DNA of 64,000 nt from Escherichia phage JY01. Below the pieces are notes generated by a model. It worked only from the letters and a program-made list of their open reading frames with translations, was not told the origin of the DNA and did not search any database. The stretch lies in the sequence record OR995200.1; one strand, written 5' to 3'. The position numbers and the translations under genes were made by a program. This document shows positions 1 to 64,000 of this stretch, in pieces (positions within the stretch are counted from its first letter, which is position 1; each line of letters opens with the position of its first letter).

Positions 1-265
1 TCAAAGGACCGCGAACGAAATCAATTTTACAATCTGATCCATTCACAAACATCATATCAGCATTTACATCATGACACAATGCTTTTGCTACAGTTGTTTT
101 ACCTGTTCCTGGAGAAGGAGAATGAAGAATAATATGTGGAATCTTACCTTTACTTGTAATAGATTTAAAGGTTTCTTTATCAAAGGCGGGAAGAATACAT
201 TCATCGATAGTAGATGGACGATATTTCTGTTCAAGAATGTGTTCTTTTTCATTTACGGTAATCAT
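1..265 (-). CDS. 44: Clamp-loader large subunit gp44, N-terminal part (continues past window start)
   Basis: Minus-strand translation from ATG at 265 reads MITVNEKEHILEQKY, recognised as T4 gp44 N-terminus; sits directly downstream of gene 45; SD GAGGAAA upstream. Confidence 0.8.
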   Translation of the reverse strand, partial: MITVNEKEHILEQKYRPSTIDECILPAFDKETFKSITSKGKIPHIILHSPSPGTGKTTVAKALCHDVNADMMFVNGSDCKIDFVRGPL

Positions 266-299
266 AATTTCCTCATTCAAGTTTTAGTGTAAATTATAA

Positions 300-313
300 A
301 GGGCCGAAGCCCT
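300..313 (-). other. UUCG-tetraloop hairpin between genes 45 and 44
   Basis: Minus strand AGGGC-UUCG-GCCCU directly after the gene 45 stop, followed by UUUAUAAUUU and the gene 44 SD. Confidence 0.6.
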
Positions 314-316
314 CTA

Positions 317-1003
317 TTAAAAATCGTGGGTAGAATCAGCTTCAAGAGCTACTACATAATTCGCGTGTTCACCTTCAAATTTAGCAGCACCTTGTTTACC
401 TTTTGCCCAGAGCAGAAGTTTATAATTTCCTGGTTGCATTTTCATATTTGCCATATTGATAATGAAATTAAATGTATTTTCACCATCATAATCACCAAGA
501 GTCAAAGAATATTTAACACGGGTCAGAGCAGAATCTTCTACTTTATTAAAACCGTTAATTACGATTTTACCTTCTTTTACCGTGATAGCAATTGTATCAA
601 TCTGCAGACCACGAGATACACGCAACAGCTGTTGAAGGTCTTCAGCTTTAATTTCAGTAACAACAGATGCTACTGGGAATGGAATTGGTTTATTAGGAGC
701 AACTACTGTACTCGGATCGGCTGCTGGCCAAAAAATTGTTGAACGGGCATCAGCAATTTTAATATTTCCATCTTCTGACTGGGAAATTTCTGCATCATCA
801 TTAACTAAAGACAGAATACCGAGAAAACCATTCAAATCGTAAATTGCTACATCAAAATCAATAGTGTCAGAAATATTTGCTTCCGCATAAGTTGTACCAT
901 TAACTGCACGAGTCATAATAAATTGACCGGATTTAAGCATAATACCAGAGTTAATAGTAGCGAAATTTTTAAGCAGAGCAGTAGTATCTTTAGACAGTTT
1001 CAT
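317..1003 (-). CDS. 45: Sliding clamp (DNA polymerase processivity factor) gp45
   Basis: 228-aa ORF, sequence recognised as T4 gp45 (MKLSKDTTALLKNF...). Confidence 0.95.
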   Translation of the reverse strand: MKLSKDTTALLKNFATINSGIMLKSGQFIMTRAVNGTTYAEANISDTIDFDVAIYDLNGFLGILSLVNDDAEISQSEDGNIKIADARSTIFWPAADPSTVVAPNKPIPFPVASVVTEIKAEDLQQLLRVSRGLQIDTIAITVKEGKIVINGFNKVEDSALTRVKYSLTLGDYDGENTFNFIINMANMKMQPGNYKLLLWAKGKQGAAKFEGEHANYVVALEADSTHDF

Positions 1004-1032
1004 GTAATTTCCTTCAATTCAAATGAGATTTA

Positions 1033-1058
1033 ATTTTATAACTAATTTAATAAAGCAA
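1033..1058 (-). promoter_or_regulatory. MotA-dependent middle promoter for gene 45
   Basis: Minus strand reads aaTTGCTTTA (MotA box) then 10 nt then TATAAAAT, about 30 nt upstream of the gene 45 ATG. Confidence 0.7.
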
Positions 1059-1448
1059 TTAACGATTAAAATCAGCAGCAATTGTTTCCGCAACAATTTG
1101 AGCAGCAACAATTAGACGTTCATCTGCATTACCGCAATAATCATCTTCAAGGCGTTCACCGCATGAAGTCATAATAAATTTAGCACCAGCATTTAGAGAT
1201 TCTGTCGTATGTTTGCGCATTAGTTCAATCCATTTATTACTTACTTCACGATCGATAGCTTCATAATATGCATGACGAGCAGGTGCAGATTTAATTTTGT
1301 TCTGAATAACTTCCATTGCGTTATCAGAAAGAGACAAAACCCATGCGCGACGAATTTTATTTTGGTTTTGCGGATTTGAGTCAGAACGCACGTGTTTTGG
1401 CTGAATATCTTTTACATCAACAGTATAATTCACAGTAATTTTAGTCAT
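1059..1448 (-). CDS. rpbA: RNA polymerase binding protein RpbA
   Basis: 129-aa ORF, same size and position as T4 rpbA between 45 and 46. Confidence 0.8.
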
Positions 1449-1457
1449 AATACACCT

Positions 1458-1646
1458 TTAGTCATAATAATCAGTAACAGTCCAAGCTTCATTTCTATTG
1501 GACATTATTTTTGTATATTCTGCTTTAAATGCATTCCTAAGCATAGATTCAGTAACTATATGCTCTTCATTAGAAAAATTATTTCTCAGAATATATCGTT
1601 TTATTTCAGGAATAGTTAATAGATGCTGTCCAGTTGAATATTCCAT
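1458..1646 (-). CDS. Hypothetical protein (T4 45.2 position)
   Basis: 62-aa ORF co-oriented and tightly packed between rpbA and 46. Confidence 0.5.
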   Translation of the reverse strand: MEYSTGQHLLTIPEIKRYILRNNFSNEEHIVTESMLRNAFKAEYTKIMSNRNEAWTVTDYYD

Positions 1647-1701
1647 GTTTTTCCTCCATAGAGATTATACTCTAATAAATTAAAGCATAATCTCTTATAA
1701 A

Positions 1702-3384
1702 TTAAACCATTACAGTAAATCGACCAACTTTCTTCATTTGAAGATGCTGACCGTATGCTTGCGGGTCATGGTCTCTATGCGAAATAACAAAAACATTAGT
1801 ATTTTTTAAACTATCTAAAATAGTTGAAATAGCTTTTACACCTTCAACGTCGGTCGCTGAATCAAAAACTTCATCAAGAATTAGTGTGTTTATTTTAACG
1901 CCTGAAACTTTTTCAGCAATATCACGCCAAGTAAATAAAAGAGCAATATCAATTCGCGCTTTTTCACCTTGACTGAATGAAGCATAACTAAAATCTTCAC
2001 GACCACGTGATTTAATTGTCTCATTAAATTCTTCATCTAATGTAAACACATAATCCGCTTCCATTATTTTAAGATAATGGTTAATCTGCTTATTAAATAA
2101 TGGAATGTACTTTTTAATAATAGCACCTTTAATACCAGAATCTTTGAGCATATCAGTCAAAATTCCTCGGTGGTATTTTTCCATTACTAAATTAGTTTTT
2201 GTCTTAACAATTTTATCAAGTTCTTCTTGAAGCAGTGCTATTTCATCAGCATGGTCAATAAACTCAGAAGATGCTTTTTCTATAGCCGCTTTAACCTTTT
2301 TAGCTTTATCTACTGCTGCGATCAGAGATTGCTTTTTATTGCGAATATCATTTGCCAACGACTGCTGGGTTTTAATATTATCTCGGTATTCATCAACAAG
2401 AACTTTTAAATTATCACGATGTGTTGAAAGCTGTTCAAACGAATGCGTACATTCAGAAACTTTATCTTTAATTTTAGAAACAACTTTATCACCTGAACTT
2501 AATTGTGACAAGCAGGTTGGGCATAATCCACCTTCGTGATACATATTAATGACTTTATTATACGAGTCAATTTTTGATTTAATTAAAACTGCTTCTTGAC
2601 CGATTTTATTAAATGCATCAGTCGGGTCTTCATCTAAAACAATATTAACTAATCTTTCATTAGCTTCTTCTATTTCCGATTTTAGCGTTCTAGCTTCTTT
2701 TGCCAAATCATCATACATATTTTGAAGACGAGTAAGGTTGTCACCCGTTAATTTTTTCTGGCGTTCAACGTTATCATTATATATTTTAATTTGTTGGATA
2801 ATACTATCTTTTTTAACATCAAGCACTTGGTTTTGTGAATTTAATTCACGTATTAGTGCTTTATTAAGCTTATCCATTTCAGCTAATGTTCCTACCTCAA
2901 GCAGGTCTTCCACAAGCTTTCTTCGCGCAGGGGTCGACAAACCCATGAAAGGGGTATACCCTGCTGTACCAAGGACAACAATCTGCTTGAAACTGGCATA
3001 TGACATTCCGATAAGCTGTTCAAATTCTGCTTGGAAATCTTTACTGCTGGCAGATTCATTAAGACGTGTACCGTTAACGGTGATTTCGAAAACGTTTGGT
3101 TTTTGTCCTCTTTTGATATAGTACTTTTTCTCATCATATTCCATCCACAGTTCAACTAAAAGTTCTTTCTTATTTGTGCTGTTTATTAATTGACCTTTCT
3201 TTACATCACGAAATGGCTTGCCAAAAAGCCCAAATGTGATGGCTTCTAACATAGTAGACTTACCACCGCCATTTCGTCCAGTAATAAGAGTTTTTTGAAC
3301 CTTATCTAATTGAATGCCAATAGGATTTCCACCTACTGACATTATATTTTGATACCTAACTCGGTTTAGTTTAAAATTCTTCAC
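1702..3384 (-). CDS. 46: Recombination endonuclease subunit gp46 (Rad50/SbcC-like ATPase)
   Basis: 560-aa ORF with N-terminal Walker A GRNGGGKST, long coiled-coil middle, C-terminal signature/Walker B region (LILDEVFD). Confidence 0.92.
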   Translation of the reverse strand: MKNFKLNRVRYQNIMSVGGNPIGIQLDKVQKTLITGRNGGGKSTMLEAITFGLFGKPFRDVKKGQLINSTNKKELLVELWMEYDEKKYYIKRGQKPNVFEITVNGTRLNESASSKDFQAEFEQLIGMSYASFKQIVVLGTAGYTPFMGLSTPARRKLVEDLLEVGTLAEMDKLNKALIRELNSQNQVLDVKKDSIIQQIKIYNDNVERQKKLTGDNLTRLQNMYDDLAKEARTLKSEIEEANERLVNIVLDEDPTDAFNKIGQEAVLIKSKIDSYNKVINMYHEGGLCPTCLSQLSSGDKVVSKIKDKVSECTHSFEQLSTHRDNLKVLVDEYRDNIKTQQSLANDIRNKKQSLIAAVDKAKKVKAAIEKASSEFIDHADEIALLQEELDKIVKTKTNLVMEKYHRGILTDMLKDSGIKGAIIKKYIPLFNKQINHYLKIMEADYVFTLDEEFNETIKSRGREDFSYASFSQGEKARIDIALLFTWRDIAEKVSGVKINTLILDEVFDSATDVEGVKAISTILDSLKNTNVFVISHRDHDPQAYGQHLQMKKVGRFTVMV

Positions 3385-3596
3385 AAAAGATTCCTTTTAA
3401 TGTATCTTTTAGACCATTCTATCATATCATCATAATCTAAAAAGTATTCATCAAATTCAGCCATGCAAACAACACCTTGTGCTACTTTTGATGTGATATA
3501 AATTATTCCAACATATCTAGAATCTTCTTCGGTATAATCAATATTTGCTATGAATTCATCATTAATGTCAAATGTCGAAAACTTCACAGTATGCAT
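3381..3596 (-). CDS. Hypothetical protein (46.1 position)
   Basis: Track ORF 3381..3644 trimmed to internal Met after the end of the upstream ORF; stop overlaps gp46 start. Confidence 0.45.
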   Translation of the reverse strand: MHTVKFSTFDINDEFIANIDYTEEDSRYVGIIYITSKVAQGVVCMAEFDEYFLDYDDMIEWSKRYIKRNLL

Positions 3597-3831
3597 CCTT
3601 AATACAAGATACAGCCATATCTTGTAATGATTTAGGTGTATCATTATCTAAAATGTTGAAGTTAAAAGATACGGCCCAATCAGTGCATACCGTAACCTTT
3701 TTAATACAATTATCTTCAACCTCTAACGGTTCAAACCAATATTCAATAATTTCTTTATGCCCAATATCATCTTTTACTTCGCATTCAAAATGCTGACTCA
3801 TCATAACATTTTTAAATTCATCAAAAGTCAT
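3568..3831 (-). CDS. Hypothetical protein (46.2 position)
   Basis: 87-aa ORF; start overlaps gp47 stop by 4 nt, suggesting translational coupling. Confidence 0.5.
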   Translation of the reverse strand: MTFDEFKNVMMSQHFECEVKDDIGHKEIIEYWFEPLEVEDNCIKKVTVCTDWAVSFNFNILDNDTPKSLQDMAVSCIKDAYCEVFDI

Positions 3832-4847
3832 TGTGTTGCCTCTACATATAACTGATTTGCATATTGAATAAGTGCTTCGCGATCAGAATCAGTGATGTCT
3901 GGAATTGCATTAATGTATTCTTCCATCAATGTCTGAAGAGATTGAACTTCAACTTCTTCACTATCATCTGACTCAACAGAGTTATCAATCTTTGACACAA
4001 CTCGTAATGAATGCACAACTTTTTCTAGTTCAGATTCGAACTTCGTTAAATTTTTGTCTACTTCAGTTACTATAACACGCACTGATAGATTTGTAAAATC
4101 TTTATAGTCAATTTTTCCTTTAAATGGATAATGAATTCTACGATGCCAGGTAGTATTGTTTGGAATAAATTCCATTCGTTCTGTTTCTGTATCAAACATC
4201 CAGAACCCACGAGGGTCATTCTCGTCACCTGCAGTTAGTGTCCATGGTGTCCCAATATATCTAACGTTAGCAGCCTCAGAGATAGTATGGAAGTGACCAG
4301 ACCACACTTCTTTATAAGTCTTAAGGAAATCAGGTTCAAGACCATGAGATTTCATTCCTTTATAAAAATAAAATCCATTCAGTTCCCAGTGACCAACACA
4401 AAAAGAAGCAGATGAAGTTTTGATGTGTTCAAGAATTTCACCAGTATTTTCTTCACACATCCAAGGAATCAAATCAATCAAACACCCGTCAAAATCTACT
4501 GTAGTAGGCTTATCATATACTTTAACATTAGGATATTTAGCCAAAAGCTCAGTAGAAGCATTTGGATGCATTACATTTTTGTAGTGAAGATCGTGATTTC
4601 CTACAATAGTATGTAGGGTAATACCAGCATCATCAAGCATTTGAACTATTTCACGAGCAAACTCCATAGTTTTATGCGTGATCGCTTTTCGCACATCAAA
4701 AATATCACCGTATTGAATCCATACCGTAATTCCATTTTTCTTAGAATATTCTATCGCTTGCTTAATTCCATCAATTTGAATACCGCGAATCCACTCATCA
4801 TCAGCTTTAACGCCTAAATGCCAATCACCTAAATTTAAAATTTTCAT
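3828..4847 (-). CDS. 47: Recombination endonuclease subunit gp47 (Mre11/SbcD-like phosphoesterase)
   Basis: 339-aa ORF with calcineurin-like phosphoesterase motifs (GDWH..., GDIFD, GNHD, GHFH). Confidence 0.92.
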   Translation of the reverse strand: MKILNLGDWHLGVKADDEWIRGIQIDGIKQAIEYSKKNGITVWIQYGDIFDVRKAITHKTMEFAREIVQMLDDAGITLHTIVGNHDLHYKNVMHPNASTELLAKYPNVKVYDKPTTVDFDGCLIDLIPWMCEENTGEILEHIKTSSASFCVGHWELNGFYFYKGMKSHGLEPDFLKTYKEVWSGHFHTISEAANVRYIGTPWTLTAGDENDPRGFWMFDTETERMEFIPNNTTWHRRIHYPFKGKIDYKDFTNLSVRVIVTEVDKNLTKFESELEKVVHSLRVVSKIDNSVESDDSEEVEVQSLQTLMEEYINAIPDITDSDREALIQYANQLYVEATQ

Positions 4848-5006
4848 ATATCAAGAACCGTCATTGAAATGCAAAATAAAATTATTGAAATAAACCCATC
4901 TGGTGTGCTAAAGAACCCAATCCAACATGCTCTAGTGAATAGATAAAATGCGAGAAAAAGTATCACATATCCAAGAAATATCATTATATCAAACTCCGTA
5001 TAAAGC

Positions 5007-5024
5007 TAAAGGGCCGAAGCCCTT
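5007..5024 (-). other. UUCG-tetraloop hairpin at the a-gt 3' end
   Basis: Minus strand AAAGGGC-UUCG-GCCCUUU overlapping the a-gt stop codon. Confidence 0.55.
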
Positions 5025-6226
5025 TATTTTGTAATAATGTCAAACTGTTCTTTAAAACAGAAGCTTGAATCTTGATGCTGATACAAAAATTCATAAGCTT
5101 TTTCACGTTCGCGGTCATAAAGAGCTCGGTCAGATGACAGTTCTTTAATACGTTCAAATGTTGATTCCATATCATTTTCATCAAACCAAATGATACCGCT
5201 ATCATGCGAGGTCAAAGGAGTATTATCAACACGGAATTTTAAATTTTCGCCAGTAGATTTCCAAAATACCGGAATTGTTCCACATGCACCAAGCTCGAGA
5301 TGAGTATATTCTAAAGAACGTTGTAGATATTTTTTATCCAACTTACTCAACTGATAACCAAAACCGGATTTACTCATACGTTCAAGCATTTCGCTATTTA
5401 CATAACGGTCAAGAATTTGCGTTGGCAAATTAGGAGCAATTTTAATTTGGTCTACTTGATGAAGACGATAATACTCGTATGGAATTCCTTTTTCTTTAAT
5501 AGGAATGAACGCTGGAGAACGTTCCAGACCTTCCATAATAGTACTTAGTCCTGCAGGTTTAAGATGTTTTTCATGAAAATCAAACATCTGATAAAAACCT
5601 TTCCATGTAGTCGTACGACCAATCCAACGGTTAACATTCATGTTAACTTCAGAAACATCTTTCCAGTAGGTTGACCGAACCTTCGCAATATCCATAGGAG
5701 GCTGAAAGTTATATACTGTCGGTGCTTCTTCAATATCATCAAACAGAGAAACAGTTTCTGGATACCATTCTTTCATCAGAACTTTATTAAAATCGCCATT
5801 ATCAGAATGGCTAAAAATAACATCAGCTCGACGAACAGTTTCTTCTAATCCCAAATTTCGACGCAAAGAAAGAGAAGAATGGTCATGCTGATAAACTACA
5901 ACACGAACAGAAGGTTTAATGTTATCAATAATTTTTTTATAGTTATTAATAGTGTCTTCTTCAACCGAAGTAGCAGGAACTGAATTGATAATTAGAATAT
6001 CACAATCATTTACCAGCTTAAGTGTTTTATCGTATTCTTTTGCCAATAAAACCGGAATTGAAAATGATTTATAATCATGCGCACAATTACGAGTAAATGA
6101 TTTATCTTTAGCATAAACCAAAGTTACTTCATGACCATTTTTAATAAACCAATCACGTTGCTCAAGAGAAAATTTAGTTACACCACAACCTTCAAGACCT
6201 CGAGCCATAAAAATACATACTTTCAT
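5024..6226 (-). CDS. a-gt: DNA alpha-glucosyltransferase
   Basis: 400-aa ORF, sequence recognised as T4 alpha-gt (…CIFMARGLEGCGVTKFSLEQRDWF…). Confidence 0.85.
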   Translation of the reverse strand: MKVCIFMARGLEGCGVTKFSLEQRDWFIKNGHEVTLVYAKDKSFTRNCAHDYKSFSIPVLLAKEYDKTLKLVNDCDILIINSVPATSVEEDTINNYKKIIDNIKPSVRVVVYQHDHSSLSLRRNLGLEETVRRADVIFSHSDNGDFNKVLMKEWYPETVSLFDDIEEAPTVYNFQPPMDIAKVRSTYWKDVSEVNMNVNRWIGRTTTWKGFYQMFDFHEKHLKPAGLSTIMEGLERSPAFIPIKEKGIPYEYYRLHQVDQIKIAPNLPTQILDRYVNSEMLERMSKSGFGYQLSKLDKKYLQRSLEYTHLELGACGTIPVFWKSTGENLKFRVDNTPLTSHDSGIIWFDENDMESTFERIKELSSDRALYDREREKAYEFLYQHQDSSFCFKEQFDIITK

Positions 6227-6250
6227 TTAATATCCTCTTTGTTTTGGTTT

Positions 6251-6275
6251 ATTTTACCAAAAATTTATAAAGCAA
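6251..6275 (-). promoter_or_regulatory. MotA-type middle promoter for a-gt
   Basis: Minus strand reads aTTGCTTTAt then 10 nt then TAAAAT, upstream of a-gt start at 6226. Confidence 0.55.
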
Positions 6276-6276
6276 T

Positions 6277-6296
6277 ATAGGAGCCGAAGCTCCTAT
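6277..6296 (-). other. UUCG-tetraloop hairpin upstream of the a-gt middle promoter
   Basis: Minus strand AUAGGAGC-UUCG-GCUCCUAU, 8-bp stem. Confidence 0.55.
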
Positions 6297-6469
6297 CCGC
6301 ATAATACACCGTATAGAGGCTCATTAGAGCTTCTAAATTTTATACGCTTATATGTTATAGTTCCTTCTGCTTTAGCTTTATCATGAGACTCTTTAAAGCG
6401 TCTCATCATTTCCTTTTTAGAGGAACGAATTTTATTATAATCTATTTCAGAAGTCTGGATGTTCATCTT

Positions 6470-6676
6470 TCATAACTGCCACCATTTTTTGACTTGATAA
6501 GAATCAACCCACACTTTCATATTAGGGTCTGCTCTTACAATAGGAGGATTAACTTCTTTAATTGAACTATCATGGTATTCTTTTTCAGAAATTTTCACAC
6601 AAAGATGACCATTCAAAGATTCAGTAAATCCTGCATTAATTTTAAGACGCTTGAATTTTACATGTGTAAGCATCAA
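6470..6676 (-). CDS. Hypothetical protein
   Basis: 68-aa ORF in the minus-strand early block. Confidence 0.4.
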   Translation of the reverse strand: MMLTHVKFKRLKINAGFTESLNGHLCVKISEKEYHDSSIKEVNPPIVRADPNMKVWVDSYQVKKWWQL

Positions 6677-6959
6677 TCATATCCTCAATCTGCGATCTAG
6701 TAGTCTTCCAAAGAATACTAATAAGTTCATCGTTATATGGCTGTTTTAGAATATCCCGACTTTTCTTGATAGCATATTCGTATTGAGCAAAATTATTATT
6801 TTCAGCTGCAATCTGAGCGTGCTTATAAAGACGATTCAGTTCGCGTTTGTTTTTAGACAATAACTTATTTGCTTTTCTTTCTGCTTCAAGACGGTTCTTT
6901 TCTTCAATAGAAGAAATAAGCTTTTCCACTTCATCATTAATTTCGGGTTTATCAGTCAT
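6642..6959 (-). CDS. Hypothetical protein, charged coiled-coil-like
   Basis: 105-aa ORF; stop adjacent to next ORF start. Confidence 0.5.
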   Translation of the reverse strand: MTDKPEINDEVEKLISSIEEKNRLEAERKANKLLSKNKRELNRLYKHAQIAAENNNFAQYEYAIKKSRDILKQPYNDELISILWKTTRSQIEDMIDAYTCKIQAS

Positions 6960-6960
6960 A

Positions 6961-7179
6961 TTATTTCTCTAATATAAAATAAAAATCATCATCTGTTAAA
7001 TGATACCGATAGTTTAATTCTACACCATTAGATTTAAAAGCGGTATCATACGGATTTTCTGGATCAATATCAATGTCAAGAGCTAAAACTTCCCTGAGAT
7101 ACATTTTAAGTAAATAGGGAATAGCTTCAACTTCAGGTATTTCTTCCAAGAATCCGGAGAGGTTAATCGTTAGCCTCAT
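6961..7179 (-). CDS. Hypothetical protein
   Basis: 72-aa ORF immediately downstream of gene 55, overlapping its stop. Confidence 0.5.
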
Positions 7180-7720
7180 ATAAAAAATCCAAACTAGGAG
7201 AATCGTCTACAACACTTTTCTTTTCAGCCCCCGGTGTTCTATAGGTTGATTCTTCGTAATGCGTCATTTTATCATAGATGTCTTGAATAAAAGTTTCATC
7301 TACTAACGCAACCATATCGTCGTCACGGCTGTCATAGACATTGTGAACGAAGTAACTATATTTCTTTGCAACTTCCTTACGTTCTTTTTTAATACGCTGG
7401 ACGAATGCATTAAAACAAGCTTGAGTTATATATGCATGTGGGTTTTTATATTTCGTTTCATCAAAATTATGAAGCCCCTTAATAGAAGCTTCTATACCAT
7501 CTGCAATCATTTCTTGTTTCCAAGACTGGGTGTATCCTGAAAAGTTGAAACGTTTAGATAAGCCTTCTGCAATAAGCATAATGGCTAATCCGATAGTATC
7601 ATTCTGACGAACTACTTTATTTGGGTCTTTATTATTTGCTAATTCTGTTTTCCAATCAATAATAGCTTGTAAAAGCTCTTTATTGTTTACGTAATTATAT
7701 TTAGGCTTAGTTTCTGACAT
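7163..7720 (-). CDS. 55: Late-transcription sigma factor gp55
   Basis: Track ORF trimmed to Met3 ([24 protein letters not shown]), recognised as T4 gp55, 185 aa. Confidence 0.9.
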
Positions 7721-7798
7721 TTTCACCTCTTAGCTCAATTCATAGATCTATTATATCATAATATTTGAAGATCTATCTTAAAGCATAGAGGATATCAG

Positions 7799-8068
7799 TT
7801 ATCTAAGTAAACAGTATGCTTGGAACACTTTCTCCATCATCTTTTTAAATTCATGAATATCTATGTAATGATCATTAATATCAGCGCGATATAAAAAGTC
7901 TAAAAACTTTTTATGGGTATTAGAATATTTACTTCCAGTTAATTCAGAAACATGGCTTTCCCAATATCCAACACCAGTTTTATTTGGGAAAAATGAAATT
8001 TTCATGTATTGGTCAACATAGAAAATACCAAAATTTTCAATAGCAATAGAAATATTAATTAATTTCAT
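7799..8068 (-). CDS. Hypothetical protein
   Basis: 89-aa ORF in a co-oriented tightly packed series. Confidence 0.5.
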   Translation of the reverse strand: MKLINISIAIENFGIFYVDQYMKISFFPNKTGVGYWESHVSELTGSKYSNTHKKFLDFLYRADINDHYIDIHEFKKMMEKVFQAYCLLR

Positions 8069-8286
8069 ACATTCATCAACTTAGCCGCTTCAAGAGCTGC
8101 ATCTAGTGAATCAAATTGGTCAACATATTCAATTAATTCGCCGTAATTAGCGTATAACCACCATTGGCTAAATTCATACTCAAGGATGAATCCGTTTCCT
8201 TCAATTTGAGTTAAACCAATGCCATTTGTATTTACTTCGTATCCGGCAAGACGCAAATCGTTAATAAGAGATTCGTTCATATTCAT
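8065..8286 (-). CDS. Hypothetical protein
   Basis: 73-aa ORF; 4-nt start/stop overlaps with both neighbours. Confidence 0.5.
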   Translation of the reverse strand: MNMNESLINDLRLAGYEVNTNGIGLTQIEGNGFILEYEFSQWWLYANYGELIEYVDQFDSLDAALEAAKLMNV

Positions 8287-8609
8287 ACCTTAGCAATTTT
8301 CAGGTCAGCAAATTTTTTCTTGCGTTGATTTTTCATGCGACGAATAGTTTTATCGGAAATTTCATGCTTTTGATAAGCTTTAGATTCTACACCAAAAGCT
8401 TTAACATCAAATTCTGACAAGATATATTGAACCAACAATTCACGGACAGTATTGCGTCCAATTTTCTGATCATTCTGTTTCATCGTCTGATGAAGTTCTT
8501 TTTCCCATTTATCCAAAATTTGAGGAGTTACAATATCGCCTTTTTCTAGCAAAGAAACTACTTTATCATATGCGTAAGAATTGATGGCGTTTTTAATTTG
8601 AATAGTCAT
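8283..8609 (-). CDS. Hypothetical protein
   Basis: 108-aa ORF; 4-nt overlap with downstream ORF. Confidence 0.55.
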   Translation of the reverse strand: MTIQIKNAINSYAYDKVVSLLEKGDIVTPQILDKWEKELHQTMKQNDQKIGRNTVRELLVQYILSEFDVKAFGVESKAYQKHEISDKTIRRMKNQRKKKFADLKIAKV

Positions 8610-8642
8610 ACATTATCCTCAATTGCATTAAAAATTTATTAT

Positions 8643-8664
8643 CCAAAAAAGGGCCGAAGCCCTT
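8643..8664 (-). terminator. Rho-independent terminator (UUCG tetraloop hairpin plus U-tract)
   Basis: Minus strand AAGGGC-UUCG-GCCCUU followed by UUUUUUGG. Confidence 0.6.
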
Positions 8665-8863
8665 AGCTAAACTTTTTGGCACCCTTCCAGCCTTCATACA
8701 TCATTGCGGCTGATATTAATATTGCTCCTGAGCAACTTGAATATTTGTGATTCCAAAACCAGTTTAGAAAAACTTCGTCATCAATACCTTGTGCTATCAT
8801 ATTTTCAAAGAACTGACGACGAGCTTCTGCAATTCGCTGCGATAATTTAGATTCAGGATTCAT
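8663..8863 (-). CDS. Hypothetical protein
   Basis: 66-aa ORF followed by a UUCG hairpin plus U-tract. Confidence 0.45.
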   Translation of the reverse strand: MNPESKLSQRIAEARRQFFENMIAQGIDDEVFLNWFWNHKYSSCSGAILISAAMMYEGWKGAKKFS

Positions 8864-9079
8864 TTAAATTTTCCAATTACCGTTTTCATCAATGAATTTA
8901 ATCCAGTCATTTACTGACCACTTAGTTGTATCGCCTTTTGGAGTAACATTTAAAGTATATAGCCCTTGCTTAAAAAGCATTCGTTTGATATTCATATTTT
9001 CCTCAGCTGTAACGATAACACTCGTTTGATTTACGTTTAGCAACTCGTTGAGAAGTATTATAATCAAAATCATCGTCAA
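8864..9079 (-). CDS. Hypothetical protein (start uncertain)
   Basis: 71-aa track ORF whose 5' part overlaps the upstream ORF; true start probably internal. Confidence 0.35.
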   Translation of the reverse strand: MTMILIIILLNELLNVNQTSVIVTAEENMNIKRMLFKQGLYTLNVTPKGDTTKWSVNDWIKFIDENGNWKI

Positions 9080-9341
9080 TGTAAACTGATTTTTTCAACT
9101 TTCTTACTTCACCGCGTAATTGACGATTTAACTCATCTTTAACTTCTGAATCAATGCCTTTCATTCTACGCCATTTATCTGAGCGAAAAATGTTTTCAAC
9201 CATATCTTTATGACTTACACCGTCTGGAGCTTTACGCTTTCCAAAATAGTCATAATCACGCACTTTTAAGTCTTTACGACGATACGTTTTACCCATGGAG
9301 TTTAATTTCCTTAGCAACTGAACTAAATACAGCACGATCAC
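9003..9341 (-). CDS. Hypothetical basic protein
   Basis: 112-aa ORF rich in K/R; probable true start at internal MGKTYRRK (about 9296). Confidence 0.5.
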   Translation of the reverse strand: MIVLYLVQLLRKLNSMGKTYRRKDLKVRDYDYFGKRKAPDGVSHKDMVENIFRSDKWRRMKGIDSEVKDELNRQLRGEVRKLKKSVYIDDDFDYNTSQRVAKRKSNECYRYS

Positions 9342-9494
9342 AAATCATACGTTTGTTCCATTTAATCACAGTATAATGAACATCTAAATCATCGACTGCT
9401 GTAACAATAACGATATGTCCGTTAACACGATAGTACTGGTCAATTTTAATCTCTTTATCAACCATATCAATTCCTCAAAGGTAATTCATATGTT

Positions 9495-9525
9495 AATAAT
9501 ACCACGGTTTGAACTTCTTGTAAAC
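9495..9525 (-). promoter_or_regulatory. Early (sigma70-type) promoter
   Basis: Minus strand: UP-like tttcacaaagtt, GTTTAC, 17 nt, gtgGTATTAT. Confidence 0.6.
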
Positions 9526-9595
9526 AACTTTGTGAAAATTATTTTAGGGAATGATAAGAAGGGAACGATAGCTTAGAATGGTAATATACAGAATG

Positions 9596-9620
9596 TAAGA
9601 AAGAAAGGCCCAGAGGGCCC
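9596..9620 (-). terminator. Terminator-like hairpin after nrdH
   Basis: GGGCC/GGCCC stem followed by U-rich tract on the minus strand. Confidence 0.45.
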
Positions 9621-9623
9621 GTC

Positions 9624-9947
9624 TTAGTCTTCTATGATATCTCTATCATATCCAAGTGAAATGAGAGTTTCTTTGAAGTGTTTAATGTTCTTTTGTCTAG
9701 AATCATTAATGAAAATGACTGGATAACGAATGTTAAGAGATGTGAATCCAGCGCGTTTAGCAAGAGATACAATCAGCGGACGATCATACTCAATCTTACC
9801 ATTATTTGTAAGAACTTTATAGAAAGTAAAAGGAGCATTGAGCTCCTTTAGAAGTTTTGTAACTGATTGACATCCAGGACAACGACCAACTTCATCTGGA
9901 ATTCCGTAGACTTCAATCTTATTCTTTAAGTTCGAGTTTTGTTCCAC
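9624..9947 (-). CDS. nrdH: Glutaredoxin-like protein NrdH (start uncertain, possibly GTG)
   Basis: CPGC redox motif in EVYGIPDEVGRCPGCQ; 5' 130 nt of the track ORF overlaps the upstream ORF in another frame, so a GTG start near 9947 is proposed. Confidence 0.65.
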   Translation of the reverse strand: MEQNSNLKNKIEVYGIPDEVGRCPGCQSVTKLLKELNAPFTFYKVLTNNGKIEYDRPLIVSLAKRAGFTSLNIRYPVIFINDSRQKNIKHFKETLISLGYDRDIIED

Positions 9948-10230
9948 GAGAAATAATTCCTTGGTAAGCCCAATAAGGAGGATTAACAGAATCCTCACCA
10001 GAGTTTTCTTCAGGAAAATAAACCTGGATAACGAAGCCGGATTCATCAAAGGTGAAATAAGTAGTAGGCAGTTCACCTAACAAATCGGCACGAGCGTTGA
10101 TTTCTTCGAGGTCTTGTTCACGTCCAGCCCAGAAGCTTGGGTTCAGACTACATTCATAGAAATAATAGTCATTACCGAACATATCAAAACCATTCCAACT
10201 CTCTACTACATACCGCTCAAAACTAATCAT
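9919..10230 (-). CDS. Hypothetical protein
   Basis: 103-aa ORF, co-oriented. Confidence 0.5.
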   Translation of the reverse strand: MISFERYVVESWNGFDMFGNDYYFYECSLNPSFWAGREQDLEEINARADLLGELPTTYFTFDESGFVIQVYFPEENSGEDSVNPPYWAYQGIISRGTKLELKE

Positions 10231-10232
10231 AA

Positions 10233-10448
10233 TTAAGCCTTTTTATCAAGAACAGCATTCAGCTTGTTAGTAATTTTATCCAGACGCTCATTGAACTCAC
10301 TAGAAGATAAGCCTTTTTCTGGAGAAATTAAGCTAATCACGAAAAATACAACAATAAAAGGAATAAGGAAAATAGCTCCAACTGCCATAAACAGAAAGAA
10401 TGTTACAGTTGTAAGAAAATCAGCTAAACCTTTACGAAATTTATACAT
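10233..10448 (-). CDS. Hypothetical small membrane protein
   Basis: 71-aa ORF with a hydrophobic segment (FLFMAVGAIFLIPFIVVFFVISLI). Confidence 0.5.
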   Translation of the reverse strand: MYKFRKGLADFLTTVTFFLFMAVGAIFLIPFIVVFFVISLISPEKGLSSSEFNERLDKITNKLNAVLDKKA

Positions 10449-10568
10449 ATTTTACCCTTAATTGATTAACCAAGCATTGATAAGCACTAAACTATATTGG
10501 GAATAAAATTCTGGACCAAAATGAAAAATCATATCATTTATAGTATCCATAATATAATATAATTCAAT

Positions 10569-11039
10569 TTAATCATGTTTCCACACCCCATCGGTATTTG
10601 ACCAAAGTCGCTGATTGTCTGATCCTCGCCACAGCTTTTTGGTCGGAAGATTTTTCTCATACTTCCCATCAATAATAACATCAACATATTTAAGCATTTC
10701 TAGTTGTTTAATATCTTCAAACTTATATCCTGTCCACAACCAAATGCTTTTATTGGGATAAAGATTTTTTACTGTTTGAACGATGCAATGAATAACATCT
10801 CGGTTATCAGGATAGAGAGGGTCACCTCCGGTTATAGTCAATCCTTCTATATAATCATTATTCAAACATTCAATCAATTGTTCTAGTGTTTCACCAGTGA
10901 ATGGAATACCATTTCTAGCATTCCATGTTGATTTATTATAACACCCTTCGCATTTATGCAAACAACCTGTGACGAAAAGAACGACCCTGCATCCAGGGCC
11001 ATTCACAAAATCACAGGGATAAAATCTATCATAATTCAT
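10569..11039 (-). CDS. nrdG: Anaerobic ribonucleotide reductase activating protein (radical SAM) NrdG
   Basis: 156-aa ORF with CX3CX2C cluster (CLHKCEGC); 4-nt overlap with nrdD stop. Confidence 0.9.
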   Translation of the reverse strand: MNYDRFYPCDFVNGPGCRVVLFVTGCLHKCEGCYNKSTWNARNGIPFTGETLEQLIECLNNDYIEGLTITGGDPLYPDNRDVIHCIVQTVKNLYPNKSIWLWTGYKFEDIKQLEMLKYVDVIIDGKYEKNLPTKKLWRGSDNQRLWSNTDGVWKHD

Positions 11040-12853
11040 TGGTGTTTAACCCTATGCATGATTTCTTTATTTTTACCGAGATTAAATCCGCGTTCGTTCG
11101 GATTTCCCAAATAACCACATGTTCTTCTTATGGTATTCATCTTTTTAGGATCAGTTTCTCCGCAAATAGAACAAACAAATCCGTTTTCAGTAGGAGTCAT
11201 TTCATGGGTACTTCCACATGTAAAACATTTATCTACTGGCATATTAACACCAAAATAATCTAAATGTTGTGCGGCATAATCCCATACAGCCTCAAGACCT
11301 TTTAAGTTATTTTTCATATCAGGAAGTTCAACATAAGAAATGTGACCACCTGTCGCAATGAAATGATATGGCGCTTCACGAGAAATCTTTTCAAACGGAG
11401 TAACATTTTCTTCTACTGAAACGTGGAAACTGTTAGTGTACCAGCCTTTATCAGTAACATCCTTTACACTTCCATATTTTTCTGTATCAAGTTTACAGAA
11501 GCGATAGCAAAGGTTTTCAGCAGGAGTAGAATACAAGCTAAAAGCAAATCCAGTTCTTTCAGTCCACTGTTTAAGATGAGCATTCATTTTAGTTAAAATT
11601 TCTTGCCCAATATCACGACCGACAAGAATATTCAATTCGTGAATACCAATGTATCCTAAAGACACTGAACTTCTACCGTTTTTAAATAACTCAATTATGT
11701 CGTCATCAGGTTTAAGACGAACCCCGAATGCACCTTCTTGGTAAAGAATAGGAGCAACAGTCGCTTTAACTCCTTTTAAGGAACTAATTCTACACATCAA
11801 AGCTTCAAAACATAAATCCATTCGCTCATTGAACAATTCAGTAAATTTCTGTTCATTGAACTGTGTTCCAATATAAGAATCTAACGCAATACGAGGAAGA
11901 TTCAGTGTTACAACACCAAGATTATTACGTCCATCAAGAATTTCATTGCCAGTCGAATCTTTCCATACGCTCAAGAAACTACGGCATCCCATCGGGGAAA
12001 CAGGAACAGATGAACCAGTGATAGCTTTATTGTTCTTAGCTGAAATAATATCAGGATACATCCTTTTGCTTGCACACTCTAAAGCAAGCTGCTTAATATC
12101 ATAGTTCGGATCGTCTTTATAAAGATTAACACCTTCTTCAACAAACATAACAAGCTTAGGGAAAATAGGAGTTATCCCATCACGACCAAGACCTTTAATA
12201 CGATTTTTCAAAATTGCTTTCTGAATCATTCGTTCAGTCCAGTCAGTTCCTGTACCAAATGTAATTGTTACAAAAGGAGTCTGTCCGTTTGAACTAAAGA
12301 GAGTATTTACTTCATATTCATAAGCTTGGAATGCATCGTATACGTCTTTTTCTGTTTTAGATTGGGCATAATTCAGTGCATCGGCGATTTGCCATTTTTC
12401 TGCGTCTTCGATATGTTTTGCATAGGTGCGTTTAACATAAGGAGAAAGTACTTTATCTACATTAGCAAAAGTCGTTCCGCCATATTGATGGGAAGCAACT
12501 TGCGCAGTAATTTGTGCCATAATTGCAGTAGCAACACCGATTGATTTAGGAGTTTCAATCTGCGCATTACCAAGCTTAAATCCGTTCTCAAGCATTCCTT
12601 TTAAATCTACTAAACAACAATTAGTAAATGGAAGAGCAGGGGAATAATCAATATCATGAAAATGAATAATTCCGCTTTCATGCGCTTTCATAATAAAAGA
12701 CGGGACCATATTTTTGGCAATGTGTTTAGACACAATACCAGCCATAAGGTCCCGTTGAGTTGGAAAAACACGAGAATCTTTATTAGCATTCTCGTTTAAA
12801 AGGTCTTTATTAGTTTTATGAATCAATCCTTCAATTTCTTTTTCAATTGTCAT
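11036..12853 (-). CDS. nrdD: Anaerobic ribonucleoside-triphosphate reductase NrdD, uninterrupted
   Basis: 605-aa ORF with C-terminal glycyl-radical motif RRTCGYLG and Cys-rich zinc ribbon (CFTCGSTHE...CSICGE). Confidence 0.93.
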   Translation of the reverse strand: MTIEKEIEGLIHKTNKDLLNENANKDSRVFPTQRDLMAGIVSKHIAKNMVPSFIMKAHESGIIHFHDIDYSPALPFTNCCLVDLKGMLENGFKLGNAQIETPKSIGVATAIMAQITAQVASHQYGGTTFANVDKVLSPYVKRTYAKHIEDAEKWQIADALNYAQSKTEKDVYDAFQAYEYEVNTLFSSNGQTPFVTITFGTGTDWTERMIQKAILKNRIKGLGRDGITPIFPKLVMFVEEGVNLYKDDPNYDIKQLALECASKRMYPDIISAKNNKAITGSSVPVSPMGCRSFLSVWKDSTGNEILDGRNNLGVVTLNLPRIALDSYIGTQFNEQKFTELFNERMDLCFEALMCRISSLKGVKATVAPILYQEGAFGVRLKPDDDIIELFKNGRSSVSLGYIGIHELNILVGRDIGQEILTKMNAHLKQWTERTGFAFSLYSTPAENLCYRFCKLDTEKYGSVKDVTDKGWYTNSFHVSVEENVTPFEKISREAPYHFIATGGHISYVELPDMKNNLKGLEAVWDYAAQHLDYFGVNMPVDKCFTCGSTHEMTPTENGFVCSICGETDPKKMNTIRRTCGYLGNPNERGFNLGKNKEIMHRVKHQ

Positions 12854-13323
12854 TTTAAACTCTTTCTAAGCTGCTTCTTAAATGAAGCTATTAATTGTGT
12901 TTTAGTGTCAGATTCATTATATTCAAATCCTCTTTGAAGCATCTCGGCCATCATTTCCTCTTTTCCTAAACGAGAAAATTCCTTTGATTTATCTCCAACA
13001 AAGTTAGGGTGAATATTATTTTGGGTGTAATCGGATTTTAAATAAGTAAGTAAATTTTCTAACCATTCAAGATAATCAACACCTTGTCCCTTTAAGCCAG
13101 AACGATTAAATTTATGCTTCATTTGACCTTCTGCGGCATTGCATAGATTACAAAGCAATCCACGTACCTTTCCTGCTTTTGGTCCATTTAATTCATGGTC
13201 ATGATCAAGATGATTAGCTTGAACATCAGGATTTAGTTCTCGTTGGCAAATTAAGCATTTACCGTTTTGTGCATTATAAAATTTTTGTTTTTCTTCTTTG
13301 TATAATTTGCCAGTCAATAACAT
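12850..13323 (-). CDS. 49: Endonuclease VII (Holliday junction resolvase) gp49
   Basis: 157-aa ORF recognised as T4 endo VII (MLLTGKLYKEEKQKFY…CLICQ…CNLCN zinc site). Confidence 0.9.
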   Translation of the reverse strand: MLLTGKLYKEEKQKFYNAQNGKCLICQRELNPDVQANHLDHDHELNGPKAGKVRGLLCNLCNAAEGQMKHKFNRSGLKGQGVDYLEWLENLLTYLKSDYTQNNIHPNFVGDKSKEFSRLGKEEMMAEMLQRGFEYNESDTKTQLIASFKKQLRKSLK

Positions 13324-13368
13324 AATAAAACCCTTACCTTAAATAGATAAGGGTATTTATTATTTTTA

Positions 13369-13411
13369 AGTATTGTAAAACATTCGATGCAATCGTTTAT
13401 ACTGTCGAATC
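13369..13411. repeat. Imperfect direct repeat, copy 1 (second copy at 13581-13624)
   Basis: About 43 nt aagtattgtaaaacatt(c/t)gatgcaatcg… shared with the pin 3' end, 4 mismatches, 212 nt apart. Confidence 0.8.
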
Positions 13412-13578
13412 ATCTTTTTAGTAGGACGAGAATAGGTTCCTACGCAAGTGGTCATATGAGGGTCCGTAGAATGTCCTTTAATAAAAAGTTTCCAAACCTT
13501 ACCGCCATTTAACTTTTCAGTATAAACCAATTCGGTTTTCATTAAAATGTCCTGTCAGAAAAAGAATTTTGAGTTTTT

Positions 13579-14064
13579 TCAAGTATTGTAAAACATTTGA
13601 TGCAATCGCTTATATTGCCGAATCTTTTGGTCAGAAAAAGAAATTTGAGTTTCAAGCCATTCAATGTACTCTGCGGCAGCTTGCATCAGGTTACCTTCAT
13701 AGCCATCGTTATTTTCTTGCGCAGCTAATTTAGCTAATGCGTATGAAATACGTTCACCTTGAAAAGCGGCTTTAGGATTCTGAACATCTTGGCTAGTTCT
13801 CTCTACAACTTCTTCAATTTCGCCATTTTCAACGGATTCAGTATTCCACAAACACCAGTATGTAATTGGCTTATCATAGATGTTAATAATCTTTCCGTCG
13901 GAAAGTTCAATTTCAATAATTCCAGTATCAGGTTCTATATCATCTTCGCATTCTTTTGCAAGTTCACGAACTTTAAAGACAGTACCTGCACTAAGTTCCG
14001 GCCAGTAATTACATAGCCCTGTATCAACACGATTAATTCTAAACCACTTATCTACTGTAATCAT
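13579..14064 (-). CDS. pin: Protease inhibitor Pin
   Basis: Track ORF trimmed to Met7 (MITVDKWF…), 161 aa, matching T4 pin size and position. Confidence 0.75.
   Translation of the reverse strand: MITVDKWFRINRVDTGLCNYWPELSAGTVFKVRELAKECEDDIEPDTGIIEIELSDGKIINIYDKPITYWCLWNTESVENGEIEEVVERTSQDVQNPKAAFQGERISYALAKLAAQENNDGYEGNLMQAAAEYIEWLETQISFSDQKIRQYKRLHQMFYNT
13581..13624. repeat. Imperfect direct repeat, copy 2 (encodes pin C-terminus)
   Basis: Matches 13369-13411; a second short repeat gtcagaaaaagaa(t/a)tttgagtt occurs at 13551-13572 and 13630-13652. Confidence 0.8.
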
Positions 14065-14186
14065 GTCCCATCTCCATATCAATTAAGTCATTTATCGTTG
14101 GTTCATTATATACTGTTTCTTCATCAGTGTAAACCGGTTCTTCCGGCTCTGGCTCTACAGTTTCCCATCTAGCCGCCCACCAAGGT

Positions 14187-14396
14187 TTAACCCCGAAGCT
14201 TATTAAGTTCTTCATAATCAATCCAGGATTCTAATCCTGATGGCAGGTCACATTCAATTTCCCAAAGAAGTTCTTCAATTTTATGAAGACGATCTAATTC
14301 TTCAACAGGAATAGTAACCATTGATGGAGCTCTTGCTGCACTAATATCGTATATCATATTTACCCCAGTTTGACCATGCAATCGCCGTATTTCCAC
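14187..14396 (-). CDS. Hypothetical protein
   Basis: 69-aa ORF between pin and nrdC. Confidence 0.45.
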   Translation of the reverse strand: MEIRRLHGQTGVNMIYDISAARAPSMVTIPVEELDRLHKIEELLWEIECDLPSGLESWIDYEELNKLRG

Positions 14397-14575
14397 TTAG
14401 AAATAGACTTTTCACCATTAGAATAATAAACTTCGAGTTTAGCACGATTATTTTTAATTTGAATAACCTTGGCTGTCATCAAAGTTCCATACCCATAATA
14501 AACTGCAACTTCATCACCTACATATACCGCGCTTCCGCGGTAATCATGAATATAGTCAGTTCCTTCGAGCATCAT
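14360..14575 (-). CDS. Hypothetical protein
   Basis: 71-aa ORF; overlaps nrdC stop by 4 nt. Confidence 0.45.
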   Translation of the reverse strand: MMLEGTDYIHDYRGSAVYVGDEVAVYYGYGTLMTAKVIQIKNNRAKLEVYYSNGEKSISKWKYGDCMVKLG

Positions 14576-14835
14576 TTAAAATATTCTCGCAGTTGGTCAA
14601 ATCCACCAATATGACTTCCATCAGGAGCAAATACCTGAGGCATTGTCAAGCCGATTTGAGTATCACGACCTAGTTTAGTCAGAAGCTCAGCGATTTTCTC
14701 ATCATCAAAAACACCTTTTTCCGGCATAATGTTGATAAATTCAAACGGCTGTTTCTTCACAGTCAAAAGACGTTTTGCATTATCGCAATACACGCATTTA
14801 TGAATGTTGCTATCATAACCATATACTTTAAACAT
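14572..14835 (-). CDS. nrdC: Thioredoxin/glutaredoxin NrdC
   Basis: 87-aa ORF with CVYC active site, recognised as T4 thioredoxin. Confidence 0.85.
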   Translation of the reverse strand: MFKVYGYDSNIHKCVYCDNAKRLLTVKKQPFEFINIMPEKGVFDDEKIAELLTKLGRDTQIGLTMPQVFAPDGSHIGGFDQLREYFK

Positions 14836-14836
14836 A

Positions 14837-15079
14837 TTATTCCTTAATTCCTAGTACTTGTTTAAAAGTCTCGTCGTAATCAAGACTTTGGCCCGTTTGT
14901 TCTTTATGTTTGTATATAATATCACTTACTTCTGATAGCATATTTTTATATGAACGAGTTAAAGCAGATTTAAGCACGCTGTATCTATCAGGAAATTTAC
15001 CGTGTTCATTATAATAAGCTATTGCTAATTCACGGACTGCCTTTTCAGCAGCCTCCATATATTCTTTACGCTTGGTCAT
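14837..15079 (-). CDS. Hypothetical protein
   Basis: 80-aa ORF, co-oriented. Confidence 0.5.
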
Positions 15080-15081
15080 TT

Positions 15082-15471
15082 TTAATCCAAAATATTATTA
15101 GGCATTGGTTGAACACTCACAAGTTCTTTAAAGAACTCAGTAGAGTCAGGCAATTTAACCATTTCCGGAGCATGCTTACTGAATTTATGTTTACATTGAC
15201 GGCATTTATATTCAAGCTCTGGTTTACGCCAGTTAATCAACTGAACTTGTTCAGTACCGCATTCAGGGCAATTAGGAACGTTTTTAGAAGCTCTTTCACG
15301 TCGTTCAACCATAGCCATAATAGCATCCCATGCTGGAGGTTTAAAATCTAAATCGTCGCAGCCGTGAATCTTTCCACGCATTTCCATATCATCTTCCTCA
15401 CCAGCCATAATAATTTTAATTAAACTGGAATTACTTGAAGCTGCAATGTCTTCTAATAAACGCTTTTTCAT
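15082..15471 (-). CDS. Hypothetical protein with putative zinc ribbon
   Basis: 129-aa ORF with CPECG…CRQC pairs. Confidence 0.5.
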
Positions 15472-16397
15472 TTCAATACCTCAATAGCATTACGTAAACC
15501 ATTTGCTTTTGCATTAAGAGCTTTTAACAATTTGGTGTGTTCTGCAATTTGGGCTTCAACTTCAATCAAACGGGCATTGAGATATTCACGTTCTTCACTC
15601 AGATTATCAACCTTTTCTACTTTAGGCTCTTTTACAACTGTCTTATATGTATTAGGGTTCTTCAGTTTAATTAGAATGCGTGAACTGTATAACATTGAAC
15701 CATTATCTTCGGTTTCGTCATACATTTCCACTACGTCCATAATTTTTAACATCATGCGGAGTTTATAAGACAACGAACGAATAGTTTTGTTGTGCTTATT
15801 AATTTCTTTAGCTGTCATGGTGCCAAGATTACGTGAGTAATAATAAGGAACCTGGATATTAATTAATACTGATGAACCACCTGGCTTGTGTGTTACTTCA
15901 TCAGCAATAACCCAGTCCTTAACATGAACTGTATTTGTACGGTCATCGCCCGCGGTAAATAGTTTGCGAGCATGCTTAAAAAGCATATTCACTTGGTCAT
16001 TGAATTGACAAGCAAATTTATCAGCAAATTTAGTTTCAGGAATGGTAGAAAACCAATCAGCCAAATGAGTCTTTTTAACATCATTAACAATAGTAAATTC
16101 AACCAAATCGGTTATAGATGTCTCAGATTTAATGAAGCTTGGCTTCATAAAGTTTTTAATGTTCTCATGAGCTACAGTAGAAGATAACATACGAGAACGT
16201 TTAAACCATTCAAGCAAATTTCCTAACGAATGAGAATAAGCATTCTGAGTATCTTTACAGATATGATTTTCCTGCCCAACATATTGAAGAAAATCACGAA
16301 GAATATTATTAACTACTGCTCTGTGCCCTATCTGATAATTACGATGTTTAGTAATAAGACTGTCAAAATAATCAATATAATGTTTACGAGTTTTCAT
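15468..16397 (-). CDS. Hypothetical protein with C-terminal coiled coil
   Basis: 309-aa ORF; heptad-like C-terminus (…[33 protein letters not shown]). Confidence 0.6.
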   Translation of the reverse strand: MKTRKHYIDYFDSLITKHRNYQIGHRAVVNNILRDFLQYVGQENHICKDTQNAYSHSLGNLLEWFKRSRMLSSTVAHENIKNFMKPSFIKSETSITDLVEFTIVNDVKKTHLADWFSTIPETKFADKFACQFNDQVNMLFKHARKLFTAGDDRTNTVHVKDWVIADEVTHKPGGSSVLINIQVPYYYSRNLGTMTAKEINKHNKTIRSLSYKLRMMLKIMDVVEMYDETEDNGSMLYSSRILIKLKNPNTYKTVVKEPKVEKVDNLSEEREYLNARLIEVEAQIAEHTKLLKALNAKANGLRNAIEVLK

Positions 16398-16449
16398 ATT
16401 CTTCTCACTTGGTTAATGATTTATGCTCCAAGCCATCCTTGGCTTTAAA

Positions 16450-17451
16450 TTACTTAATTAACTGTAAAGCTTGTTCAAGACGATCTAGGCGATTAACAGA
16501 TTCTTCCCAAATCCTTTTAGCCTGTTCATATTCTTTTTGCGCTTTATTAGAAATTTCTAGAACTTCTTTATAAGCTTTTTCCAGTGCAATAACTTCTGGA
16601 CGAATTTCTACCGGTTCAGGTGAATCGTCAAGATTATCCATTAGTTCCTCAAGGGTAGTTTCTTCTTTAGGAGTATTCACAATTTCCTCACATTTTTGTT
16701 GGTAAATTTCTTTATCAGTCGGTGAGTACGCACACTTTACTTCACGAAGGCTAATTATAATTTTATATCCTTCCCAACCGCATATATTCTTAAAAGGATA
16801 AGTATGAATATTTTCTACTGTTTCCATACAAAGTAATGCGGTCTCTAATTGACGAGTTATAGTGCTAGCAATTGAGAAAAATTTATTAATGTTCTTTTGG
16901 TTAGTTTCTGGTGTAAAAAATCCATAATTCACAAAAATAGCTACTTTATTTTTATCAAGCTCATATTCTTTTACGATAATCATATCAGAAGCTAAAGGAT
17001 GAATTTGACGATAATCACCATAACATAATTTAGAAGCTGATTTTAAAATTTGTCCTTTAAAAAGTCTGAAATTACTAATCCAACGACGAGTAAAAATATT
17101 CTCAGGGTCTTCTTTATTATTAAGATGATAAGAATTAACATCACCGAACCAATTATATCCTACTACATCTTTGGTTCGTTTAATTTCTTTCCCAAAATTA
17201 CCAAGAATATCCCGATTAACCAAATATGAAAGAAGACGAGACTCTTTAAAGGTTTTCTTGATAACATCTTTATCTACACGGCTAGAAATTTTACGAATTT
17301 CATGAATAAATTTAGTAGAAGAAACAATACTTGCATCAACACTATTGAGCCATTGATTGATAATAGAAAGAACGATATTTTGACCAAACATCGGTATAGC
17401 TTTATCATCAATAACGCTATTGAATGATTTGATATATTCGTTACGAGTCAT
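16450..17451 (-). CDS. Hypothetical protein with C-terminal coiled coil
   Basis: Track ORF trimmed to MTRNEYIKSF, which is preceded by GAGGAG; C-terminal coiled coil. Confidence 0.6.
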   Translation of the reverse strand: MTRNEYIKSFNSVIDDKAIPMFGQNIVLSIINQWLNSVDASIVSSTKFIHEIRKISSRVDKDVIKKTFKESRLLSYLVNRDILGNFGKEIKRTKDVVGYNWFGDVNSYHLNNKEDPENIFTRRWISNFRLFKGQILKSASKLCYGDYRQIHPLASDMIIVKEYELDKNKVAIFVNYGFFTPETNQKNINKFFSIASTITRQLETALLCMETVENIHTYPFKNICGWEGYKIIISLREVKCAYSPTDKEIYQQKCEEIVNTPKEETTLEELMDNLDDSPEPVEIRPEVIALEKAYKEVLEISNKAQKEYEQAKRIWEESVNRLDRLEQALQLIK

Positions 17452-17479
17452 AATAATCTCCTCAGTAGAAAGTAAGAAC

Positions 17480-17509
17480 ATTATACCACATCCTTGTGGC
17501 GAAGTAAAC
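17480..17509 (-). promoter_or_regulatory. Early promoter
   Basis: Minus strand: GTTTAC, 17 nt, tgtgGTATAAT; upstream of 16450..17451. Confidence 0.6.
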
Positions 17510-18513
17510 TAGTTCAGTGCATTTAGTGCGTTGTTCAGTTTAGAACGTTGCTTTGTCAGATTTTGAACTCTTGACTGCGCTTGTTCTAGCACCTTTTCAG
17601 CTTCTAGCATTTCATTGGTTGCTTTAACGAGTTCATCATCTACTGCTTTAAGAGACTTCTCAATCGCATCGGCGTGCCATTTTTCTACAGGTTTAAAATT
17701 TGAATTTTCAGTAGGAAGAAAACTCACTTTATTAAGTTTCCATGCATCTGTACTACTTGAACTGTACATCCAACATTTAGGATCGTTGGATGAGCAATTA
17801 GTTTGAGGTTCAGGTTTTTTCTCTTGCGTAACTTCGTCCTTTCTCAAAAAATCGTATTTAAATGAAACGATCATATCAAGTTCATATGTTGTCGTATCTA
17901 ACTTAAATCGTTCAAAACGAGGTAAAATCTTAGATTGAACAGCAGAAACAACATCCATATACTTAAATGCTTCTGTCAACTGTGATTTAAGGCATTCACA
18001 AATTGAAAGAGAATTTTTTGTATTAGGTTTAAAGCTAATTCGTGCAGTTCTGTTATTTTCTTTTAATGGTCTTACTTCCATCTGAAGAGTATAACCATCA
18101 AATTTCAGATTCTTTAAGTTAATGTCAGAGCCTTTTAATCGACTAGCTGTGGACAAAATTTGCTTTAATTGTCTACGGAACAGAGCAATAAATCTCCATT
18201 CAATACGATAATGATTTGGATTGAAAAATCCAGATGATAAATCGACCTTACTTTGACCAACGCCTTGAACAAATAGAGGATTTTTATAATCAATAGTTTT
18301 ACAGAAATCGGTGAGCTGTTCACGAGCAGTCATTTGTGTAATATACCCCGCTTTACTAAAATGACGTAACCATTCACTGCTATTCATATATTTAAAGTGA
18401 ATATCACGATTAACTTTATCAGGGTCTAAATTATTTTGGCACAAAAATGTCATAACATCACGAGTATAGCTGGCATTACGAACCATATCTTCAATTTGAG
18501 AACGAGTTTTCAT
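17509..18513 (-). CDS. Hypothetical protein with C-terminal coiled coil
   Basis: 334-aa ORF; N-terminus MKTRSQ resembles MKTRKH of the 309-aa neighbour. Confidence 0.6.
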   Translation of the reverse strand: MKTRSQIEDMVRNASYTRDVMTFLCQNNLDPDKVNRDIHFKYMNSSEWLRHFSKAGYITQMTAREQLTDFCKTIDYKNPLFVQGVGQSKVDLSSGFFNPNHYRIEWRFIALFRRQLKQILSTASRLKGSDINLKNLKFDGYTLQMEVRPLKENNRTARISFKPNTKNSLSICECLKSQLTEAFKYMDVVSAVQSKILPRFERFKLDTTTYELDMIVSFKYDFLRKDEVTQEKKPEPQTNCSSNDPKCWMYSSSSTDAWKLNKVSFLPTENSNFKPVEKWHADAIEKSLKAVDDELVKATNEMLEAEKVLEQAQSRVQNLTKQRSKLNNALNALN

Positions 18514-18521
18514 GGTGTTCC

Positions 18522-19445
18522 TTAAGATTTAAGTAAATCAACAATTTTAATTAATTTTTCACGCTCAGATTTAGCTTTACTACTCAATCCAGATAGTCTA
18601 AAAATTTCATCATCATATTGTTGAATAGAAATATTCAGCTCTTCAATCTGCTTATTAAAATAATCAATTTGTTCAGAATGTTTTTCGTTACTACGAACTG
18701 GTACAGGTTTTGTAGGCAATTTAGTTGAACTGGATTCATCCGGGCGATAAATTAAAATACAACTTGAACCAATTGGACATTTTGCACCAGATGAATATTC
18801 TAATGTTCCAGATTCTTTTAAAACTTCAAAAGCTAAACAGAGATGATGACCCATATTGACATAATCAGTAGAGCGAGCTCTGATGTAATAATCATCTCCA
18901 CGAGTACTAAATTTAAAGCATTTAAGGTCTTCTGTATTATTGGTCTTAAAAATCATTTGTTTATCTAGACCTTTAGCTAATCGAGCGCCTAATGCTAATA
19001 ATCGTCGTTGATTTTCCCACAAATCTGCAATCATTTGGTCAAATGATAATTTTGGCATTAGTCGACCATAAAGGTCATATCCTTTATTATAATTACGAAG
19101 AATTTCACTCGCATTAATACGAGACAATGCTCCAATTTTATTAAGGGCTTTCATGATGCGATTAGATAAACTCATTCCAGATCCGTTTGTTCGCTGTAAA
19201 TGTTTTTCTAATCCAAATCCAATATCAACTTTAAATTTATCTAAAATTTCAGCATGAACATCTCTGTCAATAACATTCAAATCCAAAGTTGGGTTAAATC
19301 TATGAAAAAATTTATCTGGCTCTCCACGACGAAGTACAGTCCATTCATTCAATTTTTTATTAACTAAAGATTTAATTACTGTATTGACATTATTAATTAC
19401 TACTGACATATTTTCCTCACTCAATTTCAATTTTACTAAATACAC
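18522..19445 (-). CDS. Hypothetical protein with C-terminal coiled coil (start uncertain)
   Basis: 307-aa ORF; alternative start at MSVVINN. Confidence 0.55.
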   Translation of the reverse strand: MYLVKLKLSEENMSVVINNVNTVIKSLVNKKLNEWTVLRRGEPDKFFHRFNPTLDLNVIDRDVHAEILDKFKVDIGFGLEKHLQRTNGSGMSLSNRIMKALNKIGALSRINASEILRNYNKGYDLYGRLMPKLSFDQMIADLWENQRRLLALGARLAKGLDKQMIFKTNNTEDLKCFKFSTRGDDYYIRARSTDYVNMGHHLCLAFEVLKESGTLEYSSGAKCPIGSSCILIYRPDESSSTKLPTKPVPVRSNEKHSEQIDYFNKQIEELNISIQQYDDEIFRLSGLSSKAKSEREKLIKIVDLLKS

Positions 19446-19824
19446 AGAATATGATGGAAAAGACTATATAAGCACCGCATACAGATTGAACTAATACCAT
19501 TCCAAAGAACCAAACGATATTATCAAACAATGTCTGTTTTACGTCGAAAGGACGTAAACTTACAGTAATATTATCACCTTTTTCTATTGAAGAATACATC
19601 TCTGGGGAAATATATTCACTAAATCTATAACCGTCTTTGAGTTCATATACGGCAATAAACGATAAACTAGACCCCTTTCCTTGAGTTCCTGTAATGGTAT
19701 TAACTACAGTAACATCATAATCTTTATAATGCATATAATCATTAATAGCATAATAACCATATGCAATTACTATACATAAACAACATATCAATAAATTCAA
19801 TCTTTTAATTATCAACTGTTTCAT
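19417..19824 (-). CDS. Hypothetical membrane protein
   Basis: 135-aa ORF with N- and C-terminal hydrophobic segments. Confidence 0.5.
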   Translation of the reverse strand: MKQLIIKRLNLLICCLCIVIAYGYYAINDYMHYKDYDVTVVNTITGTQGKGSSLSFIAVYELKDGYRFSEYISPEMYSSIEKGDNITVSLRPFDVKQTLFDNIVWFFGMVLVQSVCGAYIVFSIIFCVFSKIEIE

Positions 19825-19879
19825 AATAATCTCAATTAAAAGGGCTTAGAACCATTATACCATCCTTGGTATAAAGCGG

Positions 19880-20407
19880 TTATGCGAGTACCGTCTTTAA
19901 CCGTTCTTCAAATTTCCGAAGAGTGTTCTGGCGTTCAGCTCTTTGCTTTTTGTAAGTTTCAATACGCTCTGAAATGAGAGTGTATCGTTCATTTACTGAT
20001 TCTTTCATAAAATCAGGAATTTCACGAGAAGCTTTAATCTCATCAAATTTATCAATAACAGCTTGCTCTTCAGCAATTAAGTTATCATACATTAAAATAT
20101 CTTTCTTGATGAACTCAATATCTTCTTGAGTTACACGAGATAATTTAGATGCTTTATCCTTTTTGTACTGTTCGTTAGTATCACGAGACCAGTGTAATGT
20201 ACGATTTTTATTCGTATTTTTGTAAATTTCTACAATACCAATTTCATCAATAATAACGATCCAATTCCAACGGGATTTGTAAATTTGTCCTCCATCAACA
20301 GTGATTTCACCTCCGATTGAGATGTCGTTAAAGAACTTGCTTTGTGCTTCAGATTTAAATTTACCATCGTTGTAATTTACCAAGTTGAAAATATCTTTAG
20401 CGTTCAT
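19880..20407 (-). CDS. Hypothetical protein with C-terminal coiled coil
   Basis: Track ORF trimmed to MNAKDIF; the annotated first 20 codons are a read-through of the promoter/5'-UTR module. Confidence 0.55.
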   Translation of the reverse strand: MNAKDIFNLVNYNDGKFKSEAQSKFFNDISIGGEITVDGGQIYKSRWNWIVIIDEIGIVEIYKNTNKNRTLHWSRDTNEQYKKDKASKLSRVTQEDIEFIKKDILMYDNLIAEEQAVIDKFDEIKASREIPDFMKESVNERYTLISERIETYKKQRAERQNTLRKFEERLKTVLA

Positions 20408-20433
20408 TTTCTGTTCCTCCGTAGTTGATAGTT

Positions 20434-20465
20434 GTATAGTACCACAGAGGAACAGTCTTGTAAAC
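20434..20465 (-). promoter_or_regulatory. Early promoter with conserved 5'-UTR module
   Basis: Minus strand: GTTTAC, 17 nt, tgtgGTACTATAC, then AACTATCAACTAC GGAGG ATG. Confidence 0.6.
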
Positions 20466-20467
20466 AA

Positions 20468-20782
20468 CTAAAAGAAACTTCTTTCACAATTTTTTCCACT
20501 GAACCAAGCGCTCACTGCTTTCTTAGTCTCAGGAGCAGTGTTATCCATAAACCATTCAAAGGCAGCCTTTTTATGATTCTGGAGGGCTTCTCGGGCTTTA
20601 ATCTGCTCACGGTCTATTAACACTAACATATGAGCCTTTCTTGTCACCAAGGGCTTCTTATGATTCTTGGAGTATTCCCAGTCATTTGTCCAACGCATTG
20701 TCGTTGCGAACTGAAATACTGCTTCTTTAATTTTAGTTTCGTAAATTTCACGAGCCTTTGAGTATAACATCATTACCTCCAT
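20468..20782 (-). CDS. Hypothetical protein
   Basis: 104-aa ORF. Confidence 0.5.
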   Translation of the reverse strand: MEVMMLYSKAREIYETKIKEAVFQFATTMRWTNDWEYSKNHKKPLVTRKAHMLVLIDREQIKAREALQNHKKAAFEWFMDNTAPETKKAVSAWFSGKNCERSFF

Positions 20783-20871
20783 TTACCAGTTTAATTCTAG
20801 TCATCTTTTTGATGGCAGTCCATATAATCTATTTCTGAACTGCCTTTTTGTCATAGAAGGCCTCTTATGAA

Positions 20872-21840
20872 TTATTTCAGAAGAGTAACCTCAGCAATTT
20901 CTTCCCAACCGTTTTTGTCGGTCATAATAAAGTCAGCAAGATAAAGAGCAGTACGCAGTGAAACATTGCGTAAACGATTAACATTGACTTTCATCCATGA
21001 TAATGCTTTATAAGTTTCTTCATCAGAAAGACCGCGCTTTTGCATCATGTCAGTTGAAAGAATAACATCTTCAACCCTGACCATAATTTCTTCATTAGTG
21101 TGAACACCCAAATCCAAATAAACTGAGCGGGACACTAATGCTTGTAAATGTGGAGCAAGTTTAGTACCACGGTCTAATTCGCGGTCAATGTCAACGTTTG
21201 TGATAAAAACAATCGTTCCTTTAAATTCAAACTCACGCTCAATGCCTTTTTCTTCTAAGTAAGAAGATGCAGTGCTCCAGCAGACTTTACGGGTCTCTCC
21301 AGTGTCCAGAGCGGCTTTTAGAAGATTAAGAATATCCATATCAGAGAAAACATCCACATCATCAATCAAAAGGACAGAATTCTCTTCACGATTATTCCAA
21401 AGCTGCTCATAAAGACCGATACCGGAGATTTTACCGTTAATGCTTTTATATTCAATGTATCCAATATCATTTGCTTTATTTAAAGCTTTATCTAAAGAAT
21501 ACGTTTTACCAATACCTGCTGCACCAGAGATAATTAATGAACGAATGTTTCCGTTAATAATACCATTCGTCATCATTCCCATAACATTAAATCTTTTATT
21601 AATGCGGGTTTTCATATCTTCATACGATTCTTTAACTTCTTCAACTTTTACACCATCATATGAAATGTCTGATTTGTAAACCCAAACACCGCGACGTTTA
21701 CCGTCAATTTCAACAAAAACTTTACCATCTCCTTGTGCATCTACCGGAGCATTATCTGGGAACCATTCGCCTAAGAGCTCAAAAGTTCCAGAGATTTCTT
21801 TACCGAAGTAGATACCCTTATTGATAGTTACAGTTTTCAT
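20872..21840 (-). CDS. AAA-type P-loop ATPase
   Basis: Walker A GAAGIGKT and Walker B LLIDDVD; true start is the second ATG after GGAG. Confidence 0.7.
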   Translation of the reverse strand: MKTVTINKGIYFGKEISGTFELLGEWFPDNAPVDAQGDGKVFVEIDGKRRGVWVYKSDISYDGVKVEEVKESYEDMKTRINKRFNVMGMMTNGIINGNIRSLIISGAAGIGKTYSLDKALNKANDIGYIEYKSINGKISGIGLYEQLWNNREENSVLLIDDVDVFSDMDILNLLKAALDTGETRKVCWSTASSYLEEKGIEREFEFKGTIVFITNVDIDRELDRGTKLAPHLQALVSRSVYLDLGVHTNEEIMVRVEDVILSTDMMQKRGLSDEETYKALSWMKVNVNRLRNVSLRTALYLADFIMTDKNGWEEIAEVTLLK

Positions 21841-21876
21841 TTTATTCTCCAAATCTGTATCAGTAGTTGATAGTTG

Positions 21877-21907
21877 TATAGTACCATAAAGCTTTATGAT
21901 TGTAAAC
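21877..21907 (-). promoter_or_regulatory. Early promoter with conserved 5'-UTR module
   Basis: Minus strand: GTTTAC, 17 nt, ttatgGTACTATAC AACTATCAACTACTGA; upstream of the AAA ATPase gene. Confidence 0.6.
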
Positions 21908-21929
21908 CGTTTTGTGAAAAATTTTTGAA

Positions 21930-21955
21930 ATAAAAAAGGGAGCCCGAAGGCTCCC
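21930..21955 (-). terminator. Rho-independent terminator after the nucleotidyltransferase gene
   Basis: Minus strand GGGAGCC-UUCG-GGCUCCC followed by UUUUUUA. Confidence 0.65.
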
Positions 21956-21957
21956 TA

Positions 21958-22971
21958 TCATTTATAATAACTTCGGTGGTTTTCAAGATAGACCTTCTCA
22001 AGGAAGTCATCCCAGAAACTCATGTCTACTGTTTTAGGCATACCGTTCTTAGAAGCTTCAGTAGATGCTGCTTCTACTTGATCGACCACATCTTCTAAAA
22101 ACTCTTGAACCGTTTTAAATGGATGCTTACCCAACTTCACGTCGAGAATAAATGGAGCGTCTTGAAGTGGATAAATCAAGTCGCCAGTTTTGTAAATTTC
22201 CAATAGTTGAAGTCCACCACGACAGGCATGACTCAGAGCTTTCCAGTCAATGCCTTCATTGGCTTCGGCCTTACGAGCACGTTCACCATATTCAGCATCT
22301 AATTTGTTCAGTGACTGCTTAAGCTCAATAAGAGAAAGCGTTGTCTGATATTTACGACCCAATACAGTGTAGAACGTTTGTGGACCTGTTTTCTCATGAT
22401 TATGGAATACCCATTCACAGAACTCGTTTTCTGGAAGACGATGCTTAATATCTTCAATTTTAGTGCGACGTTGTCCTTGTGTTCCATCTTCTCGGTAGAC
22501 ATTCCGTTGATCAGGAATTTGATTAACTACTTTCAATACATCACGTAATGCAGCCAAACGAGAACCCTTGACACCGTATTTAGAAGCTTGCTTGCGGACA
22601 TATCCTAAATAGGATTTCATGTTAGTCGTATAAAAACGAGAACGGTTGTCTTGAATAAACTTCCACACATCAGGCAAATCGGATTTAACCACTAGTTCAG
22701 GTGGAGTGTGAAGCATATCCAATGCTACAGTTTCACCATCTGCTGCTAATTTAAAGAAATATTTAAGACTGTATAGTTCATGGTCAATATCATCTTTAGT
22801 GTTTTTAGATGATGTGTTGTTAGTGTTTTTACTCATATGCTCTTTAACATTTCCGATAAGAATATCGCGAGCACGAGGAACAAAGATTTCTTTAAAATCT
22901 ACATCAGATTCTGGAGTAGAAGTTCCATAAAGATGACTACCAAAATAGCTTTTCATTACTGTTTTCATCAT
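21958..22971 (-). CDS. Putative nucleotidyltransferase-fold protein
   Basis: N-terminal motif FGSHLYGTSTPESDVD fits the GS…D.D signature of polymerase-beta-like nucleotidyltransferases. Confidence 0.55.
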   Translation of the reverse strand: MMKTVMKSYFGSHLYGTSTPESDVDFKEIFVPRARDILIGNVKEHMSKNTNNTSSKNTKDDIDHELYSLKYFFKLAADGETVALDMLHTPPELVVKSDLPDVWKFIQDNRSRFYTTNMKSYLGYVRKQASKYGVKGSRLAALRDVLKVVNQIPDQRNVYREDGTQGQRRTKIEDIKHRLPENEFCEWVFHNHEKTGPQTFYTVLGRKYQTTLSLIELKQSLNKLDAEYGERARKAEANEGIDWKALSHACRGGLQLLEIYKTGDLIYPLQDAPFILDVKLGKHPFKTVQEFLEDVVDQVEAASTEASKNGMPKTVDMSFWDDFLEKVYLENHRSYYK

Positions 22972-23429
22972 TCAGCCTTATATTCAATAACAGGACATAC
23001 TTTAGCTTTACGGGCTTTTAAAAATTCGACGATAATAGATTTCTTGGGTTGAATAGGAGGTAAACCTTTATACGCCCTATCAATATTTTCTACATGTAAA
23101 GCATAATCCTTTTTCCATTTATAATCTTTATATTTTTCATGCAGTTGTGCAGGAATAACAAATGAACCAATAATAAGTAAAACAAGCAAAATGGCAAGTA
23201 TAAATGCTGATGGAATAAGAGTCCATAAACTACCAAAAATAAGCCATTTCTGCATGATTTCTGCACAGATAATAGTTAGACCTGCGAGTATAGTACATCC
23301 GAAAAAAGAAACGAAAAATGTAGGAATAACAACAGACCAAAAATACGCGCATAGTGTCTTAGGTCGTTGCCATTCATCGTTAAACAATTTGAATAATTTA
23401 TAGTGCCAAGAGTTTTCATTAATAATCAT
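22968..23429 (-). CDS. Hypothetical membrane protein
   Basis: 153-aa ORF with 3-4 predicted TM segments. Confidence 0.5.
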   Translation of the reverse strand: MIINENSWHYKLFKLFNDEWQRPKTLCAYFWSVVIPTFFVSFFGCTILAGLTIICAEIMQKWLIFGSLWTLIPSAFILAILLVLLIIGSFVIPAQLHEKYKDYKWKKDYALHVENIDRAYKGLPPIQPKKSIIVEFLKARKAKVCPVIEYKAE

Positions 23430-23431
23430 AA

Positions 23432-23953
23432 TTATCCTTTCATTGAAGGCGTAACGGTTGTTAAATACTTAATCATAGCTTCAGCTTCTGATTTTGATAA
23501 TGAAATTTCTTCATTGTTTTGACGAATAGAAATAAAATCCGGATGACGGTCACCACCAGCTTTTAAAACACACATATAAGTATCGACTTCGCCTTCAATA
23601 TTTGAAATGATTGAAGCAGTTCCGCATGAATGTGGTTTTTGATAAATCAATACAGCTTTTCTTCCACCGTTTGACTGTTCATAGGCTTTTAATACATCAA
23701 GCAAATCAGTTCTTTTATCAATAGCTAAAATGTTATTTTCATCTTCAATGTTAAATCCTTCGGATACTTCATAAAGTGTTACCCATAAATCACCGATGTC
23801 AATAACAGCATTTACTTTTCCACGACTTTCAAGAGTATGACAAATTTTCTTGATTTCGTCATAACTCATTTTAATAATATCATCTCCTTGACTAAGGAAG
23901 ATGTCATTTTTAAATTCAACACGAATTAAACCGCTTCCACTTGAAATAAACAT
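23432..23953 (-). CDS. Hypothetical protein, paralogue of 23960..24514
   Basis: 173-aa ORF; C-terminus SIRQ…SKSEAEAMIKYLTTVTPSM parallels the neighbour's SIRQ…TKDEAIALKTYLDSVIPTM. Confidence 0.5.
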   Translation of the reverse strand: MFISSGSGLIRVEFKNDIFLSQGDDIIKMSYDEIKKICHTLESRGKVNAVIDIGDLWVTLYEVSEGFNIEDENNILAIDKRTDLLDVLKAYEQSNGGRKAVLIYQKPHSCGTASIISNIEGEVDTYMCVLKAGGDRHPDFISIRQNNEEISLSKSEAEAMIKYLTTVTPSMKG

Positions 23954-23959
23954 ATTTCC

Positions 23960-24514
23960 TCACTTTGAAATCATAGTTGGAATGACAGAATCAAGATAAG
24001 TCTTTAGTGCAATAGCTTCGTCTTTGGTAAATGTGACAATATGTGATCGAAAATCGTCAATTTGACGAATAGATACTATATCTCCCTCTTCATAGCATTT
24101 TGAAACATTTAAAATAGTTTCATCATTCTGATTACAGGAGTTAGTAATAATAGCATTACATTTTTTAAACCATTTTAAATTATGTTTTCTTTTAGTAGAA
24201 TCATAAAAATATTTAATGTTAGTTATAAAATTATCCCAATTATTAATTGATAAGCACATTGACTCGCTTTTAATATTAAATCCTGGGCATGAAGAATAAA
24301 AATGAATTTTATGCTCATCATTAATGCTTACAATTTTATCAGTGTAAGCATATTCAATTTGGGTTAAATGAACAATTTCACTAGACGTAAAATATAACAT
24401 ATCATCTTCTTGCGTCAAACGATACATGTTATTTACTTTTTCTATAGCCAATTCACCAAAAAGCACACTATCTTCTAATACTAATCGTTTCATATTAATC
24501 CTTTTTATTGGCAT
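23960..24514 (-). CDS. Hypothetical protein, paralogue of 23432..23953
   Basis: 184-aa ORF sharing the C-terminal motif. Confidence 0.5.
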   Translation of the reverse strand: MPIKRINMKRLVLEDSVLFGELAIEKVNNMYRLTQEDDMLYFTSSEIVHLTQIEYAYTDKIVSINDEHKIHFYSSCPGFNIKSESMCLSINNWDNFITNIKYFYDSTKRKHNLKWFKKCNAIITNSCNQNDETILNVSKCYEEGDIVSIRQIDDFRSHIVTFTKDEAIALKTYLDSVIPTMISK

Positions 24515-24773
24515 GAATTTGTTCTAAAATTTTAGAGTATTCCTTTGTATCAGATTTACGTACAATCGATACACTATACGGCATACTATCGGTGTCTTTT
24601 ATAAAGCGTTCCAAATGACATTCTAATAAAATTTCTGGATTATAAATCGTGTACATCAAATTACCTGTTGCTCCACGATATTGACAGATTTCTACTGATT
24701 GAACACCATTCCATAATTTTGTTAAGACCAAATCACCTACTTCTAATTTAGGAAAGCCCATGTTATTCACCAA
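24495..24773 (-). CDS. Hypothetical protein
   Basis: 92-aa ORF. Confidence 0.45.
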   Translation of the reverse strand: MVNNMGFPKLEVGDLVLTKLWNGVQSVEICQYRGATGNLMYTIYNPEILLECHLERFIKDTDSMPYSVSIVRKSDTKEYSKILEQIHANKKD

Positions 24774-24948
24774 TTAAAGTTTCAATATAAGAATCAAGAT
24801 TTACTTTAGCTTCTTCCATAAGAGTTTTGTATTTAATCTTGTTGGCATGTCCGGAGAAAGCTGATTCATCAATAATTGTTGATGTATGAACAGCTTTACT
24901 ATACGTCTCAATTAATTCTCTTAATTTAAAAGCCTGCTCACTTGTCAT
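24763..24948 (-). CDS. Hypothetical protein
   Basis: 61-aa ORF; start overlaps the stop of an upstream 34-codon ORF (ATGTAATG). Confidence 0.4.
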   Translation of the reverse strand: MTSEQAFKLRELIETYSKAVHTSTIIDESAFSGHANKIKYKTLMEEAKVNLDSYIETLIGE

Positions 24949-25080
24949 TACATACTCCTTTGAATAATATCAATAATGTTGTTCACCAAATTATAAGTAA
25001 ACATTGGGTAATTATATTGAATCATCACATACACAACAAACAAAACTTTCATTCTCTTCTCCTTGACAGTTGGCAAGATT

Positions 25081-25110
25081 ACTATACCATAATCTTGCCA
25101 ACTTGTAAAC
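25081..25110 (-). promoter_or_regulatory. Early promoter with -10 inside a perfect 12-bp inverted repeat
   Basis: Minus strand: GTTTAC, aa, GTTGGCAAGATT atggtatagt AATCTTGCCAAC. Confidence 0.5.
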
Positions 25111-25275
25111 CATTAAATGACGTTTTCGATAAAATTCTGAAGCTTTGTATGAGCATCAACCATGATTTTCAATTCTTCTTTAGCGAAAGCTGTGCCTCTT
25201 TCACGAGAAGAGCATTCATAGTCAGAAACTGCATTAGCATATTCTTCAATTAGTTTCATTAAAAACATCTGCTTT

Positions 25276-25470
25276 TCAGTTTTCATTATTCCACCTAATC
25301 ATTTCAAGATATTGAACTAACTTAGCTTTAGATTTATCCAAATCCTTTTTAGCTGTTTCTATACCGTCGTATGAATATCCTTCACAATGCTCAACTGCTA
25401 ATTGATATGAATCTATTTCAATATCACGTGCTAATTTAATGATTTTTTCAAACTGTTCATGTGTTAGCAT
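25276..25470 (-). CDS. Hypothetical protein
   Basis: 64-aa ORF. Confidence 0.4.
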   Translation of the reverse strand: MLTHEQFEKIIKLARDIEIDSYQLAVEHCEGYSYDGIETAKKDLDKSKAKLVQYLEMIRWNNEN

Positions 25471-25472
25471 AC

Positions 25473-25676
25473 TTAAACTCTCGTATTATGATCGATAATT
25501 TCATCAAGAAACATATCTAACGCTTCTAAAGCATTATCAACTTTAGTTTCAAAGTCTTTAATGCCTTTATTCGAAATACCCGATGAATACCAAGCAAAGT
25601 CAATCAGCTCTTCATCTGCTTTACGAATTGAAGTCACTAATTCCTTGATTTTATCTGCTTGCTCTATACTAATCAT
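25473..25676 (-). CDS. Hypothetical protein
   Basis: Track ORF trimmed to internal Met after the upstream ORF end. Confidence 0.4.
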   Translation of the reverse strand: MISIEQADKIKELVTSIRKADEELIDFAWYSSGISNKGIKDFETKVDNALEALDMFLDEIIDHNTRV

Positions 25677-25864
25677 TATTCCACCACATATGACAGAGAG
25701 AATATTGCACACGCCATGTGAGTTGCAACTTCATCACACATATTATAACGTTTCTTAAGAAGTTCTACAAGTTCTTCACTAGTAACTTCATCCATGTCGA
25801 CGAAAAAATCACCATTAATGATGACGTAGATATTTCCTTCTTGATTAAGTGCTTCAATTTTCAT
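25676..25864 (-). CDS. Hypothetical protein
   Basis: Track ORF trimmed to MKIEALNQ; the upstream extension is the promoter/UTR module. Confidence 0.4.
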
Positions 25865-25892
25865 GATGTTCTCCTCTTTATCCGATAGTTGT

Positions 25893-25922
25893 ATAGTATC
25901 ACAGCTCAAACGGAAAGTAAAC
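25893..25922 (-). promoter_or_regulatory. Early promoter
   Basis: Minus strand: GTTTAC, 17 nt, tgtgATACTATAC; follows a terminator hairpin. Confidence 0.6.
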
Positions 25923-25931
25923 CGGTAAAAT

Positions 25932-25955
25932 GAAAAAAGTCTCCCGAAGGAGACT
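25932..25955 (-). terminator. Rho-independent terminator
   Basis: Minus strand AGUCUCC-UUCG-GGAGACU followed by UUUUUU, then an early promoter. Confidence 0.65.
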
Positions 25956-25959
25956 AATG

Positions 25960-26346
25960 TTATTCGAGGGAAAGAAGATACTTACTCTGGTAAAACATTC
26001 CAGTAATATCATCTATCGTGCTTTGAATGGCTGGAGGCATTTCTTTATAAATGCTGTTAGATTGGTCTAGTATGCGATCAATCATTTTAATTGTGTCGGT
26101 AGGAAGTTTACTGGCATCTGGAATTGAAGGCGTGTATTTTCTACCAGAATACCCCAAATATTGCTCACCAAATTTATCAATCAAATCTGGCAATTCGGAG
26201 AAAATAAAATCGTATGCTTTGTGTCTAGCATAACTTTTAGTTTCAAAATGCGCAGAATGAAAATAAGCTTGTGCAGCCATTAATAAACCTAAGTATTCAT
26301 CTGCCTTTGAAGGTTTTCCACTTTGTGAAAAGTCGCTGAATTTCAT
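25960..26346 (-). CDS. Hypothetical protein (rI.-1 position)
   Basis: 128-aa ORF immediately downstream of rI. Confidence 0.55.
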
Positions 26347-26636
26347 TCAGTCTCCAATTTAATGTTCATAATTCTAGCGTATGATTGTGCCATCTCCGCG
26401 CCTCGTTCTATACATTCAAAATCAGAAGAGCACGGGTCATTTTTATAGGTCGTTCTCATAAAACTATAGAACTGTTCAGATGATTCTACGCTTTTATTTT
26501 CAAAAAGCATATAAACATGTCTAATACCAGATTCCATAAATTTATCAAAATGAGGATCGACATTCGCTTCAATCGATGGTGATAAAGCAAATGACAATCC
26601 TAGCATGGCAAATAGTGCCGTTGCTTTTAAGGCCAT
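26343..26636 (-). CDS. rI: Lysis inhibition regulator RI
   Basis: 97-aa ORF recognised as T4 RI (MALKATALFAMLGLSF…); N-terminal signal-anchor. Confidence 0.85.
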   Translation of the reverse strand: MALKATALFAMLGLSFALSPSIEANVDPHFDKFMESGIRHVYMLFENKSVESSEQFYSFMRTTYKNDPCSSDFECIERGAEMAQSYARIMNIKLETE

Positions 26637-26648
26637 AAAGGCCTCCTA

Positions 26649-26861
26649 TCATTTTTGTCCTGTATTTACTTTATGCCGATGCACGGCCTTAACTTTATCA
26701 AGGTATTTTTCAAAATTTCGCAATCTAGTATAGTCTGCCGGAGATTGGTTGAGTGATACTTCTCGACGCAAAGCTGAAATGATATTTCCAACTTCCCTAC
26801 GAATTTCATCTAATTGAAGCACAGTAAGATTGCGAAGTTGCTTTTCAGTTAATTGTAGCAT
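26649..26861 (-). CDS. Hypothetical protein
   Basis: 70-aa ORF between tk and rI. Confidence 0.45.
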
Positions 26862-26903
26862 ATATACCCCTTTAGTTAGATAAACCTATTTATAACTTTT
26901 GCA

Positions 26904-27485
26904 CTAACCGAGCTTTTTAGTTAATTCGTTCCAGTGTTTTCTACACAAAGAAACATAAATTTCATCACCAATACAGATTTGATTACCTTCTTTAACTGGT
27001 GTTCCATCTTCCATTAATCGAGCTGTCATAATCGCTTTTTTGCCGCAATGACAAACTGCCTTTAGTTCAATAAGTTTATCTGCAATCGCCAAAAGTTCTT
27101 TAGAACCTTCAAACAATTTTCCAGCGAAATCAGTCCTTAATCCATAAGCCATAACAGGAACATTATATGTATCAACAATTCGGCTTAATTGGTGCACCTG
27201 TTCAGTTTTTAAAAACTGAGCTTCATCTACAAATACGCAATGAATATCTTTTTGTGCTTCAGCCCATTTATAGAACTCGAAAATATCCATATCATCTGTA
27301 ATAATATTCGCTTCCTGCTTAATTCCAATGCGAGAAACAACTTCACAGACAGAATCGCGAGTATCAATAGCAGGCTTAAGAACTAATACACCCATTCCAC
27401 GTTCTTTATAATTATGTGCAGCAGTCAAAAGAGAAGCAGATTTTCCAGCATTCATTGCTGCATAAGTAAAAATTAAACTCGCCAT
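26904..27485 (-). CDS. tk: Thymidine kinase
   Basis: 193-aa ORF with P-loop AMNAGKSASL and C-terminal zinc-ribbon cysteines. Confidence 0.92.
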   Translation of the reverse strand: MASLIFTYAAMNAGKSASLLTAAHNYKERGMGVLVLKPAIDTRDSVCEVVSRIGIKQEANIITDDMDIFEFYKWAEAQKDIHCVFVDEAQFLKTEQVHQLSRIVDTYNVPVMAYGLRTDFAGKLFEGSKELLAIADKLIELKAVCHCGKKAIMTARLMEDGTPVKEGNQICIGDEIYVSLCRKHWNELTKKLG

Positions 27486-27494
27486 ATCACCTTC

Positions 27495-27680
27495 TTAAAG
27501 CGTATTCACATAAGCTATTAATTCATTTTCTTTCTTATCAAACCGATCAGCAAATTCTTCCTGCTGTTCGGGAGATAGCGGGCCGTATTCATCATAAAAG
27601 GTGTTTGCTTCTGTATGCTCATCTAGAAGTTCATGGATAAGCTCAAACAATTTATCTTTTTGTTCTTTGCTTAGGCTCAC
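27495..27680 (-). CDS. Hypothetical acidic protein
   Basis: 61-aa ORF. Confidence 0.4.
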   Translation of the reverse strand: MSLSKEQKDKLFELIHELLDEHTEANTFYDEYGPLSPEQQEEFADRFDKKENELIAYVNTL

Positions 27681-27849
27681 AGTATGTCAATCCCCAAAAG
27701 TTTTAAAATGACTCGTTTCTGATTCATAACCGCTACGATTGAATGACCGTTGGGGTCTTTTTGACCTGATCCAATTATAAATCCTTTTTGCGCAGAAAGT
27801 TTAATCAAAACATCAAGTTCACGTAATAATTGATATTTTAAATCATCAT

Positions 27850-28077
27850 TCATTTTGGTTTACCTTCTTTAACGAAATCTGGATAAGGATAAAATCCCGA
27901 ATAAAATCCTTCACCTTTATGATTGATACATCCTTTATTAGAACAATAGCACCAATAATCGAAATCACAAGCCATTTCATCGTTGCATAAAGCAAAAACA
28001 ACCGGCCACTTACACTTTTCACAGTGGGCATTTTTAAGAATACTAGTTTGGCTCATAACCATGTAACCTTTAAGCAA
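27850..28077 (-). CDS. Hypothetical Cys-rich protein
   Basis: 75-aa ORF with many Cys/His; preferred over the overlapping 27846..28031 frame. Confidence 0.4.
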   Translation of the reverse strand: MLKGYMVMSQTSILKNAHCEKCKWPVVFALCNDEMACDFDYWCYCSNKGCINHKGEGFYSGFYPYPDFVKEGKPK

Positions 28078-28265
28078 TATTCTTCTACATGTTGTTTACG
28101 ACCTTTCTTATCAATAAAGGTATATTCAACGAATGCCCCAATGTAGTCTTTATCTACATCATGTGGACTATTAATTGGACATTTAGTACGGCAAATGCGT
28201 TCCCATTGACGAATAATTACTGCTTTGTTTTTAGGATCAAACGGATGTGGGTAATGCACTTTCAT
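28053..28265 (-). CDS. Hypothetical protein
   Basis: 70-aa ORF. Confidence 0.4.
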   Translation of the reverse strand: MKVHYPHPFDPKNKAVIIRQWERICRTKCPINSPHDVDKDYIGAFVEYTFIDKKGRKQHVEEYCLKVTWL

Positions 28266-28716
28266 AATCCACCACTATTAAATCAATATCAGGAGTAAAC
28301 ATGTCGATTAATTTAGAAACCTTATCCCAATCGCCGCCAGCAATACCACAACCTATGCGTGGAATGTAAATTACCGGTTTAAACAAAAGGGTTTCTGCCT
28401 GTAGATTTAATTCTATCATGCAGTTTACTAAAGCACCATAATCAAGATTAGGACCTGGTTCGTATTGCGTATACAGGTTATAGCATATACCAAATCCCGT
28501 AGGACTATGTTTAAAAACAATAGACATATCGCCTAATTTATCGCGAGAACCGTACTCAGTAGTGGTTTTATCTATTTCTAAAATTTTGGGATAGGCTCTG
28601 GCTAATTGACCCGCTACACCTGAACCCATAGTATGAAAACAATTGCACCCGTGCGCAATAATATTACCTTCAAGAAAGAGGGCGACAATATCGCCCTTGA
28701 TATATTTTACAATCAT
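28237..28716 (-). CDS. Macro-domain protein (putative ADP-ribose binding/hydrolase)
   Basis: 159-aa ORF with macrodomain-like motifs (HGCNC…GSGVAGQLA and GCGIAGGDW). Confidence 0.6.
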   Translation of the reverse strand: MIVKYIKGDIVALFLEGNIIAHGCNCFHTMGSGVAGQLARAYPKILEIDKTTTEYGSRDKLGDMSIVFKHSPTGFGICYNLYTQYEPGPNLDYGALVNCMIELNLQAETLLFKPVIYIPRIGCGIAGGDWDKVSKLIDMFTPDIDLIVVDYESALPTSV

Positions 28717-29054
28717 CTAGTACTCAATCCTCGATTATAAGAATCTACCAAACGGTCAACCATTGAATGACAAGCGGCTTTATCTTTCTCCTCCGCAACT
28801 GAACATTCTAAGGTATTCCACTTTTTAGCATATCGTTTTAACAATGTATCATTTTTGTATCTGCTTGATTTATCTCTTTCTCCGTCTTTATATGCATATA
28901 TTAATTTCTGCGCAAATTCAGCTTGGCATGCTTTATTTTTCCCGCAATAATCCGCTGCAGTACGGTTTACATACTCTCTAATTTCAGTATATGATGTATC
29001 TGCTAACGCAGAAAATGAAATTAATCCTATACATAAAACCAAAATTTTAGTCAT
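28713..29054 (-). CDS. Putative secreted protein (vs position)
   Basis: 113-aa ORF with N-terminal signal peptide (MTKILVLCIGLISFSALA) and 4 Cys. Confidence 0.5.
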   Translation of the reverse strand: MTKILVLCIGLISFSALADTSYTEIREYVNRTAADYCGKNKACQAEFAQKLIYAYKDGERDKSSRYKNDTLLKRYAKKWNTLECSVAEEKDKAACHSMVDRLVDSYNRGLSTR

Positions 29055-29592
29055 TTACTATTTCCAAAAGTTTATTATTTTTAAGGTAATTAGCCTTTTC
29101 TAGGACTTCAGAAGCATATTTAGAACCTGCTTTAACATTCCATCCCGAATTATAAGAGGATATTGCTTTTCTTATATCGCCCTTATGTATATTTAACCAA
29201 TAAGAAAGTTCAATGTACGCCCAGGAAGCTGAATTGGACCGTTTATTCAACATTCTTTTTATTTCAGCATCGGTCATATTATAACCAAGTTCCTTAACTC
29301 TTGCTCGCATAGTAGGCAAATAATTTTGGAACATTCCGTAGGCGTGATGCTTTGGTTTAGATTTTAAATTAACTCCGCCAGAGCTTTCTTGCCATAAAAT
29401 GGCTGCCATTATATGACCTAATCCGCTCTTGTGGATATTTTTGTGTGTTTTATATTTTCCATCCTTAGAAAATTGTTCCCCGAATTGATACGCGTAACGC
29501 ATGTTATCGAGTTGGACATTACTGAAAGTATGCTCGGAGCTATGTGCCATCATTGAAATGGCCAATAGACCAGCGAGTAGTGCTTTTCTCAT
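29047..29592 (-). CDS. Putative periplasmic lytic-transglycosylase-like protein (vs.1 position)
   Basis: 181-aa ORF with signal peptide and WQESSGG motif resembling the catalytic Glu-Ser region of lytic transglycosylases. Confidence 0.55.
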   Translation of the reverse strand: MRKALLAGLLAISMMAHSSEHTFSNVQLDNMRYAYQFGEQFSKDGKYKTHKNIHKSGLGHIMAAILWQESSGGVNLKSKPKHHAYGMFQNYLPTMRARVKELGYNMTDAEIKRMLNKRSNSASWAYIELSYWLNIHKGDIRKAISSYNSGWNVKAGSKYASEVLEKANYLKNNKLLEIVND

Positions 29593-29599
29593 GCTTACC

Positions 29600-30061
29600 T
29601 CATTGAGTTTTAATTACTGCTTTAGAAGCCTTTCCTGGTAAACGACGACTGTTGATAATTGCCATCCTGCATTGGAGTGACGGGTCTTTGAACTTCTCAT
29701 TAGGTTTACAAACTGTAAATCCAAGCCAAAGATTTCCATCTGTGATTTCTAAACGTCCAGGACGATATTCAACCCCATCAATAAAATCCTCGTCAATGTC
29801 AGGACGCGGAGGCATACTCAGGAATTCATTAACTTCTAAAACATGGTCTTTTATTTTGTGGAATAATTCAAAAACATATGTCTCATCAATCTCCCGTTGA
29901 ATTGCACGATCAAGAAGATGTTGAGAATATTTTAGATGAAACGATGAGACTCCTGCTGCTTTTGATGCCTCACGAATCTCATTGTTAATTTGACGAAACT
30001 CCGACTCAAAATGACGACGAAGCTTATTTCGACGGATAAAAACTTCTGTATTGATAGTCAT
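29600..30061 (-). CDS. regB: Endoribonuclease RegB
   Basis: 153-aa ORF recognised as T4 RegB (MTINTEVFIRRNKLRRHF…). Confidence 0.9.
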   Translation of the reverse strand: MTINTEVFIRRNKLRRHFESEFRQINNEIREASKAAGVSSFHLKYSQHLLDRAIQREIDETYVFELFHKIKDHVLEVNEFLSMPPRPDIDEDFIDGVEYRPGRLEITDGNLWLGFTVCKPNEKFKDPSLQCRMAIINSRRLPGKASKAVIKTQ

Positions 30062-30088
30062 GTTGTTCTCCTCTTAACTGATAGAAAA

Positions 30089-30118
30089 ATTATACCACAG
30101 TCAAGAGGAAAAGTAAAC
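30089..30118 (-). promoter_or_regulatory. Early promoter for regB
   Basis: Minus strand: GTTTAC, 17 nt, tgtgGTATAAT, about 28 nt upstream of regB ATG. Confidence 0.65.
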
Positions 30119-30120
30119 AG

Positions 30121-30399
30121 TTATTCTTTAAATCTAATCAATTTATTCATAGACTTTGAAACTTCTGCACGAACCTCATGTAAGTTTTTAAGCTGTTCAA
30201 GACGCTGCTCATAGTAAGCAATTTCATCTTCTTCGAGACAGTCCTGTGAATCTTCTTTAAGATAACGTGCATAGTCCTGAAAAGCTTTACGGACTACTTC
30301 CTGGAAGTCATCAAGACTTTGAATTTTCTTAGGAGCGACAGATACACGACGAGGTGCAGTATAATACTCATAACCAAACCCTGCACTTAATTGAGCCAT
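30121..30399 (-). CDS. Hypothetical protein
   Basis: Track ORF trimmed to internal Met. Confidence 0.45.
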
Positions 30400-30665
30400 T
30401 AGTATTTTTCCTCTGGTTTGAACACTGCACGACAAGCCCACATACTGGCTTCTTTGAGTTTCGTTTTAGCAATAGTTAACTGATCGAGGCTTTCAGCATA
30501 ATTCTTCGCGAGTTCATAGTCTTCACAGCTATCAAATGCTTCCCAAAATTCATCGTATAAAGCATCAAAGATAAGTCCTAAACGAACTTCAGCGTCTTTG
30601 ATAGCATTCACTTTACCGATTTTCTCTTCAGTATGCGGCTTATAACCTTTAATGTCTTCAATCAT
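30399..30665 (-). CDS. Hypothetical protein
   Basis: Track ORF trimmed to internal Met. Confidence 0.45.
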
Positions 30666-30879
30666 ATTTGACTTCCTCACCAGTACATAAATCATATTCA
30701 ACTAAACGAATAGGTTCATGAATGCCATATCCCTGAACAGAAATTTCTGTAGTAGGATAAATTCCATCAATATCACCCATATTCCACGCTTCGTTAAATT
30801 GCTGTTCGCCTGAATTACTAAACCACTCGGCGAAAGCATTTAGCACATCTTTAGAACCTTCAATAATTATCTTTGCCAT
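30658..30879 (-). CDS. Hypothetical protein
   Basis: 73-aa ORF abutting the GrcA-like gene. Confidence 0.45.
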   Translation of the reverse strand: MAKIIIEGSKDVLNAFAEWFSNSGEQQFNEAWNMGDIDGIYPTTEISVQGYGIHEPIRLVEYDLCTGEEVKYD

Positions 30880-31241
30880 TACAAACTCTCGGTGAAGGTA
30901 CGAGCGATAACGTCGCGCTGCTGTTCCGGAGTCAGAGAGTTAAAGCGAACTGCATAACCGGATACACGGATGGTCAGCTGCGGATATTTTTCCGGATGCT
31001 TAACTGCATCTTCCAGAGTTTCACGACGCAGAACGTTAACGTTCAGGTGTTGACCACCTTCAATTTTAACTGTAGGCTGTGGCTCAATTTCAATTTCACG
31101 GGCATGCAAACCGTAGAAAATTTCTGGGTCTACAAAAGAGTCCTCTTTAAAGGTTTTAGAGACAATAATTCGTGCTTGAATACCATCTTCAAAATAAATA
31201 GTGCCTTTATGTGTGCCTTCAAGAATTTGATATGCTTTCAT
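30879..31241 (-). CDS. Autonomous glycyl-radical cofactor (GrcA/YfiD-like)
   Basis: C-terminal about 70 aa recognised as near-identical to E. coli GrcA, including the glycyl-radical motif RVSGYAV. Confidence 0.8.
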
Positions 31242-31248
31242 ATAAACC

Positions 31249-31578
31249 TCAATTAGAAAATAAATTTATCCAAGATTGTTCTTTAATTAAAAATGGCTCA
31301 GCATCATATGCCATTAAACTTTGGGTAATTAATCCTTTAAAAGGTCCATCAATAAATTCCATGGTAAAATATGGAATTTTATTCATTAGCCGTGCATTAG
31401 GAGCAGTACACAAAACTCTGCATCCTTTGAATACACCTTTTTGTAATTTGTATTGCTTGGGATAAAATTCGCTCAAAATGTTATTATTTGCCAAAATTTC
31501 AAAATGATTCACCAATTTATTTTTAATAGTTTTTGGCGAAAAATAAAGATATTCGAAAAGCTGTGTGTCTGTCATCAT
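31249..31578 (-). CDS. Hypothetical protein
   Basis: 109-aa ORF. Confidence 0.45.
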
Positions 31579-32165
31579 TGCATTCCAATCACAAAAAATT
31601 GAGGACGAACTGTTTCACCTGTTTCAGCATTATAGCTTCGACAACAGTGTTGTACCGTTTTAATATGGATATTGTAAATCTTATCCATATCAGGAGCTTT
31701 AATAGGTTCGTCAATTATGTACAAGATACGAGAAAGCGATAACCCACGGAATTTATGACCTTCATTACCGATAAAACTACGGACAGAATCAGTAAATAAA
31801 CGAAAACGTATATCATCATTAGAATAACGCGAAAATTCCTTTTTAATGTTATTTGCAGAAATTTTAGCGTAAGCTGAAGTATTAGAAAGAACAATAACTG
31901 TTCCGCCATCATACAGCCAATTAGCAGCAAAGTTAGTCACAGCAATTGATTTACCGGATTGACGTCCACCATCTATACGAAGTGTGCAGTACTGTTTGAG
32001 CACATCTTCCATTGGTGGAAGATAATCATTCTTACAAATTTCTTCTACTCTAGCATCAGAATGGTGTGTAAAAGCATTCATCAGGGATAGATAAGGACCA
32101 GTTAAAAATGTTCTCATTTTATTCTCTCTAAGTTTGGGCCATTCCGTGGCGCATGAATTGTCCAT
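31575..32165 (-). CDS. Hypothetical P-loop protein
   Basis: 196-aa ORF with Walker-A-like GGRQSGKS. Confidence 0.5.
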   Translation of the reverse strand: MDNSCATEWPKLRENKMRTFLTGPYLSLMNAFTHHSDARVEEICKNDYLPPMEDVLKQYCTLRIDGGRQSGKSIAVTNFAANWLYDGGTVIVLSNTSAYAKISANNIKKEFSRYSNDDIRFRLFTDSVRSFIGNEGHKFRGLSLSRILYIIDEPIKAPDMDKIYNIHIKTVQHCCRSYNAETGETVRPQFFVIGMQ

Positions 32166-32258
32166 TTCTGTATTTACCCATTACCGCACTTGGGCTCGAC
32201 CTTATCACAGGTTGGCGGGAATCCCTCACAGAATCATGAGGTCCAGGTTGTTCCCATA

Positions 32259-32732
32259 TTATTTGAACGATTTAACGTACTGAATAGAACCCTTACTATT
32301 CACAAAGGCAATTTTACCATTTTTATTATACATGGTAGCAGTACGCTGATAACCATAGGTTTGTTTACCAGATTGATAACCAACTAATGCAAAATTATCT
32401 TCACCCATTTTATTCTGTTTAGCGCGAATGCGTTCATGACCATGTGCCATAAGAACCTTAGCATCACCAGTTGCAATGGATCGACGAGTTTTTTCATCTT
32501 CAACTGCATTAACAAAGTCGTCAAATGAATCAAATTTAGCATGAGATTTATTATACAATTTTCCATCTACTGCATAATTATATCCCTGTACATCCATCTC
32601 AACTTCTGTACCATCATCCAATACAGCAGTAATTTTTTGACCTTTTTTAAATTTCAAAAGATCAGTAAAAGATTCAGCAATAATTTGAGAATTAATAGCT
32701 GCTTCAGTGATAAATTCTTGATATGTTTTCAT
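32259..32732 (-). CDS. Internal-protein-like head protein with capsid-targeting leader
   Basis: 157-aa ORF starting MKTYQEFITEA, the T4 internal-protein leader type; late promoter TATAAATA about 35 nt upstream. Confidence 0.6.
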   Translation of the reverse strand: MKTYQEFITEAAINSQIIAESFTDLLKFKKGQKITAVLDDGTEVEMDVQGYNYAVDGKLYNKSHAKFDSFDDFVNAVEDEKTRRSIATGDAKVLMAHGHERIRAKQNKMGEDNFALVGYQSGKQTYGYQRTATMYNKNGKIAFVNSKGSIQYVKSFK

Positions 32733-32741
32733 GTGTTTCCT

Positions 32742-33158
32742 TTAAATGTAAATATTTTTACCGTAGTATTTATACCAGTGTGGCTTCATTAAAATTTTTT
32801 CATCGAGTCGTTGTTGACTCAATTTAATAGCTGATTTGCATGGATTATAATCATTTTTCCATTCTGCTGGAATATCGCTGATGTCAGGAACTTCAGTATC
32901 TTTTATATTGAACCCACGTTTTAAGCATTCCGTTATAATGTCTGATTGACGCTTTCGCAAAAATTCTAACTTATCGTAAAAGAACGTAACATGACCAGAG
33001 CCTAAAATAAACTCGGAAGATATTTTAAAATCTTTAACCCGCTTACCATTTGCCACATGTTTACGAACTATACCAAAAACGCGTGGCAATTCACGGTATT
33101 CTGCGATTAAATGTTGATCAGCAAGTTCAGATACTAAAGTCAAATTAATACGAGTCAT
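32742..33158 (-). CDS. denV: Endonuclease V (pyrimidine-dimer DNA glycosylase) DenV
   Basis: 138-aa [20 protein letters not shown]…; recognised as T4 DenV but visibly diverged. Confidence 0.9.
32767..32774 (-). promoter_or_regulatory. Late promoter (gp55-type TATAAATA)
   Basis: TATAAATA on minus strand about 35 nt upstream of the internal-protein-like gene at 32732. Confidence 0.65.
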
Positions 33159-33182
33159 TTTATCCCTCCAAGTAACTGTGAA

Positions 33183-33213
33183 TATACTATCACAATTCTA
33201 GAAGAAAGTAAAC
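33183..33213 (-). promoter_or_regulatory. Early promoter for denV
   Basis: Minus strand: GTTTAC, 17 nt, tgtgATAGTATAT; SD GGAGGG before denV ATG. Confidence 0.55.
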
Positions 33214-33217
33214 AACT

Positions 33218-34186
<969 letters not shown>

Positions 34187-34205
<19 letters not shown>

Positions 34206-34675
34206 TCAGTGATAAAATTATTTAAATTTTGAGTATATTTCTTTTCATCAAAAATCTTTTGCTGCCTACGTAACCGCCATGGCATTTCAATGAACACGCA
34301 CCATATTCCTGATAGTACTGCTGCTGTAAAAATATTAACAAGTATAATTAAAAGAATCCAATCTTCCGTTCTGCCTACTGGACTTTCTCCAAAGAAGCAA
34401 AATACAAATGATGTCACAGGAAAACTAATAATATACCACAGAATAACCTTCTTATCTGTGAACCAATCAGCGTTCGTTAACTTAGCGCGACCATTATGAA
34501 TACACACGAATTTATCATCTGTTATAATAGATGGCTTAGCTGCTTGATATCCCATTCTAAACTCCCTAATCAACAAATTTTTCATATCTTCAGAACAACC
34601 ATTCCAGTCAACTCTATCAACTGAAATGCCATCATCCCCATCATCTAAATCATACCAGCGAGTTTTTAAAATCAT
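34187..34675 (-). CDS. Hypothetical membrane protein, paralogue family member 1
   Basis: 162-aa ORF with TM segments and C-terminus …NNFITECRKLK. Confidence 0.5.
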
Positions 34676-35046
34676 TTAATTTTCCTACAATCACTCACAA
34701 ACTCTTCCATTGATTCTTTTTCAATATAAGACATGTAGCTATTATATTCCTTTAATTGTATTTTGTAATCTTTTTTTCTTTGCCAATTTATTTTAAAATT
34801 ATCATAATGAAAATATAACATGGTACCAAAGAATGAAAATAATGAAATCGCTATAGTATAATGAAGTTCACTCCAAACTTCTATTATATCTATTATACCG
34901 CTGACGTTACTACGGATGTTTAAAATAAGACAGTCAATTAACAATCCAAAAAGACTACCCGCAAGAGCTGCAGCCAACGCTACAGCAAAAATTAAAAATG
35001 ACTCAGGAAGAGAATATTTGACTTTATTTAGTTTTGGCTTTTGCAT
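34672..35046 (-). CDS. Hypothetical membrane protein, paralogue family member 2
   Basis: 124-aa ORF with TM segments and C-terminus …EEFVSDCRKIK. Confidence 0.5.
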   Translation of the reverse strand: MQKPKLNKVKYSLPESFLIFAVALAAALAGSLFGLLIDCLILNIRSNVSGIIDIIEVWSELHYTIAISLFSFFGTMLYFHYDNFKINWQRKKDYKIQLKEYNSYMSYIEKESMEEFVSDCRKIK

Positions 35047-35441
35047 CGTGATTCCTTAACAAATTTCATAATTTCATCAAATTCATGCGCAGCAAGTTTA
35101 AGCTGATGTTCCTTTTTAATCTTTTTACACTGAGCTTTCCAATCACGTACACGTTTACGATAGTGTCTTCCTTGATACCAATATCCTATCCAATTTATAG
35201 GTACTAATAAAAGCGGAACTACCAACGGAAGAATTAGTGTTGCTCCAAATATTGCACCAGATTCAATATCAGTCATAACGTCTATAACCATTCCAGCAAT
35301 CACCAGAATCACAAATGATACAACTACCACAGGACCTATTAACACATCAGTAGAAATTATCTGACGCTTTAATTCATACTTCAACGGTTTACTTGGAAGG
35401 TATAGTGATGGTTTTGACATATTCTCTACATTCCTTAACAA
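35028..35441 (-). CDS. Hypothetical membrane protein, paralogue family member 3
   Basis: 137-aa ORF with TM segments and C-terminus …AQCKKIK…FVKESRCK. Confidence 0.5.
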   Translation of the reverse strand: MLRNVENMSKPSLYLPSKPLKYELKRQIISTDVLIGPVVVVSFVILVIAGMVIDVMTDIESGAIFGATLILPLVVPLLLVPINWIGYWYQGRHYRKRVRDWKAQCKKIKKEHQLKLAAHEFDEIMKFVKESRCKSQN

Positions 35442-35997
35442 ATTTTTCTAATAATAAATCGCTTTCAAAATTGGGATTTTCTACGAATTTATCAAAAAGA
35501 TCATCGACAATAGTTAAGATATTCTTTTTACTAAGAATACGTTTATTTTCATATTTTGTTTCAGAGTCAACTATAAGAGTAAAGAAATATTTCTTGCCCT
35601 GAAATTTTACAGTAGTATCAATATAGAATAAATTTGACTTTTGTAAATTACGTTTAAACCATGCATCACTTAAACTATAAACGCCAAGATAATCATAATC
35701 GTCGTTTAAATAACAGACCGTCCATTCAGGAGAAACAAAATCAGTAAATTCAACGTCAAAATCGCATGTTAATAAATGAATTGATTCAATACTGTTAATA
35801 AGTATTCCAGGACGTATTAAAGACTTTTTACCTCTAGAAAATCTTCCAGAAAGATTTTCAACAGTTTCATATGAAGAACCCCAATAATAATTACGTCCTT
35901 CTGCCATACGTTTAAGAGCATTTAATAATTGGTCTGGAACATCAACCTGTCTTTGGAACTCTTCAAACATTGAATTGAAATCACTTTGCATTTTCAT
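35389..35997 (-). CDS. Hypothetical protein
   Basis: 202-aa ORF. Confidence 0.5.
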   Translation of the reverse strand: MKMQSDFNSMFEEFQRQVDVPDQLLNALKRMAEGRNYYWGSSYETVENLSGRFSRGKKSLIRPGILINSIESIHLLTCDFDVEFTDFVSPEWTVCYLNDDYDYLGVYSLSDAWFKRNLQKSNLFYIDTTVKFQGKKYFFTLIVDSETKYENKRILSKKNILTIVDDLFDKFVENPNFESDLLLEKFVKECREYVKTITIPSK

Positions 35998-36017
35998 TCC
36001 TACTTACTCCAAGTAAT

Positions 36018-36033
36018 AGGGGCCGAAGCCCCT
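36018..36033 (-). other. UUCG-tetraloop hairpin between two early genes
   Basis: Minus strand AGGGGC-UUCG-GCCCCU; no U-tract. Confidence 0.5.
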
Positions 36034-36038
36034 TATCA

Positions 36039-36632
36039 TTATTTCAGAGAATTAATATATTCCTGAACATCGGCAGAGGTAGTTTCAACCCCAGAAATAT
36101 TACCATTAAAGGTTTCAACTCGAGCAAGAGTATCTTCAATATCAACCTTAGTCAGTGCTGCAATTTCAACTACATCATCAGCAGTACTAATTCCAAGGGC
36201 ATTCGCGGCGCGAGTTTCACGGATATATTCCAATTTAACTGCAAGTTCTTGGCGAGCATCATCTAACTCAACTACTTTCTTGGCGATTTCAATTCGCATT
36301 TCAGCATAACCATCAGCTTTAGTAGTCAACTGCTCAGCTGTTCGACGATATAGTAAACCAAGTTTAGCATGCATTGTTACATCTTGACCTTCCGAAAGGA
36401 GCTTGCGAATTTCACGCTCTTTTGATTCGGCCTGCTTATTCTTTTCGACAATAAGTTCACGAATACGCTTTTCTTCATTAATAGATTTAACAGAAGCAGT
36501 TTTTAGATCTTTAATTTTATCAAGCAATTTTGCTGCTGCGGCAGTATACTGCTCTTCAACAGATAGATTTTTAGCCATAGCAGAACCAAGTTTAGTGCGA
36601 ATAAACTCAACAATTTTCTTCAGTGTGTTCAT
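36039..36632 (-). CDS. Hypothetical coiled-coil protein (tentatively PspA/IM30-like)
   Basis: 197-aa largely alpha-helical, charged heptad-rich ORF; the PspA resemblance is impressionistic. Confidence 0.5.
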
Positions 36633-36674
36633 AGTATTTCCTTAGGTTGATTAGAAATTAAAATCTGCAGAAGA

Positions 36675-36704
36675 ATTATATCATGCTACTTAAGAGATGT
36701 AAAC
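36675..36704 (-). promoter_or_regulatory. Early promoter
   Basis: Minus strand: GTTTAC, 18 nt, TATAAT; upstream of 36039..36632. Confidence 0.5.
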
Positions 36705-37194
36705 TATTTTTAATTTTACAAATTCGTTCAGCTTCTTCAACAGCGGCAGTGATAATGCTTTTAGCTATAGGAGTACTAATACTAGTAGCTTTTACACTTA
36801 ACACGATTTCTTTATCTTTACCAGGCCAACCCCACGATTTTTCACCATGGGTGCCTTTAATTACAGCAGACACCTCAAGTGAGCATCCATTATCGCATGT
36901 TTTTACATTAACAACCCAAGTGTCACTTTTCTCAACCGGTTTATCCCAGTAAATATTAAGAATACGTGGAACATCAAATTTAGCAGGGCAAATCTTAACC
37001 GTAAGACCTTCGCTTTCTAGCCAATTAATAAGAGGGCGTTCATACATGCGGCGATGTGGGCTTTGAACTCGACAAGCTTTGTACCCATTGCTTGCGGCTT
37101 CACTAAGCTCTTCTAATACCTGCTTTTGCATTATTGATAAGATACCATCAAAAGATTTTTCGGAAGTTTCATTCAGTTCGGTATAAAGAGACAT
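36676..37194 (-). CDS. Hypothetical protein
   Basis: Track ORF trimmed to MSLYTELNET, which is preceded by GAGGAAA. Confidence 0.5.
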   Translation of the reverse strand: MSLYTELNETSEKSFDGILSIMQKQVLEELSEAASNGYKACRVQSPHRRMYERPLINWLESEGLTVKICPAKFDVPRILNIYWDKPVEKSDTWVVNVKTCDNGCSLEVSAVIKGTHGEKSWGWPGKDKEIVLSVKATSISTPIAKSIITAAVEEAERICKIKNSLHLLSSMI

Positions 37195-37211
37195 AACAGT
37201 TTTCCTCAAAT

Positions 37212-37250
37212 TATAGGCTCATAATATCTCAATCATGAGCCTATGTAAAC
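37212..37250 (-). promoter_or_regulatory. Early promoter with -10 region bracketed by inverted repeat
   Basis: Minus strand: GTTTAC, ATAGGCTCAT gattgagATATTAT GAGCCTAT. Confidence 0.5.
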
Positions 37251-37514
37251 TTATTTCATATTATTGAAATATTCTTCTGCGATTTCGTCGTTATCATGGT
37301 AAACTTTAGAAGACAGTTTAACATAACCTTCAGCAGTGAACATGTTAATCACAACCTTTACAGTATACCACTGACCATCTTCATTACCCATTACTGCATA
37401 GGTTTCAAACATCGGATGATCAGGACCGATAACTTTAATATCATTCACCGTACGACCGAAATCTTCTGAAACACATTTCATAAAGAAGTTGAACAGTTCA
37501 CCGTAATTATCCAT
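37251..37514 (-). CDS. Hypothetical protein
   Basis: Track ORF trimmed to MDNYGELF; upstream GGAG belongs to the promoter/UTR module. Confidence 0.45.
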   Translation of the reverse strand: MDNYGELFNFFMKCVSEDFGRTVNDIKVIGPDHPMFETYAVMGNEDGQWYTVKVVINMFTAEGYVKLSSKVYHDNDEIAEEYFNNMK

Positions 37515-37556
37515 TTCATTCTCCAAGTTGTTTTCTGTATCAGTAGTTGATAGTTG

Positions 37557-37587
37557 TATAGTACCATAGAAGAACAGGGATGTAAAC
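37557..37587 (-). promoter_or_regulatory. Early promoter with conserved 5'-UTR module
   Basis: Minus strand: GTTTAC, 17 nt, ctatgGTACTATAC AACTATCAACTACTGA. Confidence 0.6.
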
Positions 37588-37715
37588 AGTTTTGTGAAAA
37601 ATTTTTAAAAAGTTTTGGGGAATTCTAGGGCAGGGAGGGGAAATCAAAGGATAGGATAATATATTATAAAGGGTAGAAACTAAATGATGTCTAGAGAGGC
37701 CTGGAAAGGCCTAGA

Positions 37716-37747
37716 TACCAAAAAGCCCCAACCTTTCGGCTAGGGCT
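37716..37747 (-). terminator. Rho-independent terminator downstream of the internal-protein-like gene
   Basis: Minus strand stem AGCCCUAGCC/GGUUGGGGCU with GAAA loop followed by UUUU. Confidence 0.6.
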
Positions 37748-37754
37748 AAGAATG

Positions 37755-38228
37755 TTATTTGATTTGTTTAGCAGACCAAATGCGGTCTTTAATAATTTTT
37801 TGGATATCTTCAACATACTCAAGAGAGTGAGCATGTGGGTTATCTTTGAAACTATAAGCACGAGCTAGTTTTTGGCCTTCAGTTTTGATTACTAAAAGCT
37901 CTTTAAGGATAGCTTCATATTTGGAGATAATTCCTTTAACAATATTTTTCTCTTGTGCGACTTTAGGATCTGCTTTAGGAGCAGGTTTACCCGAAGCCTT
38001 TGCAAAAGCAGCGCCAGTAGCAACTAAACTTTTCCAGGCCATACTAACTGCATTTCCCGTAAATCCTTCCGCTTTCATGTCGCGTGCGAACTGGAATCGT
38101 GATTCATCAGAAGCATCTTTGTAAGAATATTTACCCGCTGCAATGGCTGCTTTTGCGACAGCTTGAATTTCGGTGCTAGATGCTTCATTTAACACCGCTT
38201 CATTTAAAAATTGAGTATATGATTTCAT
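37755..38228 (-). CDS. Internal-protein-like head protein with capsid-targeting leader
   Basis: 157-aa ORF starting MKSYTQFLNEA; late promoter upstream; terminator hairpins on both sides. Confidence 0.6.
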   Translation of the reverse strand: MKSYTQFLNEAVLNEASSTEIQAVAKAAIAAGKYSYKDASDESRFQFARDMKAEGFTGNAVSMAWKSLVATGAAFAKASGKPAPKADPKVAQEKNIVKGIISKYEAILKELLVIKTEGQKLARAYSFKDNPHAHSLEYVEDIQKIIKDRIWSAKQIK

Positions 38229-38268
38229 CTTATTTCCTGTTTTAATTCGTGGATTTAATATACTACTA

Positions 38269-38276
38269 TATTTATA
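38269..38276 (-). promoter_or_regulatory. Late promoter for internal-protein-like gene
   Basis: TATAAATA on minus strand about 40 nt upstream of ATG at 38228, right after the terminator U-tract. Confidence 0.65.
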
Positions 38277-38305
38277 CCAAAAAGCCCCAACCTTTCGGTC
38301 GGGGC
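38274..38305 (-). terminator. Rho-independent terminator at the end of the tRNA/stable-RNA unit
   Basis: Minus strand stem AGCCCCGACC/GGUUGGGGCU with GAAA loop followed by UUUUU. Confidence 0.65.
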
Positions 38306-38353
38306 TAAGCCTTGCGGCAACCTTGTCGGGGTTCCACCTGCTAAGGCAAGTGT

Positions 38354-38514
38354 TTGTACGAAACGCCGGGATTCGAACCCGGTTATTAAGCAGTTGACGC
38401 TACTCAATATTTTTAAAAGGCCATATCTCGACCATATCCGAACGTTCCGTCAAAAACGCTACTCGGCTTACGGCAAAGATATTTCCTCGAATCGATAATT
38501 CGGTGCGCCGTTTC
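38354..38514 (-). ncRNA. Candidate tRNA-like stable RNA (compare T4 species 1/2 RNAs)
   Basis: Perfect T-arm-like element CCGGGTTCGAATCCCGG, complementary ends AGAAACG/CGTTTCG, no ORF, terminator immediately downstream. Confidence 0.3.
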
Positions 38515-38615
38515 TGCTGTGATGTAAGAGGGCATCAATAAACGCAAAGATTATTAACGCAATTCCTTACTCAGGGAACATCAGTCCGACGACTTACCGG
38601 TAGCGACCCGGTTTC

Positions 38616-38966
38616 TTAATATTCTTTTAAAGCATCAATCTGTTTACGGCGTTCACGCCATAAATCAATTGCTTCATACGCGGATTCAACATTTCGAATT
38701 GGACGGCATTTATATAAAGATTTGTGATTTTGATATTGCGTAGATAACGGAATTTTATCTAAAAGGTCTTTACGTTCAAAGTATTCGTAACCATCTAAGC
38801 CAAATGAACGATTTTTGAGAAATTGCCAATGACCAAATTCGTTTTGAATATAAATATAATCCGCATGTTGATAAAGTAAATTAATTTCACGAAATGAGAT
38901 ATGTTTTTCATATTCATTGAAGTAAAATGTTAAATCATGAACTACTAAATAAACATTACCTTTCAT
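38616..38966 (-). CDS. Hypothetical protein within the tRNA region
   Basis: 116-aa ORF between tRNA-Arg and the stable-RNA candidate. Confidence 0.45.
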   Translation of the reverse strand: MKGNVYLVVHDLTFYFNEYEKHISFREINLLYQHADYIYIQNEFGHWQFLKNRSFGLDGYEYFERKDLLDKIPLSTQYQNHKSLYKCRPIRNVESAYEAIDLWRERRKQIDALKEY

Positions 38967-38984
38967 ATTTTCCTCACTTATAAT

Positions 38985-39060
38985 TGGTCGAGGCAGTAGG
39001 GATCGAACCTACGACCTAGGACTTAGAAGGTCCTTGCTCTTCCTTCTGAGCTATGCCCCG
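38985..39060 (-). tRNA. tRNA-Arg (anticodon UCU)
   Basis: 76-nt cloverleaf read by hand; anticodon loop CUUCUAA; T-loop GGTTCGATCC; CCA encoded. Confidence 0.8.
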
Positions 39061-39064
39061 TAAT

Positions 39065-39140
39065 TGGGGTGACCGATGGGAGTCGAACCCATGACTACGA
39101 GAATCACAATCTCGAGTTCTACCAACTGAACTACGGCCAC
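39065..39140 (-). tRNA. tRNA-His (anticodon GUG), no encoded G-1
   Basis: 76-nt cloverleaf GTGGCCG…; anticodon loop TTGTGAT; discriminator C; CCA encoded; 5' flanking base is U. Confidence 0.65.
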
Positions 39141-39254
39141 ATTAATACCTACTCCAACAATCAAGATGTCTTCACACGAAATTAAGAGAAGAGTGATCAG
39201 TTCAACCCCTATAATCGCGTCAAGTAGATATTAATGTGACAGTTGTCACAAATT

Positions 39255-39329
39255 TGGCGGACGTGATAGGATTCGAACCTATAACCAATCGCTTAACAGG
39301 CGATCGCTCTGCCATTGAGCTACACATCC
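39255..39329 (-). tRNA. tRNA-Asn (anticodon GUU)
   Basis: 75-nt cloverleaf GGATGTGTAGCTCAATGGCAGAGC…; anticodon loop CTGTTAA; CCA encoded. Confidence 0.75.
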
Positions 39330-39333
39330 AAAT

Positions 39334-39420
39334 TGGTGGGGAGTGATGGAGTCGAACCACCCGAGTCGCAATGACAATGAATTTACAGTCCACACCGCTA
39401 CCTCTACGGGATAACTCCCC
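39334..39420 (-). tRNA. tRNA-Tyr (anticodon GUA), long variable arm
   Basis: 87-nt class II cloverleaf; anticodon loop CTGTAAA; 3-bp D-stem; CCA encoded. Confidence 0.7.
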
Positions 39421-39433
39421 TTAATTCATAATT

Positions 39434-39508
39434 TGGTGGCCCTGGGTGGAATTGAACCACCATCTGGCGATTATGAGTCGCTTGCTTGAACCTTCCAGCT
39501 ACAGGGCC
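39434..39508 (-). tRNA. tRNA with CAU anticodon (Ile2 by T4 synteny, or Met)
   Basis: 75-nt cloverleaf; anticodon loop CTCATAA; lies 1 nt downstream of tRNA-Thr, as in the T4 Thr-Ile dimer. Confidence 0.7.
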
Positions 39509-39509
39509 T

Positions 39510-39585
39510 TGGTGCTGATTGACGGAATCGAACCGCCGACCTTCTCATTACAAGTGAGTTGCTCTACCTACTGAGCTAAATCAGC
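39510..39585 (-). tRNA. tRNA-Thr (anticodon UGU)
   Basis: 76-nt cloverleaf GCTGATTTAGCTCAGTAGGTAGAGC…; anticodon loop CTTGTAA; CCA encoded. Confidence 0.8.
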
Positions 39586-39590
39586 AAAAC

Positions 39591-39680
39591 TGGCGGAGGT
39601 GATAGGATTCGAACCTATGAATCGCCGGAGCGACTGCCGGTTTTCAAGACCGGTGCATTCAACCACTCTGCCACACCTCC
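39591..39680 (-). tRNA. tRNA-Ser (anticodon UGA), long variable arm
   Basis: 90-nt class II tRNA; anticodon stem CCGGT/ACCGG with loop CTTGAAA; CCA encoded. Confidence 0.75.
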
Positions 39681-39682
39681 AG

Positions 39683-39756
39683 TCTCCATACAAGGATTTG
39701 AACCTTGGACCTCCTGATCCCAAATCAGGCGCTCTACCAAACTGAGCTACACGGAG
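39683..39756 (-). tRNA. tRNA-Pro (anticodon UGG), CCA not encoded
   Basis: 74-nt cloverleaf; anticodon loop TTTGGGA; 2-nt spacer to tRNA-Ser (Pro-Ser dimer arrangement). Confidence 0.75.
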
Positions 39757-39766
39757 TAAATTAAAT

Positions 39767-39840
<74 letters not shown>

Positions 39841-39845
39841 AAATT

Positions 39846-39932
39846 TGGTGCGAGAAGTGGGACTCGAACCCACAAGGAAATCATTCCGCAGCATTTTAAG
39901 TGCTGTGCCTTTACCAATTTGACCATTCTCGC
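39846..39932 (-). tRNA. tRNA-Leu (anticodon UAA), long variable arm
   Basis: 87-nt class II tRNA; anticodon stem CAGCA/TGCTG with loop CTTAAAA; CCA encoded. Confidence 0.8.
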
Positions 39933-39933
39933 G

Positions 39934-40006
39934 CTGGGAATAAAGGACTCGAACCTTTGCATCCTGGAATCAAAATCCAGTGCCTTACCAACTTGGCTAA
40001 TTCCCA
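39934..40006 (-). tRNA. tRNA-Gln (anticodon UUG), CCA not encoded
   Basis: Starts TGGGAATTAGCCAAGTTGGTAAGGC with U1-A72; anticodon loop TTTTGAT; 1-nt spacer to tRNA-Leu (Gln-Leu dimer). Confidence 0.8.
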
Positions 40007-40092
40007 ATTATTAACAAAGGCTCTCAAGCAAGAACCCTTGATGATAGAGGGTATTAATCAGTGCGGTATGAGTTAATAATAACAAATAATTC

Positions 40093-40617
40093 TTAAAGCA
40101 AATTAAACATTTTAACGGTCGGCAAAACAATTTCTTCTTCTATATAAGAGTATTTAACACTCTCAACTACACGCAAGAAATCATAGTCATAATATTCAGA
40201 AGCATGACCAAGAATATCAATAAGGCCTTCAAATATCTTATTACCATTCACAAAGAATAAGTCAAATACACGTTCTTCATCTTCTTCGGATTTATTACCA
40301 AGGTCAACTTCTATATCAAAGACCTTTTTAATGAATTCTGGATAAAGTTGTTCTGAGAACAGTCCTTCAACCAAGTATTCATAAATAAAAAGCGATTGCT
40401 CGCTGAACAAGCCATTACCACAATAACGTTCAGCTTTAGTACTAGAATGTCTGCTTTTAAACTTCTTTAAAAGATATTGGAACTGTAAGATTTCATGCTC
40501 TTCTACGCCAAACAGTGTTTTAGTTTTATAGTTGTCACCATCATTTTCCCAGGTAGTGACATCAATTACGTAACCCTGCGGAATTGTAGTACCTAAACAA
40601 ATATTCATTTTCACCAC
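40093..40617 (-). CDS. Hypothetical protein
   Basis: 174-aa ORF downstream of the tRNA array. Confidence 0.5.
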   Translation of the reverse strand: MVKMNICLGTTIPQGYVIDVTTWENDGDNYKTKTLFGVEEHEILQFQYLLKKFKSRHSSTKAERYCGNGLFSEQSLFIYEYLVEGLFSEQLYPEFIKKVFDIEVDLGNKSEEDEERVFDLFFVNGNKIFEGLIDILGHASEYYDYDFLRVVESVKYSYIEEEIVLPTVKMFNLL

Positions 40618-40901
40618 GCTGCATTAATATAAGTATATTTAATACATTCAAGACTTAAAGGATTCTTGAAAATATCATATTCAAGAGGACCTTTTTCTGT
40701 TTCAATAAAGAAATCAAAATTTACTGTATTAAATTTACGGTCTTCCTTCACTAATTTAACCTGAGAAGATGAACGGTCAATGTAAACCTTTTCAACTTCA
40801 AAACATGTTAAAATGCCATAATCATCAATCAAGGCTTTAGCTGCTTCTTGATCATATTTATATCCATTTTCAATGGACGATACTTTAGCATAAAGAATCA
40901 T
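40611..40901 (-). CDS. Hypothetical protein
   Basis: 96-aa ORF. Confidence 0.45.
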   Translation of the reverse strand: MILYAKVSSIENGYKYDQEAAKALIDDYGILTCFEVEKVYIDRSSSQVKLVKEDRKFNTVNFDFFIETEKGPLEYDIFKNPLSLECIKYTYINAAW

Positions 40902-40903
40902 TA

Positions 40904-41284
40904 TTACCCTTCATCAACAATAGTATGAGTGTGGGCATTTACAATTTGCCACCAATCAAAGCGATTAGAACCATACATTGGTTTGTTCTCATTTTCTTTG
41001 ATAATGTCACGGAGTTCATCTTCGGTAGCGGCTTTCGCGATTAAATCAGCATATCCACCGCGAGGATAATAATTATCACCTGCAAAAAGTAAAAAGTTTG
41101 GTTTAATGTTATTGAACTCTTCAAGAGTAATAACTGTTCCACCAGGTTGAACAATATCTACATAACTATATCCTAATTTTTGAGCAGCATCTACTGCTTC
41201 AAGCAAGGTATCATGAGCCCATCCAATTTGGCAATCTGGCTTTTCAGATGGATTAGCCTGATAATCTGCATATACTTTATACAT
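40904..41284 (-). CDS. Hypothetical protein
   Basis: Track ORF trimmed to MYKVYADY. Confidence 0.45.
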   Translation of the reverse strand: MYKVYADYQANPSEKPDCQIGWAHDTLLEAVDAAQKLGYSYVDIVQPGGTVITLEEFNNIKPNFLLFAGDNYYPRGGYADLIAKAATEDELRDIIKENENKPMYGSNRFDWWQIVNAHTHTIVDEG

Positions 41285-41285
41285 T

Positions 41286-41471
41286 TTACTCACCTTTAGA
41301 AATTTTATCCATAACGATAGCAATTAAACCAATTAAAAATGCTACTACAAGTGAAAATACATTTTCTGCTGTAGTTAATAATCCGCATATAAATCCAACA
41401 AACATTGAAAAACTAAAAGCGGAAGCAGAAATTGCAATAGCAACATTTCGAATTAATTCACAGCGTTTCAT
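41286..41471 (-). CDS. Hypothetical small membrane protein
   Basis: Track ORF trimmed to MKRCELIRNV; hydrophobic; upstream extension is the promoter/UTR module. Confidence 0.4.
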   Translation of the reverse strand: MKRCELIRNVAIAISASAFSFSMFVGFICGLLTTAENVFSLVVAFLIGLIAIVMDKISKGE

Positions 41472-41496
41472 TTTATTCTCCTCAGTAGTTGATAGG

Positions 41497-41529
41497 GTAA
41501 TAGTATCACTACTAAAACCCCGTGTAAAC
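41497..41529 (-). promoter_or_regulatory. Early promoter with conserved UP/5'-UTR module
   Basis: Minus strand: tttcacaaagtt, GTTTAC, 17 nt, gtgATACTATTAC, CCTATCAACTACTGAGGAG. Confidence 0.6.
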
Positions 41530-41541
41530 AACTTTGTGAAA

Positions 41542-41799
41542 TTATTTTAAATCTTCTAATCGTTTCTTCATCTTAGAACCATTTTTAGCGATTTCTCCTG
41601 CGTCAGAGCATAATGCTAAAAGTGCTTTAACTTTAGTTTGGTCTCCTTTAAAAGACGAAGGATCGACTGCAGCAGCAAGTTCTTTAATACGAGAGAAAAG
41701 ACGCTCAGCTTCAGCTAAAGCCATTCCAAGCTTTACTTCCATACCATGAGAAGATTCAGTGATAATAGTTTCTGTAGCAAACTCTTTATAAGTTTTCAT
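41542..41799 (-). CDS. Internal protein I-like (ipI position, capsid-targeting leader)
   Basis: 85-aa ORF starting MKTYKEFATE, immediately upstream of 57B as T4 ipI is. Confidence 0.6.
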   Translation of the reverse strand: MKTYKEFATETIITESSHGMEVKLGMALAEAERLFSRIKELAAAVDPSSFKGDQTKVKALLALCSDAGEIAKNGSKMKKRLEDLK

Positions 41800-41821
41800 T
41801 TTATTTTTCCTAATTAATTTT

Positions 41822-41860
41822 GATGAGGTAATAGTATCACTACCTCATCAGTGTGTAAAC
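41822..41860 (-). promoter_or_regulatory. Early promoter for ipI-like gene, -10 in hairpin loop
   Basis: Minus strand: GTTTAC, acac, TGATGAGGTA gtgatactat TACCTCATCA. Confidence 0.55.
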
Positions 41861-41872
41861 AACTTTGTGAAA

Positions 41873-42569
<697 letters not shown>

Positions 42570-42570
<1 letters not shown>

Positions 42571-43295
42571 TATAGTACCTTTAGTGTATTTTTAATTTTA
42601 GAAAAAAGTTCTTCAAGAGAACCATCGTTTGTAATTACTAAATCACCATCACGAATTGGCAATCCAGCTTCTGTAATATGTGTATCATTGGATTTTTGAC
42701 CAGGACGAACTACATGAATTACTGTAGCACCCATCGCCCTAGCCGCATCCATTTCATGATCTTGACGAGTATCAGGAACGATATAATAATCATAACCTGA
42801 GTTAAATTTATCAAGATAATCTAAAGCAAATAATTTTACCCAGTACATGCGGTCGAAGTTATTAACAATCAAATCCGTACCTAGGGCTTGCATCAGACGA
42901 CGGACTGACCATTGATCTTCAATATTATTTATAACGTCAATAATCTTGTTAAATGCTACGGAATTAACTGATTCTTTTCCTTCGTCATCAAAAACAAACA
43001 CACCTTTAATTGGGCTTTTACCATTAAGATAGCAAAATGCTTGTTCCATAATTGTGATTACTTCTAATTTAGTCAGATTTAAATTAGTCTCACGATCATA
43101 GTCAATTCCTTCAAACTCTTTACGAGTTAAGCAAGGATAGTCAGTGTTTGCTGCAAATACTCCCCATGCATAAGCCAATGCATCCTTAATAGGACCAGCA
43201 AGTTGGTATTTAACTGCAGAATAATTGCTCATGATAAAATCAGCAGTAGTATCTTTTCCACTACGCTTTACACCGCTTAAAAAGATTAGTTTCAT
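42570..43295 (-). CDS. 1: Deoxynucleoside monophosphate kinase gp1
   Basis: Track ORF trimmed to MKLIFLSGVKRSGKDT (P-loop), 241 aa. Confidence 0.9.
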
Positions 43296-43344
43296 GTGTT
43301 TCTCCTCAAATTTAATTAAGATTATAACACACAAAACTGAAGCA

Positions 43345-43875
43345 TTAAACTTCTGCTATAATTTTTCCATCTTTTTCTACTTGAAAATAGGTGTAAGGAA
43401 TCGTTGCAGTACATACTAAAGCCGGGTCTGAATCTTCTGTGTAGCTAAATTCTACTTCAGATAGGTCAGAAACCCACGGCTTATAAAAATTTATTGACAT
43501 CACGATTTCAGTTTTGCTATTATCTAAGATGTAAAGCGTAATGTACTCAGGACCTGTTTTTTGGGCAGTATTTTCACCTGTAAGATAGTTGCTAGTTCCT
43601 AGCATCCATTCATACATTCCTATCCACGACTTAAGTTCTTCATCAACTATAAATCTCACAATGAGTGGATCATACTCAAATGTAACACCTGGACGTTGTG
43701 CTCGGCCCAGTCCAAACGGCCCAGTCACGGTATCAGTAACAGGTATTCTAATTCCTGGAATAGGAACTGACTGAGCATTTAAAGTAAAAGCAGATGTAGT
43801 ATTACTATGTGGTATTGATACTACAAAGTTAGTTGTATTTGCTTGGTTAAAAATTTGTTGCAGAGCTTGCGACAT
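43345..43875 (-). CDS. 3: Tail completion / sheath stabiliser protein gp3
   Basis: Track ORF trimmed to MSQALQQIFNQ, 176 aa, T4 gp3 size and position. Confidence 0.85.
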   Translation of the reverse strand: MSQALQQIFNQANTTNFVVSIPHSNTTSAFTLNAQSVPIPGIRIPVTDTVTGPFGLGRAQRPGVTFEYDPLIVRFIVDEELKSWIGMYEWMLGTSNYLTGENTAQKTGPEYITLYILDNSKTEIVMSINFYKPWVSDLSEVEFSYTEDSDPALVCTATIPYTYFQVEKDGKIIAEV

Positions 43876-43981
43876 ATATTCCTCATAATGCTTTATAACT
43901 GTTGGTGGTATAATGGGTCTAAGTCCCTTCCATTCAATTCCATTTAGAACAAACAACAGAAAAGAATGGAAGATAATAGAA

Positions 43982-44806
43982 TTAGATATTTGACCAGACT
44001 TTGTTTGCAGAGAAACGTTTTCCTTTTGAAACGAACTGCTGAAGTGGCATTAACACAACGTTCGCCCAGTCTTTCGGGGCGATTTCAACGAGGCTACCCA
44101 TAATATTACCAGGTATATATGCCTTAATCATTTGGTCTGCACCCCTAAATCCTTTCACTTGACTCCAATCAATTTTTAATTTCGTTTTATTAGTAATAGT
44201 AGGTGTATTTGAATATTGCTTTAAAAGCTCTTCTAGAAATTGCTGACGAGCTTTAGGTGGAATATAGTGCAAGTTCAATCCGTACATTAAATTATGTTTA
44301 CCTAAACCAAGGTAAATTATCAAAGGAAATTTATCCCAATAAGGAAGAGTTTCCTTGTGTTTAGCATCATAAGCAAAAGCATATATTCGTCCCGGCTGCG
44401 GGCGAACAACTTTATGTCCTTTTACTTGCTTAATAGTTTCGGCAAACCATTTTCTGGTTTTATTATTAATTGCTGCACCTTCATTACGAATTTTATCGCG
44501 CAATGTTTGTCTGAATGAATTTATCATAAGCAGTTGTCTTTCTTGCTTATTGAGCTTATTCATTGGTTTTGATTCAAGCTTTTGAATCTTTTCAGCCGTT
44601 TTAATTCCTGAAGCATATTTTGACATTGCCGAAGTAAACGTAGAGTATTTGATTCCTCTTTCTTCAGCAAATTGCTTTCCTGTCATTCCTTTTGCTTTGG
44701 CCTTTTTATATTCAAGACCTATTTGAATCCATTTCTTTTCGTTTAATGATTGCTTAACCTTTGGAACTTGGGGAGTGCTTTCATTAATTATTTGAAAAAT
44801 AGCCAT
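43982..44806 (-). CDS. 2: DNA end-protector protein gp2
   Basis: 274-aa basic ORF, T4 gp2 size and position. Confidence 0.88.
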
Positions 44807-45258
44807 TATGCCCCCTTAAAGCCAAGAGCTCGTAATCCATCTTCTGTTAGAATTCTAAATTTTATTCCACGCTTTTCAGCTAAAGCTTGCGCTGCTTTCC
44901 ATTTGTCGGTATTAACAGAATATGTATAAATTTCATTCATAAATCTTTTCTTCGCTGCGGTTGTTAGATGTGCTGGTTTAACTGGTGGTTGTGTTTCTTT
45001 TTTAGGTTTTATTTCAATAAAAAATTCTTGTCCAGAAGAATCTTTCATCCAAATATCCATGAAGTATCTACGTTTTTTCCCTTCGGCATTACAAAAATAA
45101 GGAATTACTGCTGTTTCACTACCCCATGCAATAATTTCTGGATTTTTATCTAACCATTCAAAAAAGAATTTTTCCCAATTTGATCTATACGTAATTTTTT
45201 TAGGGTCACCTCTATACTTTGATATATTTTTAGGAACCCATTTTCCAGAATATGCCAT
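44806..45258 (-). CDS. 4: Head completion protein gp4
   Basis: 150-aa ORF, T4 gp4 size and position; late promoter upstream. Confidence 0.88.
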
Positions 45259-45269
45259 TGGATTCTCCT

Positions 45270-45277
45270 TATAAATA
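45270..45277 (+). promoter_or_regulatory. Late promoter for gene 53 and the plus-strand baseplate block
   Basis: TATAAATA 29 nt upstream of the gene 53 ATG. Confidence 0.7.
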
Positions 45278-45284
45278 GATAATA

Positions 45285-45292
45285 TATTTATA
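45285..45292 (-). promoter_or_regulatory. Late promoter for gene 4 (divergent from the gene 53 promoter)
   Basis: Plus-strand TATTTATA is TATAAATA on minus, about 27 nt upstream of gene 4 start. Confidence 0.65.
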
Positions 45293-45305
45293 AACAGGAG
45301 GGCCC

Positions 45306-45896
45306 ATGCTCTTTACATTTTTTGATCCGATTGAATATGCGGCCAAAACGGTGAATAAAAACGCGCCGACTATTCCTATGACAGATATTTTTAGAAACTA
45401 TAAAGACTATTTTAAACGCGCTCTTGCGGGATACCGCTTACGTACTTATTATATCAAAGGTTCACCACGTCCGGAAGAATTAGCAAATACTATATATGGA
45501 AATCCACAGCTGTATTGGGTTTTATTGATGTGTAATGATAATTATGATCCATATTATGGATGGATTACTTCACAAGAAGCTGCTTATCAAGCATCTATAC
45601 AAAAATACAAAAATGTGGGTGGAGACCAAATAGTATATCATGTGAATGAGAACGGTGAAAAATTTTATAATTTAATATCATACGATGATAATCCATATGT
45701 TTGGTATGATAAAGGCGATAAAGCTAGAAAATATCCTCAATATGAAGGAGCACTTGCTGCGGTCGATACGTATGAAGCGGTTGTTCTTGAAAATGAAAAA
45801 CTTCGTCAAATAAAAATAATAGCAAAATCAGACATTAATTCATTTATGAACGACCTTATACGTATAATGGAGAAATCTTATGGAAATGATAAGTAA
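45306..45896 (+). CDS. 53: Baseplate wedge protein gp53
   Basis: 196-aa ORF; late promoter TATAAATA 29 nt upstream. Confidence 0.9.
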   Translation: MLFTFFDPIEYAAKTVNKNAPTIPMTDIFRNYKDYFKRALAGYRLRTYYIKGSPRPEELANTIYGNPQLYWVLLMCNDNYDPYYGWITSQEAAYQASIQKYKNVGGDQIVYHVNENGEKFYNLISYDDNPYVWYDKGDKARKYPQYEGALAAVDTYEAVVLENEKLRQIKIIAKSDINSFMNDLIRIMEKSYGNDK

Positions 45897-47607
45897 TAAC
45901 CTTAATTGGTTTGTTGGTGTTGTTGAAGATAGAATGGACCCATTAAAATTAGGTCGTGTTCGTGTTCGTGTTGTTGGTCTGCATCCACCTCAAAGAGCAC
46001 AAGGTGATGTAATGGGTATTCCAACTGAAAAATTACCATGGATGTCAGTTATTCAACCTATAACTTCTGCAGCAATGTCTGGAATTGGAGGCTCCGTTAC
46101 TGGACCGGTAGAAGGAACTAGAGTTTATGGTCATTTTTTAGACAAATGGAAAACTAACGGAATTGTCCTTGGTACATATGGCGGAATAGTTCGCGAAAAA
46201 CCTAATAGACTTGAAGGATTTTCTGACCCAACTGGACAGTATCCTAGACGTCTAGGAAATGATACTAACGTATTAAACCAAGGCGGAGAAGTAGGATATG
46301 ATTCGTCTTCTAATATTATCCAAGATAGCAATCTAGACACTGCGATAAATCCTGATGATAGACCATTATCAGAAATTCCAACTGATGATAATCCAAATAT
46401 GTCAATGGCTGAAATGCTTCGCCGCGATGAAGGATTAAGACTAAAAGTTTATTGGGATACCGAAGGATATCCGACAATTGGTATTGGTCATCTTATCATG
46501 AAGCAGCCAGTTCGTGATATGGCCCAAATTAATAAAGTTTTATCAAAACAGGTTGGTCGTGAAATTACCGGAAATCCAGGTTCTATTACAATGGAAGAAG
46601 CGGTAACTTTATTTGAACGTGATTTAGCTGATATGCAACGTGACATTAAATCACATTCTAAAGTTGGCCCAGTTTGGCAAGCAGTTAATCGTTCTCGTCA
46701 AATGGCATTAGAAAATATGGCATTTCAGATGGGTGTTGGCGGTGTAGCTAAATTTAACACAATGTTAACTGCTATGTTAGCAGGAGATTGGGAAAAAGCA
46801 TATAAAGCCGGTCGTGATTCATTGTGGTATCAACAAACAAAAGGCCGTGCATCCCGTGTTACCATGATTATTCTTACGGGGAATTTGGAATCATATGGTG
46901 TTGAAGTGAAAACTCCAGCTAGGTCTTTATCGGCAATGGCTGCTACTGTAGCAAAGTCTTCTGACCCGGCTGACCCTCCTATTCCAAATGACTCGAGAAT
47001 TTTATTCAAAGAACCAGTTTCTTCATATAAAGGTGAATATCCTTATGTACATACAATGGAAACTGAAAGCGGTCATATTCAGGAATTTGATGATACCCCT
47101 GGGCAAGAACGATATAGATTAGTTCATCCAACTGGAACTTATGAAGAAGTATCACCGTCAGGAAGAAGAACAAGAAAAACTGTCGATAATTTGTATGATA
47201 TAACCAACGCTGATGGTAATTTTTTGGTAGCCGGCGATAAAAAGACTAACGTCGGTGGATCAGAAATTTATTACAACATGGATAATCGTCTTCACCAAAT
47301 AGATGGAAGCAATACAATATTTGTACGTGGCGATGAAACTAAGACGGTTGAAGGTAATGGAACTATCCTAGTTAAAGGTAATGTTACTATTGTAGTTGAA
47401 GGTAATGCTGACATTACAGTTAAAGGAGATGCTACCACTTTAGTTGAAGGAAATCAGACTAATACAGTAAATGGAAATCTTTCTTGGAAAGTTGCTGGGA
47501 CAGTTGATTGGGACGTTGGTGGTGATTGGACAGAAAAAATGGCATCTATGAGTTCTATTTCATCTGGTCAATACACAATTGATGGATCGAGGATTGACAT
47601 TGGCTAA
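45880..47607 (+). CDS. 5: Baseplate hub / tail-associated lysozyme gp5
   Basis: 575-aa ORF with internal lysozyme domain (MAEMLRRDEGLRLKVYWDTEGYPTIGIGH) and C-terminal VEGN repeats. Confidence 0.95.
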   Translation: MEMISNNLNWFVGVVEDRMDPLKLGRVRVRVVGLHPPQRAQGDVMGIPTEKLPWMSVIQPITSAAMSGIGGSVTGPVEGTRVYGHFLDKWKTNGIVLGTYGGIVREKPNRLEGFSDPTGQYPRRLGNDTNVLNQGGEVGYDSSSNIIQDSNLDTAINPDDRPLSEIPTDDNPNMSMAEMLRRDEGLRLKVYWDTEGYPTIGIGHLIMKQPVRDMAQINKVLSKQVGREITGNPGSITMEEAVTLFERDLADMQRDIKSHSKVGPVWQAVNRSRQMALENMAFQMGVGGVAKFNTMLTAMLAGDWEKAYKAGRDSLWYQQTKGRASRVTMIILTGNLESYGVEVKTPARSLSAMAATVAKSSDPADPPIPNDSRILFKEPVSSYKGEYPYVHTMETESGHIQEFDDTPGQERYRLVHPTGTYEEVSPSGRRTRKTVDNLYDITNADGNFLVAGDKKTNVGGSEIYYNMDNRLHQIDGSNTIFVRGDETKTVEGNGTILVKGNVTIVVEGNADITVKGDATTLVEGNQTNTVNGNLSWKVAGTVDWDVGGDWTEKMASMSSISSGQYTIDGSRIDIG

Positions 47608-48136
47608 TATACTTCCAATGAGCGCTGATTTAGGAGAATCCATGGAAGGTTCTTCTATCGACGTCACCTTTACCGCTCAATTAGAAACAGGTGAAACGTT
47701 AGTATCTATAAATATAACTAGTTACGAAGAAACTCCTGGGGTTTTAGTAGAAGAAAATCGTTTATATGGAACGTATGAATCTGTATTTGGATTTGGAAAT
47801 GATGCGTTGAAATATCGTTTAGATAATGAATTTAAAACCGCTGCTTCATGGGAAGACCTTCCAACTGATTCTAATACTCAGTTATATTTATGGAAAGCTC
47901 CTCAAAACCTCCAGAAGACATTCACTTACGAAGTAACATTAATATATGACTATCAAGAACAAAGTGAATCTGGAGGTTCTGGCAGTAATTCTAGGTCATC
48001 TTCTGATACTACTGAACCGACAGATCCTCCTGCTCCAGTAAGAAAAACTCTCGTTAAAAATTATACTAAAACTATAGTTGGAAATTGGAGTCGTTGGGCT
48101 AATAAGCTGAGAAGCTATGTGTATGAGAGGCCATAA
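47579..48136 (+). CDS. Hypothetical protein (5.1 position)
   Basis: 185-aa ORF between genes 5 and 5.4. Confidence 0.6.
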
Positions 48137-48430
48137 ATGTCAGGATTAAGTTATGATAAGTGTGTTACTGCTGGCCATGAAGCGTGGCCTCCAACAGTTG
48201 TGAATGCTACACAAAGTAAAGTATTCACTGGAGGAATTGCTGTTCTAGTAGCAGGCGATCCAATTACAGAACATACAGAAATTAAAAAGCCATATGAAAC
48301 ACATGGCGGAGTGACACAACCTAGAACTTCTAAGGTATATGTCACTGGAAAGAAAGCTGTTCAAATGGCTGATCCAATATCATGCGGTGATACTGTGGCT
48401 CAGGCATCATCTAAAGTATTCATTAAATAG
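48137..48430 (+). CDS. 5.4: PAAR-repeat spike-tip protein gp5.4
   Basis: 97-aa ORF matching T4 gp5.4 size and position; small Cys/His-containing beta-rich protein. Confidence 0.8.
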
Positions 48431-48438
48431 GATTTAAA

Positions 48439-50421
48439 ATGGCAAATACCCCTGTAAATTATCAATTAACAAGAACAGCAAATGCTATTCCCGAGATATT
48501 CGTCGGGGGTACATTTGCTGAAATAAAACAAAACCTCATTGAATGGCTTAATGGCCAAAATGAATTTTTGGATTATGATTTTGAAGGCTCAAGATTAAAC
48601 GTTCTATGTGACCTTTTGGCTTATAATACATTATACATTCAGCAGTTTGGTAATGCTGCCGTGTATGAAAGCTTTATGCGTACTGCTAACTTACGTAGTT
48701 CAGTAGTTCAAGCTGCACAAGATAATGGATATTTACCTACTTCAAAATCAGCTGCTCAAACTGAAATTATGCTAACTTGTACAGACGCATTGAATAGGAA
48801 TTACATCACAATTCCTCGCGGTACTCGCTTTTTAGCATATGCAAAGGATACTTCTGTTAATCCTTATAACTTTGTATCTACCGAAGATGTTATTGCTATT
48901 CGTGATAAAAATAACCAGTATTTTCCACGTTTAAAATTAGCCCAAGGACGTATAGTAAGAACTGAAATCATTTATGATAAATTAACACCTATTATCATTT
49001 ATGACAAAAACATAGATAGAAACCAAGTTAAACTATACGTTGATGGAGCAGAATGGATTAACTGGACAAGAAAGTCAATGGTTCATGCTGGTTCTACATC
49101 AACAATTTACTACATGCGTGAAACTATTGATGGAAATACTGAATTTTATTTTGGTGAAGGTGAGATTTCCGTTAATGCGGCAGAAGGAGCATTGACTGCT
49201 AATTATATTGGAGGTCTTAAACCTACCCAGAATTCTACGATTGTTATTGAGTACATCAGTACTAACGGTGCAGATGCGAATGGTGCAGTCGGATTTTCAT
49301 ACGCAGATACATTAACAAATATAACTGTCATCAATATTAACGAAAATCCAAATGATGACCCAGATTTTGTCGGAGCAGATGGCGGCGGTGATCCAGAAGA
49401 TATTGAGCGTATTCGCGAATTAGGTACTATTAAACGCGAAACCCAGCAACGCTGCGTAACCGCAACTGATTATGATACATTTGTCTCAGAAAGATTTGGT
49501 TCTATTATTCAAGCTGTTCAGACTTTCACTGATTCTACTAAACCTGGGTATGCATTTATTGCTGCTAAACCTAAATCAGGATTGTATTTAACTACTGTAC
49601 AGCGTGAAGATATTAAAAATTATCTCAAAGATTATAATTTAGCGCCTATTACACCGTCAATTATTTCTCCTAATTATCTTTTTATTAAGACTAATTTAAA
49701 AGTCACATATGCTTTAAATAAACTACAAGAATCCGAACAGTGGCTTGAAGGTCAAATAATTGATAAAATTGATCGTTATTATACAGAAGATGTAGAAATT
49801 TTTAACTCATCTTTTGCCAAGTCTAAGATGTTAACTTACGTAGATGATGCAGATCATTCTATCATTGGTTCATCAGCAACTATTCAAATTGTTCGTGAAG
49901 TACAAAACTTCTATAAAACGCCTGAAGCAGGTATTAAATACAATAATCAAATAAAAGATCGTTCTATGGAATCTAATACGTTTTCATTTAATTCTGGACG
50001 AAAGGTTGTAAATCCTGATACTGGTTTAGAAGAAGATGTATTATATGACGTTCGTATAGTATCAACAGACCGAGATTCTAAAGGAATTGGTAAAGTTATT
50101 ATTGGTCCATTTGCTTCTGGCGATGTTACAGAAAATGAAAACATTCAGCCGTATACAGGCAACGATTTTAACAAATTAATAAACTCCACCGGACGTGACA
50201 AATACTATGTTATCGGTGAAATAAATTATCCAGCCGATACAATTTATTGGAATATCGCTAAAATTAATTTAACATCTGAAAAATTTGAAGTTCAGACTAT
50301 TGAATTATATTCTGACCCAACCGATGATGTTATCTTTACTCGCGATGGTTCACTGATTGTATTTGAAAATGACTTACGTCCACAATACTTAACTATCGAT
50401 TTGGAGCCTATATCACAATGA
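48439..50421 (+). CDS. 6: Baseplate wedge protein gp6
   Basis: 660-aa ORF, T4 gp6 size and position. Confidence 0.92.
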   Translation: MANTPVNYQLTRTANAIPEIFVGGTFAEIKQNLIEWLNGQNEFLDYDFEGSRLNVLCDLLAYNTLYIQQFGNAAVYESFMRTANLRSSVVQAAQDNGYLPTSKSAAQTEIMLTCTDALNRNYITIPRGTRFLAYAKDTSVNPYNFVSTEDVIAIRDKNNQYFPRLKLAQGRIVRTEIIYDKLTPIIIYDKNIDRNQVKLYVDGAEWINWTRKSMVHAGSTSTIYYMRETIDGNTEFYFGEGEISVNAAEGALTANYIGGLKPTQNSTIVIEYISTNGADANGAVGFSYADTLTNITVININENPNDDPDFVGADGGGDPEDIERIRELGTIKRETQQRCVTATDYDTFVSERFGSIIQAVQTFTDSTKPGYAFIAAKPKSGLYLTTVQREDIKNYLKDYNLAPITPSIISPNYLFIKTNLKVTYALNKLQESEQWLEGQIIDKIDRYYTEDVEIFNSSFAKSKMLTYVDDADHSIIGSSATIQIVREVQNFYKTPEAGIKYNNQIKDRSMESNTFSFNSGRKVVNPDTGLEEDVLYDVRIVSTDRDSKGIGKVIIGPFASGDVTENENIQPYTGNDFNKLINSTGRDKYYVIGEINYPADTIYWNIAKINLTSEKFEVQTIELYSDPTDDVIFTRDGSLIVFENDLRPQYLTIDLEPISQ

Positions 50422-53400
50422 CAGTAAAAGCGCCTTCAGTCACTAGTCTCAGAATTTCCAAGTTATCCGCTAATCAGGTGCAAGTACGCTGGGATGACGT
50501 TGGTGCTAATTTCTACTACTTTGTAGAAATCGCTGAGACAAAATCAAACTCGGGAGAAAATCTCCCGAGTAATCAATATCGTTGGATTAATTTAGGATAT
50601 ACAGCAAATAATAGTTTCTTTTTTGATGATGCTGATCCACTGACATCATATGTTATTAGAGTAGCTACAGCTGCGCAAGATTTTGAGCAGTCTGATTGGA
50701 TTTATACAGAAGAGTTTGAAACTTTTGCTACGAATGCTTACACATTTCAAAATATGATTGAAATGCAATTAGCTAATAAATTCATTCAGGAAAAGTTCAC
50801 TCTTAATAATTCTAATTATGTCAATTTCAATAATGACACAATAATGGCTGCGTTGATGAATGAATCATTTCAGTTCAGCCCATCGTATGCTGATGTCTCA
50901 TCAATCAGTAATTTTATTATTGGTGAAAACGAGTATCATGAAATACAAGGTTCTATTCAGCAAGTATGTAAGGATATTAACCGAGCTTATTTGATGGAAT
51001 CAGAAGGGATTCTATATCTTTTTGAGCGTTATCAACCCGTAGTTAAAGTATCCAATGATAAAGGACAAACCTGGAAAGCTGTAAAGCTCTTCAATGACCG
51101 TGTAGGATATCCTTTATCTAAGACTGTATATTACCAATCTGCAAACACAACATACGTTCTAGGATACGATAAGATTTTCTATGGCCGTAAATCGACTGAC
51201 GTTAGATGGTCAGCAGATGATGTCAGATTCAGTTCACAGGATATAACATTTGCTAAATTAGGAGACCAACTTCATTTAGGATTCGATGTTGAAATCTTCG
51301 CTACTTATGCGACTTTACCAGCGAATGTATACCGTATAGCTGAAGCCATTACTTGTACGGATGATTATATCTATGTTGTTGCCAGAGATAAAGTTAGATA
51401 TATAAAAACGAGTAATGCACCTATAGATTCTGACCCGTTATCACCAACATACTCGGAAAGACTTTTTGAACCTGATACAATGACTATAACTGGAAATCCT
51501 AAAGCTGTATGCTATAAAATGGATTCTATTGGTGATAAAGTTTTTGCTCTTATTATTGGTGAAGTTGAAACATTAAATGCTAATCCTAGAACATCAAAAA
51601 TAATTGATTCCGCTGATAAAGGAATATATGTTTTAAATCATGATGAAAAAACATGGAAAAGAGTTTTTGGTAATACCGAAGAAGAAAGAAGACGTATTCA
51701 ACCCGGATATGCGAATATGTCAACTGATGGTAAATTAGTTTCTCTGTCTTCGAGTAATTTTAAATTTTTAAGTGATAACGTTGTTAATGACCCTGAAACT
51801 GCTGTAAAATACCAGTTAATCGGTGCTGTTAAATATGAATTTCCTCGCGAATGGTTAGCTGATAAACATTATCATATGATGGCGTTTATAGCGGATGAAA
51901 AATCTGATTGGGAGACTTTTACTCCTCAACCGATGAAATACTACGCAGAACCGTTCTTTAATTGGTCTAAAAAATCTAACACTCGATGTTGGATAAACAA
52001 CTCTGATAAAGCTGTTGTAGTTTATGCAGATTTGAAATACACCAAAGTTATTGAAAATATTCCAGAAACGTCACCAGATAGATTAGTGCATGAATACTGG
52101 GATGATGGCGATTGCACTATAGTAATGCCAAATGTTAAATTCACCGGATTTAAAAAATACGCATCAGGAATGCTTTTCTACAAATCTTCTGGCGAAATAA
52201 TTTCTTATTATGATTTTAACTATCGTGTGAGAGATACAGTAGAAATTATTTGGAAGCCAACTGAAGTATTTTTAAAAGCATTTTTACAAAACCAAGAGCG
52301 CGAAACTCCTTGGTCACCAGAAGAAGAACGTGGATTAGCTGACCCTGATTTAAGACCATTGATTGGCACAATGATGCCTGATTCTTATTTGTTACAAGAT
52401 TCTAATTTTGAGGCATTTTGTGAAGCATATATTCAATATCTTTCTGACGGATATGGAACTCAGTATAACAATTTACGAAATTTAATTCGTAACCAATATC
52501 CACGAGAAGAGCATGCGTGGGAATATTTATGGTCAGAAATATATAAAAGAAACATTTATTTAAATGCTGACAAACGCGATGCTGTTGCAAGATTTTTTGA
52601 ATCACGTAGCTATGATTTTTATTCTACTAAAGGAATTGAAGCATCATATAAATTTCTTTTTAAAGTTCTTTATAATGAAGAAGTTGAAATTGAAATTGAA
52701 TCGGGAGCAGGTACTGAATATGATGTAATCATTCAATCTGATTCTCTTACAGAAGATTTAGTAGGACAAACTATCTATACTGCAACCGGAAGATGTAATG
52801 TTACTTATATAGAAAGAAGTTATTCTAATGGTAAATTGCAATGGACCGTGACTATACATAATCTTTTGGGGCGGTTAATAGCAGGACAAGAAGTTAAAGC
52901 AGAAAGACTTCCGGGCTTTGAAGGCGAAATTATTCGTGGGGTTAAAGGAAAAGATTTGCTTCAAAATAATATAGACTATATTAATAGAAGTAGATCATAT
53001 TATGTAATGAAAATTAAATCCAATTTACCTTCTTCTCGTTGGAAATCTGACGTTATTCGTTTTGTTCATCCAGTAGGATTTGGATTTATAGCAATTACCC
53101 TTTTAACGATGTTTATTAATGTTGGTTTAACTCTTAAACACACAGAGACTATAATTAATAAATACAAAAACTATAAATGGGATTCTGGATTGCCTACTGA
53201 ATATGCTGATAGAGTAGCTAAATTGACTCCAACTGGTGAAATTGAGCATGATTCGGTAACAGGCGAAGCAATTTATGAGCCTGGCCCAATGGCTGGTGTA
53301 GAATATCCTCTTCCTGATGACTATAATGCTGAAAATAACAATTCAATATTTCAAGGTCAATTGCCGTCTGAACGACGTAAATTAATGAGTCCTTTATTTG

Positions 53401-53516
53401 ATGCATCTGGAACAACATTTGCGCAATTTAGAGATTTAGTTAATAAACGTCTAAAAGATAATATAGGAAATCCAAGAGACCCTGAAAATCCAACACAGGT
53501 TAAAATAGATGAATGA
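50418..53516 (+). CDS. 7: Baseplate wedge protein gp7
   Basis: 1032-aa ORF, T4 gp7 size and position. Confidence 0.92.
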   Translation: MTVKAPSVTSLRISKLSANQVQVRWDDVGANFYYFVEIAETKSNSGENLPSNQYRWINLGYTANNSFFFDDADPLTSYVIRVATAAQDFEQSDWIYTEEFETFATNAYTFQNMIEMQLANKFIQEKFTLNNSNYVNFNNDTIMAALMNESFQFSPSYADVSSISNFIIGENEYHEIQGSIQQVCKDINRAYLMESEGILYLFERYQPVVKVSNDKGQTWKAVKLFNDRVGYPLSKTVYYQSANTTYVLGYDKIFYGRKSTDVRWSADDVRFSSQDITFAKLGDQLHLGFDVEIFATYATLPANVYRIAEAITCTDDYIYVVARDKVRYIKTSNAPIDSDPLSPTYSERLFEPDTMTITGNPKAVCYKMDSIGDKVFALIIGEVETLNANPRTSKIIDSADKGIYVLNHDEKTWKRVFGNTEEERRRIQPGYANMSTDGKLVSLSSSNFKFLSDNVVNDPETAVKYQLIGAVKYEFPREWLADKHYHMMAFIADEKSDWETFTPQPMKYYAEPFFNWSKKSNTRCWINNSDKAVVVYADLKYTKVIENIPETSPDRLVHEYWDDGDCTIVMPNVKFTGFKKYASGMLFYKSSGEIISYYDFNYRVRDTVEIIWKPTEVFLKAFLQNQERETPWSPEEERGLADPDLRPLIGTMMPDSYLLQDSNFEAFCEAYIQYLSDGYGTQYNNLRNLIRNQYPREEHAWEYLWSEIYKRNIYLNADKRDAVARFFESRSYDFYSTKGIEASYKFLFKVLYNEEVEIEIESGAGTEYDVIIQSDSLTEDLVGQTIYTATGRCNVTYIERSYSNGKLQWTVTIHNLLGRLIAGQEVKAERLPGFEGEIIRGVKGKDLLQNNIDYINRSRSYYVMKIKSNLPSSRWKSDVIRFVHPVGFGFIAITLLTMFINVGLTLKHTETIINKYKNYKWDSGLPTEYADRVAKLTPTGEIEHDSVTGEAIYEPGPMAGVEYPLPDDYNAENNNSIFQGQLPSERRKLMSPLFDASGTTFAQFRDLVNKRLKDNIGNPRDPENPTQVKIDE

Positions 53517-54513
53517 TTCAAGTGTTATCTATCGTGCGATAGTTACTTCAAAATTTAGAACAGAAAAAATGTTGAATTTTTATAATTCAATTGGAAGTGG
53601 TCCGGATAAAAACACTATCTTTATCACATTTGGAAGATCAGAACCGTGGTCATCAAATGAAAATGAGGTGGGCTTTGCCCCACCTTATCCTACCGATTCT
53701 GTATTAGGTGTAACTGACATGTGGACGCATATGATGGGAACAGTAAAAGTTCTTCCATCAATGCTTGATGCAGTTATTCCTCGTCGAGATTGGGGAGATA
53801 CTAGATATCCGGATCCATACACATTTAGAATTAATGATATTGTAGTGTGTAACTCAGCTCCTTACAATGCTACTGAATCAGGCGCAGGCTGGTTAGTATA
53901 TCGTTGTTTAGATGTTCCTGATACTGGAATGTGTTCAATCGCATCTTTAACTGATAAGGATGAATGCCTCAAATTAGGTGGAAAATGGACTCCTTCTGCT
54001 AGGTCAATGACTCCTCCTGAAGGCCGAGGAGATGCTGAAGGAACAATTGAACCTGGCGATGGATATGTATGGGAATATCTTTTTGAGATTCCGCCTGATG
54101 TATCTATAAATAGATGCACGAATGAGTATATTGTAGTTCCTTGGCCTGAGGAATTAAAAGAAGACCCGGCTAGATGGGGGTATGAAGATAATCTCACTTG
54201 GCAGCAAGATGATTTTGGGTTAATTTATCGTGTTAAAGCTAATACAATTCGTTTTAAAGCATATTTAGATTCAGTTTATTTTCCTGAAGCTGCATTGCCG
54301 GGAAATAAAGGATTTAGACAAATATCGATAATTACAAATCCTCTTGAAGCTAAAGTTCATCCAAATGATCCAAACGTTAAAGCTGAAAAGGATTATTATG
54401 ATCCTGAAGATTTAATGAGGCATTCGGGTGAAATGATTTATATGGAAAATAGGCCACCTATTATTATGGCAATGGATCAGACAGAAGAAATCAATATTCT
54501 GTTTACATTTTAA
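53509..54513 (+). CDS. 8: Baseplate wedge protein gp8
   Basis: 334-aa ORF, T4 gp8 size and position. Confidence 0.92.
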   Translation: MNDSSVIYRAIVTSKFRTEKMLNFYNSIGSGPDKNTIFITFGRSEPWSSNENEVGFAPPYPTDSVLGVTDMWTHMMGTVKVLPSMLDAVIPRRDWGDTRYPDPYTFRINDIVVCNSAPYNATESGAGWLVYRCLDVPDTGMCSIASLTDKDECLKLGGKWTPSARSMTPPEGRGDAEGTIEPGDGYVWEYLFEIPPDVSINRCTNEYIVVPWPEELKEDPARWGYEDNLTWQQDDFGLIYRVKANTIRFKAYLDSVYFPEAALPGNKGFRQISIITNPLEAKVHPNDPNVKAEKDYYDPEDLMRHSGEMIYMENRPPIIMAMDQTEEINILFTF

Positions 54514-54517
54514 ATTA

Positions 54518-54541
54518 AGGGAGCCCATGGGCTCCCTTTTT
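54518..54541 (+). terminator. Rho-independent terminator after gene 8
   Basis: Palindrome GGGAGCCCATGGGCTCCC followed by TTTTT. Confidence 0.65.
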
Positions 54542-54544
54542 CTT

Positions 54545-54552
54545 TATAAATA
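54545..54552 (+). promoter_or_regulatory. Late promoter for gene 9
   Basis: TATAAATA 25 nt upstream of the gene 9 ATG, just after the gp8 terminator. Confidence 0.7.
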
Positions 54553-54576
54553 CTATAAACTCATAAGGAAACCGCT

Positions 54577-55443
54577 ATGTTCATTCAAGAACCAAAGAAA
54601 TTGATTGATACCGGCGAAATTGGTAACGCTTCTACTGGTGATATCTTATTCGACGGTGGTAATAAAATTAATAGTGATTTTAACGCAATTTATAATGCGT
54701 TTGGCGATCAACGTAAAATGGCAGTAGCAAATGGCACCGGAGCAGATGGTCAAATTATCCATGCTACTGGGTATTATCAAAAACACTCTATTGCAGAGTA
54801 TGCAACTCCAGTAAAAGTTGGCACTAGACATGATATTGATACTTCTACCGTAGGTGTTAAAGTTATCATTGAAAGAGGCGAACTTGGCGACTGCGTTGAA
54901 TTTATTAACTCGAATGGATCAATATCAGTTACTAATCCTTTAACGATTCAAGCTATTGATTCAATTAAAGGCGTTTCAGGTAATTTAGTAGTAACTAGTC
55001 CATATAGTAAAGTTACTTTACGTTGTATTTCATCTGATAATTCTACGTCGGTTTGGAATTATTCTATTGAAAGTATGTTTGGGCAAAAGGAATCACCAGC
55101 TGAAGGTACATGGAATATTTCTACATCTGGATCAGTTGACATTCCACTATTTCATCGCACTGAATACAATATGGCTAAATTGCTAGTTACGTGCCAATCA
55201 GTAGATGGAAGAAAAATTAAAACAGCAGAAATAAATATTCTTGTGGATACTGTTAATTCAGAGGTCATTTCTTCTGAATATGCTGTCATGCGAGTTGGGA
55301 ATGAAACCGAAGAAGACGAAATCGCTAATATTGCATTTAGTATTAAAGAAAATTACGTAACGGCGACTATAAGTTCTTCAACTGTCGGTATGAGAGCAGC
55401 AGTTAAAGTTATCGCTACGCAGAAAATCGGGGTGGCTCAATAA
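54577..55443 (+). CDS. 9: Baseplate wedge / long-tail-fibre socket protein gp9
   Basis: 288-aa ORF starting MFIQEPKKLIDTGEIGNASTGDILFDGG; late promoter upstream. Confidence 0.92.
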   Translation: MFIQEPKKLIDTGEIGNASTGDILFDGGNKINSDFNAIYNAFGDQRKMAVANGTGADGQIIHATGYYQKHSIAEYATPVKVGTRHDIDTSTVGVKVIIERGELGDCVEFINSNGSISVTNPLTIQAIDSIKGVSGNLVVTSPYSKVTLRCISSDNSTSVWNYSIESMFGQKESPAEGTWNISTSGSVDIPLFHRTEYNMAKLLVTCQSVDGRKIKTAEINILVDTVNSEVISSEYAVMRVGNETEEDEIANIAFSIKENYVTATISSSTVGMRAAVKVIATQKIGVAQ

Positions 55444-57248
55444 TGAAACAAAATATTAATATCGGTAATGTTGTAGATGATGGTACCGGTGACTACCTGC
55501 GTAAAGGTGGTATAAAAATAAATGAAAACTTTGATGAGCTTTATTATGAACTCGGTGATGGTAATGTTCCATATTCAGCCGGTGCTTGGAAAACTTATAA
55601 TGCTTCATCTGGGCAAACATTAAAAGCTGAATGGGGAAAATCATACGCTATTAATACTTCGTCTGGAAGAGTAACACTGCAACTTCCTAAAGGAACTGTT
55701 AATGATTATAATAAAGTAATTAGAGCTAGGGATGTATTTGCAACATGGAATGTTAATCCAGTTACTTTAGTAGCCGCTTCTGGTGATACTATCAAAGGAT
55801 CATCGTCATCGGTTGAAATTAACGTTCAATTTAGTGATTTAGAGCTAGTTTATTGCGCTCCGGGCCGTTGGGAATATGTCAAAAATAAACAAATTGACAA
55901 AATTATTAGTTCAGACATTAGCAATGTAGCTCGTAAAGAATTTTTAGTCGAAGTTCAAGGACAAACAGACTTTTTAGATATTTTCCGTGGAACTAGTTAT
56001 AATGTTAATAACATCAGAGTAAAACACCGCGGTAATGAATTGTATTACGGCGATGTTTTTAGCGAAAATAGCGACTTTGGTTCTCCTGGAGAAAATGAAG
56101 GCGAATTAGTTCCTCTTGATGGATTTAATATTCGATTAAGACAGCCTTGTAATATTGGTGACACTGTTCAAATTGAAACATTTATGGATGGTGTATCACA
56201 ATGGAGAAGTTCATATACAAGACGCCAAATAAAAGTATTAGATTCAAAATTAACGTCAAAAACTTCTTTAGAAGGAAGTATTTACGTTACTGATTTATCA
56301 ACAATGAAATCAATTCCATTCTCTGCATTTGGATTAATTCCTGGAGAACCTATTAATCCTAATTCTCTTGAAGTTCGTTTTAATGGAATTTTACAACAAC
56401 AAGCTGGAACAGCTGGATATCCTCTGTTTTTGTGTGAAGGCGCTAGTTCAGATACGCAAGAAGGATGTATATCTCTTGGTGGTGAATGGAAAGAATCAAA
56501 CACAGATTATTCTATAGAATATGAAGATGGAAAACCTACCAGTCTTTTATTTGATAGAAAATTTGAATCAGGCGATATAATCGTTATAACGTGGTTCAAT
56601 AATGATTTAGGAACTCTTTTAGAAAAAGATGACATCATTGAATTGACTGATGACCGTTATGTTAGCAAAGGATCATCTACCGAAGTTACTGGTGATGTAG
56701 CCTTAACTGATTTTGATAAAATCGGTTGGCCAAATGTTGAAAAAGTTGATTCTTATACTAGAACATATAATTCAATATCATCTATTTTCGATAGCATTTA
56801 TCCCATTGGTTCAATTTATGAAAATGCTATAAACCCAAATAATCCGGTGACTTATATGGGGTTTGGTTCATGGAAATTATTTGGTAAAGGACAAGTTTTA
56901 GTAGGATGGAATGATGATGTTACGGATCCAAACTTTGCATTAAATAACAATGATTTAGATTCTAGCGGAAATCCTTCGCATACTGCCGGTGGAACAGTTG
57001 GAACAACATCAGTGACACTTGAGAACGCAAATCTTCCTGCGACTAAAACTGATGAAAAAGTTTTAATTGAAGATGAAAACGGATCAGTTATTATTGGAGG
57101 TTGCCAATATGACCCAGATGAAACTGGTCCTATATATACAAAATATCGTGAAGACTACGCAACAACAAACTCTTCACATACTCCTCCTGCTAATATTAGT
57201 AATATTCAACCGTCTATTACTGTATACCGTTGGATAAGGATTGCATAA
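55443..57248 (+). CDS. 10: Baseplate wedge protein gp10
   Basis: 601-aa ORF, T4 gp10 size and position. Confidence 0.92.
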
Positions 57249-57907
57249 TGAGTTTACTTAATAATAAAGCGGGAGTTATTTCCCGCTTAGCAGATTTTCT
57301 TGGTTTTAGAACTAAGAAAAATGATATTTCGGTTATGAATAATCAGCCAGTAGGTGCTGTAACAATTTCACAAATAGCAAAAGGTTTTTATGACCCAAAT
57401 GTAGAATCTGCTATCAATGATGTTAGAAATATGGCAGAGCAACAGGTTGGAGCTGTATTAGTTAATATAAGTGGCGTATCTCCTACTGGCGTGCAGCAAA
57501 CAGACTATTGGTCATTTGAAGGAACTGTTACTGATACTTCAGCCAAACCAGGTGACCCAGTTATTGTTAATATGTTTGGCATTCCTGTTAAAGCTACTAA
57601 TGGAATGACTTCAATCGAATTTACCAGTGCCGTTAGAACAGCTCTGCAGGAAATGGTTGCAAAATTTATTGCAATTGATTCATTTGAAGACCATCCTACC
57701 ATAGGAAATAAAATACAAGTTAAGTATTTAGATAACCAAGAACATATCTTAGAACAATACTCTGATAAAGGAATTACTTTCAAACAGGAAATAATTTCTC
57801 CTTCTAAACCTGGGTATGGAACTTGGCAATTATTAGGTGCGCAAACTGTTACGCTAGATAGTCACACCCAACCTACAGTATTTTATTATTTTGAGAGAAT
57901 AGCATGA
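57248..57907 (+). CDS. 11: Baseplate wedge / short-tail-fibre connector gp11
   Basis: Track ORF trimmed to [20 protein letters not shown], 219 aa. Confidence 0.88.
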
Positions 57908-59454
57908 GTAACAATACATATCAGCACGTATCAAATGAATCAAAATACGTTAAATTCGATCCTGCAGGATCGAATTTTCCTGGCACTGTCACGACAGTGC
58001 AGTCAGCATTATCAAAAATAAGTAATATCGGCGTAAATGGTATTCCTGATGCAACTATGGAAGTTAAAGGAATAGCAATGATTGCATCGGAGCAAGAGGT
58101 TTTAGATGGAACTAATAATTCTAAAATCGTTACACCAGCTACATTAGCAACAAGATTATTGTATCCAAATGCTACTGAAACTAAATATGGATTAACACGC
58201 TATTCAACAAATGAAGAAACTTTAGAAGGCTCAGATAATAATTCATCAATAACGCCACAAAAACTGAAATACCATACTGACGATGTATTCCAAAATAGGT
58301 ATTCATCTGAATCATCAAATGGAGTTATTAAAATATCATCTACTCCTGCGGCTTTGGCTGGAGTAGATGATACTACGGCGATGACTCCGTTGAAAACCCA
58401 AAAACTCGCAATAAAATTAATTTCGCAAATAGCTCCTTCAGAAGACACAGCATCAGAATCTGTTAGAGGTGTAGTTCAGTTATCAACTGTCGCTCAAACT
58501 CGTCAAGGAACTCTCCGCGAAGGATATGCAATTTCTCCGTATACCTTTATGAATTCTGTTGCAACACAAGAATATAAGGGTGTTATACGTTTAGGAACAC
58601 AATCAGAAATTAACAGTAATTTGGGAGATGTTGCAGTAACAGGTGAAACATTAAATGGTCGAGGAGCTACCGGTTCTATGCGTGGGGTAGTAAAATTAAC
58701 GACGCAAGCCGGTATTGCCCCTGAAGGTGATAGCTCTGGAGCATTAGCATGGAACGCAGATGTAATTAATACTCGCGGTGGACAAACTATTAATGGTTCT
58801 TTAAATTTAGATCATTTAACAGCAAATGGAATTTGGTCGCGCGGCGGAATGTGGAAAAATGGCGATCAACCTGTTGCCACTGAAAGATATGCGTCCGAAA
58901 GGGTTCCAGTTGGAACTATTATGATGTTTGCTGGAGATTCAGCTCCTCCTGGTTGGATTATGTGCCACGGCGGAACCGTGTCAGGAGATCAATATCCTGA
59001 TTATAGAAACACGGTTGGAACAAGATTTGGTGGTGATTGGAATAACCCTGGCATTCCTGATATGCGAGGTCTTTTCGTCAGAGGAGCTGGCACGGGCGGT
59101 CATATTTTAAATCAACGAGGGCAAGATGGTTACGGGAAGGATAGACTTGGTGTAGGATGTGACGGAATGCATGTTGGCGGTGTTCAAGCACAACAGATGT
59201 CATACCATAAACATGCTGGTGGTTGGGGAGAATACCAAAGACATGAAGCTCCATTTGGCGCGTCCGTTTATCAAGGATATCTTGGAACTAGAAAATATGC
59301 CGACTGGGATAATGCTTCATACTTCACTAATGATGGATTTGAATTAGGTGGACCGAGAGATGCCCTTGGTACACTTAATCGTGAAGGATTAATTGGTTAT
59401 GAAACTAGACCATGGAATATATCATTAAACTATATTATTAAAATTCATTACTAA
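57904..59454 (+). CDS. 12: Short tail fibre protein gp12
   Basis: 516-aa ORF with repetitive N-terminal and middle segments and His-rich C-terminal domain, in the gp12 position. Confidence 0.9.
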
Positions 59455-59463
59455 GGATTACAA

Positions 59464-60921
59464 ATGATTGAATTAAAAGATTTACCTTTTGTTGATAGTG
59501 TTCCTGACGGAGGTCAGGAGCGTATTTCATGGATTAAAAATGGTGAAGAAATACTAGGAGCTAGTACTAAGTATGGAAACGATGGATCAATGAATAGACC
59601 AACTGTGTCCGTATTTAAAAATGTTGAGGTTCTTGATGAAAATATAGGAATTCTTAAAACTGCCGTTGAAACATCACAGGAAGATATTAAAACAATTCAA
59701 GGCATTTTGGATGTATCTGGAGATATCGAAGCACTATCACAGATTAGCGTTAATAAAAATGACATATCAAATTTAAAGACGCTTACGAATGAACACACTG
59801 ATATATTAAATGGTACAAATGCCACTGTTGACCGCATTCTTTCTGATATAGGTCCATTTAATGAACACGCAAATTCAGTTTATAGAACAGTTCGAAATGA
59901 TTTGTTATGGATTAAAAGAGAATTAGGGCAATATGCTGGACAAGATATTAATGGTCTTCCTGTTGTAGGAAATAGCAGCACGGGTATGAAGCACCGTATC
60001 ATTAATAATACAGATGCTATAACTTCCCAAGGAATACGTCTAAGTGATTTGGAAGAAAAATTTATTGAATCTGATGTAGGTTCACTGACAATTGAAGTTG
60101 GAAATCTTAGACAAGAACTTGGACAAAGACCATCTTCATTTAGTGAAAGCATATATTCACGTATGCATAATTTAGATCAATCGCAGATTAATCTTAGTTC
60201 CGAAATTAAATCTATCAAAACTTCTATTGGATATCCAGGAAATACTTCAATAATCACAGATGTCAATGTCAATAGTCAAGAAATTTCAGCTTTAAATGAT
60301 GAACTAAATAAAAGTGGCGGCGTTAAACAGCGATTAACTGTTATTGAAACATCGATTGGTTCAGATGATATTCCTTCTAGTATTAAAGGTCAAATTAAAG
60401 ATAATACCACTTCTATTGAATCTTTAAATGGAATTGTAGGTGAAAACACCTCGTCCGGTTTAAGAGCTAACGTTTCATGGCTAAATCAGATAGTTGGAAC
60501 TGATTCTAGCGGAGGTCAACCTTCTCCTCCGGGGTCTCTTTTAAATAGAGTTTCAACTGTTGAAACCTCTGTTAATAGACTTAACAATGATGTTCAAAAC
60601 TTACAGGTTGAAATTGGTAATAACAATTCCGGAATTAAAGGGCAAGTTGTAACACTAAATAAATTAGTAAATGGAACAAATCCGAATGGTTCAACTGTCG
60701 AAGAACGCGGATTGACTAATTCAATAAAAGCTAATGAGACTAACATTTCTTCAATTAATCAAGAGATTCGTAGTATTAAAGGTAATGTGTCCTCATTACA
60801 GAGGGATGTCCAGACTTTACAAGAAGCTGGTTATATTCCTGAAGCTCCAAAAGATGGTCAAGCTTACGTTCGTAAAGACGGCGAATGGGTATTGCTTTCT
60901 ACCTTTTTATCACCAGCATAA
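59464..60921 (+). CDS. wac: Fibritin (whisker antigen control) Wac
   Basis: 485-aa coiled-coil ORF ending in the foldon [27 protein letters not shown]. Confidence 0.93.
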
Positions 60922-60925
60922 CATG

Positions 60926-60939
60926 GGGCCGCAAGGCCC
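60926..60939 (+). other. GCAA-tetraloop hairpin between wac and gene 13
   Basis: GGGCC-GCAA-GGCCC immediately after the wac stop codon. Confidence 0.5.
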
Positions 60940-60952
60940 TAAAGGATTTTAA

Positions 60953-62654
<1,702 letters not shown>

Positions 62655-62695
62655 TAAATATTATAAACTAATTAAAGCCCAGATTAGGAGAAATC

Positions 62696-64000
<1,305 letters not shown>

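Follow-up and report, generated by a model that had tools for sequence, protein, structure and literature searches.

In the T4-type phages, the combination of an early promoter with a stem-loop, placed between the stop codon of one gene and the Shine-Dalgarno (SD) sequence of the next, has been described under the name PeSL (promoter-early stem-loop; Arbiol et al. 2010, PMC2839356; Comeau et al. 2014, PMC4122927). PeSLs are divided into five subclasses according to the position of the stem-loop, one of which overlaps the -10 box, and G-T pairs are reported in the stems (PMC2839356). The same sources locate the cassettes in hyperplastic regions, next to genes that vary among close relatives, and propose for them both a terminator/attenuator role and a part in cassette shuffling (PMC2839356; PMC4122927), and the early-promoter consensus given for T4/PST is TTTACW-N17-TAYWAT (PMC4122927).

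A different kind of overlap between promoter and hairpin is documented for the T4 genes e, soc, 49 and I-TevI, whose translational hairpins contain an internal late promoter (TATAAATA) and delay translation until late infection (PMC3014915, section 29); the review lists only these among T4 genes, plus implicated homing-endonuclease cases (PMC3014915). T4 also has intercistronic UUCG-tetraloop and intrinsic terminator hairpins, which lie upstream of the -35 and combine a GC-rich stem and a 4-nt loop with a T-run. In phage N4, the promoters of the virion RNA polymerase use an extruded DNA hairpin of conserved sequence as the recognition element for this dedicated polymerase.

In this work we analysed a 64,000-nucleotide stretch of Escherichia phage JY01 (OR995200.1), hereafter the window, in which an earlier note had pointed out three GTTTAC-type promoters with the -10 placed between the arms of perfect inverted repeats. 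The window is from a Tequatrovirus: 502 phage records, nearly all of them Tequatrovirus (T4-like), match a 2.5-kb segment surrounding locus 1 at 90-99.6% identity, Shigella phage SfPhi01 being the top match, and alignment to T4 (AF158101) places the window at about 32-96 kb of that genome. The minus strand carries the early genes and all three loci. Relative to T4, locus 1 falls between mobD.2a and mobD.2, locus 2 between 57B and ipI, and locus 3 between e.8 and e.7, with intergenic gaps of 60, 73 and 56 nt, respectively, and with 76-88% A+T in the 25 nt upstream of the promoters. At loci 2 and 3, which are homology breakpoints relative to T4, the bordering genes take the place of T4 ipI and e.7; locus 1 does not coincide with a breakpoint, the nearest one being at 24937, some 130 nt downstream. 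Another early promoter, at 33213, marks the point where ipII and ipIII have been lost relative to T4. An Rfam search returned ten tRNAs only, and no family overlapping the hairpins.

The three inverted repeats are indeed present on the minus (coding) strand, and their perfect arms are longer than had been noted, with 14, 10 and 10 bp (Table 1); the earlier positions for loci 2 and 3 are off by one, and the arms of locus 3 measure 10 bp and not 8. No other perfect inverted repeat in the window is as long as that of locus 1 (25068-25103), and the loops span 8, 10 and 12 nt at loci 1, 2 and 3. The promoter assignment also holds, given that the sequences match the T4 early-promoter consensus and have near-identical orthologues in T4. 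The -10 enclosed by each repeat belongs to a T4-type early promoter of the form GTTTAC-N18-TAnnnT, and at all three loci this element sits in the loop between the arms, as had been claimed; the SD and ATG follow 28-34 nt further on, and the 3' arm ends 3-9 nt before the SD. A plus-strand promoter-like match at 25063-25090 (TTGACA-16-TACCAT) was judged to be due to chance, because T4 carries TTGGCA at the same position.

Table 1. Positions in the window of the promoter, hairpin and terminator features discussed in the text.
Feature	Position	Strand	Remarks
Locus 1, upstream stop codon (57-aa ORF)	25113-25115	-	2 nt before the -35
Locus 1, -35 GTTTAC, early promoter of the mobD.2 homologue	25105-25110	-	Promoter scan: TTTACA-17-TATAGT, TG extension, 10/12
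Locus 1, hairpin 5' arm AGTTGGCAAGATTA	25090-25103	-	Inside the promoter spacer
Locus 1, -10 TATAGT	25081-25086	-	Five bases in the 8-nt loop (25082-25089), one in the stem
Locus 1, hairpin 3' arm TAATCTTGCCAACT	25068-25081	-	Discriminator and first transcribed bases; covaries with T4, L005-L009, L064
Locus 1, predicted transcription start	near 25074	-	Placed by the 7-nt rule
Locus 1, SD and start codon	25050-25064	-	SD AAGGAG 25059-25064, ATG 25050-25052; 34-aa mobD.2 homologue; SD starts 3 nt after the stem
Locus 2, upstream stop codon (57B)	41873-41875	-	12 nt upstream of the -35
Locus 2, -35 GTTTAC	41855-41860	-	Between 57B (Acb1) and the internal-protein-locus gene
Locus 2, hairpin	41821-41850	-	5' arm 41841-41850 TGATGAGGTA; 3' arm 41821-41830 TACCTCATCA
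Locus 2, -10 TACTAT	41831-41836	-	Within the 10-nt loop
Locus 2, SD and start codon	41797-41811	-	SD AGGA 41808-41811, ATG 41797-41799; 85-aa gene replacing T4 ipI
Locus 3, -35 GTTTAC	37245-37250	-	Abuts (0 nt) the stop codon of the e.8 homologue (37251-37253); scan 10/12
Locus 3, hairpin	37213-37244	-	5' arm 37235-37244 ATAGGCTCAT; 3' arm 37213-37222 ATGAGCCTAT
Locus 3, -10 TATTAT	37221-37226	-	At the junction of loop and 3' arm
Locus 3, SD and start codon	37192-37207	-	SD GAGG 37204-37207, ATG 37192-37194; 172-aa gene replacing T4 e.7
regB early promoter	30066-30118	-	5' arm 30098-30112 in the spacer, with anti-SD CCTC; -10 30089-30094 in the loop
regB, hairpin 3' arm	30066-30080	-	Contains the regB SD GAGGAG; SD opening +11.4 kcal/mol in read-through RNA
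nrdC.8 homologue promoter	20411-20465	-	Arms 20441-20455 / 20411-20425; 3' arm with SD GGAGG; SD opening +14.3 kcal/mol in read-through RNA
Promoter now driving denV	33166-33213	-	Core arms 33190-33197 / 33174-33181; bulged helix extends to the SD; SD opening +10.5 kcal/mol
Canonical UUCG-loop terminator hairpin and T-run, upstream of promoter 21907	21937-21956	-	Promoter without a hairpin straddling the -10
UUCG/T-run terminator upstream of promoter 25922	25938-25955		Promoter without a straddling hairpin
UUCG/T-run terminator upstream of promoter 37587	37724-37747		Promoter without a straddling hairpin

This architecture is that of the PeSLs, and the finding is real but not new. As in the PeSLs, the three loci have a sigma-70-type early promoter (GTTTAC-N18 followed by TATAGT, TACTAT or TATTAT) preceded by AT-rich sequence; the unit is intergenic, bounded by the upstream stop codon and by the downstream SD and start codon; a stable stem-loop (-17 to -22 kcal/mol, z < -5) overlaps the -10; and gene replacement or loss between close relatives is associated with such sites (loci 2 and 3, promoter 33213 and the chimeric cassettes L035 and L023). 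Loci 2 and 3 fit the T4/PST consensus exactly, and the -10 of locus 1, TATAGT, is off at one position. There are also modest differences from the published PeSLs. The stem-loops of T4/PST are described as lying just upstream of the promoter (PMC4122927), whereas here and in T4 about half of the early promoters carry a form that straddles the -10; the stems are AU-rich and of unrelated sequences, in contrast to the published G-run/C-run type; and the two PeSL papers, in the portions consulted, do not describe a subclass that masks the SD or a dependence on stop-codon distance, both of which are presented below.

The comparison with e, soc, 49 and I-TevI is also informative. In both cases the promoter lies within the hairpin; transcripts from this promoter lack the 5' arm, and read-through RNA forms the structure (here by geometry, with predicted starts). 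The promoters of our loci are, however, early and sigma-70-type, and not late, the late-promoter motif TATAAATA being absent from the intergenic regions of the three loci; moreover, the SD is outside the stem at the three loci and its accessibility is unchanged. The likeness to the N4 promoters is limited to an inverted repeat centred on a promoter element, since the promoters here are ordinary sigma-70 ones, the arms are not conserved and the wobble pairs (see below) point to RNA.

When folded as sense RNA, loci 1, 2 and 3 reach -22.3, -17.4 and -18.1 kcal/mol (z = -5.8, -5.6 and -5.4), with none of 200 shuffled sequences folding as well, and the antisense strands also fold well, to -20.5, -14.2 and -14.3 kcal/mol, the sense strand being better by 1.8-3.8 kcal/mol. 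Masking of the SD was considered for these three loci and rejected: the cost of opening the SD-to-AUG region differs by only 0.9, 0.1 and -0.3 kcal/mol between read-through and own-promoter transcripts, and the hairpins thus leave the SD unmasked.

Several statistics indicate that the coincidence of hairpins and promoters is beyond chance. Perfect repeats with arms of 10 bp or more number seven in the window and 2.6 in Markov shuffles, and three of the seven are on the -10 boxes of early promoters, which cover less than 1% of the window (by a hand estimate, a coincidence of about 2e-5). Each promoter's spacer was also paired with its own 5'UTR and, as control, with the 5'UTRs of the other 12. 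Across the 13 convincing early promoters of the window, the mean duplex energy is -13.4 kcal/mol for native and -8.7 kcal/mol for non-native combinations (permutation p = 2e-5; 1e-4 in a re-run), and the native pairing ranks first in its row for six of the 13 (41860, 37250, 33213, 30118, 25110 and 20465). The same test is significant in T4 (p < 5e-5) and in divergent relatives from IMG/VR, such as L064 (p = 2e-4). Among 126 unique promoter instances, a stem score of at least 8 is reached by 44%, against 5.6% of chimeric controls, and a score of at least 12 by 11%, against 0.08%. When the position of the stem is left unrestricted, straddling of the -10 is the commonest arrangement (49 of 81 strong stems). 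The straddling architecture is much more general than the three loci and is found at about half of the strong early promoters. With five genomes added, the set grows to 161 promoter instances, about 45% of which have a stem score of at least 8, and the three loci of the earlier note are part of this wider pattern. A separate scan of IMG/VR with the conserved upstream motif TTTCACAAANNNGTTTACA gave 101 distinct sequences, about half of which are chance matches in unrelated contigs; most of the true promoters among them have a long leader upstream and lack a straddling hairpin, and they added little covariation.

The hairpins are kept in related phages, as selection for structure, proposed in the earlier note, would lead one to expect; the refuting case named there, repeats that no related phage conserves, does not hold. 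At locus 1, 98.8% of the cells in the alignment are paired and three pairs are changed on both sides; one pair has G-C in the window where T4 has A-T (both sides changed) and most other relatives have G.U, and a second pair is G.U in many relatives. The mobD.2 orthologue in L064 has different arms, and in a phage whose RegB is 77% identical the orthologous site carries largely different arms (TTGGTAGGATTA / TAGTCCTACCAA). The arms of locus 2 are the same in T4 and L012, with one G.U in L042; at the site after 57B, wherever the promoter is present, the arms found among phages are unrelated (TGATGAGGTA, GGTAGGACTA, AGGTCTATAG, GTGTAGG, ATAGGGT and TAGTGT), and arms around the -10 are absent from a genome in which a UUCG terminator precedes the post-57B promoter. 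At locus 3, 97.4% of the cells are paired and both partners differ in two pairs; L048 and L052/53 show compensatory changes, and the corresponding site in L054 has the unrelated arms GAGGACA / TGTCCTC. Chimeric or degraded cassettes are seen as well: L035 joins the 5' arm of a cassette to the 3' arm belonging to the adjacent one, and L023 retains only one arm. Taken together, the compensatory changes and the unrelated arms at the same sites support selection for structure. The step from covariation to selection is weakened by the fact that quasipalindrome templating can change both arms at once; according to Ripley's work on T4, compensatory changes in palindromes reportedly can arise in this way in one step.

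The type of mismatch tolerated in the stems bears on whether the structure acts as RNA or as DNA. A single transition in a Watson-Crick pair leaves, on the sense strand, either G.T (tolerated in RNA as G.U) or A.C. In strict ortholog families (at most three differences in the arm columns), and after adding the five genomes, the polymorphic stem pairs comprise 17 G.T states against 7 A.C (one-sided p = 0.03), or 15 against 4 when the two outermost pairs are left out (p = 0.01); the earlier, smaller set had given 14 against 6 (p = 0.058). These counts are of states and not of phylogenetic events, the excess is modest, and a strand-biased mutation spectrum could contribute to it. A single-linkage clustering on promoter similarity, which gave 27 against 28 together with 67 other mismatches, was discarded, given that it merged non-orthologous promoters. 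The wobble asymmetry and the better folding of the sense strand favour, without being decisive, a structure in the sense transcript.

Besides the three loci, the window contains a sister class of promoters in which the hairpin reaches the SD itself (class B: regB, nrdC.8 and the promoter now driving denV, at a position where the window lacks the ipII and ipIII of T4; Table 1). Their design differs in having a longer loop (15-36 nt in class B stems) and an anti-SD in the spacer that pairs with the SD of the gene, so that, as in e, soc, 49 and I-TevI, the SD is sequestered. The regB stem covaries across three lineages (CCTCTTGACTG / CAGTTAAGAGG, CTCCTCTAGTTG / CAACTAGAGGAG and TCTCCTGTAAG / CTTACAGGAGA), including L064 and L066-L068. 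Both the early promoter of regB and the protection of GGAG from RegB by RNA structure are documented (PMC3014915). From the cost of opening the SD in read-through RNA, regB, nrdC.8 and denV would be predicted to be translated only from transcripts of their own promoters.

The presence of a hairpin is associated with a nearby upstream stop codon. A strong hairpin is found in 19 of 31 families with the stop codon at most 15 nt from the -35 and in 3 of the 14 remaining families (Fisher p = 0.023); in the unbiased scan the stop codon is nearby in 18 of 20 straddling families and distant in all four families with the hairpin upstream of the -35. There are exceptions in both directions, namely strong straddling hairpins with a far upstream stop codon (T4 ipII, L066-L068) and a tight junction without hairpin at promoter 36704. 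Canonical terminators share with the straddling hairpins a place after the stop codon and before the next early promoter, and the two have complementary distributions, since the UUCG/T-run terminators of the window are upstream of promoters without a straddling hairpin (Table 1). This complementarity is what one would expect from the original PeSL proposal, that of a true terminator or insulator whose stem-loop stops upstream polymerases, leaving early genes to be expressed mainly from their own promoters; in an experiment reported for RB49, the stem-loop of PeSL211/210, placed between promoter and lacZ, cut expression as much as rrnB T1 (PMC2839356). The stems tested in RB49 are nevertheless of the G-run/C-run type, and those found here are AU-rich; they overlap the promoter and have loops of 8-12 nt dictated by the -10, in place of the GC-rich stem and 4-nt loop of the T4 terminators, and a polymerase coming from upstream completes the hairpin only once it has crossed the promoter. 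None of 49 straddling stems is followed by five or more T in the next 8 nt (mean 1.4 T), and the tails at the three loci (GUCAAGGA, AAAUUAAU and AAUUUGAG) contain no U-rich tract. Likewise, no straddling hairpin is called by the terminator scan of the window or by ARNold in the public record MK373785, where ARNold annotates the equivalent of 25938-25955 and not the hairpin of locus 1. Identity with a classical terminator was rejected on these grounds (no T-run, no call by either predictor), classical intrinsic termination being unlikely with no T-run after any straddling stem. The terminator role proposed for PeSLs is thus without sequence support at these stems, and we consider the terminator or insulator reading unlikely. 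No usable maps of T4 transcript ends were found in the literature.

The remaining alternatives act on DNA or invoke no function at all. The breakpoints at loci 2 and 3, where the downstream gene is replaced relative to T4, together with the chimeric L035 cassette and the single arm of L023, would fit a recombination or replication signal (e.g., the target of a structure-specific protein) that promotes exchange of PeSL cassettes and to which the RNA hairpin is incidental; crossovers have in fact been mapped in the loop of an RB49 PeSL (PMC2839356). What the cassettes share is nonetheless the promoter consensus, and the arms, which differ between cassettes, supply no homology for exchange. Most natural variants of locus 1 carry G.U, which on the other strand are A.C mismatches; the involvement of the SD and the 15-36 nt loops in class B also speak against a signal in DNA, and such a signal gives no reason for the link to stop-codon distance. 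This reading appears rather improbable. Still less can be said for control of the promoter at the DNA level, whether through extrusion of a cruciform, with the -10 exposed or occluded as a result, or through a palindromic operator for a dimeric regulator, both raised in the earlier note. Perfect palindromes centred on the -10 and the good folding of the antisense strand do speak for it. An operator would, however, have a shared and conserved half-site, and here no arm sequence is common to different loci or to orthologous ones, which excludes a common dimeric regulator. As for the cruciform, loops of 8-12 nt are long for extrusion, and many related stems have loops of 15-36 nt; relatives tolerate sense-strand wobble pairs, most variants again being A.C mismatches on the other strand, and T4, in which gene 49 is annotated, has endonuclease VII, which cleaves cruciforms. 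Occlusion by a cruciform is disfavoured on these points, and control at the DNA level as a whole is very improbable. T4 is the classic system for quasipalindrome-templated mutation, and the palindromes might be mere by-products of this process and of repeated recombination of promoter cassettes, some of which are chimeric or degraded (L035, L023). Against an absence of function stand the enrichment over chimeric controls (at least eight-fold), the occurrence, across genera, of independent and unrelated arms at one and the same site, the dependence on the distance to the upstream stop codon and the consistent placement of the 5' arm, always in the spacer; we give this possibility hardly any credence.

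The reading that we prefer, with a probability of roughly 0.6, is that the inverted repeats reflect, at the DNA level, RNA stem-loops that are superimposed on T4-type early promoters and belong to the upstream transcription unit. Of the options in the earlier note, it is the hairpin in read-through RNA that is favoured, by the excess of G.U over A.C, the abutting stop codon and the sister class with the SD in the arm. By geometry, the 5' arm occupies the spacer between -35 and -10, the -10 the loop, and the 3' arm the discriminator and the first transcribed bases. Given the transcription starts predicted here, the 5' arm is upstream of any start at the promoter, so that the promoter's own transcript lacks this arm and cannot form the hairpin; since the 5' arm is always in the spacer, the hairpin can form only in RNA reading through from upstream promoters. 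It is probably a functional part of the upstream unit, standing in for the hairpin that other early promoters have as a separate element before them; with an intergenic gap of only 56-73 nt, it would have been pushed into the promoter positions that are free in sequence, and the -10 would end up in the loop because the hairpin occupies the unconstrained positions of the next promoter. As to what such a hairpin might do, an AU-rich stem of 10-14 bp without a U-tract may attenuate or pause the polymerase, with uncertain effect, or might act, after processing, as a barrier to 3'-to-5' exonucleases, a role suggested by analogy with general mRNA decay in E. coli and not by T4 data; either would be more likely than an intrinsic terminator, in view of the missing U-tract. 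Along with the conserved promoter sequence, the cassettes would also mark the borders of swapped genes, as in the published behaviour of PeSLs.

A broader proposal, which we put forward tentatively and at well under even odds, is that hairpins formed only in read-through RNA are written systematically into the spacer and discriminator of T4-type early promoters, the promoter of origin deciding the fate of the transcript. If this is true, translation of class B genes would be confined to transcripts from their own immediate-early promoter, with none from delayed-early or middle read-through RNA, and at the three loci the message from upstream would carry a protective or attenuating structure at its 3' end. 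Early genes would then have an equivalent of the switch known for the late promoters of e, soc, 49 and I-TevI, present at about half of the early promoters and conserved by covariation across genera.

For the T4-like phages, the preferred reading implies that a very compact genome makes the same 40 bases carry two signals, the hexamers serving the promoter and the free positions serving the upstream transcript, and it supplies a concrete and testable reason for a -10 located in a loop. It also calls into question the published label of these stem-loops as terminators, since none has a U-tract, and it draws attention to a group of early genes, among them regB, which encodes an RNase, whose translation may be governed by the promoter from which their RNA originates. 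In the annotation of T4-like genomes, palindromes of this kind are to be treated as PeSL-type promoter/stem-loop cassettes and likely borders of cassette exchange, and not as operators.

When the window is compared with T4, the breakpoints of two gene replacements coincide with promoter/hairpin cassettes. The T4 gene e.7 has a non-homologous replacement, a 172-aa gene (36649-37199), downstream of locus 3 (the promoter hairpin that follows e.8), and ipI has one, an 85-aa gene (41547-41776), downstream of locus 2 (the promoter hairpin that follows 57B). The neighbouring promoters at 41469-41529 and 41797-41860 (minus strand) are identical over ~40 nt, covering upstream and -35 sequence, and both contain the -10 block GTGATACTATTACC. 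In the related phage L035 we find a chimera of these two promoters whose arms do not match, which is what a crossover within the loop would produce. Additionally, T4 ipII and ipIII are missing from the window (region 32259-33169), and the promoter after gene e therefore now drives denV.

The gene directly upstream of locus 2, 57B (41873-42328, minus), is annotated in PQ871103 as the anti-CBASS protein Acb1. Many related phages have neither promoter nor hairpin after 57B, and there the 57B stop codon and the following ATG overlap (TAAATG). Upstream of locus 1 (the hairpin preceding the mobD.2 homologue), an ORF of 57 aa (25113-25286, minus) ends 2 nt before the -35; its T4 equivalent, mobD.2a, is annotated as 38 aa owing to a 1-nt indel and may be a frameshifted or misannotated copy. 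The segment 24491-24937 (~445 bp), between mobD.1 and mobD.2, has no counterpart in T4. In the T4 record AF158101, an ambiguous base (N) at ~70,330 (minus) lies inside the 5' arm of the e.8/e.7 hairpin (ATAGGCTNAT), and may be a sequencing compression from the stem.

Short hairpins lying wholly within the -35/-10 spacer were seen at 17480-17509 (minus) and, in the relative L049, downstream of e.8 (CCACA-agga-TGTGG and ACACCA-agga-TGGTGT, with the AGGA loop common to both); they match the subclass of the promoter-early stem-loop (PeSL) cassettes in which the stem-loop is placed between -35 and -10. The recurrent UUCG-tetraloop hairpins are canonical T4 intercistronic terminators, their T-run status coming from two of the four (21937-21956 and 25938-25955).

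Early promoters, small ORFs and inverted repeats in the window
Feature	Position	Strand	Remark
SD-pairing early promoter, regB	30066-30118	minus	spacer anti-SD pairs with regB SD
SD-pairing early promoter, nrdC.8 homologue	20411-20465	minus	spacer anti-SD pairs with own SD
SD-pairing early promoter, denV	33166-33213	minus	spacer anti-SD pairs with own SD
Small ORF	24495-24773	minus	in segment missing from T4
Small ORF	24763-24948	minus	in segment missing from T4
GC-rich UUCG hairpin	5007-5026	minus	
GC-rich UUCG hairpin	6277-6296	minus	
GC-rich UUCG hairpin	21937-21956	minus	then T-run; just upstream of early promoter
GC-rich UUCG hairpin	25938-25955	minus	then T-run; just upstream of early promoter
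Long perfect inverted repeat	57952-57977		11-bp arms; plus-strand late-gene half
Long perfect inverted repeat	58334-58372		13-bp arms; plus-strand late-gene half
Long perfect inverted repeat	50548-50570		10-bp arms; plus-strand late-gene half
Long perfect inverted repeat	61486-61525		10-bp arms; plus-strand late-gene half

The SD pairing at regB, the nrdC.8 homologue and denV is absent from the known cases (e, soc, 49 and I-TevI) in the T4 review (PMC3014915), and three lineages show covariation in the regB stem. According to the folding model, these SDs would be masked by 10-14 kcal/mol in read-through RNA (arriving from upstream promoters), and would be left unmasked in the promoter-proximal RNA.

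Follow-up and report, generated by a model that had tools for sequence, protein, structure and literature searches.

A divergent allele of the T4 tk.4/adfM macrodomain gene with a predicted glutamine-type active site in Escherichia phage JY01

The 64,000-nucleotide stretch of Escherichia phage JY01 DNA analyzed here (OR995200.1; the window) carries at 28237..28716 on the minus strand a tk.4/adfM-type gene encoding a single-domain macrodomain protein of 159 residues (17.5 kDa, pI 4.9). We consider it likely that this gene, as an orthologue of T4 tk.4, strips ADP-ribose from DarT2-modified thymidines in phage single-stranded DNA and so lets replication proceed. Sequence and model show that the protein has a macro fold, that the motifs of its ADP-ribose pocket are intact and that its active site is of the Gln type; the gene occupies the orthologous position and is under purifying selection. 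The gene, its macrodomain identity and, for the T4 allele, the anti-DarTG2 role are already published or annotated; the remaining interest lies in the divergent allele, its cassette-like replacement and the Gln-type chemistry.

Gene and genomic context

The original prediction described a 159-residue ORF in a tk-regB accessory cluster, and the ORF listing gives exactly this frame, with an ATG start, between the genes for thymidine kinase (tk; PF00265; 26904-27485, minus strand) and RegB (PF10715; 29600-30061, minus strand). Three to four small minus-strand ORFs lie between tk and tk.4, and tk.4 is separated from regB by vs (28713-29054, minus strand) and vs.1, which encodes an SLT-domain protein (29047-29592, minus strand). 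The order tk, tk.1-3, tk.4, vs, vs.1, regB is that of T4. Megablast with 27400-30100 returned 749 phage records, the best being Yersinia phage phiD1 with 99.1% identity over the full length, and these matches identify the window as Tequatrovirus DNA. The same position between vs and tk.3, full-length homology and the tk.4 label used in other records (RB10 and ime09 name the window-type allele tk.4) make the gene, as judged by synteny and alignment, the orthologue of T4 tk.4.

Both ends of the gene overlap their neighbors. At 28713-28716 (minus strand) vs ends and tk.4 begins in a shared ATGA, an arrangement typical of translational coupling, and sequence comparison with T4 revealed a 29-nt overlap between the 3' end of tk.4 and the start of tk.3 (28237..28265, minus strand). 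A 13-nt deletion relative to T4 shifts the tk.4 stop codon and accounts for both this overlap and the four C-terminal residues that the window protein has in addition to those of T4 Tk.4. In some GenBank records tk.4 is annotated from an internal Met (130 aa; Shigella phage SHFML-26, KX130862, L007 1-393), which is an inconsistency of annotation and not a real truncation, as the full 159-codon frame is intact. Two plus-strand ORFs that overlap tk.4 (28089-28298 and 28633-28740) were treated as chance, being short and without annotation in the records examined, those of phage A2 and T4. The gene vs, whose 3' end shows close to 100% identity with T4 and which is coupled to tk.4 through the ATGA, encodes the valyl-tRNA synthetase modifier and was the T4 gene most depleted in minimal medium in the HIDEN-SEQ preprint (10.1101/2025.11.20.689424).

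A scan for sigma-70-like promoters found none directly upstream of tk.4 and a total of 17 sites compared with 18.8 in shuffled sequence, and a search for MotA-box-like patterns similarly found 24 sites, where 19.2 are expected by chance, and none upstream of tk.4. The nearest sigma-70-like sites on the minus strand lie within vs.1 (29102-29074 and 29435-29408) and upstream of regB (30117-30089). Given that neither kind of site lies directly upstream, tk.4 is most simply assigned to the regB-vs early transcription unit and is probably co-transcribed with regB, vs.1 and vs. A GC-rich 8-bp hairpin with a T-rich stretch at 28679-28697 (tk.4 codons 7-13) is conserved in T4 and was flagged as terminator-like on both strands; it was rejected because it is not more stable than shuffled sequences (z of -0.92). 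With the sigma-70, MotA and hairpin scans all at chance level, an own promoter or regulatory RNA for tk.4 was also rejected.

Macrodomain fold and class

The glycine-rich motifs on which the macrodomain claim had been based, AHGCNCFHTMGSGVAGQLA and RIGCGIAGGDW, occur exactly in the ORF translation, and the claim is borne out by Pfam, phmmer and profile matches as well as by structural modeling. Residues 22-136 align to positions 2-117 of the 118-position Pfam Macro profile (PF01661; 116/118 positions covered), scoring 32 bits where the gathering cut-off is 22 (E 1.3e-7). The protein also matches PHROG 335 (E 1.2e-71), 801 homologues came up in a search of metagenome proteins (E<=1e-3), and 2790 phage records contain a tblastn match. 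These matches and homologue counts, taken with the dN/dS values given below, show that 28237..28716 is no chance ORF.

Among PDB sequences, phmmer matched BT1257 (3e-10), yeast Poa1p (2.4e-9), SCO6735 (1.1e-7), M. tuberculosis DarG (2.8e-5) and human TARG1 (0.011), and a profile built from 66 homologues matched BT1257 (2.4e-20), TARG1 and SCO6735 (both about 3e-16), Poa1p (2e-14), M. tuberculosis DarG (2.1e-11) and T. aquaticus DarG (9.4e-10). Structure prediction had been proposed as a check on the original claim, and an AlphaFold2 model from the 66-homologue alignment is confident (pLDDT 93.4, pTM 0.88), with the predicted three-layer α/β/α architecture of a macro fold. Its best PDB neighbors in Foldseek are all macrodomains, headed by TARG1, DarG, BT1257, Poa1p and SCO6735. 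On these alignments and this model, the protein is placed in the ALC1-like class of macrodomains (TARG1/DarG/Poa1p/SCO6735) and not with the MacroD, PARG or macroH2A types.

The motifs of a putative ADP-ribose pocket are present and invariant or nearly so in the family, namely the adenine-contacting Asp of KGD (D9), a first loop of the form N-x(5)-G-x-G-(V/I)-A (N25 and G31-S-G33-V-A35) and a second of the form G-x-G-x-x-G-G (G122-C-G124-I-A-G-G128). Loop 1 of this predicted pocket spans residues 22-35, HGCNCFHTMGSGVA (28612..28653, minus strand). The glycine-rich loop 2, residues 119-130, PRIGCGIAGGDW (28327..28362, minus strand), would bind phosphate, as the corresponding loop does in other macrodomains. 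Across 117 homologues the invariant residues are H22, G23, N25, C26, G33, A35, D49, N80, Y82, Q84, P119 and W130. The residue equivalent to N25 in PhiKZ gp104 is N23, and mutation of that residue (N23A) reduces the ADPr-DNA hydrolase activity of gp104 (PMC13309987).

Active site

The residue expected to define the chemistry is Q84, the last of the NLYTQ segment (residues 80-84; 28465..28479, minus strand), which is a glutamine in 117/117 family members examined. It aligns with the catalytic lysine of TARG1 (K84) and DarG (K80) and with the essential Gln85 of SCO6735, and A126 aligns with Asp-125 of TARG1, so that the catalytic dyad K84/D125 of human TARG1/OARD1 is replaced by Q84/A126. With these residues at the catalytic positions, the lysine chemistry of DarG and TARG1 cannot apply. 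Glutamine in place of this lysine and the absence of Asp-125 are the features of the SCO6735-type (Gln) subclass as defined in PMC9411070, to which the sequence would assign the window protein. SCO6735 (PDB 5E3B) and Bacteroides BT1257 (2AFC/2FG1) are likewise ALC1-like proteins with Gln in this position and show ~26% identity to the window protein, with SCO6735 aligning full-length at 3e-13.

SCO6735 efficiently cleaves DarT-made ADPr-thymidine in DNA and rescues from DarT toxicity (Hlousek-Kasun et al., PMC9411070), its Q85A/E mutants lose activity completely, and a water-mediated mechanism in which the glutamine positions the distal ribose has been proposed (PMC9411070). There are also differences between SCO6735 and the window protein. 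SCO6735 is a cellular protein, has Val-25 where the window protein has Gly-23, and possesses the DNA-positioning lysines K34 and K89 and a longer mobile loop, all of which the viral protein lacks. It is also basic (pI 9.7), in contrast to the acidic window protein (pI 4.9). We did not regard this acidity as a decisive argument against DNA binding because PhiKZ AdfM, a proven enzyme, has an equally low pI (5.05).

Relation to T4 AdfM, PhiKZ AdfM and DarG

The role suggested originally for this protein, counter-defense against DarTG-type systems, agrees with the phenotype of the T4 orthologue. The T4 sequence record X04567 lists tk.4 as ORF 60.5, the syntenic gene in T4 carries the annotation 'phosphatase; contains A1pp phosphatase motif', and window-type proteins are named 'macro domain protein', 'Poa1p-like family protein' or 'phosphatase' in other phage records. 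The DarTG2 resistance of T2 and T4 was known not to depend on AdfA or AdfN, from which a further factor was predicted (PMC11825919); T2 Tk.4 is 100% identical to T4 Tk.4. In the HIDEN-SEQ preprint of November 2025, tk.4 was the only significant hit from growing a transposon library of T4 on a host with DarTG2 (bioRxiv 10.1101/2025.11.20.689424). A clean T4 tk.4 knockout was sensitive to DarTG2, the gene was renamed adfM (anti-DarT factor Macrodomain), and removal of ADP-ribose from DNA was the mechanism inferred for T4 AdfM (10.1101/2025.11.20.689424).

The window protein shares with T4 Tk.4 its locus, domain, size and invariant pocket residues, including Q84, within a surrounding genome of 95-100% identity. 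BLASTP against T4 Tk.4 (NP_049723, 155 aa) aligned 155 aa at 59% identity (E 4e-71), the 41% of residues that differ falling mostly past residue 50. Loop 2 reads GCGIAGGDW in the window protein and GAGIGKGNW in T4 Tk.4, the window-type sequence being the family consensus. The anti-DarTG2 phenotype has been demonstrated only for the T4 allele; by analogy the window allele may be expected to have the same activity and to use the Gln-type mechanism.

DarG models are the only or best matches of the window protein in the PADLOC and NCBIfam libraries, with scores of 27.4 bits in PADLOC, from the macro part alone, and 27.6 bits for NCBIfam NF048014, whose cut-off is 250. DarG (T. aquaticus 5M31/5M3E; M. 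tuberculosis 5M3I) has the catalytic Lys80 in an F-P-T-K motif where the window protein has Q84, and it carries a C-terminal DarT-binding domain and is encoded next to darT, whereas the window protein is single-domain and no darT toxin gene is found near tk.4, its neighbors being vs and tk.3. We therefore rejected the idea of a true captured DarG, as the catalytic lysine and DarT-binding domain are both missing and the score is far under the equivalog cut-off. A bacterial homologue from Pelagimonas is also stand-alone, lying among housekeeping genes with no DarT gene nearby.

A second phage protein named AdfM, PhiKZ gp104 (Cell Rep 2026, PMC13309987), is like T4 Tk.4 a macrodomain that stands alone and acts against DarTG2, and its hydrolysis of ADPr-DNA has been proven in vitro (PMC13309987). 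It too is acidic and has the conserved Asn (N23). However, gp104 is a true DarG-type protein (E 9.4e-25 to M. tuberculosis DarG) with an FPTK motif and catalytic lysine, and in a pairwise alignment it matches the window protein only marginally (E 0.001 over 23 aa). On these profile and pairwise scores a shared lineage was rejected, and by the same sequence comparisons phages recruited the two AdfM proteins as analogues from separate branches within a single structural class. The name AdfM thus now covers two non-orthologous phage macrodomains, the Gln-type T4 Tk.4 and the Lys-type PhiKZ gp104. Since the T-even AdfM is of the Gln type (SCO6735-like) and not the DarG type, its chemistry is probably unlike that of the antitoxin it mimics.

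Substrate and function

The reading that we favor is of a stand-alone macrodomain enzyme that would be produced early in infection and whose pocket would bind ADP-ribosyl-thymidine on phage single-stranded DNA modified by the DarT2 of a host DarTG2 system. The N-glycosidic bond between ribose and thymine would be hydrolyzed by Q84 and a water molecule, with Q84 positioning the distal ribose in place of a lysine nucleophile, and release of ADP-ribose would restore replication in DarTG2 hosts. The gene would in effect be a phage-borne orphan antitoxin. Several points count against this account. For T4 the evidence is genetic and was reported in a preprint, and the window allele differs from T4 at 41% of residues, including those in loop 2. 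The lysine of DarG and TARG1, the aspartate of TARG1, and K34/K89 and the mobile loop of SCO6735 are all absent.

The enzyme might instead reverse ADP-ribosylation of RNA or protein, whether uracil-linked in RNA, Glu/Asp-linked in protein through the action of host defense transferases, or made by the phage's own Alt, ModA and ModB, whose modifications it would fine-tune, an alternative that we find improbable. Gln-type SCO6735 also hydrolyzes Glu-linked protein ADPr and uracil-ADPr RNA, TARG1, a top structural neighbor, has a broad substrate range, and tk.4 adjoins the RNA-directed early genes regB and vs. Against the phage's own marks as the target, the T4 Alt and Mod enzymes modify arginine, and cleavage of this linkage is not known for macrodomains of the TARG1/DarG class. 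No Alt or Mod gene lies in the tk.4 neighborhood, and for regulation of the phage's own protein ADP-ribosylation, the other role raised in the original prediction, no support was found. As to RNA, SCO6735 did not act on 2'-OH ADPr-RNA, and what PMC11833690 reports of its action on 5'-phosphate-linked ADPr is inconsistent within the paper. DarTG2 sensitivity is moreover the only reported tk.4 phenotype, with tk.4 the one significant hit in that screen (10.1101/2025.11.20.689424).

It is quite doubtful that the protein is a small-molecule hydrolase, acting as an ADP-ribose-1''-phosphate phosphatase (Poa1p-like) or O-acetyl-ADP-ribose deacetylase in nucleotide/NAD+ housekeeping or the degradation of ADPr-based immune signals. 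Yeast Poa1p does act on a small molecule, Appr1p, and some distant phage homologues adjoin NAD+-salvage genes, a hint that some branches of the family use small-molecule substrates, which also tells against the DNA substrate that we prefer. The historical 'phosphatase/A1pp' annotation points the same way but is a homology transfer, and a metabolite role leaves the DarTG2-specific phenotype of T4 Δtk.4 unexplained. Leaving aside the KptA/Tpt1-type RNA-repair route, which makes Appr1p, no source of this compound was identified. Mainly non-catalytic protection, by binding or blocking DarT2 or by sequestering ADP-ribosylated sites, is the least credible alternative: the SCO6735 mutant Q85A, although inactive as an enzyme, inhibits DarT in vitro and does so more strongly than mutants of DarG or TARG1 (PMC9411070), and the sharp allele replacement at tk.4 is the pattern expected of a protein-protein interface under conflict, but the invariance of all pocket residues, including Q84 and N25, in 117 homologues points to catalysis, and the C-terminal domain with which DarG binds DarT is missing from this single-domain protein of 159 residues.

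Allelic divergence at tk.4

Identity to T4 in 60-nt sliding windows is 95-100% through rI, tk, tk.3, vs, vs.1 and regB and falls sharply inside tk.4, being 47-62% at 28267-28561 and 73-83% at 28562-28681 before returning to 100% beyond. Pairwise alignment, sliding identity and the megablast pattern together delimit a divergent allele cassette at 28220..28680, whose boundary is sharp at the tk.3 start and graded within the 5' end of tk.4. The first ~50 codons are common to the T4 type (43/50 residues identical), and T4-type genomes align by megablast only to the 5' third of tk.4 (the first ~150 nt, 82-90%).

Otherwise near-identical Tequatrovirus genomes thus carry at least two deeply diverged tk.4 cassettes, the window type and the T4 type, and intermediate alleles at 72-82% also exist. 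By tblastn the window type (at least 90% identity) is found in 318 phage records and the T4 type in 224, with another 159 at 80-90%, making the window-type allele about as common as the T4 type in sequenced phages; this strongly diverged allele is carried by roughly half of sequenced T4-like phages. Nei-Gojobori dN/dS was 0.05-0.15 in six pairwise comparisons, all within the window allele class, as synonymous sites between the window and T4 alleles are saturated at ~50% nucleotide identity. These values indicate that the window-type allele is under purifying selection and that its function is maintained.

One interpretation is that tk.4 is an allele-swapping hotspot in an arms race, with each allele neutralizing a different spectrum of DarT2 variants (or of other thymine/uracil ADP-ribosylating toxins) or escaping host factors that recognize the macrodomain. 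We regard this as unlikely, although if true it would also establish Lys-independent, Gln/water-based de-ADP-ribosylation in a virus.

Other features of the region and of distant homologues

A second T4-divergent island lies just downstream of tk.4/tk.3, at 27456-28040, where the tk.1-tk.2 region aligns to T4 at 0-52% identity. Here a 61-aa ORF at 27495-27680 corresponds to DUF7438, and an extra Cys-rich ORF of 70 aa (27850-28062, minus strand) matches PF23895, 'Phage zinc binding domain' (E 2.6e-29), and is absent between tk.2 and tk.3 of T4. Elsewhere in the window, ~960 nt at 22973-23934 are unaligned to T4 (blastn HSPs end at 22972 and resume at 23935), at the site of the T4 mobD homing endonuclease. 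Eleven tRNA genes (Arg, His, Asn, Tyr, Met/CAU, Thr, Ser, Pro, Gly, Leu and Gln) are clustered at 38985-40006 on the minus strand, compared with 9 in the homologous cluster of the T2 record, so tRNA content is variable in these phages.

In other phage groups, distant homologues of the macrodomain protein (30-38% identity; for example in Vibrio phages Cilsick, Noelle and Athena and Acinetobacter phage vB_AbaM_B09_Aci01-1) adjoin genes for ribose-phosphate pyrophosphokinase or nicotinamide phosphoribosyltransferase, which suggests a link there between the macrodomain and NAD+ salvage.

Follow-up and report, generated by a model that had tools for sequence, protein, structure and literature searches.

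Does a small phage gene whose product resembles the E. coli protein GrcA serve the pyruvate formate-lyase (PFL) of the host or the phage's own glycyl-radical enzyme, and how did one half of this gene come to carry the DNA sequence of the host? The gene is located at 30879..31241, on the minus strand of a 64,000-nucleotide stretch of DNA from Escherichia phage JY01 (OR995200.1), which is referred to here as the window, and encodes 120 aa from an ATG start to a TAA stop. Judged from its sequence and its neighbors, the ORF is the vs.6 gene of the Tequatroviruses, the ortholog of T4 Y06I, and its product would be a stand-alone glycyl-radical domain of about 14 kDa, an autonomous glycyl-radical cofactor of the GrcA type. 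The equation of Y06I with vs.6 is itself made from annotation and map position. Hundreds of Tequatrovirus (T4-like) genomes match the window region at 97-99% identity, and the gene has 100% nucleotide identity with that of Escherichia phage teqskov. The protein shares 119 of its 120 residues (99% identity) with T4 Vs.6 (NP_049730), which is named GrcA in RefSeq; the sole change is at residue 73, an arginine in the window, as in E. coli, and a histidine in T4. Furthermore, the profile PHROG 1209 is matched end to end (residues 1-120 on profile positions 1-121, E=1.2e-62).

The position of the gene is conserved as well. The early block between denV and regB has the order denV...vs.8-vs.7-vs.6-vs.5-vs.4-vs.3-regB in both the window and T4, where the vs.6 gene, also of 120 aa, is placed between vs.7 and vs.5. 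The window neighbors are denV (32742..33158), a vs.8-like ORF, a vs.7-like ORF (31249..31578), vs.5 (30658..30879), vs.4/Acb2 (30399..30701) and regB (29600..30061). Two signals on the minus strand can be read from the sequence: a Shine-Dalgarno GAGG at 31247..31250, located 5 nt before the ATG and overlapping the TGA stop of vs.7, and a TAATG at 30877..30881, in which the stop of vs.6 overlaps the start of vs.5. The latter fits with translational coupling of genes within a polycistronic early unit. A scan of 30300..33300 returned 12 promoter-like sites against 12.2 expected, and terminator-like sites on the non-coding strand only.

Two other genes of this block can be mentioned. The vs.4 ortholog (30399..30701, minus strand), two genes downstream of vs.6, has the Acb2/Tad1 hairpin domain (Pfam PF24729, E=2.1e-19), typical of the family of sponges that bind cyclic nucleotides and counteract CBASS. 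A 157-aa ORF (32259..32732, minus strand) that separates denV from the vs.8-like ORF matches DUF7412 and PHROG 3155, 'internal virion protein', and is Ip4-like in the teqskov annotation; in T4 there is no gene in this place, and denV adjoins vs.8.

The earlier note described the ORF as a GrcA-like spare glycyl-radical protein, and this description is borne out by three matches. Residues 61-101 match the Pfam Gly_radical model with E=2.8e-18 (66.8 bits, cut-off 22.2), the best match among solved structures is E. coli GrcA (6owr, E=8.6e-42), and residues 61-120 are 100% identical to residues 68-127 of E. coli GrcA. The C-terminal near-identity that the note had announced is therefore real, and in fact complete, but it extends over 60 aa rather than about 70. 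The next structural match is to the last 63 residues (697-759) of PFL (1h16, E=5e-26, about 85% identity). Alignment to E. coli GrcA also confirmed that the RVSGYAV motif is conserved: the predicted radical-bearing glycine of Vs.6 is Gly95, whose GGT codon is at 30957..30959 on the minus strand and which aligns with G102 of E. coli GrcA, the number given to the radical glycine of that protein (PMC12338860), and with G734 of PFL.

A small stand-alone protein with a glycyl-radical domain and the RVSGYAV motif has the hallmarks of the GrcA/YfiD group (TIGR04365, IPR011140), and E. coli GrcA (YfiD, PDB 6owr) is likewise a stand-alone domain, which PflA activates and which serves as a spare part for PFL. 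Compared with it, Vs.6 is 7 aa shorter, has a phage-type N-terminal start and is encoded by a phage in an early polycistronic unit instead of by the host grcA locus. Its score with TIGR04365 (spare_glycyl) is 153.3 bits, below the curated equivalog cut-off of 170 because of the divergent N-terminus; the match covers only profile positions 25-126, and E. coli GrcA itself scores 233.9. Full-length glycyl-radical enzymes such as PFL and NrdD have a ten-stranded barrel and a catalytic cysteine loop besides the Gly loop; Vs.6 does not look like one of them, as its matches to PFL-type models are confined to their last 60-65 residues. With the C-terminal domain of PflB (1h16, 697-759), the segment lost upon O2 cleavage at G734, it has the motif and a fold element in common, but it lacks the catalytic barrel and the Cys418/Cys419 pair and so cannot be an enzyme alone. 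A single-sequence AlphaFold2 run on the 120-aa protein gave no usable model (mean pLDDT 34.5, pTM 0.26).

The function of such a protein was addressed experimentally with the T4 ortholog. According to the summary of Wagner et al. 2001 (BBRC 285:456) given by Andorfer et al. 2021 (PMC8683613), the PFL-activating enzyme places a glycyl radical on both YfiD and T4 Y06I, which form a complex in vitro with O2-cleaved PFL and restore its activity; these two are the sole spare-part proteins validated so far (PMC8683613). The work of Wagner et al. is also cited in a 2026 review on glycyl-radical enzymes (PMC13450708). In addition, vs.6 is one of just eleven T4 ORFs that Nolan et al. 2006 listed as having no known function and yet being conserved in five T4-like genomes; they also remarked on its Gly_radical match, and the gene is non-essential in T4 (PMC1524935). 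A phage phenotype of vs.6 in vivo was not found in the literature searched.

The window gene very probably has the same role as T4 Y06I, namely that of a spare part for PFL activated by host PflA, and is a chimera whose 3' half was replaced by the grcA of the current host. The proposal that the protein repairs or maintains host PFL agrees with the function published in vitro for the ortholog, which is 99% identical and differs by R73 versus H73. Since PFL rescue was already established in vitro for the T4 protein, the function is not a new inference: vs.6 is a known gene, biochemically characterized since 2001 and routinely annotated in RefSeq. From the work on the T4 protein, host PflA would install the radical on Gly95, and the activated Vs.6 would then dock on a PFL that has lost its C-terminal radical domain to cleavage by oxygen, restoring catalysis. 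A likely rationale is that T4 shuts off host gene expression, so that no new PflB or GrcA would be made, and a phage-made spare part could keep the production of acetyl-CoA/ATP and formate going during infection under microaerobic or fluctuating-oxygen conditions. With vs.6, T-even phages carry a repair part for a fermentation enzyme of their host, and such an auxiliary metabolic gene suits gut-like environments in which oxygen fluctuates.

The N-terminal half of Vs.6 is encoded by an AT-rich phage segment (codons 1-59/60, 31064..31241, minus strand). The earlier note considered this part phage-specific; this cannot be maintained in the sense of an unrelated phage domain, as the segment is a diverged homologue of the N-terminal region of GrcA. 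Residues 22-59 alone have 36% identity to GrcA 28-66 over 39 aa (BLASTP E=1e-5), and four residues (Q5, K29, D34 and R48) are invariant in an alignment of 12 phage and bacterial proteins. The first 21 residues of Vs.6 are replaced relative to host GrcA, and an N-terminal pattern, KAYQIL.G...GTIY.E, is common to the copies of Tevenvirinae, of Pseudotevenvirus and of the Erwinia jumbo phage, weaker in those of RB49, Aeromonas and T5-like phages, and absent from bacterial GrcA. In RB49 the protein has 138 aa (269..685 of sequence L092), with 18 extra residues within the N-terminal half. The length of this region thus varies across T4-like genera, and the C-terminal 60 aa are nearly invariant.

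In E. coli GrcA the N-terminal region is disordered, promotes installation of the radical and affects the efficiency of PFL-AE (PMC13450708). The kinetics of Vs.6 could therefore differ from those of GrcA, and one may ask if the phage protein is a decoy or modulator that competes with GrcA or PflB for PflA, or occupies PFL, and redirects the fermentation of the host. The strong divergence of the N-terminal half, the phage-type pattern and the tuning role of this region in E. coli would all suit such a function. However, the part of Vs.6 that contacts the active site of PFL is identical to the host spare part, and according to the cited summary the effect of the T4 protein on PFL was to reconstitute its activity, not to inhibit it (PMC8683613), so this explanation is quite unlikely.

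The other enzymes that could be connected with Vs.6 are those of anaerobic ribonucleotide reduction. The window contains, on the minus strand, nrdD (11036..12853), encoding a class III anaerobic ribonucleotide reductase (Pfam NRDD E=4e-171, plus Gly_radical; NCBIfam NF006732 908.7 bits), and nrdG (10569..11039), encoding the radical-SAM enzyme that activates NrdD (TIGR02491 198.6 bits, cut-off 126.1). Both genes are in the same window, as the earlier note stated, but they are not alongside vs.6: 18-20 kb and dozens of genes separate them from it. In the teqskov record, the nrdG ortholog is labeled 'pyruvate formate-lyase 1-activating enzyme' and a long run of genes in the nrdC region is labeled 'thioredoxin'; both labels look like annotation carry-over errors, the former because the nrdG ortholog clearly belongs to NrdG by the NCBIfam models.

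NrdD, too, is cleaved by oxygen at its radical glycine, and Vs.6 could accordingly be imagined as a spare part for the phage's own NrdD, activated by the phage NrdG that is encoded in the same window. The gene arrangement of Erwinia phage pEa_SNUABM_12, a 358-kb jumbo phage, points in this direction, as its grcA-like gene (5481..5843 of sequence L186) is flanked on the same strand by nrdD (2596..4419) and nrdG (6294..6767). This is the only lineage observed in which the three glycyl-radical genes are tightly linked, but despite this linkage its grcA-like copy retains a PFL-type sequence. In the window, vs.6 and nrdD/nrdG are far apart, and the T5-like copies are surrounded by tRNA genes, the 12 kb examined containing neither nrdD nor nrdG. 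The comparison of the proteins themselves led to the rejection of Vs.6 as an NrdD-type part: BLASTP of Vs.6 against the window NrdD gave no significant similarity (E=6.2), as opposed to the identity of its C-terminal 60 aa to GrcA and their resemblance to the C-terminus of PFL. Moreover, the activator of Y06I in the summarized publication is PFL-AE (PMC8683613). Service to NrdD as a spare part is therefore very unlikely.

The same observations bear on the 'full glycyl-radical toolkit' that the earlier note had proposed. A functional unit of Vs.6, NrdD and NrdG is not supported: besides the distance and the lack of similarity to NrdD, the only activase detected in the window belongs to the NrdG family and, at 51.3 bits, stays below the cut-off of the PflA model (231.75), and the published activator is the PFL activase of the host. 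The interpretation as a whole is partly supported, in its PFL role and not in its NrdD/NrdG toolkit. A metabolic link between Vs.6 and NrdD is more plausible. Class III ribonucleotide reductases use formate as the reductant, and a formate site was proposed in T4 NrdD (PMC4493059); the formate made by a rescued PFL might also serve the phage NrdD.

The second part of the question, the origin of the gene, arises from its DNA. On the minus strand, positions 30895..31063 form an exact run of 169 nt identical to nt 200-368 of E. coli grcA, which encodes the glycyl-radical domain (EGGQHLN...IART(F)). By blastn against 5,426 complete E. coli genomes, nt 179-363 of the gene match grcA at 96.8-97.3%, and the 5' half has no DNA match in these genomes. 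Over codons 60-115 there are 0 synonymous differences from E. coli grcA at 42.8 sites. The composition changes along the gene as well, with a GC content of 0.50 in the tract versus 0.35 both in the 5' part and over the entire window, and a GC3 of 0.46 in the 3' half versus 0.24 in the 5' half. The match ends within the ORF on both sides and has no extension into the flanks of grcA. Composition and identity together indicate that vs.6 is a chimera, made of an old, AT-rich phage 5' half and a 3' half derived from the grcA of a host.

The right-hand edge of the tract is variable. At 30882..30894 (minus strand) are the last codons before the stop, TTC ACC GAG AGT TTG, which start one base inside the exact run, and all five differences from E. 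coli grcA in 185 aligned nt are in the last 15 nt; the chance that 5 of 5 differences are located in one given 15-nt end is about 1.8e-6. The codons TTC, ACC and GAG are states also present in Karamvirus or Jiaodavirus phages. T4 vs.6 carries the corresponding E. coli-type 3' tract, and the host-like DNA of the window stops 9 nt earlier at the 3' end. The host-like sequence reaches further right in both T4 and OES_C-2 than in the window gene, hence the right-hand ends of the tract differ among Tequatroviruses. The OES_C-2 gene (229..585 of sequence L178) is host-like up to the stop codon, and it has an in-frame deletion of 6 nt in the linker before the host tract, which changes EIEIEPQP to EIETQP.

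An exact match of this length with host-like GC content might also be read as a functionless recent scrap of host DNA or an assembly artefact, but this exceedingly improbable reading is effectively refuted by the distribution of the gene, since the chimera is intact and in frame in about 640 independently sequenced phage genomes, many families of phages keep vs.6-type genes at a dN near zero, the flanks of grcA are never included in the match, and only 1 of about 25 inspected copies is frameshifted. The frameshifted copy, on a Jiaodavirus-like IMG/VR contig (401..763 of sequence L123), is either a pseudogene or a sequencing error.

The distribution is informative about the donors of the 3' half. 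Intact vs.6-type ORFs are present in >1,500 phage records, T5-like and jumbo phages included, and dN in the 3' tract is about 0 across phage genera, which speaks for selection on the protein. About 640 phage records have 95-99.5% identity to E. coli grcA, and this similarity always starts at grcA nt 199-200. Another 106 phage records are 95-99% identical to the grcA of K. pneumoniae, the sampled listing being headed by Klebsiella phages, and the E. coli phages sampled have 86-88% identity to that gene. Over a tract of 165 nt, the identities to the grcA of E. coli and K. pneumoniae, respectively, are 100% and 87.9% for the window, 99.4% and 87.3% for T4 (both Tequatrovirus), 96.4% and 85.5% for LF82-41 (Mosigvirus), 84.8% and 97.0% for Merci, and 89.1% and 95.2% for RCIP0102 (both Jiaodavirus). 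Tequatrovirus and Jiaodavirus share only 71% identity in their 5' halves (dS about 1.5), and the left junction is within one and the same 6-nt interval in both genera. As Jiaodavirus resembles K. pneumoniae grcA and Tequatrovirus resembles E. coli grcA, at least two independent host-to-phage replacements of one segment are required.

The direction of the transfer was deduced from the host genes. With respect to E. coli, the dS of the 5' and 3' parts of grcA is 0.60 and 0.43 in Citrobacter, 0.83 and 0.78 in Klebsiella, and 0.85 and 1.15 in Salmonella. The two parts diverge congruently, therefore the host gene was inherited vertically and the DNA moved from host to phage; the opposite direction is ruled out by this congruence together with the host-like GC and codon composition of the tract. 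The grcA DNA of K. pneumoniae and K. aerogenes came from chromosome pieces mis-filed as plasmids.

Tracking of the host is not supported as a general rule. Salmonella grcA has no phage match above 90%, and the copies of Karamvirus, Slopekvirus-like, Pseudotevenvirus, Krischvirus, Aeromonas, T5-like and jumbo phages have 69-85% identity to E. coli grcA and do not exceed 85% with any host grcA tested, which fits old, ameliorated acquisitions. Between Tequatrovirus and Mosigvirus, dS is 0.36-0.40 in the 5' half and 0.05-0.16 in the 3' tract (Fisher p 0.009-0.11, depending on the phage); this suggests, although not decisively, that these genera underwent separate, later or repeated replacements.

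These data make it probable, if well short of certain, that the 3' half of vs.6 is kept in DNA register with the current host by repeated overwriting with host grcA through homology-limited recombination. One replacement or series of replacements would have led from Escherichia to Tequatrovirus and Mosigvirus, an independent one from Klebsiella to Jiaodavirus, and probably further events took place within Tequatrovirus. The most likely partners are phage DNA and fragments of host DNA. A host fragment would pair with the phage gene across the sole region that is still similar, the non-homologous ends would be trimmed and the heteroduplex replicated. If pairing is limited in this way, the edges of the tract would be fixed where homology ends, and every replacement would ease the next.

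Gene conversion between host and phage has a possible precedent in the psbA gene of cyanophages, reportedly described by Zeidner in 2005 and Sullivan in 2006. As in vs.6, a metabolic gene of the host carried by a phage exchanges segments with the host copy, producing intragenic mosaics. In vs.6, however, only the 3' half is exchanged, the left junction is fixed, enterobacterial grcA genes act as donors, and the DNA is received by T-even phages, which contain hmC and degrade the DNA of their host. In the literature searched, with subscription journals mostly outside its scope, no description of the vs.6/grcA mosaic was found.

As a side result, the host-tracking mosaic is modest and well supported, and it is the less expected point of an otherwise ordinary gene. 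T-even phages are usually assumed to destroy the DNA of their host, not to sample it, and here one segment was replaced at least twice independently in virulent, host-DNA-degrading phages, each time matching their own host. The mosaic offers a simple marker for the rate at which phages recombine with host chromosomes and, if the overwriting is ongoing, vs.6 would serve as a natural reporter, easy to score, of recombination from host to phage in the T-even group. A further question posed by the mosaic is why the N-terminal half stays phage-specific while the radical domain tracks the host.

Some minor observations concern the records and the distant copies. Several PLSDB 'plasmids' of 0.3-5.4 Mb are really pieces of chromosomes, and in one of them, 'plasmid 2' of K. 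aerogenes NCTC10006, a surplus A in a homopolymer (GAAAAAATACC, at about 470-480 of sequence L185), probably a long-read sequencing error, truncates the grcA CDS. In T5-like phages (Demerecviridae), such as Salmonella phage gmork (5815..6183 of sequence L187), a grcA-like gene of 122 aa is located within a cluster of tRNA genes, and its 3' half has only about 74% DNA identity to the window gene.

Follow-up and report, generated by a model that had tools for sequence, protein, structure and literature searches.

Why does a 157-aa gene with its own late promoter motif stand between the end of a tRNA operon and the early e.8 gene in Escherichia phage JY01, and how do such genes come and go at this site? 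We explored this question in a stretch of 64,000 nucleotides of the phage genome (record OR995200.1), hereafter the window. All features of the locus lie on the minus strand, and they are listed in transcription order in Table 1. The window belongs to a Tequatrovirus: over the 1201 nt around the locus its identity to Escherichia phage vB_EcoM-Sa45lw of that genus is 100%. Full or partial matches to these 1.2 kb occur in 769 phage records. The 157-aa gene is called gene A below. Our answer, which we regard as probable when taken as a whole, is that gene A encodes an internal protein packaged in the phage head, and that it resides in a late cassette that is insulated by terminators and shuffled by means of the terminator copies themselves. 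The features of the locus and their conservation are observed directly; from them we infer termination and late transcription.

Table 1 Features of the rnaC-e.8 region, in transcription order (window coordinates)
Feature	Position	Strand	Remarks
tRNA genes, eleven	40006..38985	minus	
116-aa ORF	38966..38616	minus	
rnaD homologue	~38617..38502	minus	approximate coordinates transferred from T4 annotation
rnaC homologue	~38495..38357	minus	approximate coordinates transferred from T4 annotation
Repeat copy 1 (hairpin 1), CTTAGCCCCGACCGAAAGGTTGGGGCTTTTTGGTAT	38274..38309	minus	stem 38306..38283, GAAA loop, T-run 38282..38278
Late-promoter motif TATAAATA	38269..38276	minus	perfect match to T4 late-promoter consensus
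Ribosome-binding site AGGAAA	38233..38238	minus	4 nt 5' of ATG; read from sequence
Gene A, 157-aa ORF, starts MKSYTQFLNEA	37755..38228	minus	putative internal (head-packaged, injected) protein
Leader of gene A, residues 1-10, MKSYTQFLNE	38228..38199	minus	
Second LNE↓A site of gene A, residues 13-15	38192..38184	minus	
Repeat copy 2 (hairpin 2), CTTAGCCCTAGCCGAAAGGTTGGGGCTTTTTGGTAT	37715..37750	minus	stem 37747..37724; predicted cassette terminator and right-hand recombination boundary
Early-type promoter of e.8: TTTACA, 17 nt, TACTAT, extended TG	37558..37586	minus	
e.8 homologue	37514..37251	minus	next transcription unit, own early promoter

The last genes of the tRNA operon are rnaD and rnaC, and the transcript of this operon is the one that the upstream hairpin would end. 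Rfam recognizes only the tRNAs in this region, with rnaC and rnaD giving no match at the gathering threshold. The alignment shows the rnaD/rnaC region (~260 nt) to be almost base-for-base that of the T4 stable RNAs and nearly invariant across six phages. For T4 itself, the account of Broida & Abelson 1985 given in PMC2330249 has transcription of the tRNA operon running through the whole cluster and stopping after the species 1 RNA gene. The hairpin found 3' of rnaC in T4 and T2 has the same sequence and the same position as copy 1. Because these phages carry it singly and without the gene, hairpin 1 can be read as the resident terminator of the tRNA/rnaD/rnaC operon. The upstream hairpin was thus not imported together with the gene, which corrects the initial annotation, where the duplicated terminator was taken to suggest modular acquisition. 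While in T4 the one copy of this terminator is directly followed by the upstream region of e.8, the window has two copies, of which the upstream one is joined to a late promoter motif.

The duplication takes the form of a direct repeat of 36 nt, whose two copies agree in 33/36 positions (92%); no further copy was detected in the 64-kb window with up to 8 mismatches allowed. In a terminator scan both copies present a 10-bp stem with 6-7 G-C pairs, a GAAA loop and a following TTTTT. Compared to dinucleotide shuffles, their folding energies are pronounced, with -21.6 kcal/mol for copy 1 (z -3.8) and -18.5 kcal/mol for copy 2 (z -3.7). Both are thereby predicted to act as intrinsic-type (Rho-independent) terminators. 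Within Tequatrovirus the 5' arm of the stem varies (GA, AG, TAG), and all variants pair, via G-U or A-U, with a GGTT that is constant in the 3' arm. Copy 2 continues with CTAGG instead of AAATA. Since the downstream copy reads TATCTAGG, there is no second late promoter at this end of the cassette.

At the upstream copy, TATAAATA starts 2 nt past the T-run, overlaps the last three bases of the repeat and ends 40 nt before the ATG. The motif by itself is not enriched, with 12 matches in the window against 10.5 +/- 3.3 in shuffled sequences. This rules out any significance by count, and what gives the motif weight is where it lies and that it is conserved. Of the 9 A-bearing loci examined, 8 share an identical composite, GGGGCTTTTTRGTATAAATA, made up of the stem end, T-run and late promoter; that of a Klebsiella Jiaodavirus is among them. 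The ninth, from the Mosigvirus ATK47, reads AATAAATA with one mismatch. A promoter scan found no sigma-70-type site between hairpin 1 and the ATG. Further downstream, an annotated ribosome-binding site lies a few bases 5' of the gene A homologue in phage U115.

The order of terminator, TATAAATA, gene and terminator is kept in these nine loci and thus in three genera, Tequatrovirus, Mosigvirus and Jiaodavirus. In the Jiaodavirus phiKp_22 the hairpin upstream of the gene has a stem of another sequence, closed by UUCG, and the one downstream is unrelated. That the layout is kept despite different stems argues for selection on function, not for shared sequence ancestry. Together, the variation of the 5' arm that preserves pairing and the kept layout are the pattern expected if terminator and late promoter are both under selection. 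How would such a unit work? Hairpin 1 would stop polymerases coming from the tRNA operon in the early and middle phases of infection. Late in infection, RNA polymerase directed by gp55 would start at the TATAAATA abutting the T-run of this hairpin, and the resulting monocistronic gene A mRNA of ~0.55 kb, insulated on both sides, would end at hairpin 2. Ending there, it would also not carry late transcription into the early e.8-e.1 genes. The initial annotation had described twin GAAA-loop hairpins around a late motif and a 157-aa gene, located to within 1-4 nt of the positions in Table 1, and had read them as an insulated late unit. Both the features and, as a prediction backed by conservation in three genera, the reading are borne out.

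What kind of protein does this unit encode? T-even internal proteins (IPI, IPII, IPIII, Ip4-Ip10 and later variants) carry a leader of ~10 residues, MKxYxxFxxE, that ends in a Glu cleavage site (PMC2839356, PMC12373910, PMC9026906). Suppressor analysis of IPIII showed that residues 4 and 7 govern targeting, and residues 8 and 10 processing (review PMC9026906). The N-terminus of gene A, MKSYTQFLNE, agrees with MKTYQEFIAE of T4 IPII/IPIII at exactly these places, that is at Y4, F7, L/I8 and E10. A six-frame search of the window for the motif M[KR]x[YFW]xxxxxE in ORFs of 50 aa or more gives just three matches. Besides gene A these are two internal-protein genes, namely the ORF of 85 aa in the T4 ipI locus (41799..41542) and the known IpIV gene by denV (32732..32259). 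The capsid-targeting-type leader noticed initially is therefore both rare in the window and matched at the mapped positions.

The four functionally mapped positions are kept across three genera and the remaining leader positions vary. The allele of SP21535 reads MKSYAQFLNE↓ASAS and resembles T4 IPIII (MKTYQEFIAE↓AS). A gp21 site is predicted at L8-N-E10↓A and is repeated as L13-N-E15↓A, where the window allele carries a 5-residue insertion, AVLNE, that duplicates the cleavage site. The family alignment shows an L/I/F-x-E↓AS site to be conserved. Cleavage would leave a mature protein of ~142-147 aa and 15.5-16.0 kDa with a pI of ~9.5-9.6. The composition of ~17% Ala (~17.6% in the mature form) and 13-14% Lys (~14% in the mature form) resembles that of IPII and IPIII, which have a pI of 9.3 and 9.5, respectively. 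Gene A thus has the sequence-level hallmarks of an internal protein, including a ~10-residue N-terminal sequence with Y4 and F7, and from these we infer its packaging and cleavage.

Gene A is a real gene under purifying selection: against six alleles its dN/dS is 0.03-0.18, with dS of up to 1.6. Its AlphaFold2 model (pLDDT 73.6, which is moderate, from 8 sequences) is all-helical and shows an N-terminal bundle, predicted with confidence, followed by a helical hairpin at the C-terminus. While the N-terminal domain is conserved, homologues from Yersinia and Klebsiella phages have a different C-terminal part in place of this one. No Pfam family covers gene A, which matches PHROG 2280, a family of unknown function. 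A PDB sequence search returned no match, and a search of 5.8 billion proteins only 13 relatives, all from T4-like phages and without protein names. When the model was compared to the PDB and BFVD, only its own family was returned, so that the fold gives no functional inference. Neither sequence nor fold tied the protein to a known anti-restriction protein (type IV GmrSD/McrBC inhibitors), and to named internal proteins no sequence similarity was found beyond the leader.

According to the proposed mechanism, the leader MKSYTQFLNE would bring the protein to the scaffolding core of the prohead. There, the prohead protease gp21 would cut at the motif L-x-E↓A, behind E10, E15 or both, and so remove the leader. 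What is left, a basic mature protein of ~15.5 kDa, would remain in the head with the DNA and be injected into the next host. Its role in this host can be approached through the characterised internal proteins. Ip1, Ip2 and Ip3 block a single GmrSD variant apiece (PMC12373910), and a fourth leader-bearing protein, from the ipI locus of Bas37, inhibits McrBC (bioRxiv 10.1101/2025.11.20.689424). By analogy with every characterised internal protein, the injected gene A protein would probably disarm a host defence. A type IV (modification-dependent) restriction enzyme would be the most likely target, but we give this narrower claim clearly less than an even chance.

Could the protein be packaged and still not be directed against any defence? 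A structural or physical role, such as neutralising the charge of the DNA or aiding its packaging or ejection, would suit a basic, Lys/Ala-rich and predicted all-helical protein, all the more as internal proteins in T4 heads contact the phosphates of the DNA through their lysines (PMC3012670). Within Tequatrovirus, the dN of 0.008 against a dS of 0.23-0.29 is unusually low for a gene in an arms race, and ip4-10 are likewise without found inhibitory targets (PMC12373910). However, T4 and T2 do without gene A, which is hence dispensable for head function, and wherever a leader-bearing protein has been given a function, in four cases so far, it inhibits type IV restriction. The swap of the C-terminal domain in the Yersinia and Klebsiella phages also speaks against a merely physical task. 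On balance we consider such a role unlikely, and specific inhibition of a defence remains our preferred reading.

A further possibility is that gene A encodes an ordinary late cytoplasmic protein, neither packaged nor injected, whose likeness to the leaders is coincidental or vestigial. In favor of this, the gene is named 'hypothetical protein' in each record examined (60 listed rows and cluster members) and not annotated as an internal protein, and we found no proteomic or genetic report of its product in virions, cleaved or injected. Its position outside both classical internal-protein loci and its regulatory elements, which are unlike those of T4 ipI, ipII and ipIII, point in the same direction. 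Coincidence, however, would have to account for a motif that is otherwise confined in the window to internal-protein genes, for mapped positions that are kept in three genera within an otherwise varying leader, for a conserved L-x-E↓AS cleavage context and for a composition like that of IPII and IPIII. The neighbouring gene B, which is found at the same site in other phages (see below), has the near-canonical leader MKTYAEFLTE↓A. A dedicated late promoter, moreover, suits a component of the prohead. A cytoplasmic protein thus appears quite improbable to us.

More than 30 internal-protein variants were reportedly described in Comeau 2007, and gene A may have been recognized earlier among such listed variants. 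A literature search with the RB32 and RB69 ORF names and the leader sequence yielded no match, and the gene A sequence is absent from the supplements of the 2025 Ip study.

How, then, does this locus relate to those already known to harbor internal-protein genes? T-even phages have two such variable loci, by 57B and, for ipIII-ipII, by denV (PMC2839356, PMC12373910), whereas gene A lies between rnaC and e.8. Its product shares with the T-even internal proteins a small size, a basic, Ala/Lys-rich composition, dispensability and a variable presence among close relatives, and in both cases the genes are found in cassettes bounded by repeated regulatory elements. The elements themselves are different. 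Repoila et al. 1994, in the account given in PMC2839356, described PeSL-like elements at both variable loci, made up of T4 early promoters and weak AT-rich stem-loops. In the T4 sequence, elements with an early-type promoter and a stem-loop, and not TATAAATA, stand before ipI, ipII and ipIII, and the same is true for the ipI-locus gene of the window. The regulatory layout of gene A, with a GC-rich GAAA-loop terminator and a late promoter, therefore differs from that of the classical loci. Late promoters in the repeats of these loci are ruled out by PMC2839356 and the T4 sequence.

We turn now to how the cassette varies among relatives, for which 14 loci from related phages were fetched and the rnaC-e.8 gap was aligned. 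Four states of the site are observed directly. T4, T2 and 236Ecol005PP have no gene there. Gene A alone occupies it in Sa45lw (identical to the window over the 1201 nt), RB32, RB27, sutha and SP21535. ESh24 has only gene B, which codes for 187 aa, and G9062 and U115 have gene A followed by gene B. In the multiple alignment each junction among the four states lies in the hairpin repeat. The empty sites consist of the left arm of copy 1 joined to the tail of copy 2. In T4 the single hairpin is followed by GGTATCTAAGCC, just as hairpin 2 is in the window, and the same holds for T2 and 236Ecol005PP. As far as the aligned sequences tell, the four states (none, A, B, A+B) are interconvertible by exchange within the repeat.

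The polymorphism is not confined to these phages. All four states are present in an evenly spaced sample of 40 of the 769 matches, in which the states were assigned from spans and coverage; A-only is the commonest, A+B the next, and the empty and B-only states are minorities. Searches by tblastn place gene A in 511 phage records (467 near full length) and gene B in 165. A comparison across T-even genomes thus finds the cassette variable, and gene A, which the initial annotation would have expected at a fixed position in all relatives if it were not modular, is fixed in position and variable in presence.

We propose that the ~36-nt terminator copies would provide the homology through which co-infecting relatives, or the two copies in a single genome, recombine. 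Such recombination would insert, delete or stack the cassettes (A, B, A+B or none) and leave the neighbouring transcription units undisturbed. The repeat is short as a recombination substrate, and the exchange is deduced from the junctions. In ATK47 both hairpin copies carry the same TT stem variant, and in G9062 the hairpins flanking gene A are identical, which suggests continuing exchange between the copies. That the hairpins would instead be independently maintained terminators, alike by constraint or by an old duplication, with the polymorphism stemming from unrelated illegitimate events and the repeats having no role in gene gain or loss, is very improbable: the flanking hairpins of Jiaodavirus are indeed not repeats of each other although the layout is the same, the hairpin 3' of cassette B has a different stem and 36 nt offer little substrate, but the identity of the copies exceeds the stem on both sides (CTTAG on one, TTTTTGGTAT on the other), the four configurations are related by exact exchange inside the repeat, the copies share variants within ATK47 and G9062, and the same mechanism is known for PeSL-flanked ORFs (PMC2839356).

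Exchange through the repeat leaves the direction of change to be considered. Mosigvirus ATK47 has a gene A homologue of 154 aa at the same place between two hairpins, and in the Klebsiella phage phiKp_22 (Jiaodavirus) a homologue of 177 aa lies 3' of the tRNA genes. Because the position is the same in three genera, gene A has been here for a long time, and a repeat-mediated deletion may explain why the site is empty in T4 and T2. Loss of gene A may be as likely as acquisition to explain these empty sites. Of the modular acquisition suggested initially, the modularity is well supported by the presence/absence polymorphism with breakpoints exactly in the repeat; acquisition is one possibility, with deletion in T4 and T2 equally possible.

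The closest parallels to this behavior are the PeSL cassettes of RB49/phi1 and other T4-like phages, in which a single accessory ORF is bracketed by promoter and terminator repeats (PMC2839356; Comeau et al. 2014, PMC4122927). Shuffling by the same mechanism has been documented for PeSL-flanked ORFs by Arbiol et al. 2010 (PMC2839356). At PeSL cassettes as well as at the gene A locus, relatives differ by an exact indel that leaves one element behind, and self-contained transcription spares the neighbours. PeSLs, however, are ~100 bp long and contain strong sigma-70-like early promoters, in contrast to the ~36-nt repeat described here, which is mainly a terminator and has only a late TATAAATA, and this only at the upstream copy. 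The locus also recalls lambdoid morons, accessory genes that have a promoter and terminator of their own and are inserted where two established transcription units adjoin. Morons, which are usually expressed from the prophage, are not believed to be mobile by way of their regulatory sequences (PMC2839356); at the gene A locus, by contrast, the exchange points coincide with the terminator copies, and late lytic expression is predicted.

The shuffling logic itself is known; the differences are a third locus that is empty in T4, a GC-rich terminator borrowed from the tRNA operon and a late promoter that is missing from the downstream copy. The existing paradigm is unchanged, with the shuffling model of PeSLs and internal-protein loci extended to late-promoter cassettes. 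At the same time, an ordinary operon terminator can apparently double as a homology arm for cassette exchange.

Might this gap have a general role in the contest with the host? Tentatively, we suggest that the rnaC-e.8 gap is a third, unrecognized T-even site for genes of injected proteins, with the tRNA-operon terminator as linker, and that the products of genes A and B inhibit defences without a known phage counter-measure, for example a GmrSD class without an Ip partner. We see this as possible, if somewhat short of an even chance. For several of the GmrSD classes active against T-even phages, no inhibitor is known. Genes A and B are widespread (about 510 and 165 records), uncharacterised, both named hypothetical in all records examined, and their products are probably injected, which makes them candidates for new anti-defence proteins. 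They have probably gone unstudied because they are missing from the model phages T4 and T2. The repeat around gene A has in fact left a trace in the public records: the GenBank entry of RB32 annotates the ORF as 'flanked by 34 bp imperfect direct repeat'.

The gene A protein, the putative 157-aa internal protein encoded between the two terminator hairpins, carries a five-residue insertion, AVLNE, by which the LNE/A cleavage motif is doubled. It thus has two candidate sites for the prohead protease gp21 in tandem. The alleles of SP21535, RB27 and ATK47 lack this insertion, and that of sutha has the variant VALNE in its place.

Some relatives carry another gene, cassette B, at the same site. Its late-promoter motif, AATAAATA, is no better than a one-mismatch match and ends 38 nt before the ATG. 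The hairpin downstream is weaker and AT-rich, with a different stem (CCCTATC-TAAAT-GATAGGG), yet the tail that follows it, CTTTTTGGTATCTAGG, is unchanged. In the Jiaodavirus phiKp_22, the order terminator-TATAAATA-gene-terminator is kept with hairpins of unrelated sequence; the encoded homologue differs from the Tequatrovirus gene A protein in its C-terminal domain.

Features of the window and of related phages; a slash marks the candidate cleavage point
Feature	Location	Strand	Remark
AVLNE insertion, residues 11-15 of gene A protein	window 38184-38198	-	allele comparison
Cassette B, 187 aa, MKTYAEFLTE/A	L002 (G9062 locus) 3392-4100		also in related-phage loci L004 and L005
Gene A homologue, 177 aa, leader MKFKEFLAE/AS	L012 (phiKp_22 locus) 1380-2120		Klebsiella phage phiKp_22 (Jiaodavirus)
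177-aa ORF replacing T4 e.7, unrelated to e.7	window 36676-37209	-	RB32 annotation
rnaC homologue	window 38357-38495	-	3' end is tRNA-like T-arm/acceptor segment GGTTCGAATCCCGGCGTTTCGTA
116-aa ORF, function unknown, PHROG 3355	window 38616-38966	-	between tRNA-Arg and rnaD
85-aa ORF at ipI locus, targeting leader MKTYKEFATE	window 41542-41799	-	Sa45lw annotation
IpIV/Ip4, 157-aa ORF, leader MKTYQEFITEA	window 32259-32732	-	named in PP01 and T2
GGTATAAATA of IpIV/Ip4 gene	32774..32767	-	inside denV 3' end

The surroundings of gene A also vary. Just downstream, the position of T4 e.7 represents a further variable slot, since relatives differ there: RB32 is annotated as 'similar to RB69ORF146c, replaces e.7', and in others this place is taken by a 58-aa ORF or lacks a gene. 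Upstream, rnaD directly follows tRNA-Arg in T4, whereas in the window the 116-aa ORF intervenes, whose ATK47 counterpart is described as RB69ORF150c-like; other relatives have a different ORF or none in this interval. No Rfam model picks up rnaC or rnaD at gathering threshold. G9062 has a 'tRNA-OTHER' annotated in its rnaD/rnaC region, between tRNA-Arg and the terminator.

Further targeting leaders occur elsewhere in the window. The 85-aa ORF at the ipI locus is listed in the Sa45lw annotation as 'putative internal head protein IP5'. The repeat cacaaagttgtttaca...gtgatactattacc, an early-promoter/stem-loop element that also borders T4 ipI, flanks this ORF on either side. Besides gene A, one more ORF of 157 aa bears a targeting leader. 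This is IpIV/Ip4, placed after denV; PP01 has it annotated as 'ipIV internal head protein', T2 as 'internal virion protein'. In T4, ipIII and ipII lie in the gap between e and denV; in the window this gap is empty.

Follow-up and report, generated by a model that had tools for sequence, protein, structure and literature searches.

The T4 rnaC (species 1 RNA) ortholog of Escherichia phage JY01: a stable RNA of the tRNA operon with a covarying four-way junction and a candidate loop-loop contact

Results

The tRNA/stable-RNA operon of phage JY01

The DNA analyzed here is a 64-kb stretch of Escherichia phage JY01 (hereafter referred to as the window), a T4-like phage belonging to Tequatrovirus. 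It includes an operon arranged in the order tRNA array, rnaD, rnaC, and operon terminator, with all of these elements located on the minus strand. A preliminary description of positions 38354-38514 had proposed that a tRNA-like stable RNA is encoded 3' of the tRNA array. Since all 11 of the tRNAs are read from the minus strand, the candidate RNA should be read from the minus strand as well, and in this orientation it corresponds to T4 rnaC. The features of the locus are listed below in the direction of transcription. The mature ends of JY01 rnaC were carried over from the T4 annotation.

38985..40006, minus strand: 11 upstream tRNA genes (ARAGORN and Rfam tRNA)
38502..38619, minus strand: rnaD (species 2 RNA) ortholog, containing AGAAACG at 38508-38514 (alignment to NC_000866 71053-71171)
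38496..38501, minus strand: 6-nt spacer GAAUUA between rnaD and rnaC (T4 alignment; similar in size to the 5-6 nt rnaC-tRNA spacers found elsewhere)
38357..38495, minus strand: rnaC (species 1 RNA) ortholog, 139 nt (alignment to the T4 misc_RNA rnaC and covariance model R1)
38307..38356, minus strand: conserved 3' trailer with the hairpin CACUUGC-CUUA-GCAGGUG (conserved in T4, VR25, and IME08)
38278..38306, minus strand: intrinsic terminator of the tRNA/stable-RNA operon (stem at 38283-38306, T-run at 38278-38282)

The T4 genome (NC_000866) annotates two misc_RNAs directly 3' of tRNA-Arg, rnaD (species 2, 119 nt) and rnaC (species 1, 139 nt), and both could be aligned to the JY01 sequence nearly base for base, which bears out the resemblance to the T4 species 1/2 RNAs that had been suggested initially. 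In a full-length pairwise alignment, 137 of the 139 nt are shared with T4 rnaC (NC_000866 70908-71046), the remaining two being substitutions. A covariance model built from rnaC homologs (model R1) scored the JY01 RNA at 158.7 bits (E=2e-41) as its sole match in the 64-kb window, compared to 159.6 bits for T4 rnaC itself. The RNA has a minimum free energy of -50.2 kcal/mol (z=-4.55), and 761-801 phage records match the stretch, nearly all of them from Tequatrovirus and its relatives. In Rfam 15, no family matched rnaC at gathering thresholds and only noise was returned at E-values up to 10, with the nearest signal being tRNA-Sec at 16.6 bits (E=1.6) versus a gathering threshold of 47. The minus-strand segment 38357-38495 is, with near certainty, the ortholog of T4 rnaC. 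It is an already known element, and the JY01 copy is a rediscovery.

In the 38354-38514 segment, the first 19 nt consist of the 6-nt spacer and the final 13 nt of rnaD, and the whole of rnaC makes up the remainder. As originally delimited, the element did capture rnaC, but its 161 nt exceed the true 139 nt and merge parts of two RNAs. It had also been portrayed as ORF-free, which is accurate for ORFs of ≥60 aa, whereas it is overlapped on the minus strand by two shorter ORFs (50 and 44 aa), each with a TTG start. The terminator thought to follow immediately is genuine, having a 10-bp stem with 7 G-C pairs, a GAAA loop, and a T-run, but it begins 50 nt past the RNA 3' end rather than adjacent to it. 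The reported T-arm-like element CCGGG-TTCGAAT-CCCGG is present at 38366-38382 on the minus strand, where it is the sole match in the window at ≤2 mismatches and was equaled in 0/100 shuffles. Apart from this element, the T-arm core GGTTCGAWTCC occurs in the window solely within three genuine tRNAs from the array.

The JY01 array encodes tRNAs for Gln, Leu, Gly, Pro, Ser, Thr, Met/Ile-CAT, Tyr, Asn, His, and Arg (11 versus 8 in T4), and the segB homing endonuclease gene is absent from its interior. Between tRNA-Arg and rnaD lies a 116-aa ORF (phrog_3355; 38616-38966, minus strand), which has no Pfam hit and a TAA stop codon that overlaps the position matching the T4 rnaD 5' end. As tRNA-Arg abuts rnaD in T4, but not in JY01, the rnaD 5' end must arise differently in JY01. 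Within rnaD (including the copies at 1498-1620 of L004 and L005), the 5' ~65 nt and the 3' ~30 nt are retained, while the center exists in two unrelated versions, one in T4/JY01 and the other in VR25/IME08. The rnaD sequence ends with CACC-G in JY01 versus CACC-A (a tRNA-like ACCA) in T4, and its fold is weakly better than those of shuffled sequences (z=-1.6, one fold). On the opposite side of rnaC, the 50-nt trailer also includes the motif GGAACCCCGACAAGG and has a counterpart in L004 (~1621-1690); it may represent a site of processing or an additional structured element. Past the terminator is a 157-aa ORF (phrog_2280; 37755-38228, minus strand) after which the rnaC terminator recurs in nearly identical form (37724-37747). 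This ORF and terminator copy look like a cassette inserted at the terminator relative to T4, and the same arrangement of ORF and second terminator recurs in G29, slur, and AR1 phages.

rnaC is a discrete module of T4-like phage genomes

Homologs of rnaC were gathered through distant BLAST searches and pattern scans of IMG/VR, metagenomes, and bacterial/archaeal genomes, with the hits filtered using covariance model R1. This retrieved 42 copies of rnaC, 32 of which are distinct. They range from 138 to 141 nt in length and occur in the genera Tequatrovirus, Mosigvirus (RB69), Gaprivervirus, Karamvirus, Winklervirus, Kanagawavirus, and Marfavirus, as well as in Citrobacter phage Ursula, which belongs to the unclassified Straboviridae. 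No cellular rnaC homolog was found in 185,579 bacterial and archaeal genomes. Model R1 also produced a number of weak matches, such as L065 1076-1188 (minus strand) and L126 4529-4638 (plus strand) at 17.7 and 18.7 bits, respectively, one located ~600 nt 5' of a true rnaC, and further ones including L106, all at ≤19 bits. These are probably tRNAs that were caught through their T-arms.

The genomic placement of rnaC differs among lineages. In Karamvirus, it is located between tRNA-Trp and tRNA-Gly, while it precedes tRNA-Trp in Winklervirus and follows tRNA-Met in the CIP9-type phages. All three groups have rnaC-tRNA spacers of 5-6 nt and no rnaD. Dhakavirus IME08 presents the reciprocal arrangement, as rnaD is present and rnaC is cleanly absent, with rnaD joined straight onto the trailer that follows rnaC in T4 and JY01. 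From the occurrence of rnaC in tRNA arrays lacking rnaD, together with the IME08 rnaD lacking rnaC, we can conclude that rnaC is a discrete tRNA-gene-like module that is independent of rnaD.

The sequence at the rnaC 3' end also differs among lineages. Marfavirus-type copies (L020, L026, L035, L036, L107, and L119) end in ...CGUUCCG-UCCAA, which places U+CCA after the terminal stem, and T4-type copies end in ...CGUUUCG-UACAA. A CAA following the annotated rnaC 3' end is kept in nearly all homologs (CAG in Ursula) and may be a signal for 3'-end processing or one related to CCA. It should be noted that the label rnaC appears in a few records only (GiZh, RB33, Kha5h, and T4), and that misannotated copies include a tRNA-Lys(ttt) in L022 (1173-1266) and tRNA-Phe(gaa)/tRNA-Met(cat) in L023, L094, and L070.

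Comparative evidence for a four-way junction

The secondary structure of rnaC was derived by running RNAalifold on 16 sequences aligned with MAFFT, and a second set consisted of 26 model-aligned sequences together with the loop-loop helix considered further below. The 16-sequence alignment yielded a four-way junction, with compensatory changes at 25 of its 42 pairs. Among the 26 sequences, standard pairs were found in 97.3% of cells, compared to 36-46% when the partners were slid by 1-3 columns, and changes on both sides were found for 27 of 47 pairs, compared to ≤7 in the slid controls. None of 500 shuffles reached the observed pairing/covariation measures. The JY01 sequence fits every consensus helix, as follows:

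38488..38494, minus strand: P1 terminal (acceptor-like) stem, 5' strand CGAUUCG, RNA positions 2-8 (pairs with RNA 131-137)
38418..38487, minus strand: P2 long hairpin, 70 nt, RNA 9-78 (compensatory changes in 16/22 pairs)
38448..38453, minus strand: P2 apical loop UUGACG, RNA 43-48, kissing candidate A (conservation and complementarity to the P3 loop)
38410..38417, minus strand: P2-P3 linker, A/U-rich and single-stranded, with a conserved AAAA (unpaired in the consensus)
38384..38409, minus strand: P3 hairpin, RNA 87-112 (compensatory changes in 8/9 pairs)
38394..38399, minus strand: P3 loop CGUCAA, RNA 97-102, kissing candidate B (conservation and complementarity to the P2 loop)
38366..38382, minus strand: P4 T-arm CCGGG-UUCGAAU-CCCGG, RNA 114-130 (motif match and covariation)
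38359..38365, minus strand: P1 terminal stem, 3' strand CGUUUCG, RNA 131-137 (partner is the RNA's own 5' end; abuts the T-stem)

P1 adjoins P4 without a spacer, similar to the acceptor and T stems of a tRNA. Its five Watson-Crick pairs flank two invariant mismatches (U5.U134 and U6.U133), and pair 4/135 is A-U in 9/26 and G-C in 17/26 sequences. P2 is comprised of four stem segments with internal loops between them. Its length is held at 70-71 nt in the 32 distinct homologs, even though identity within its interior drops to as low as 27%, and there are at least four versions of P2 with no sequence relationship to one another, each of which folds as a single hairpin. The middle stem pair of P4 is G-C in 11, U-A in 14, and A-U in 1 of the 26 sequences. 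The T-loop is canonical in most lineages, while UGCAUCC or UGCAUGC is found in Winklervirus and the CIP9-type phages. Because at least seven T-loop variants occur among the homologs, this loop is less constrained than the loops of P2 and P3. Of the two substitutions that distinguish JY01 rnaC from that of T4, one is unpaired in P2 and the other turns a U-A into a U.G in P3. Overall, rnaC is very probably a four-way junction composed of a 7-position P1 stacked on the T-arm, a 70-nt P2, and a 26-nt P3. This structure is conserved with compensatory changes over 32 distinct homologs from at least seven genera, and Rfam is without a family for it. For the identity of the RNA and its secondary structure taken together, we estimate a probability of roughly 0.85.

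The P2 and P3 loops are complementary

The tip of P2 (UUGACG) is the exact complement of the P3 loop (CGUCAA), with each being 6 nt. Both loops are invariant across lineages, including those having unrelated P2 stems, with the exception of the Marfavirus clade, in which UUGGCG is found together with CGCCAA, the two substitutions falling exactly on positions that pair with one another. Kanagawavirus PEi26 and KLB31 as well as Citrobacter phage Ursula, which were recovered in further BLAST searches, all keep the UUGACG/CGUCAA combination. In alignments fitted to the covariance model, the six loop-loop pairs form in 192/192 cells (32 distinct sequences), compared to 16-50% when slid. The homologs were mostly obtained from scans that placed no constraint upon the two loops, and a scan that permitted non-complementary loop combinations found none. 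The A-U to G-C change in the loop-loop helix is present in six distinct sequences of a single clade and represents one compensatory event. Scans of IMG/VR, metagenomes, and the 185,579 bacterial/archaeal genomes returned the same lineages and no second independent event, and the pair-level shuffle test of this helix was not significant, with 372/500 shuffles reaching the observed value. Covariation is seen in each of the stems that flank the loops (P2d and P3), which leaves a tertiary (i.e., kissing) contact, and not an alternative nested helix, as the only way for the loops to pair. On the basis of this complementarity, we consider it reasonably probable that the P2 and P3 loops make a kissing contact, whereas an intermolecular dimer would satisfy the same UUGACG/CGUCAA complementarity. 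We found no description of the contact in the searchable literature, the coverage of which does not extend to the original papers from the 1970s-80s. A reading of TTGACG as part of a sigma-70 promoter was rejected, as there is no promoter match at this site and the compensatory change favors RNA pairing.

If formed, the kissing contact would close the rnaC body into a compact ring. P2a-c (17 bp and three internal loops) would run outward, while P2d, the kiss, and P3 (~20 bp) would run back over a roughly equal length, with the turn positioned at a conserved asymmetric 4x1 internal loop. This geometry is a base-pair count, and the fixed length of P2 is consistent with such a closed ring.

Alternative readings of the locus

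The preliminary description had suggested that the acceptor-like stem could be formed by a different pair of segments, AGAAACG and CGTTTCG. Both segments are indeed present (38508-38514 and 38359-38365) and lie 149 nt apart, but only 6 bp can pair between them (GAAACG/CGTTTC), as the outer A and G do not. Furthermore, this pairing is not conserved; AGAAACG belongs to rnaD, and the real P1 is formed by C2-G8 with C131-G137. A ~160-nt RNA closed by GAAACG of the rnaD 3' end and CGUUUC of the rnaC 3' end might nonetheless represent the structure of an rnaD-rnaC precursor, given that the 6-bp complement is perfect in both JY01 and T4, that the stem forms in the minimum free energy fold of the 161-nt stretch (-57.5 kcal/mol), and that the U135 state permitting it is confined to rnaD-containing lineages. 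However, a tRNA 3' end or other sequence replaces GAAACG on the 5' side of rnaC in Karamvirus, Winklervirus, Kanagawavirus, and Marfavirus, the T4 mature ends place GAAACG in a separate RNA (rnaD), and it is the competing P1 stem that has covariation support. GAAACG is even conserved in the rnaD of Dhakavirus IME08, a phage without rnaC. Since the motif resides in rnaD, is not universal, and is kept in IME08 despite the absence of rnaC, it does not form the terminal stem of the rnaC family, and we view the ~160-nt RNA as quite unlikely. The GAAACG stem may have a transient role in a dimeric rnaD-rnaC precursor of T4-type phages. 

Two other readings are most improbable. One would derive a degenerate ~94-nt long-arm tRNA from the 3' two-thirds of the RNA, using the internal ACGGAACG as its 5' acceptor strand, and the G29 record annotates exactly this ~94-nt stretch as tRNA-Lys(ttt). 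ARAGORN likewise calls tRNA-Phe(gaa) or tRNA-Met(cat) at RNA positions 46-141 of some homologs, and the weak Rfam tRNA-Sec alignment (16.6 bits, E=1.6) points in the same direction. Yet, this tRNA-Sec score is far under the gathering threshold of 47, and neither ARAGORN nor Rfam called a tRNA at rnaC in the JY01 window. The pseudo-tRNA anticodon sits in the variable linker and differs among orthologs (Lys, Phe, or Met), which indicates that these calls are artifacts. The ACGGAACG acceptor helix exhibits no compensatory change, is 88.5% paired, scores below its own shuffles, and has a G.U replaced by A x C in 14/26 sequences, while the 5' 45 nt, which would be left out of such a tRNA, belong to the best-conserved part of the RNA and show covariation with its 3' end. 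We therefore regard the 94-nt pseudo-tRNA as refuted by covariation. As for a canonical tRNA, the T-arm is present (5-bp stem and a 7-nt UUCGAAU-type loop), whereas a cloverleaf with a D-arm and a consistent anticodon arm is absent; the acceptor stem has 7 positions that include two U.U, and the tail reads G-UA-CAA in T4-type copies and G-UC-CAA in Marfa-type ones. ARAGORN found no tmRNA, and the only Rfam signal of this kind was a 17-nt T-arm match to permuted tmRNA (E=8.1). The other reading, a structured 3' UTR or terminator-proximal stabilizer of the upstream 116-aa ORF, or else a small protein-coding gene, is suggested by the location of JY01 rnaC 3' of an ORF ending at 38616, by the overlapping ORFs of 50 and 44 aa, and by the 'hypothetical protein' CDSs that many records place over rnaC, with CDS and RBS features in F48, Marfa, and PhiKpNIH-6. 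The T4 genome, however, has no ORF at this position, as tRNA-Arg abuts rnaD, and the Karamvirus and Winklervirus copies reside in mid-array with tRNAs on both sides, which is contrary to a 3' UTR of an upstream ORF. In addition, northern blots of T4 show rnaC as a discrete band (PMC9697503). Its stems change by compensation, its indels are 1-2 nt, and P2 can be swapped for unrelated sequence of the same shape, all of which is unlike a coding region. The P2-P3 linker differs in length by 1-4 nt among homologs in steps that are not multiples of three, which similarly argues that rnaC is not coding.

Discussion

Processing and possible function of rnaC

Species 1 RNA has been known as a tRNA-like stable RNA of T4 since the 1970s, and ~50 years have passed without an assigned function. 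It was reportedly sequenced by Paddock and Abelson in the 1970s, and work from the 1970s-80s is said to have found that it is cut in vitro by RNase III and that its precursor served as an RNase P substrate. According to more recent literature, both RNAC and RNAD accumulate late in T4 infection, and T4 RNAC was seen on a northern blot using a probe that corresponds to the first 58 nt of the JY01 rnaC copy (PMC9697503). The function of rnaC/rnaD was still described as unknown in 2025 (PMC12685909), and likewise in other studies (PMC3014915, PMC9697503). The 2025 study also describes a convergent SNP that arose in rnaD when a T4-like phage was evolved on a semi-permissive host (PMC12685909).

In our proposed model for rnaC, P1 and the T-arm would form a 12-layer tRNA-like minihelix serving as a handle for tRNA-type excision and stability, with RNase P generating the 5' end and exonucleases trimming the 3' end to release the RNA. 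Excision of this type would explain why rnaC is found in tRNA arrays with tRNA-sized spacers of 5-6 nt, and by analogy with tRNAs, we are inclined to favor such tRNA-like processing. The functional surface would then consist of the body, closed by the kissing contact, together with the invariant U.U motif. The conserved nucleotides are nearly all located in internal structure and there is no anticodon arm, both of which make a protein-binding or decoy mode of action likelier than antisense regulation. Even so, a role for rnaC as a protein-binding RNA or decoy, i.e., a tRNA mimic for a tRNA-recognizing host or phage factor, is a tentative suggestion that may well prove incorrect, and the non-canonical T-loop in two lineages implies that strict tRNA mimicry is not universal. 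More speculative is the specific notion that rnaC is a tRNA-mimic decoy whose minihelix engages the host tRNA machinery for maturation and stability and whose rigid, ring-shaped body, with its kissing contact and U.U motif, sequesters or redirects a tRNA-recognizing factor, and the odds seem to be well against it. The targets of such a decoy may be a host anticodon/acceptor-stem nuclease, another tRNA-targeting defense, or RNase P/E. If true, the decoy reading would supply a function for an RNA that has been unexplained for ~50 years, and a non-decoding RNA would join the phage counter-defenses, which now include phage tRNAs.

It is also rather unlikely that rnaC acts in trans as a small RNA controlling host or phage mRNAs through base pairing. 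Reviews do loosely term RNAC and RNAD small regulatory RNAs, and late accumulation of RNAC (PMC9697503) would be in line with such a role. However, its conserved single-stranded sequence appears to be nearly confined to the linker AAAA and the T-loop, its two best-conserved loops are complementary to each other, and no mRNA target is known. In practical terms, rnaC is currently un- or misannotated in most of the ~800 phage records, which a model such as R1 would remedy. The comparative structure settles the true terminal stem and shows that rnaC and rnaD are independent modules, while the kissing candidate, the fixed 70-nt P2, and the invariant U.U are mutable features that make the function of species 1 RNA easier to test.

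Comparison with known systems

As an ortholog, T4 rnaC has the same length, the same strand relative to the tRNA array, rnaD on its 5' side, and the trailer and terminator on its 3' side. The wider context is unlike that of T4, as JY01 has a 116-aa ORF between tRNA-Arg and rnaD, while a 157-aa ORF and another copy of the terminator follow further 3' of rnaC. With respect to canonical tRNAs (RF00005), rnaC shares a T-arm with the GGUUCGAAUCC core, a 7-position terminal stem abutting the T-stem, the resulting 12-layer minihelix, and its placement in a tRNA array with tRNA-like spacers. Unlike canonical tRNAs, it has neither a D-arm nor an anticodon arm, but rather 70-nt and 26-nt hairpins in their places. 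Its acceptor stem contains two U.U, the T4 type encodes no CCA, and tRNA models miss it.

In tmRNA, with its tRNA-like domain, and in the bacterial Y-RNA-like YrlA, both of them stable and non-coding, an acceptor/T-arm mimic is attached to a body unlike that of a tRNA, and these RNAs act via protein partners instead of decoding. The rnaC RNA resembles them in having an acceptor/T-arm mimic joined to a non-tRNA body, although Rfam returned no tmRNA or YrlA match to it, ARAGORN no tmRNA, and there is no tag reading frame. In addition, the 5' and 3' ends of YrlA are reported to form the Ro-binding stem, whereas those of rnaC form an acceptor-like stem. For the loop-loop contact, the relevant precedents are HIV TAR-TAR* and ColE1 RNA I/RNA II, where two hairpins kiss through loops of 6-7 nt that are paired in full. 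The candidate loops of rnaC would similarly pair at every loop nucleotide. Unlike TAR-TAR* and RNA I/RNA II, the contact suggested for rnaC by complementarity and one covariation event would join two loops of the same molecule, right beside a tRNA-like minihelix.
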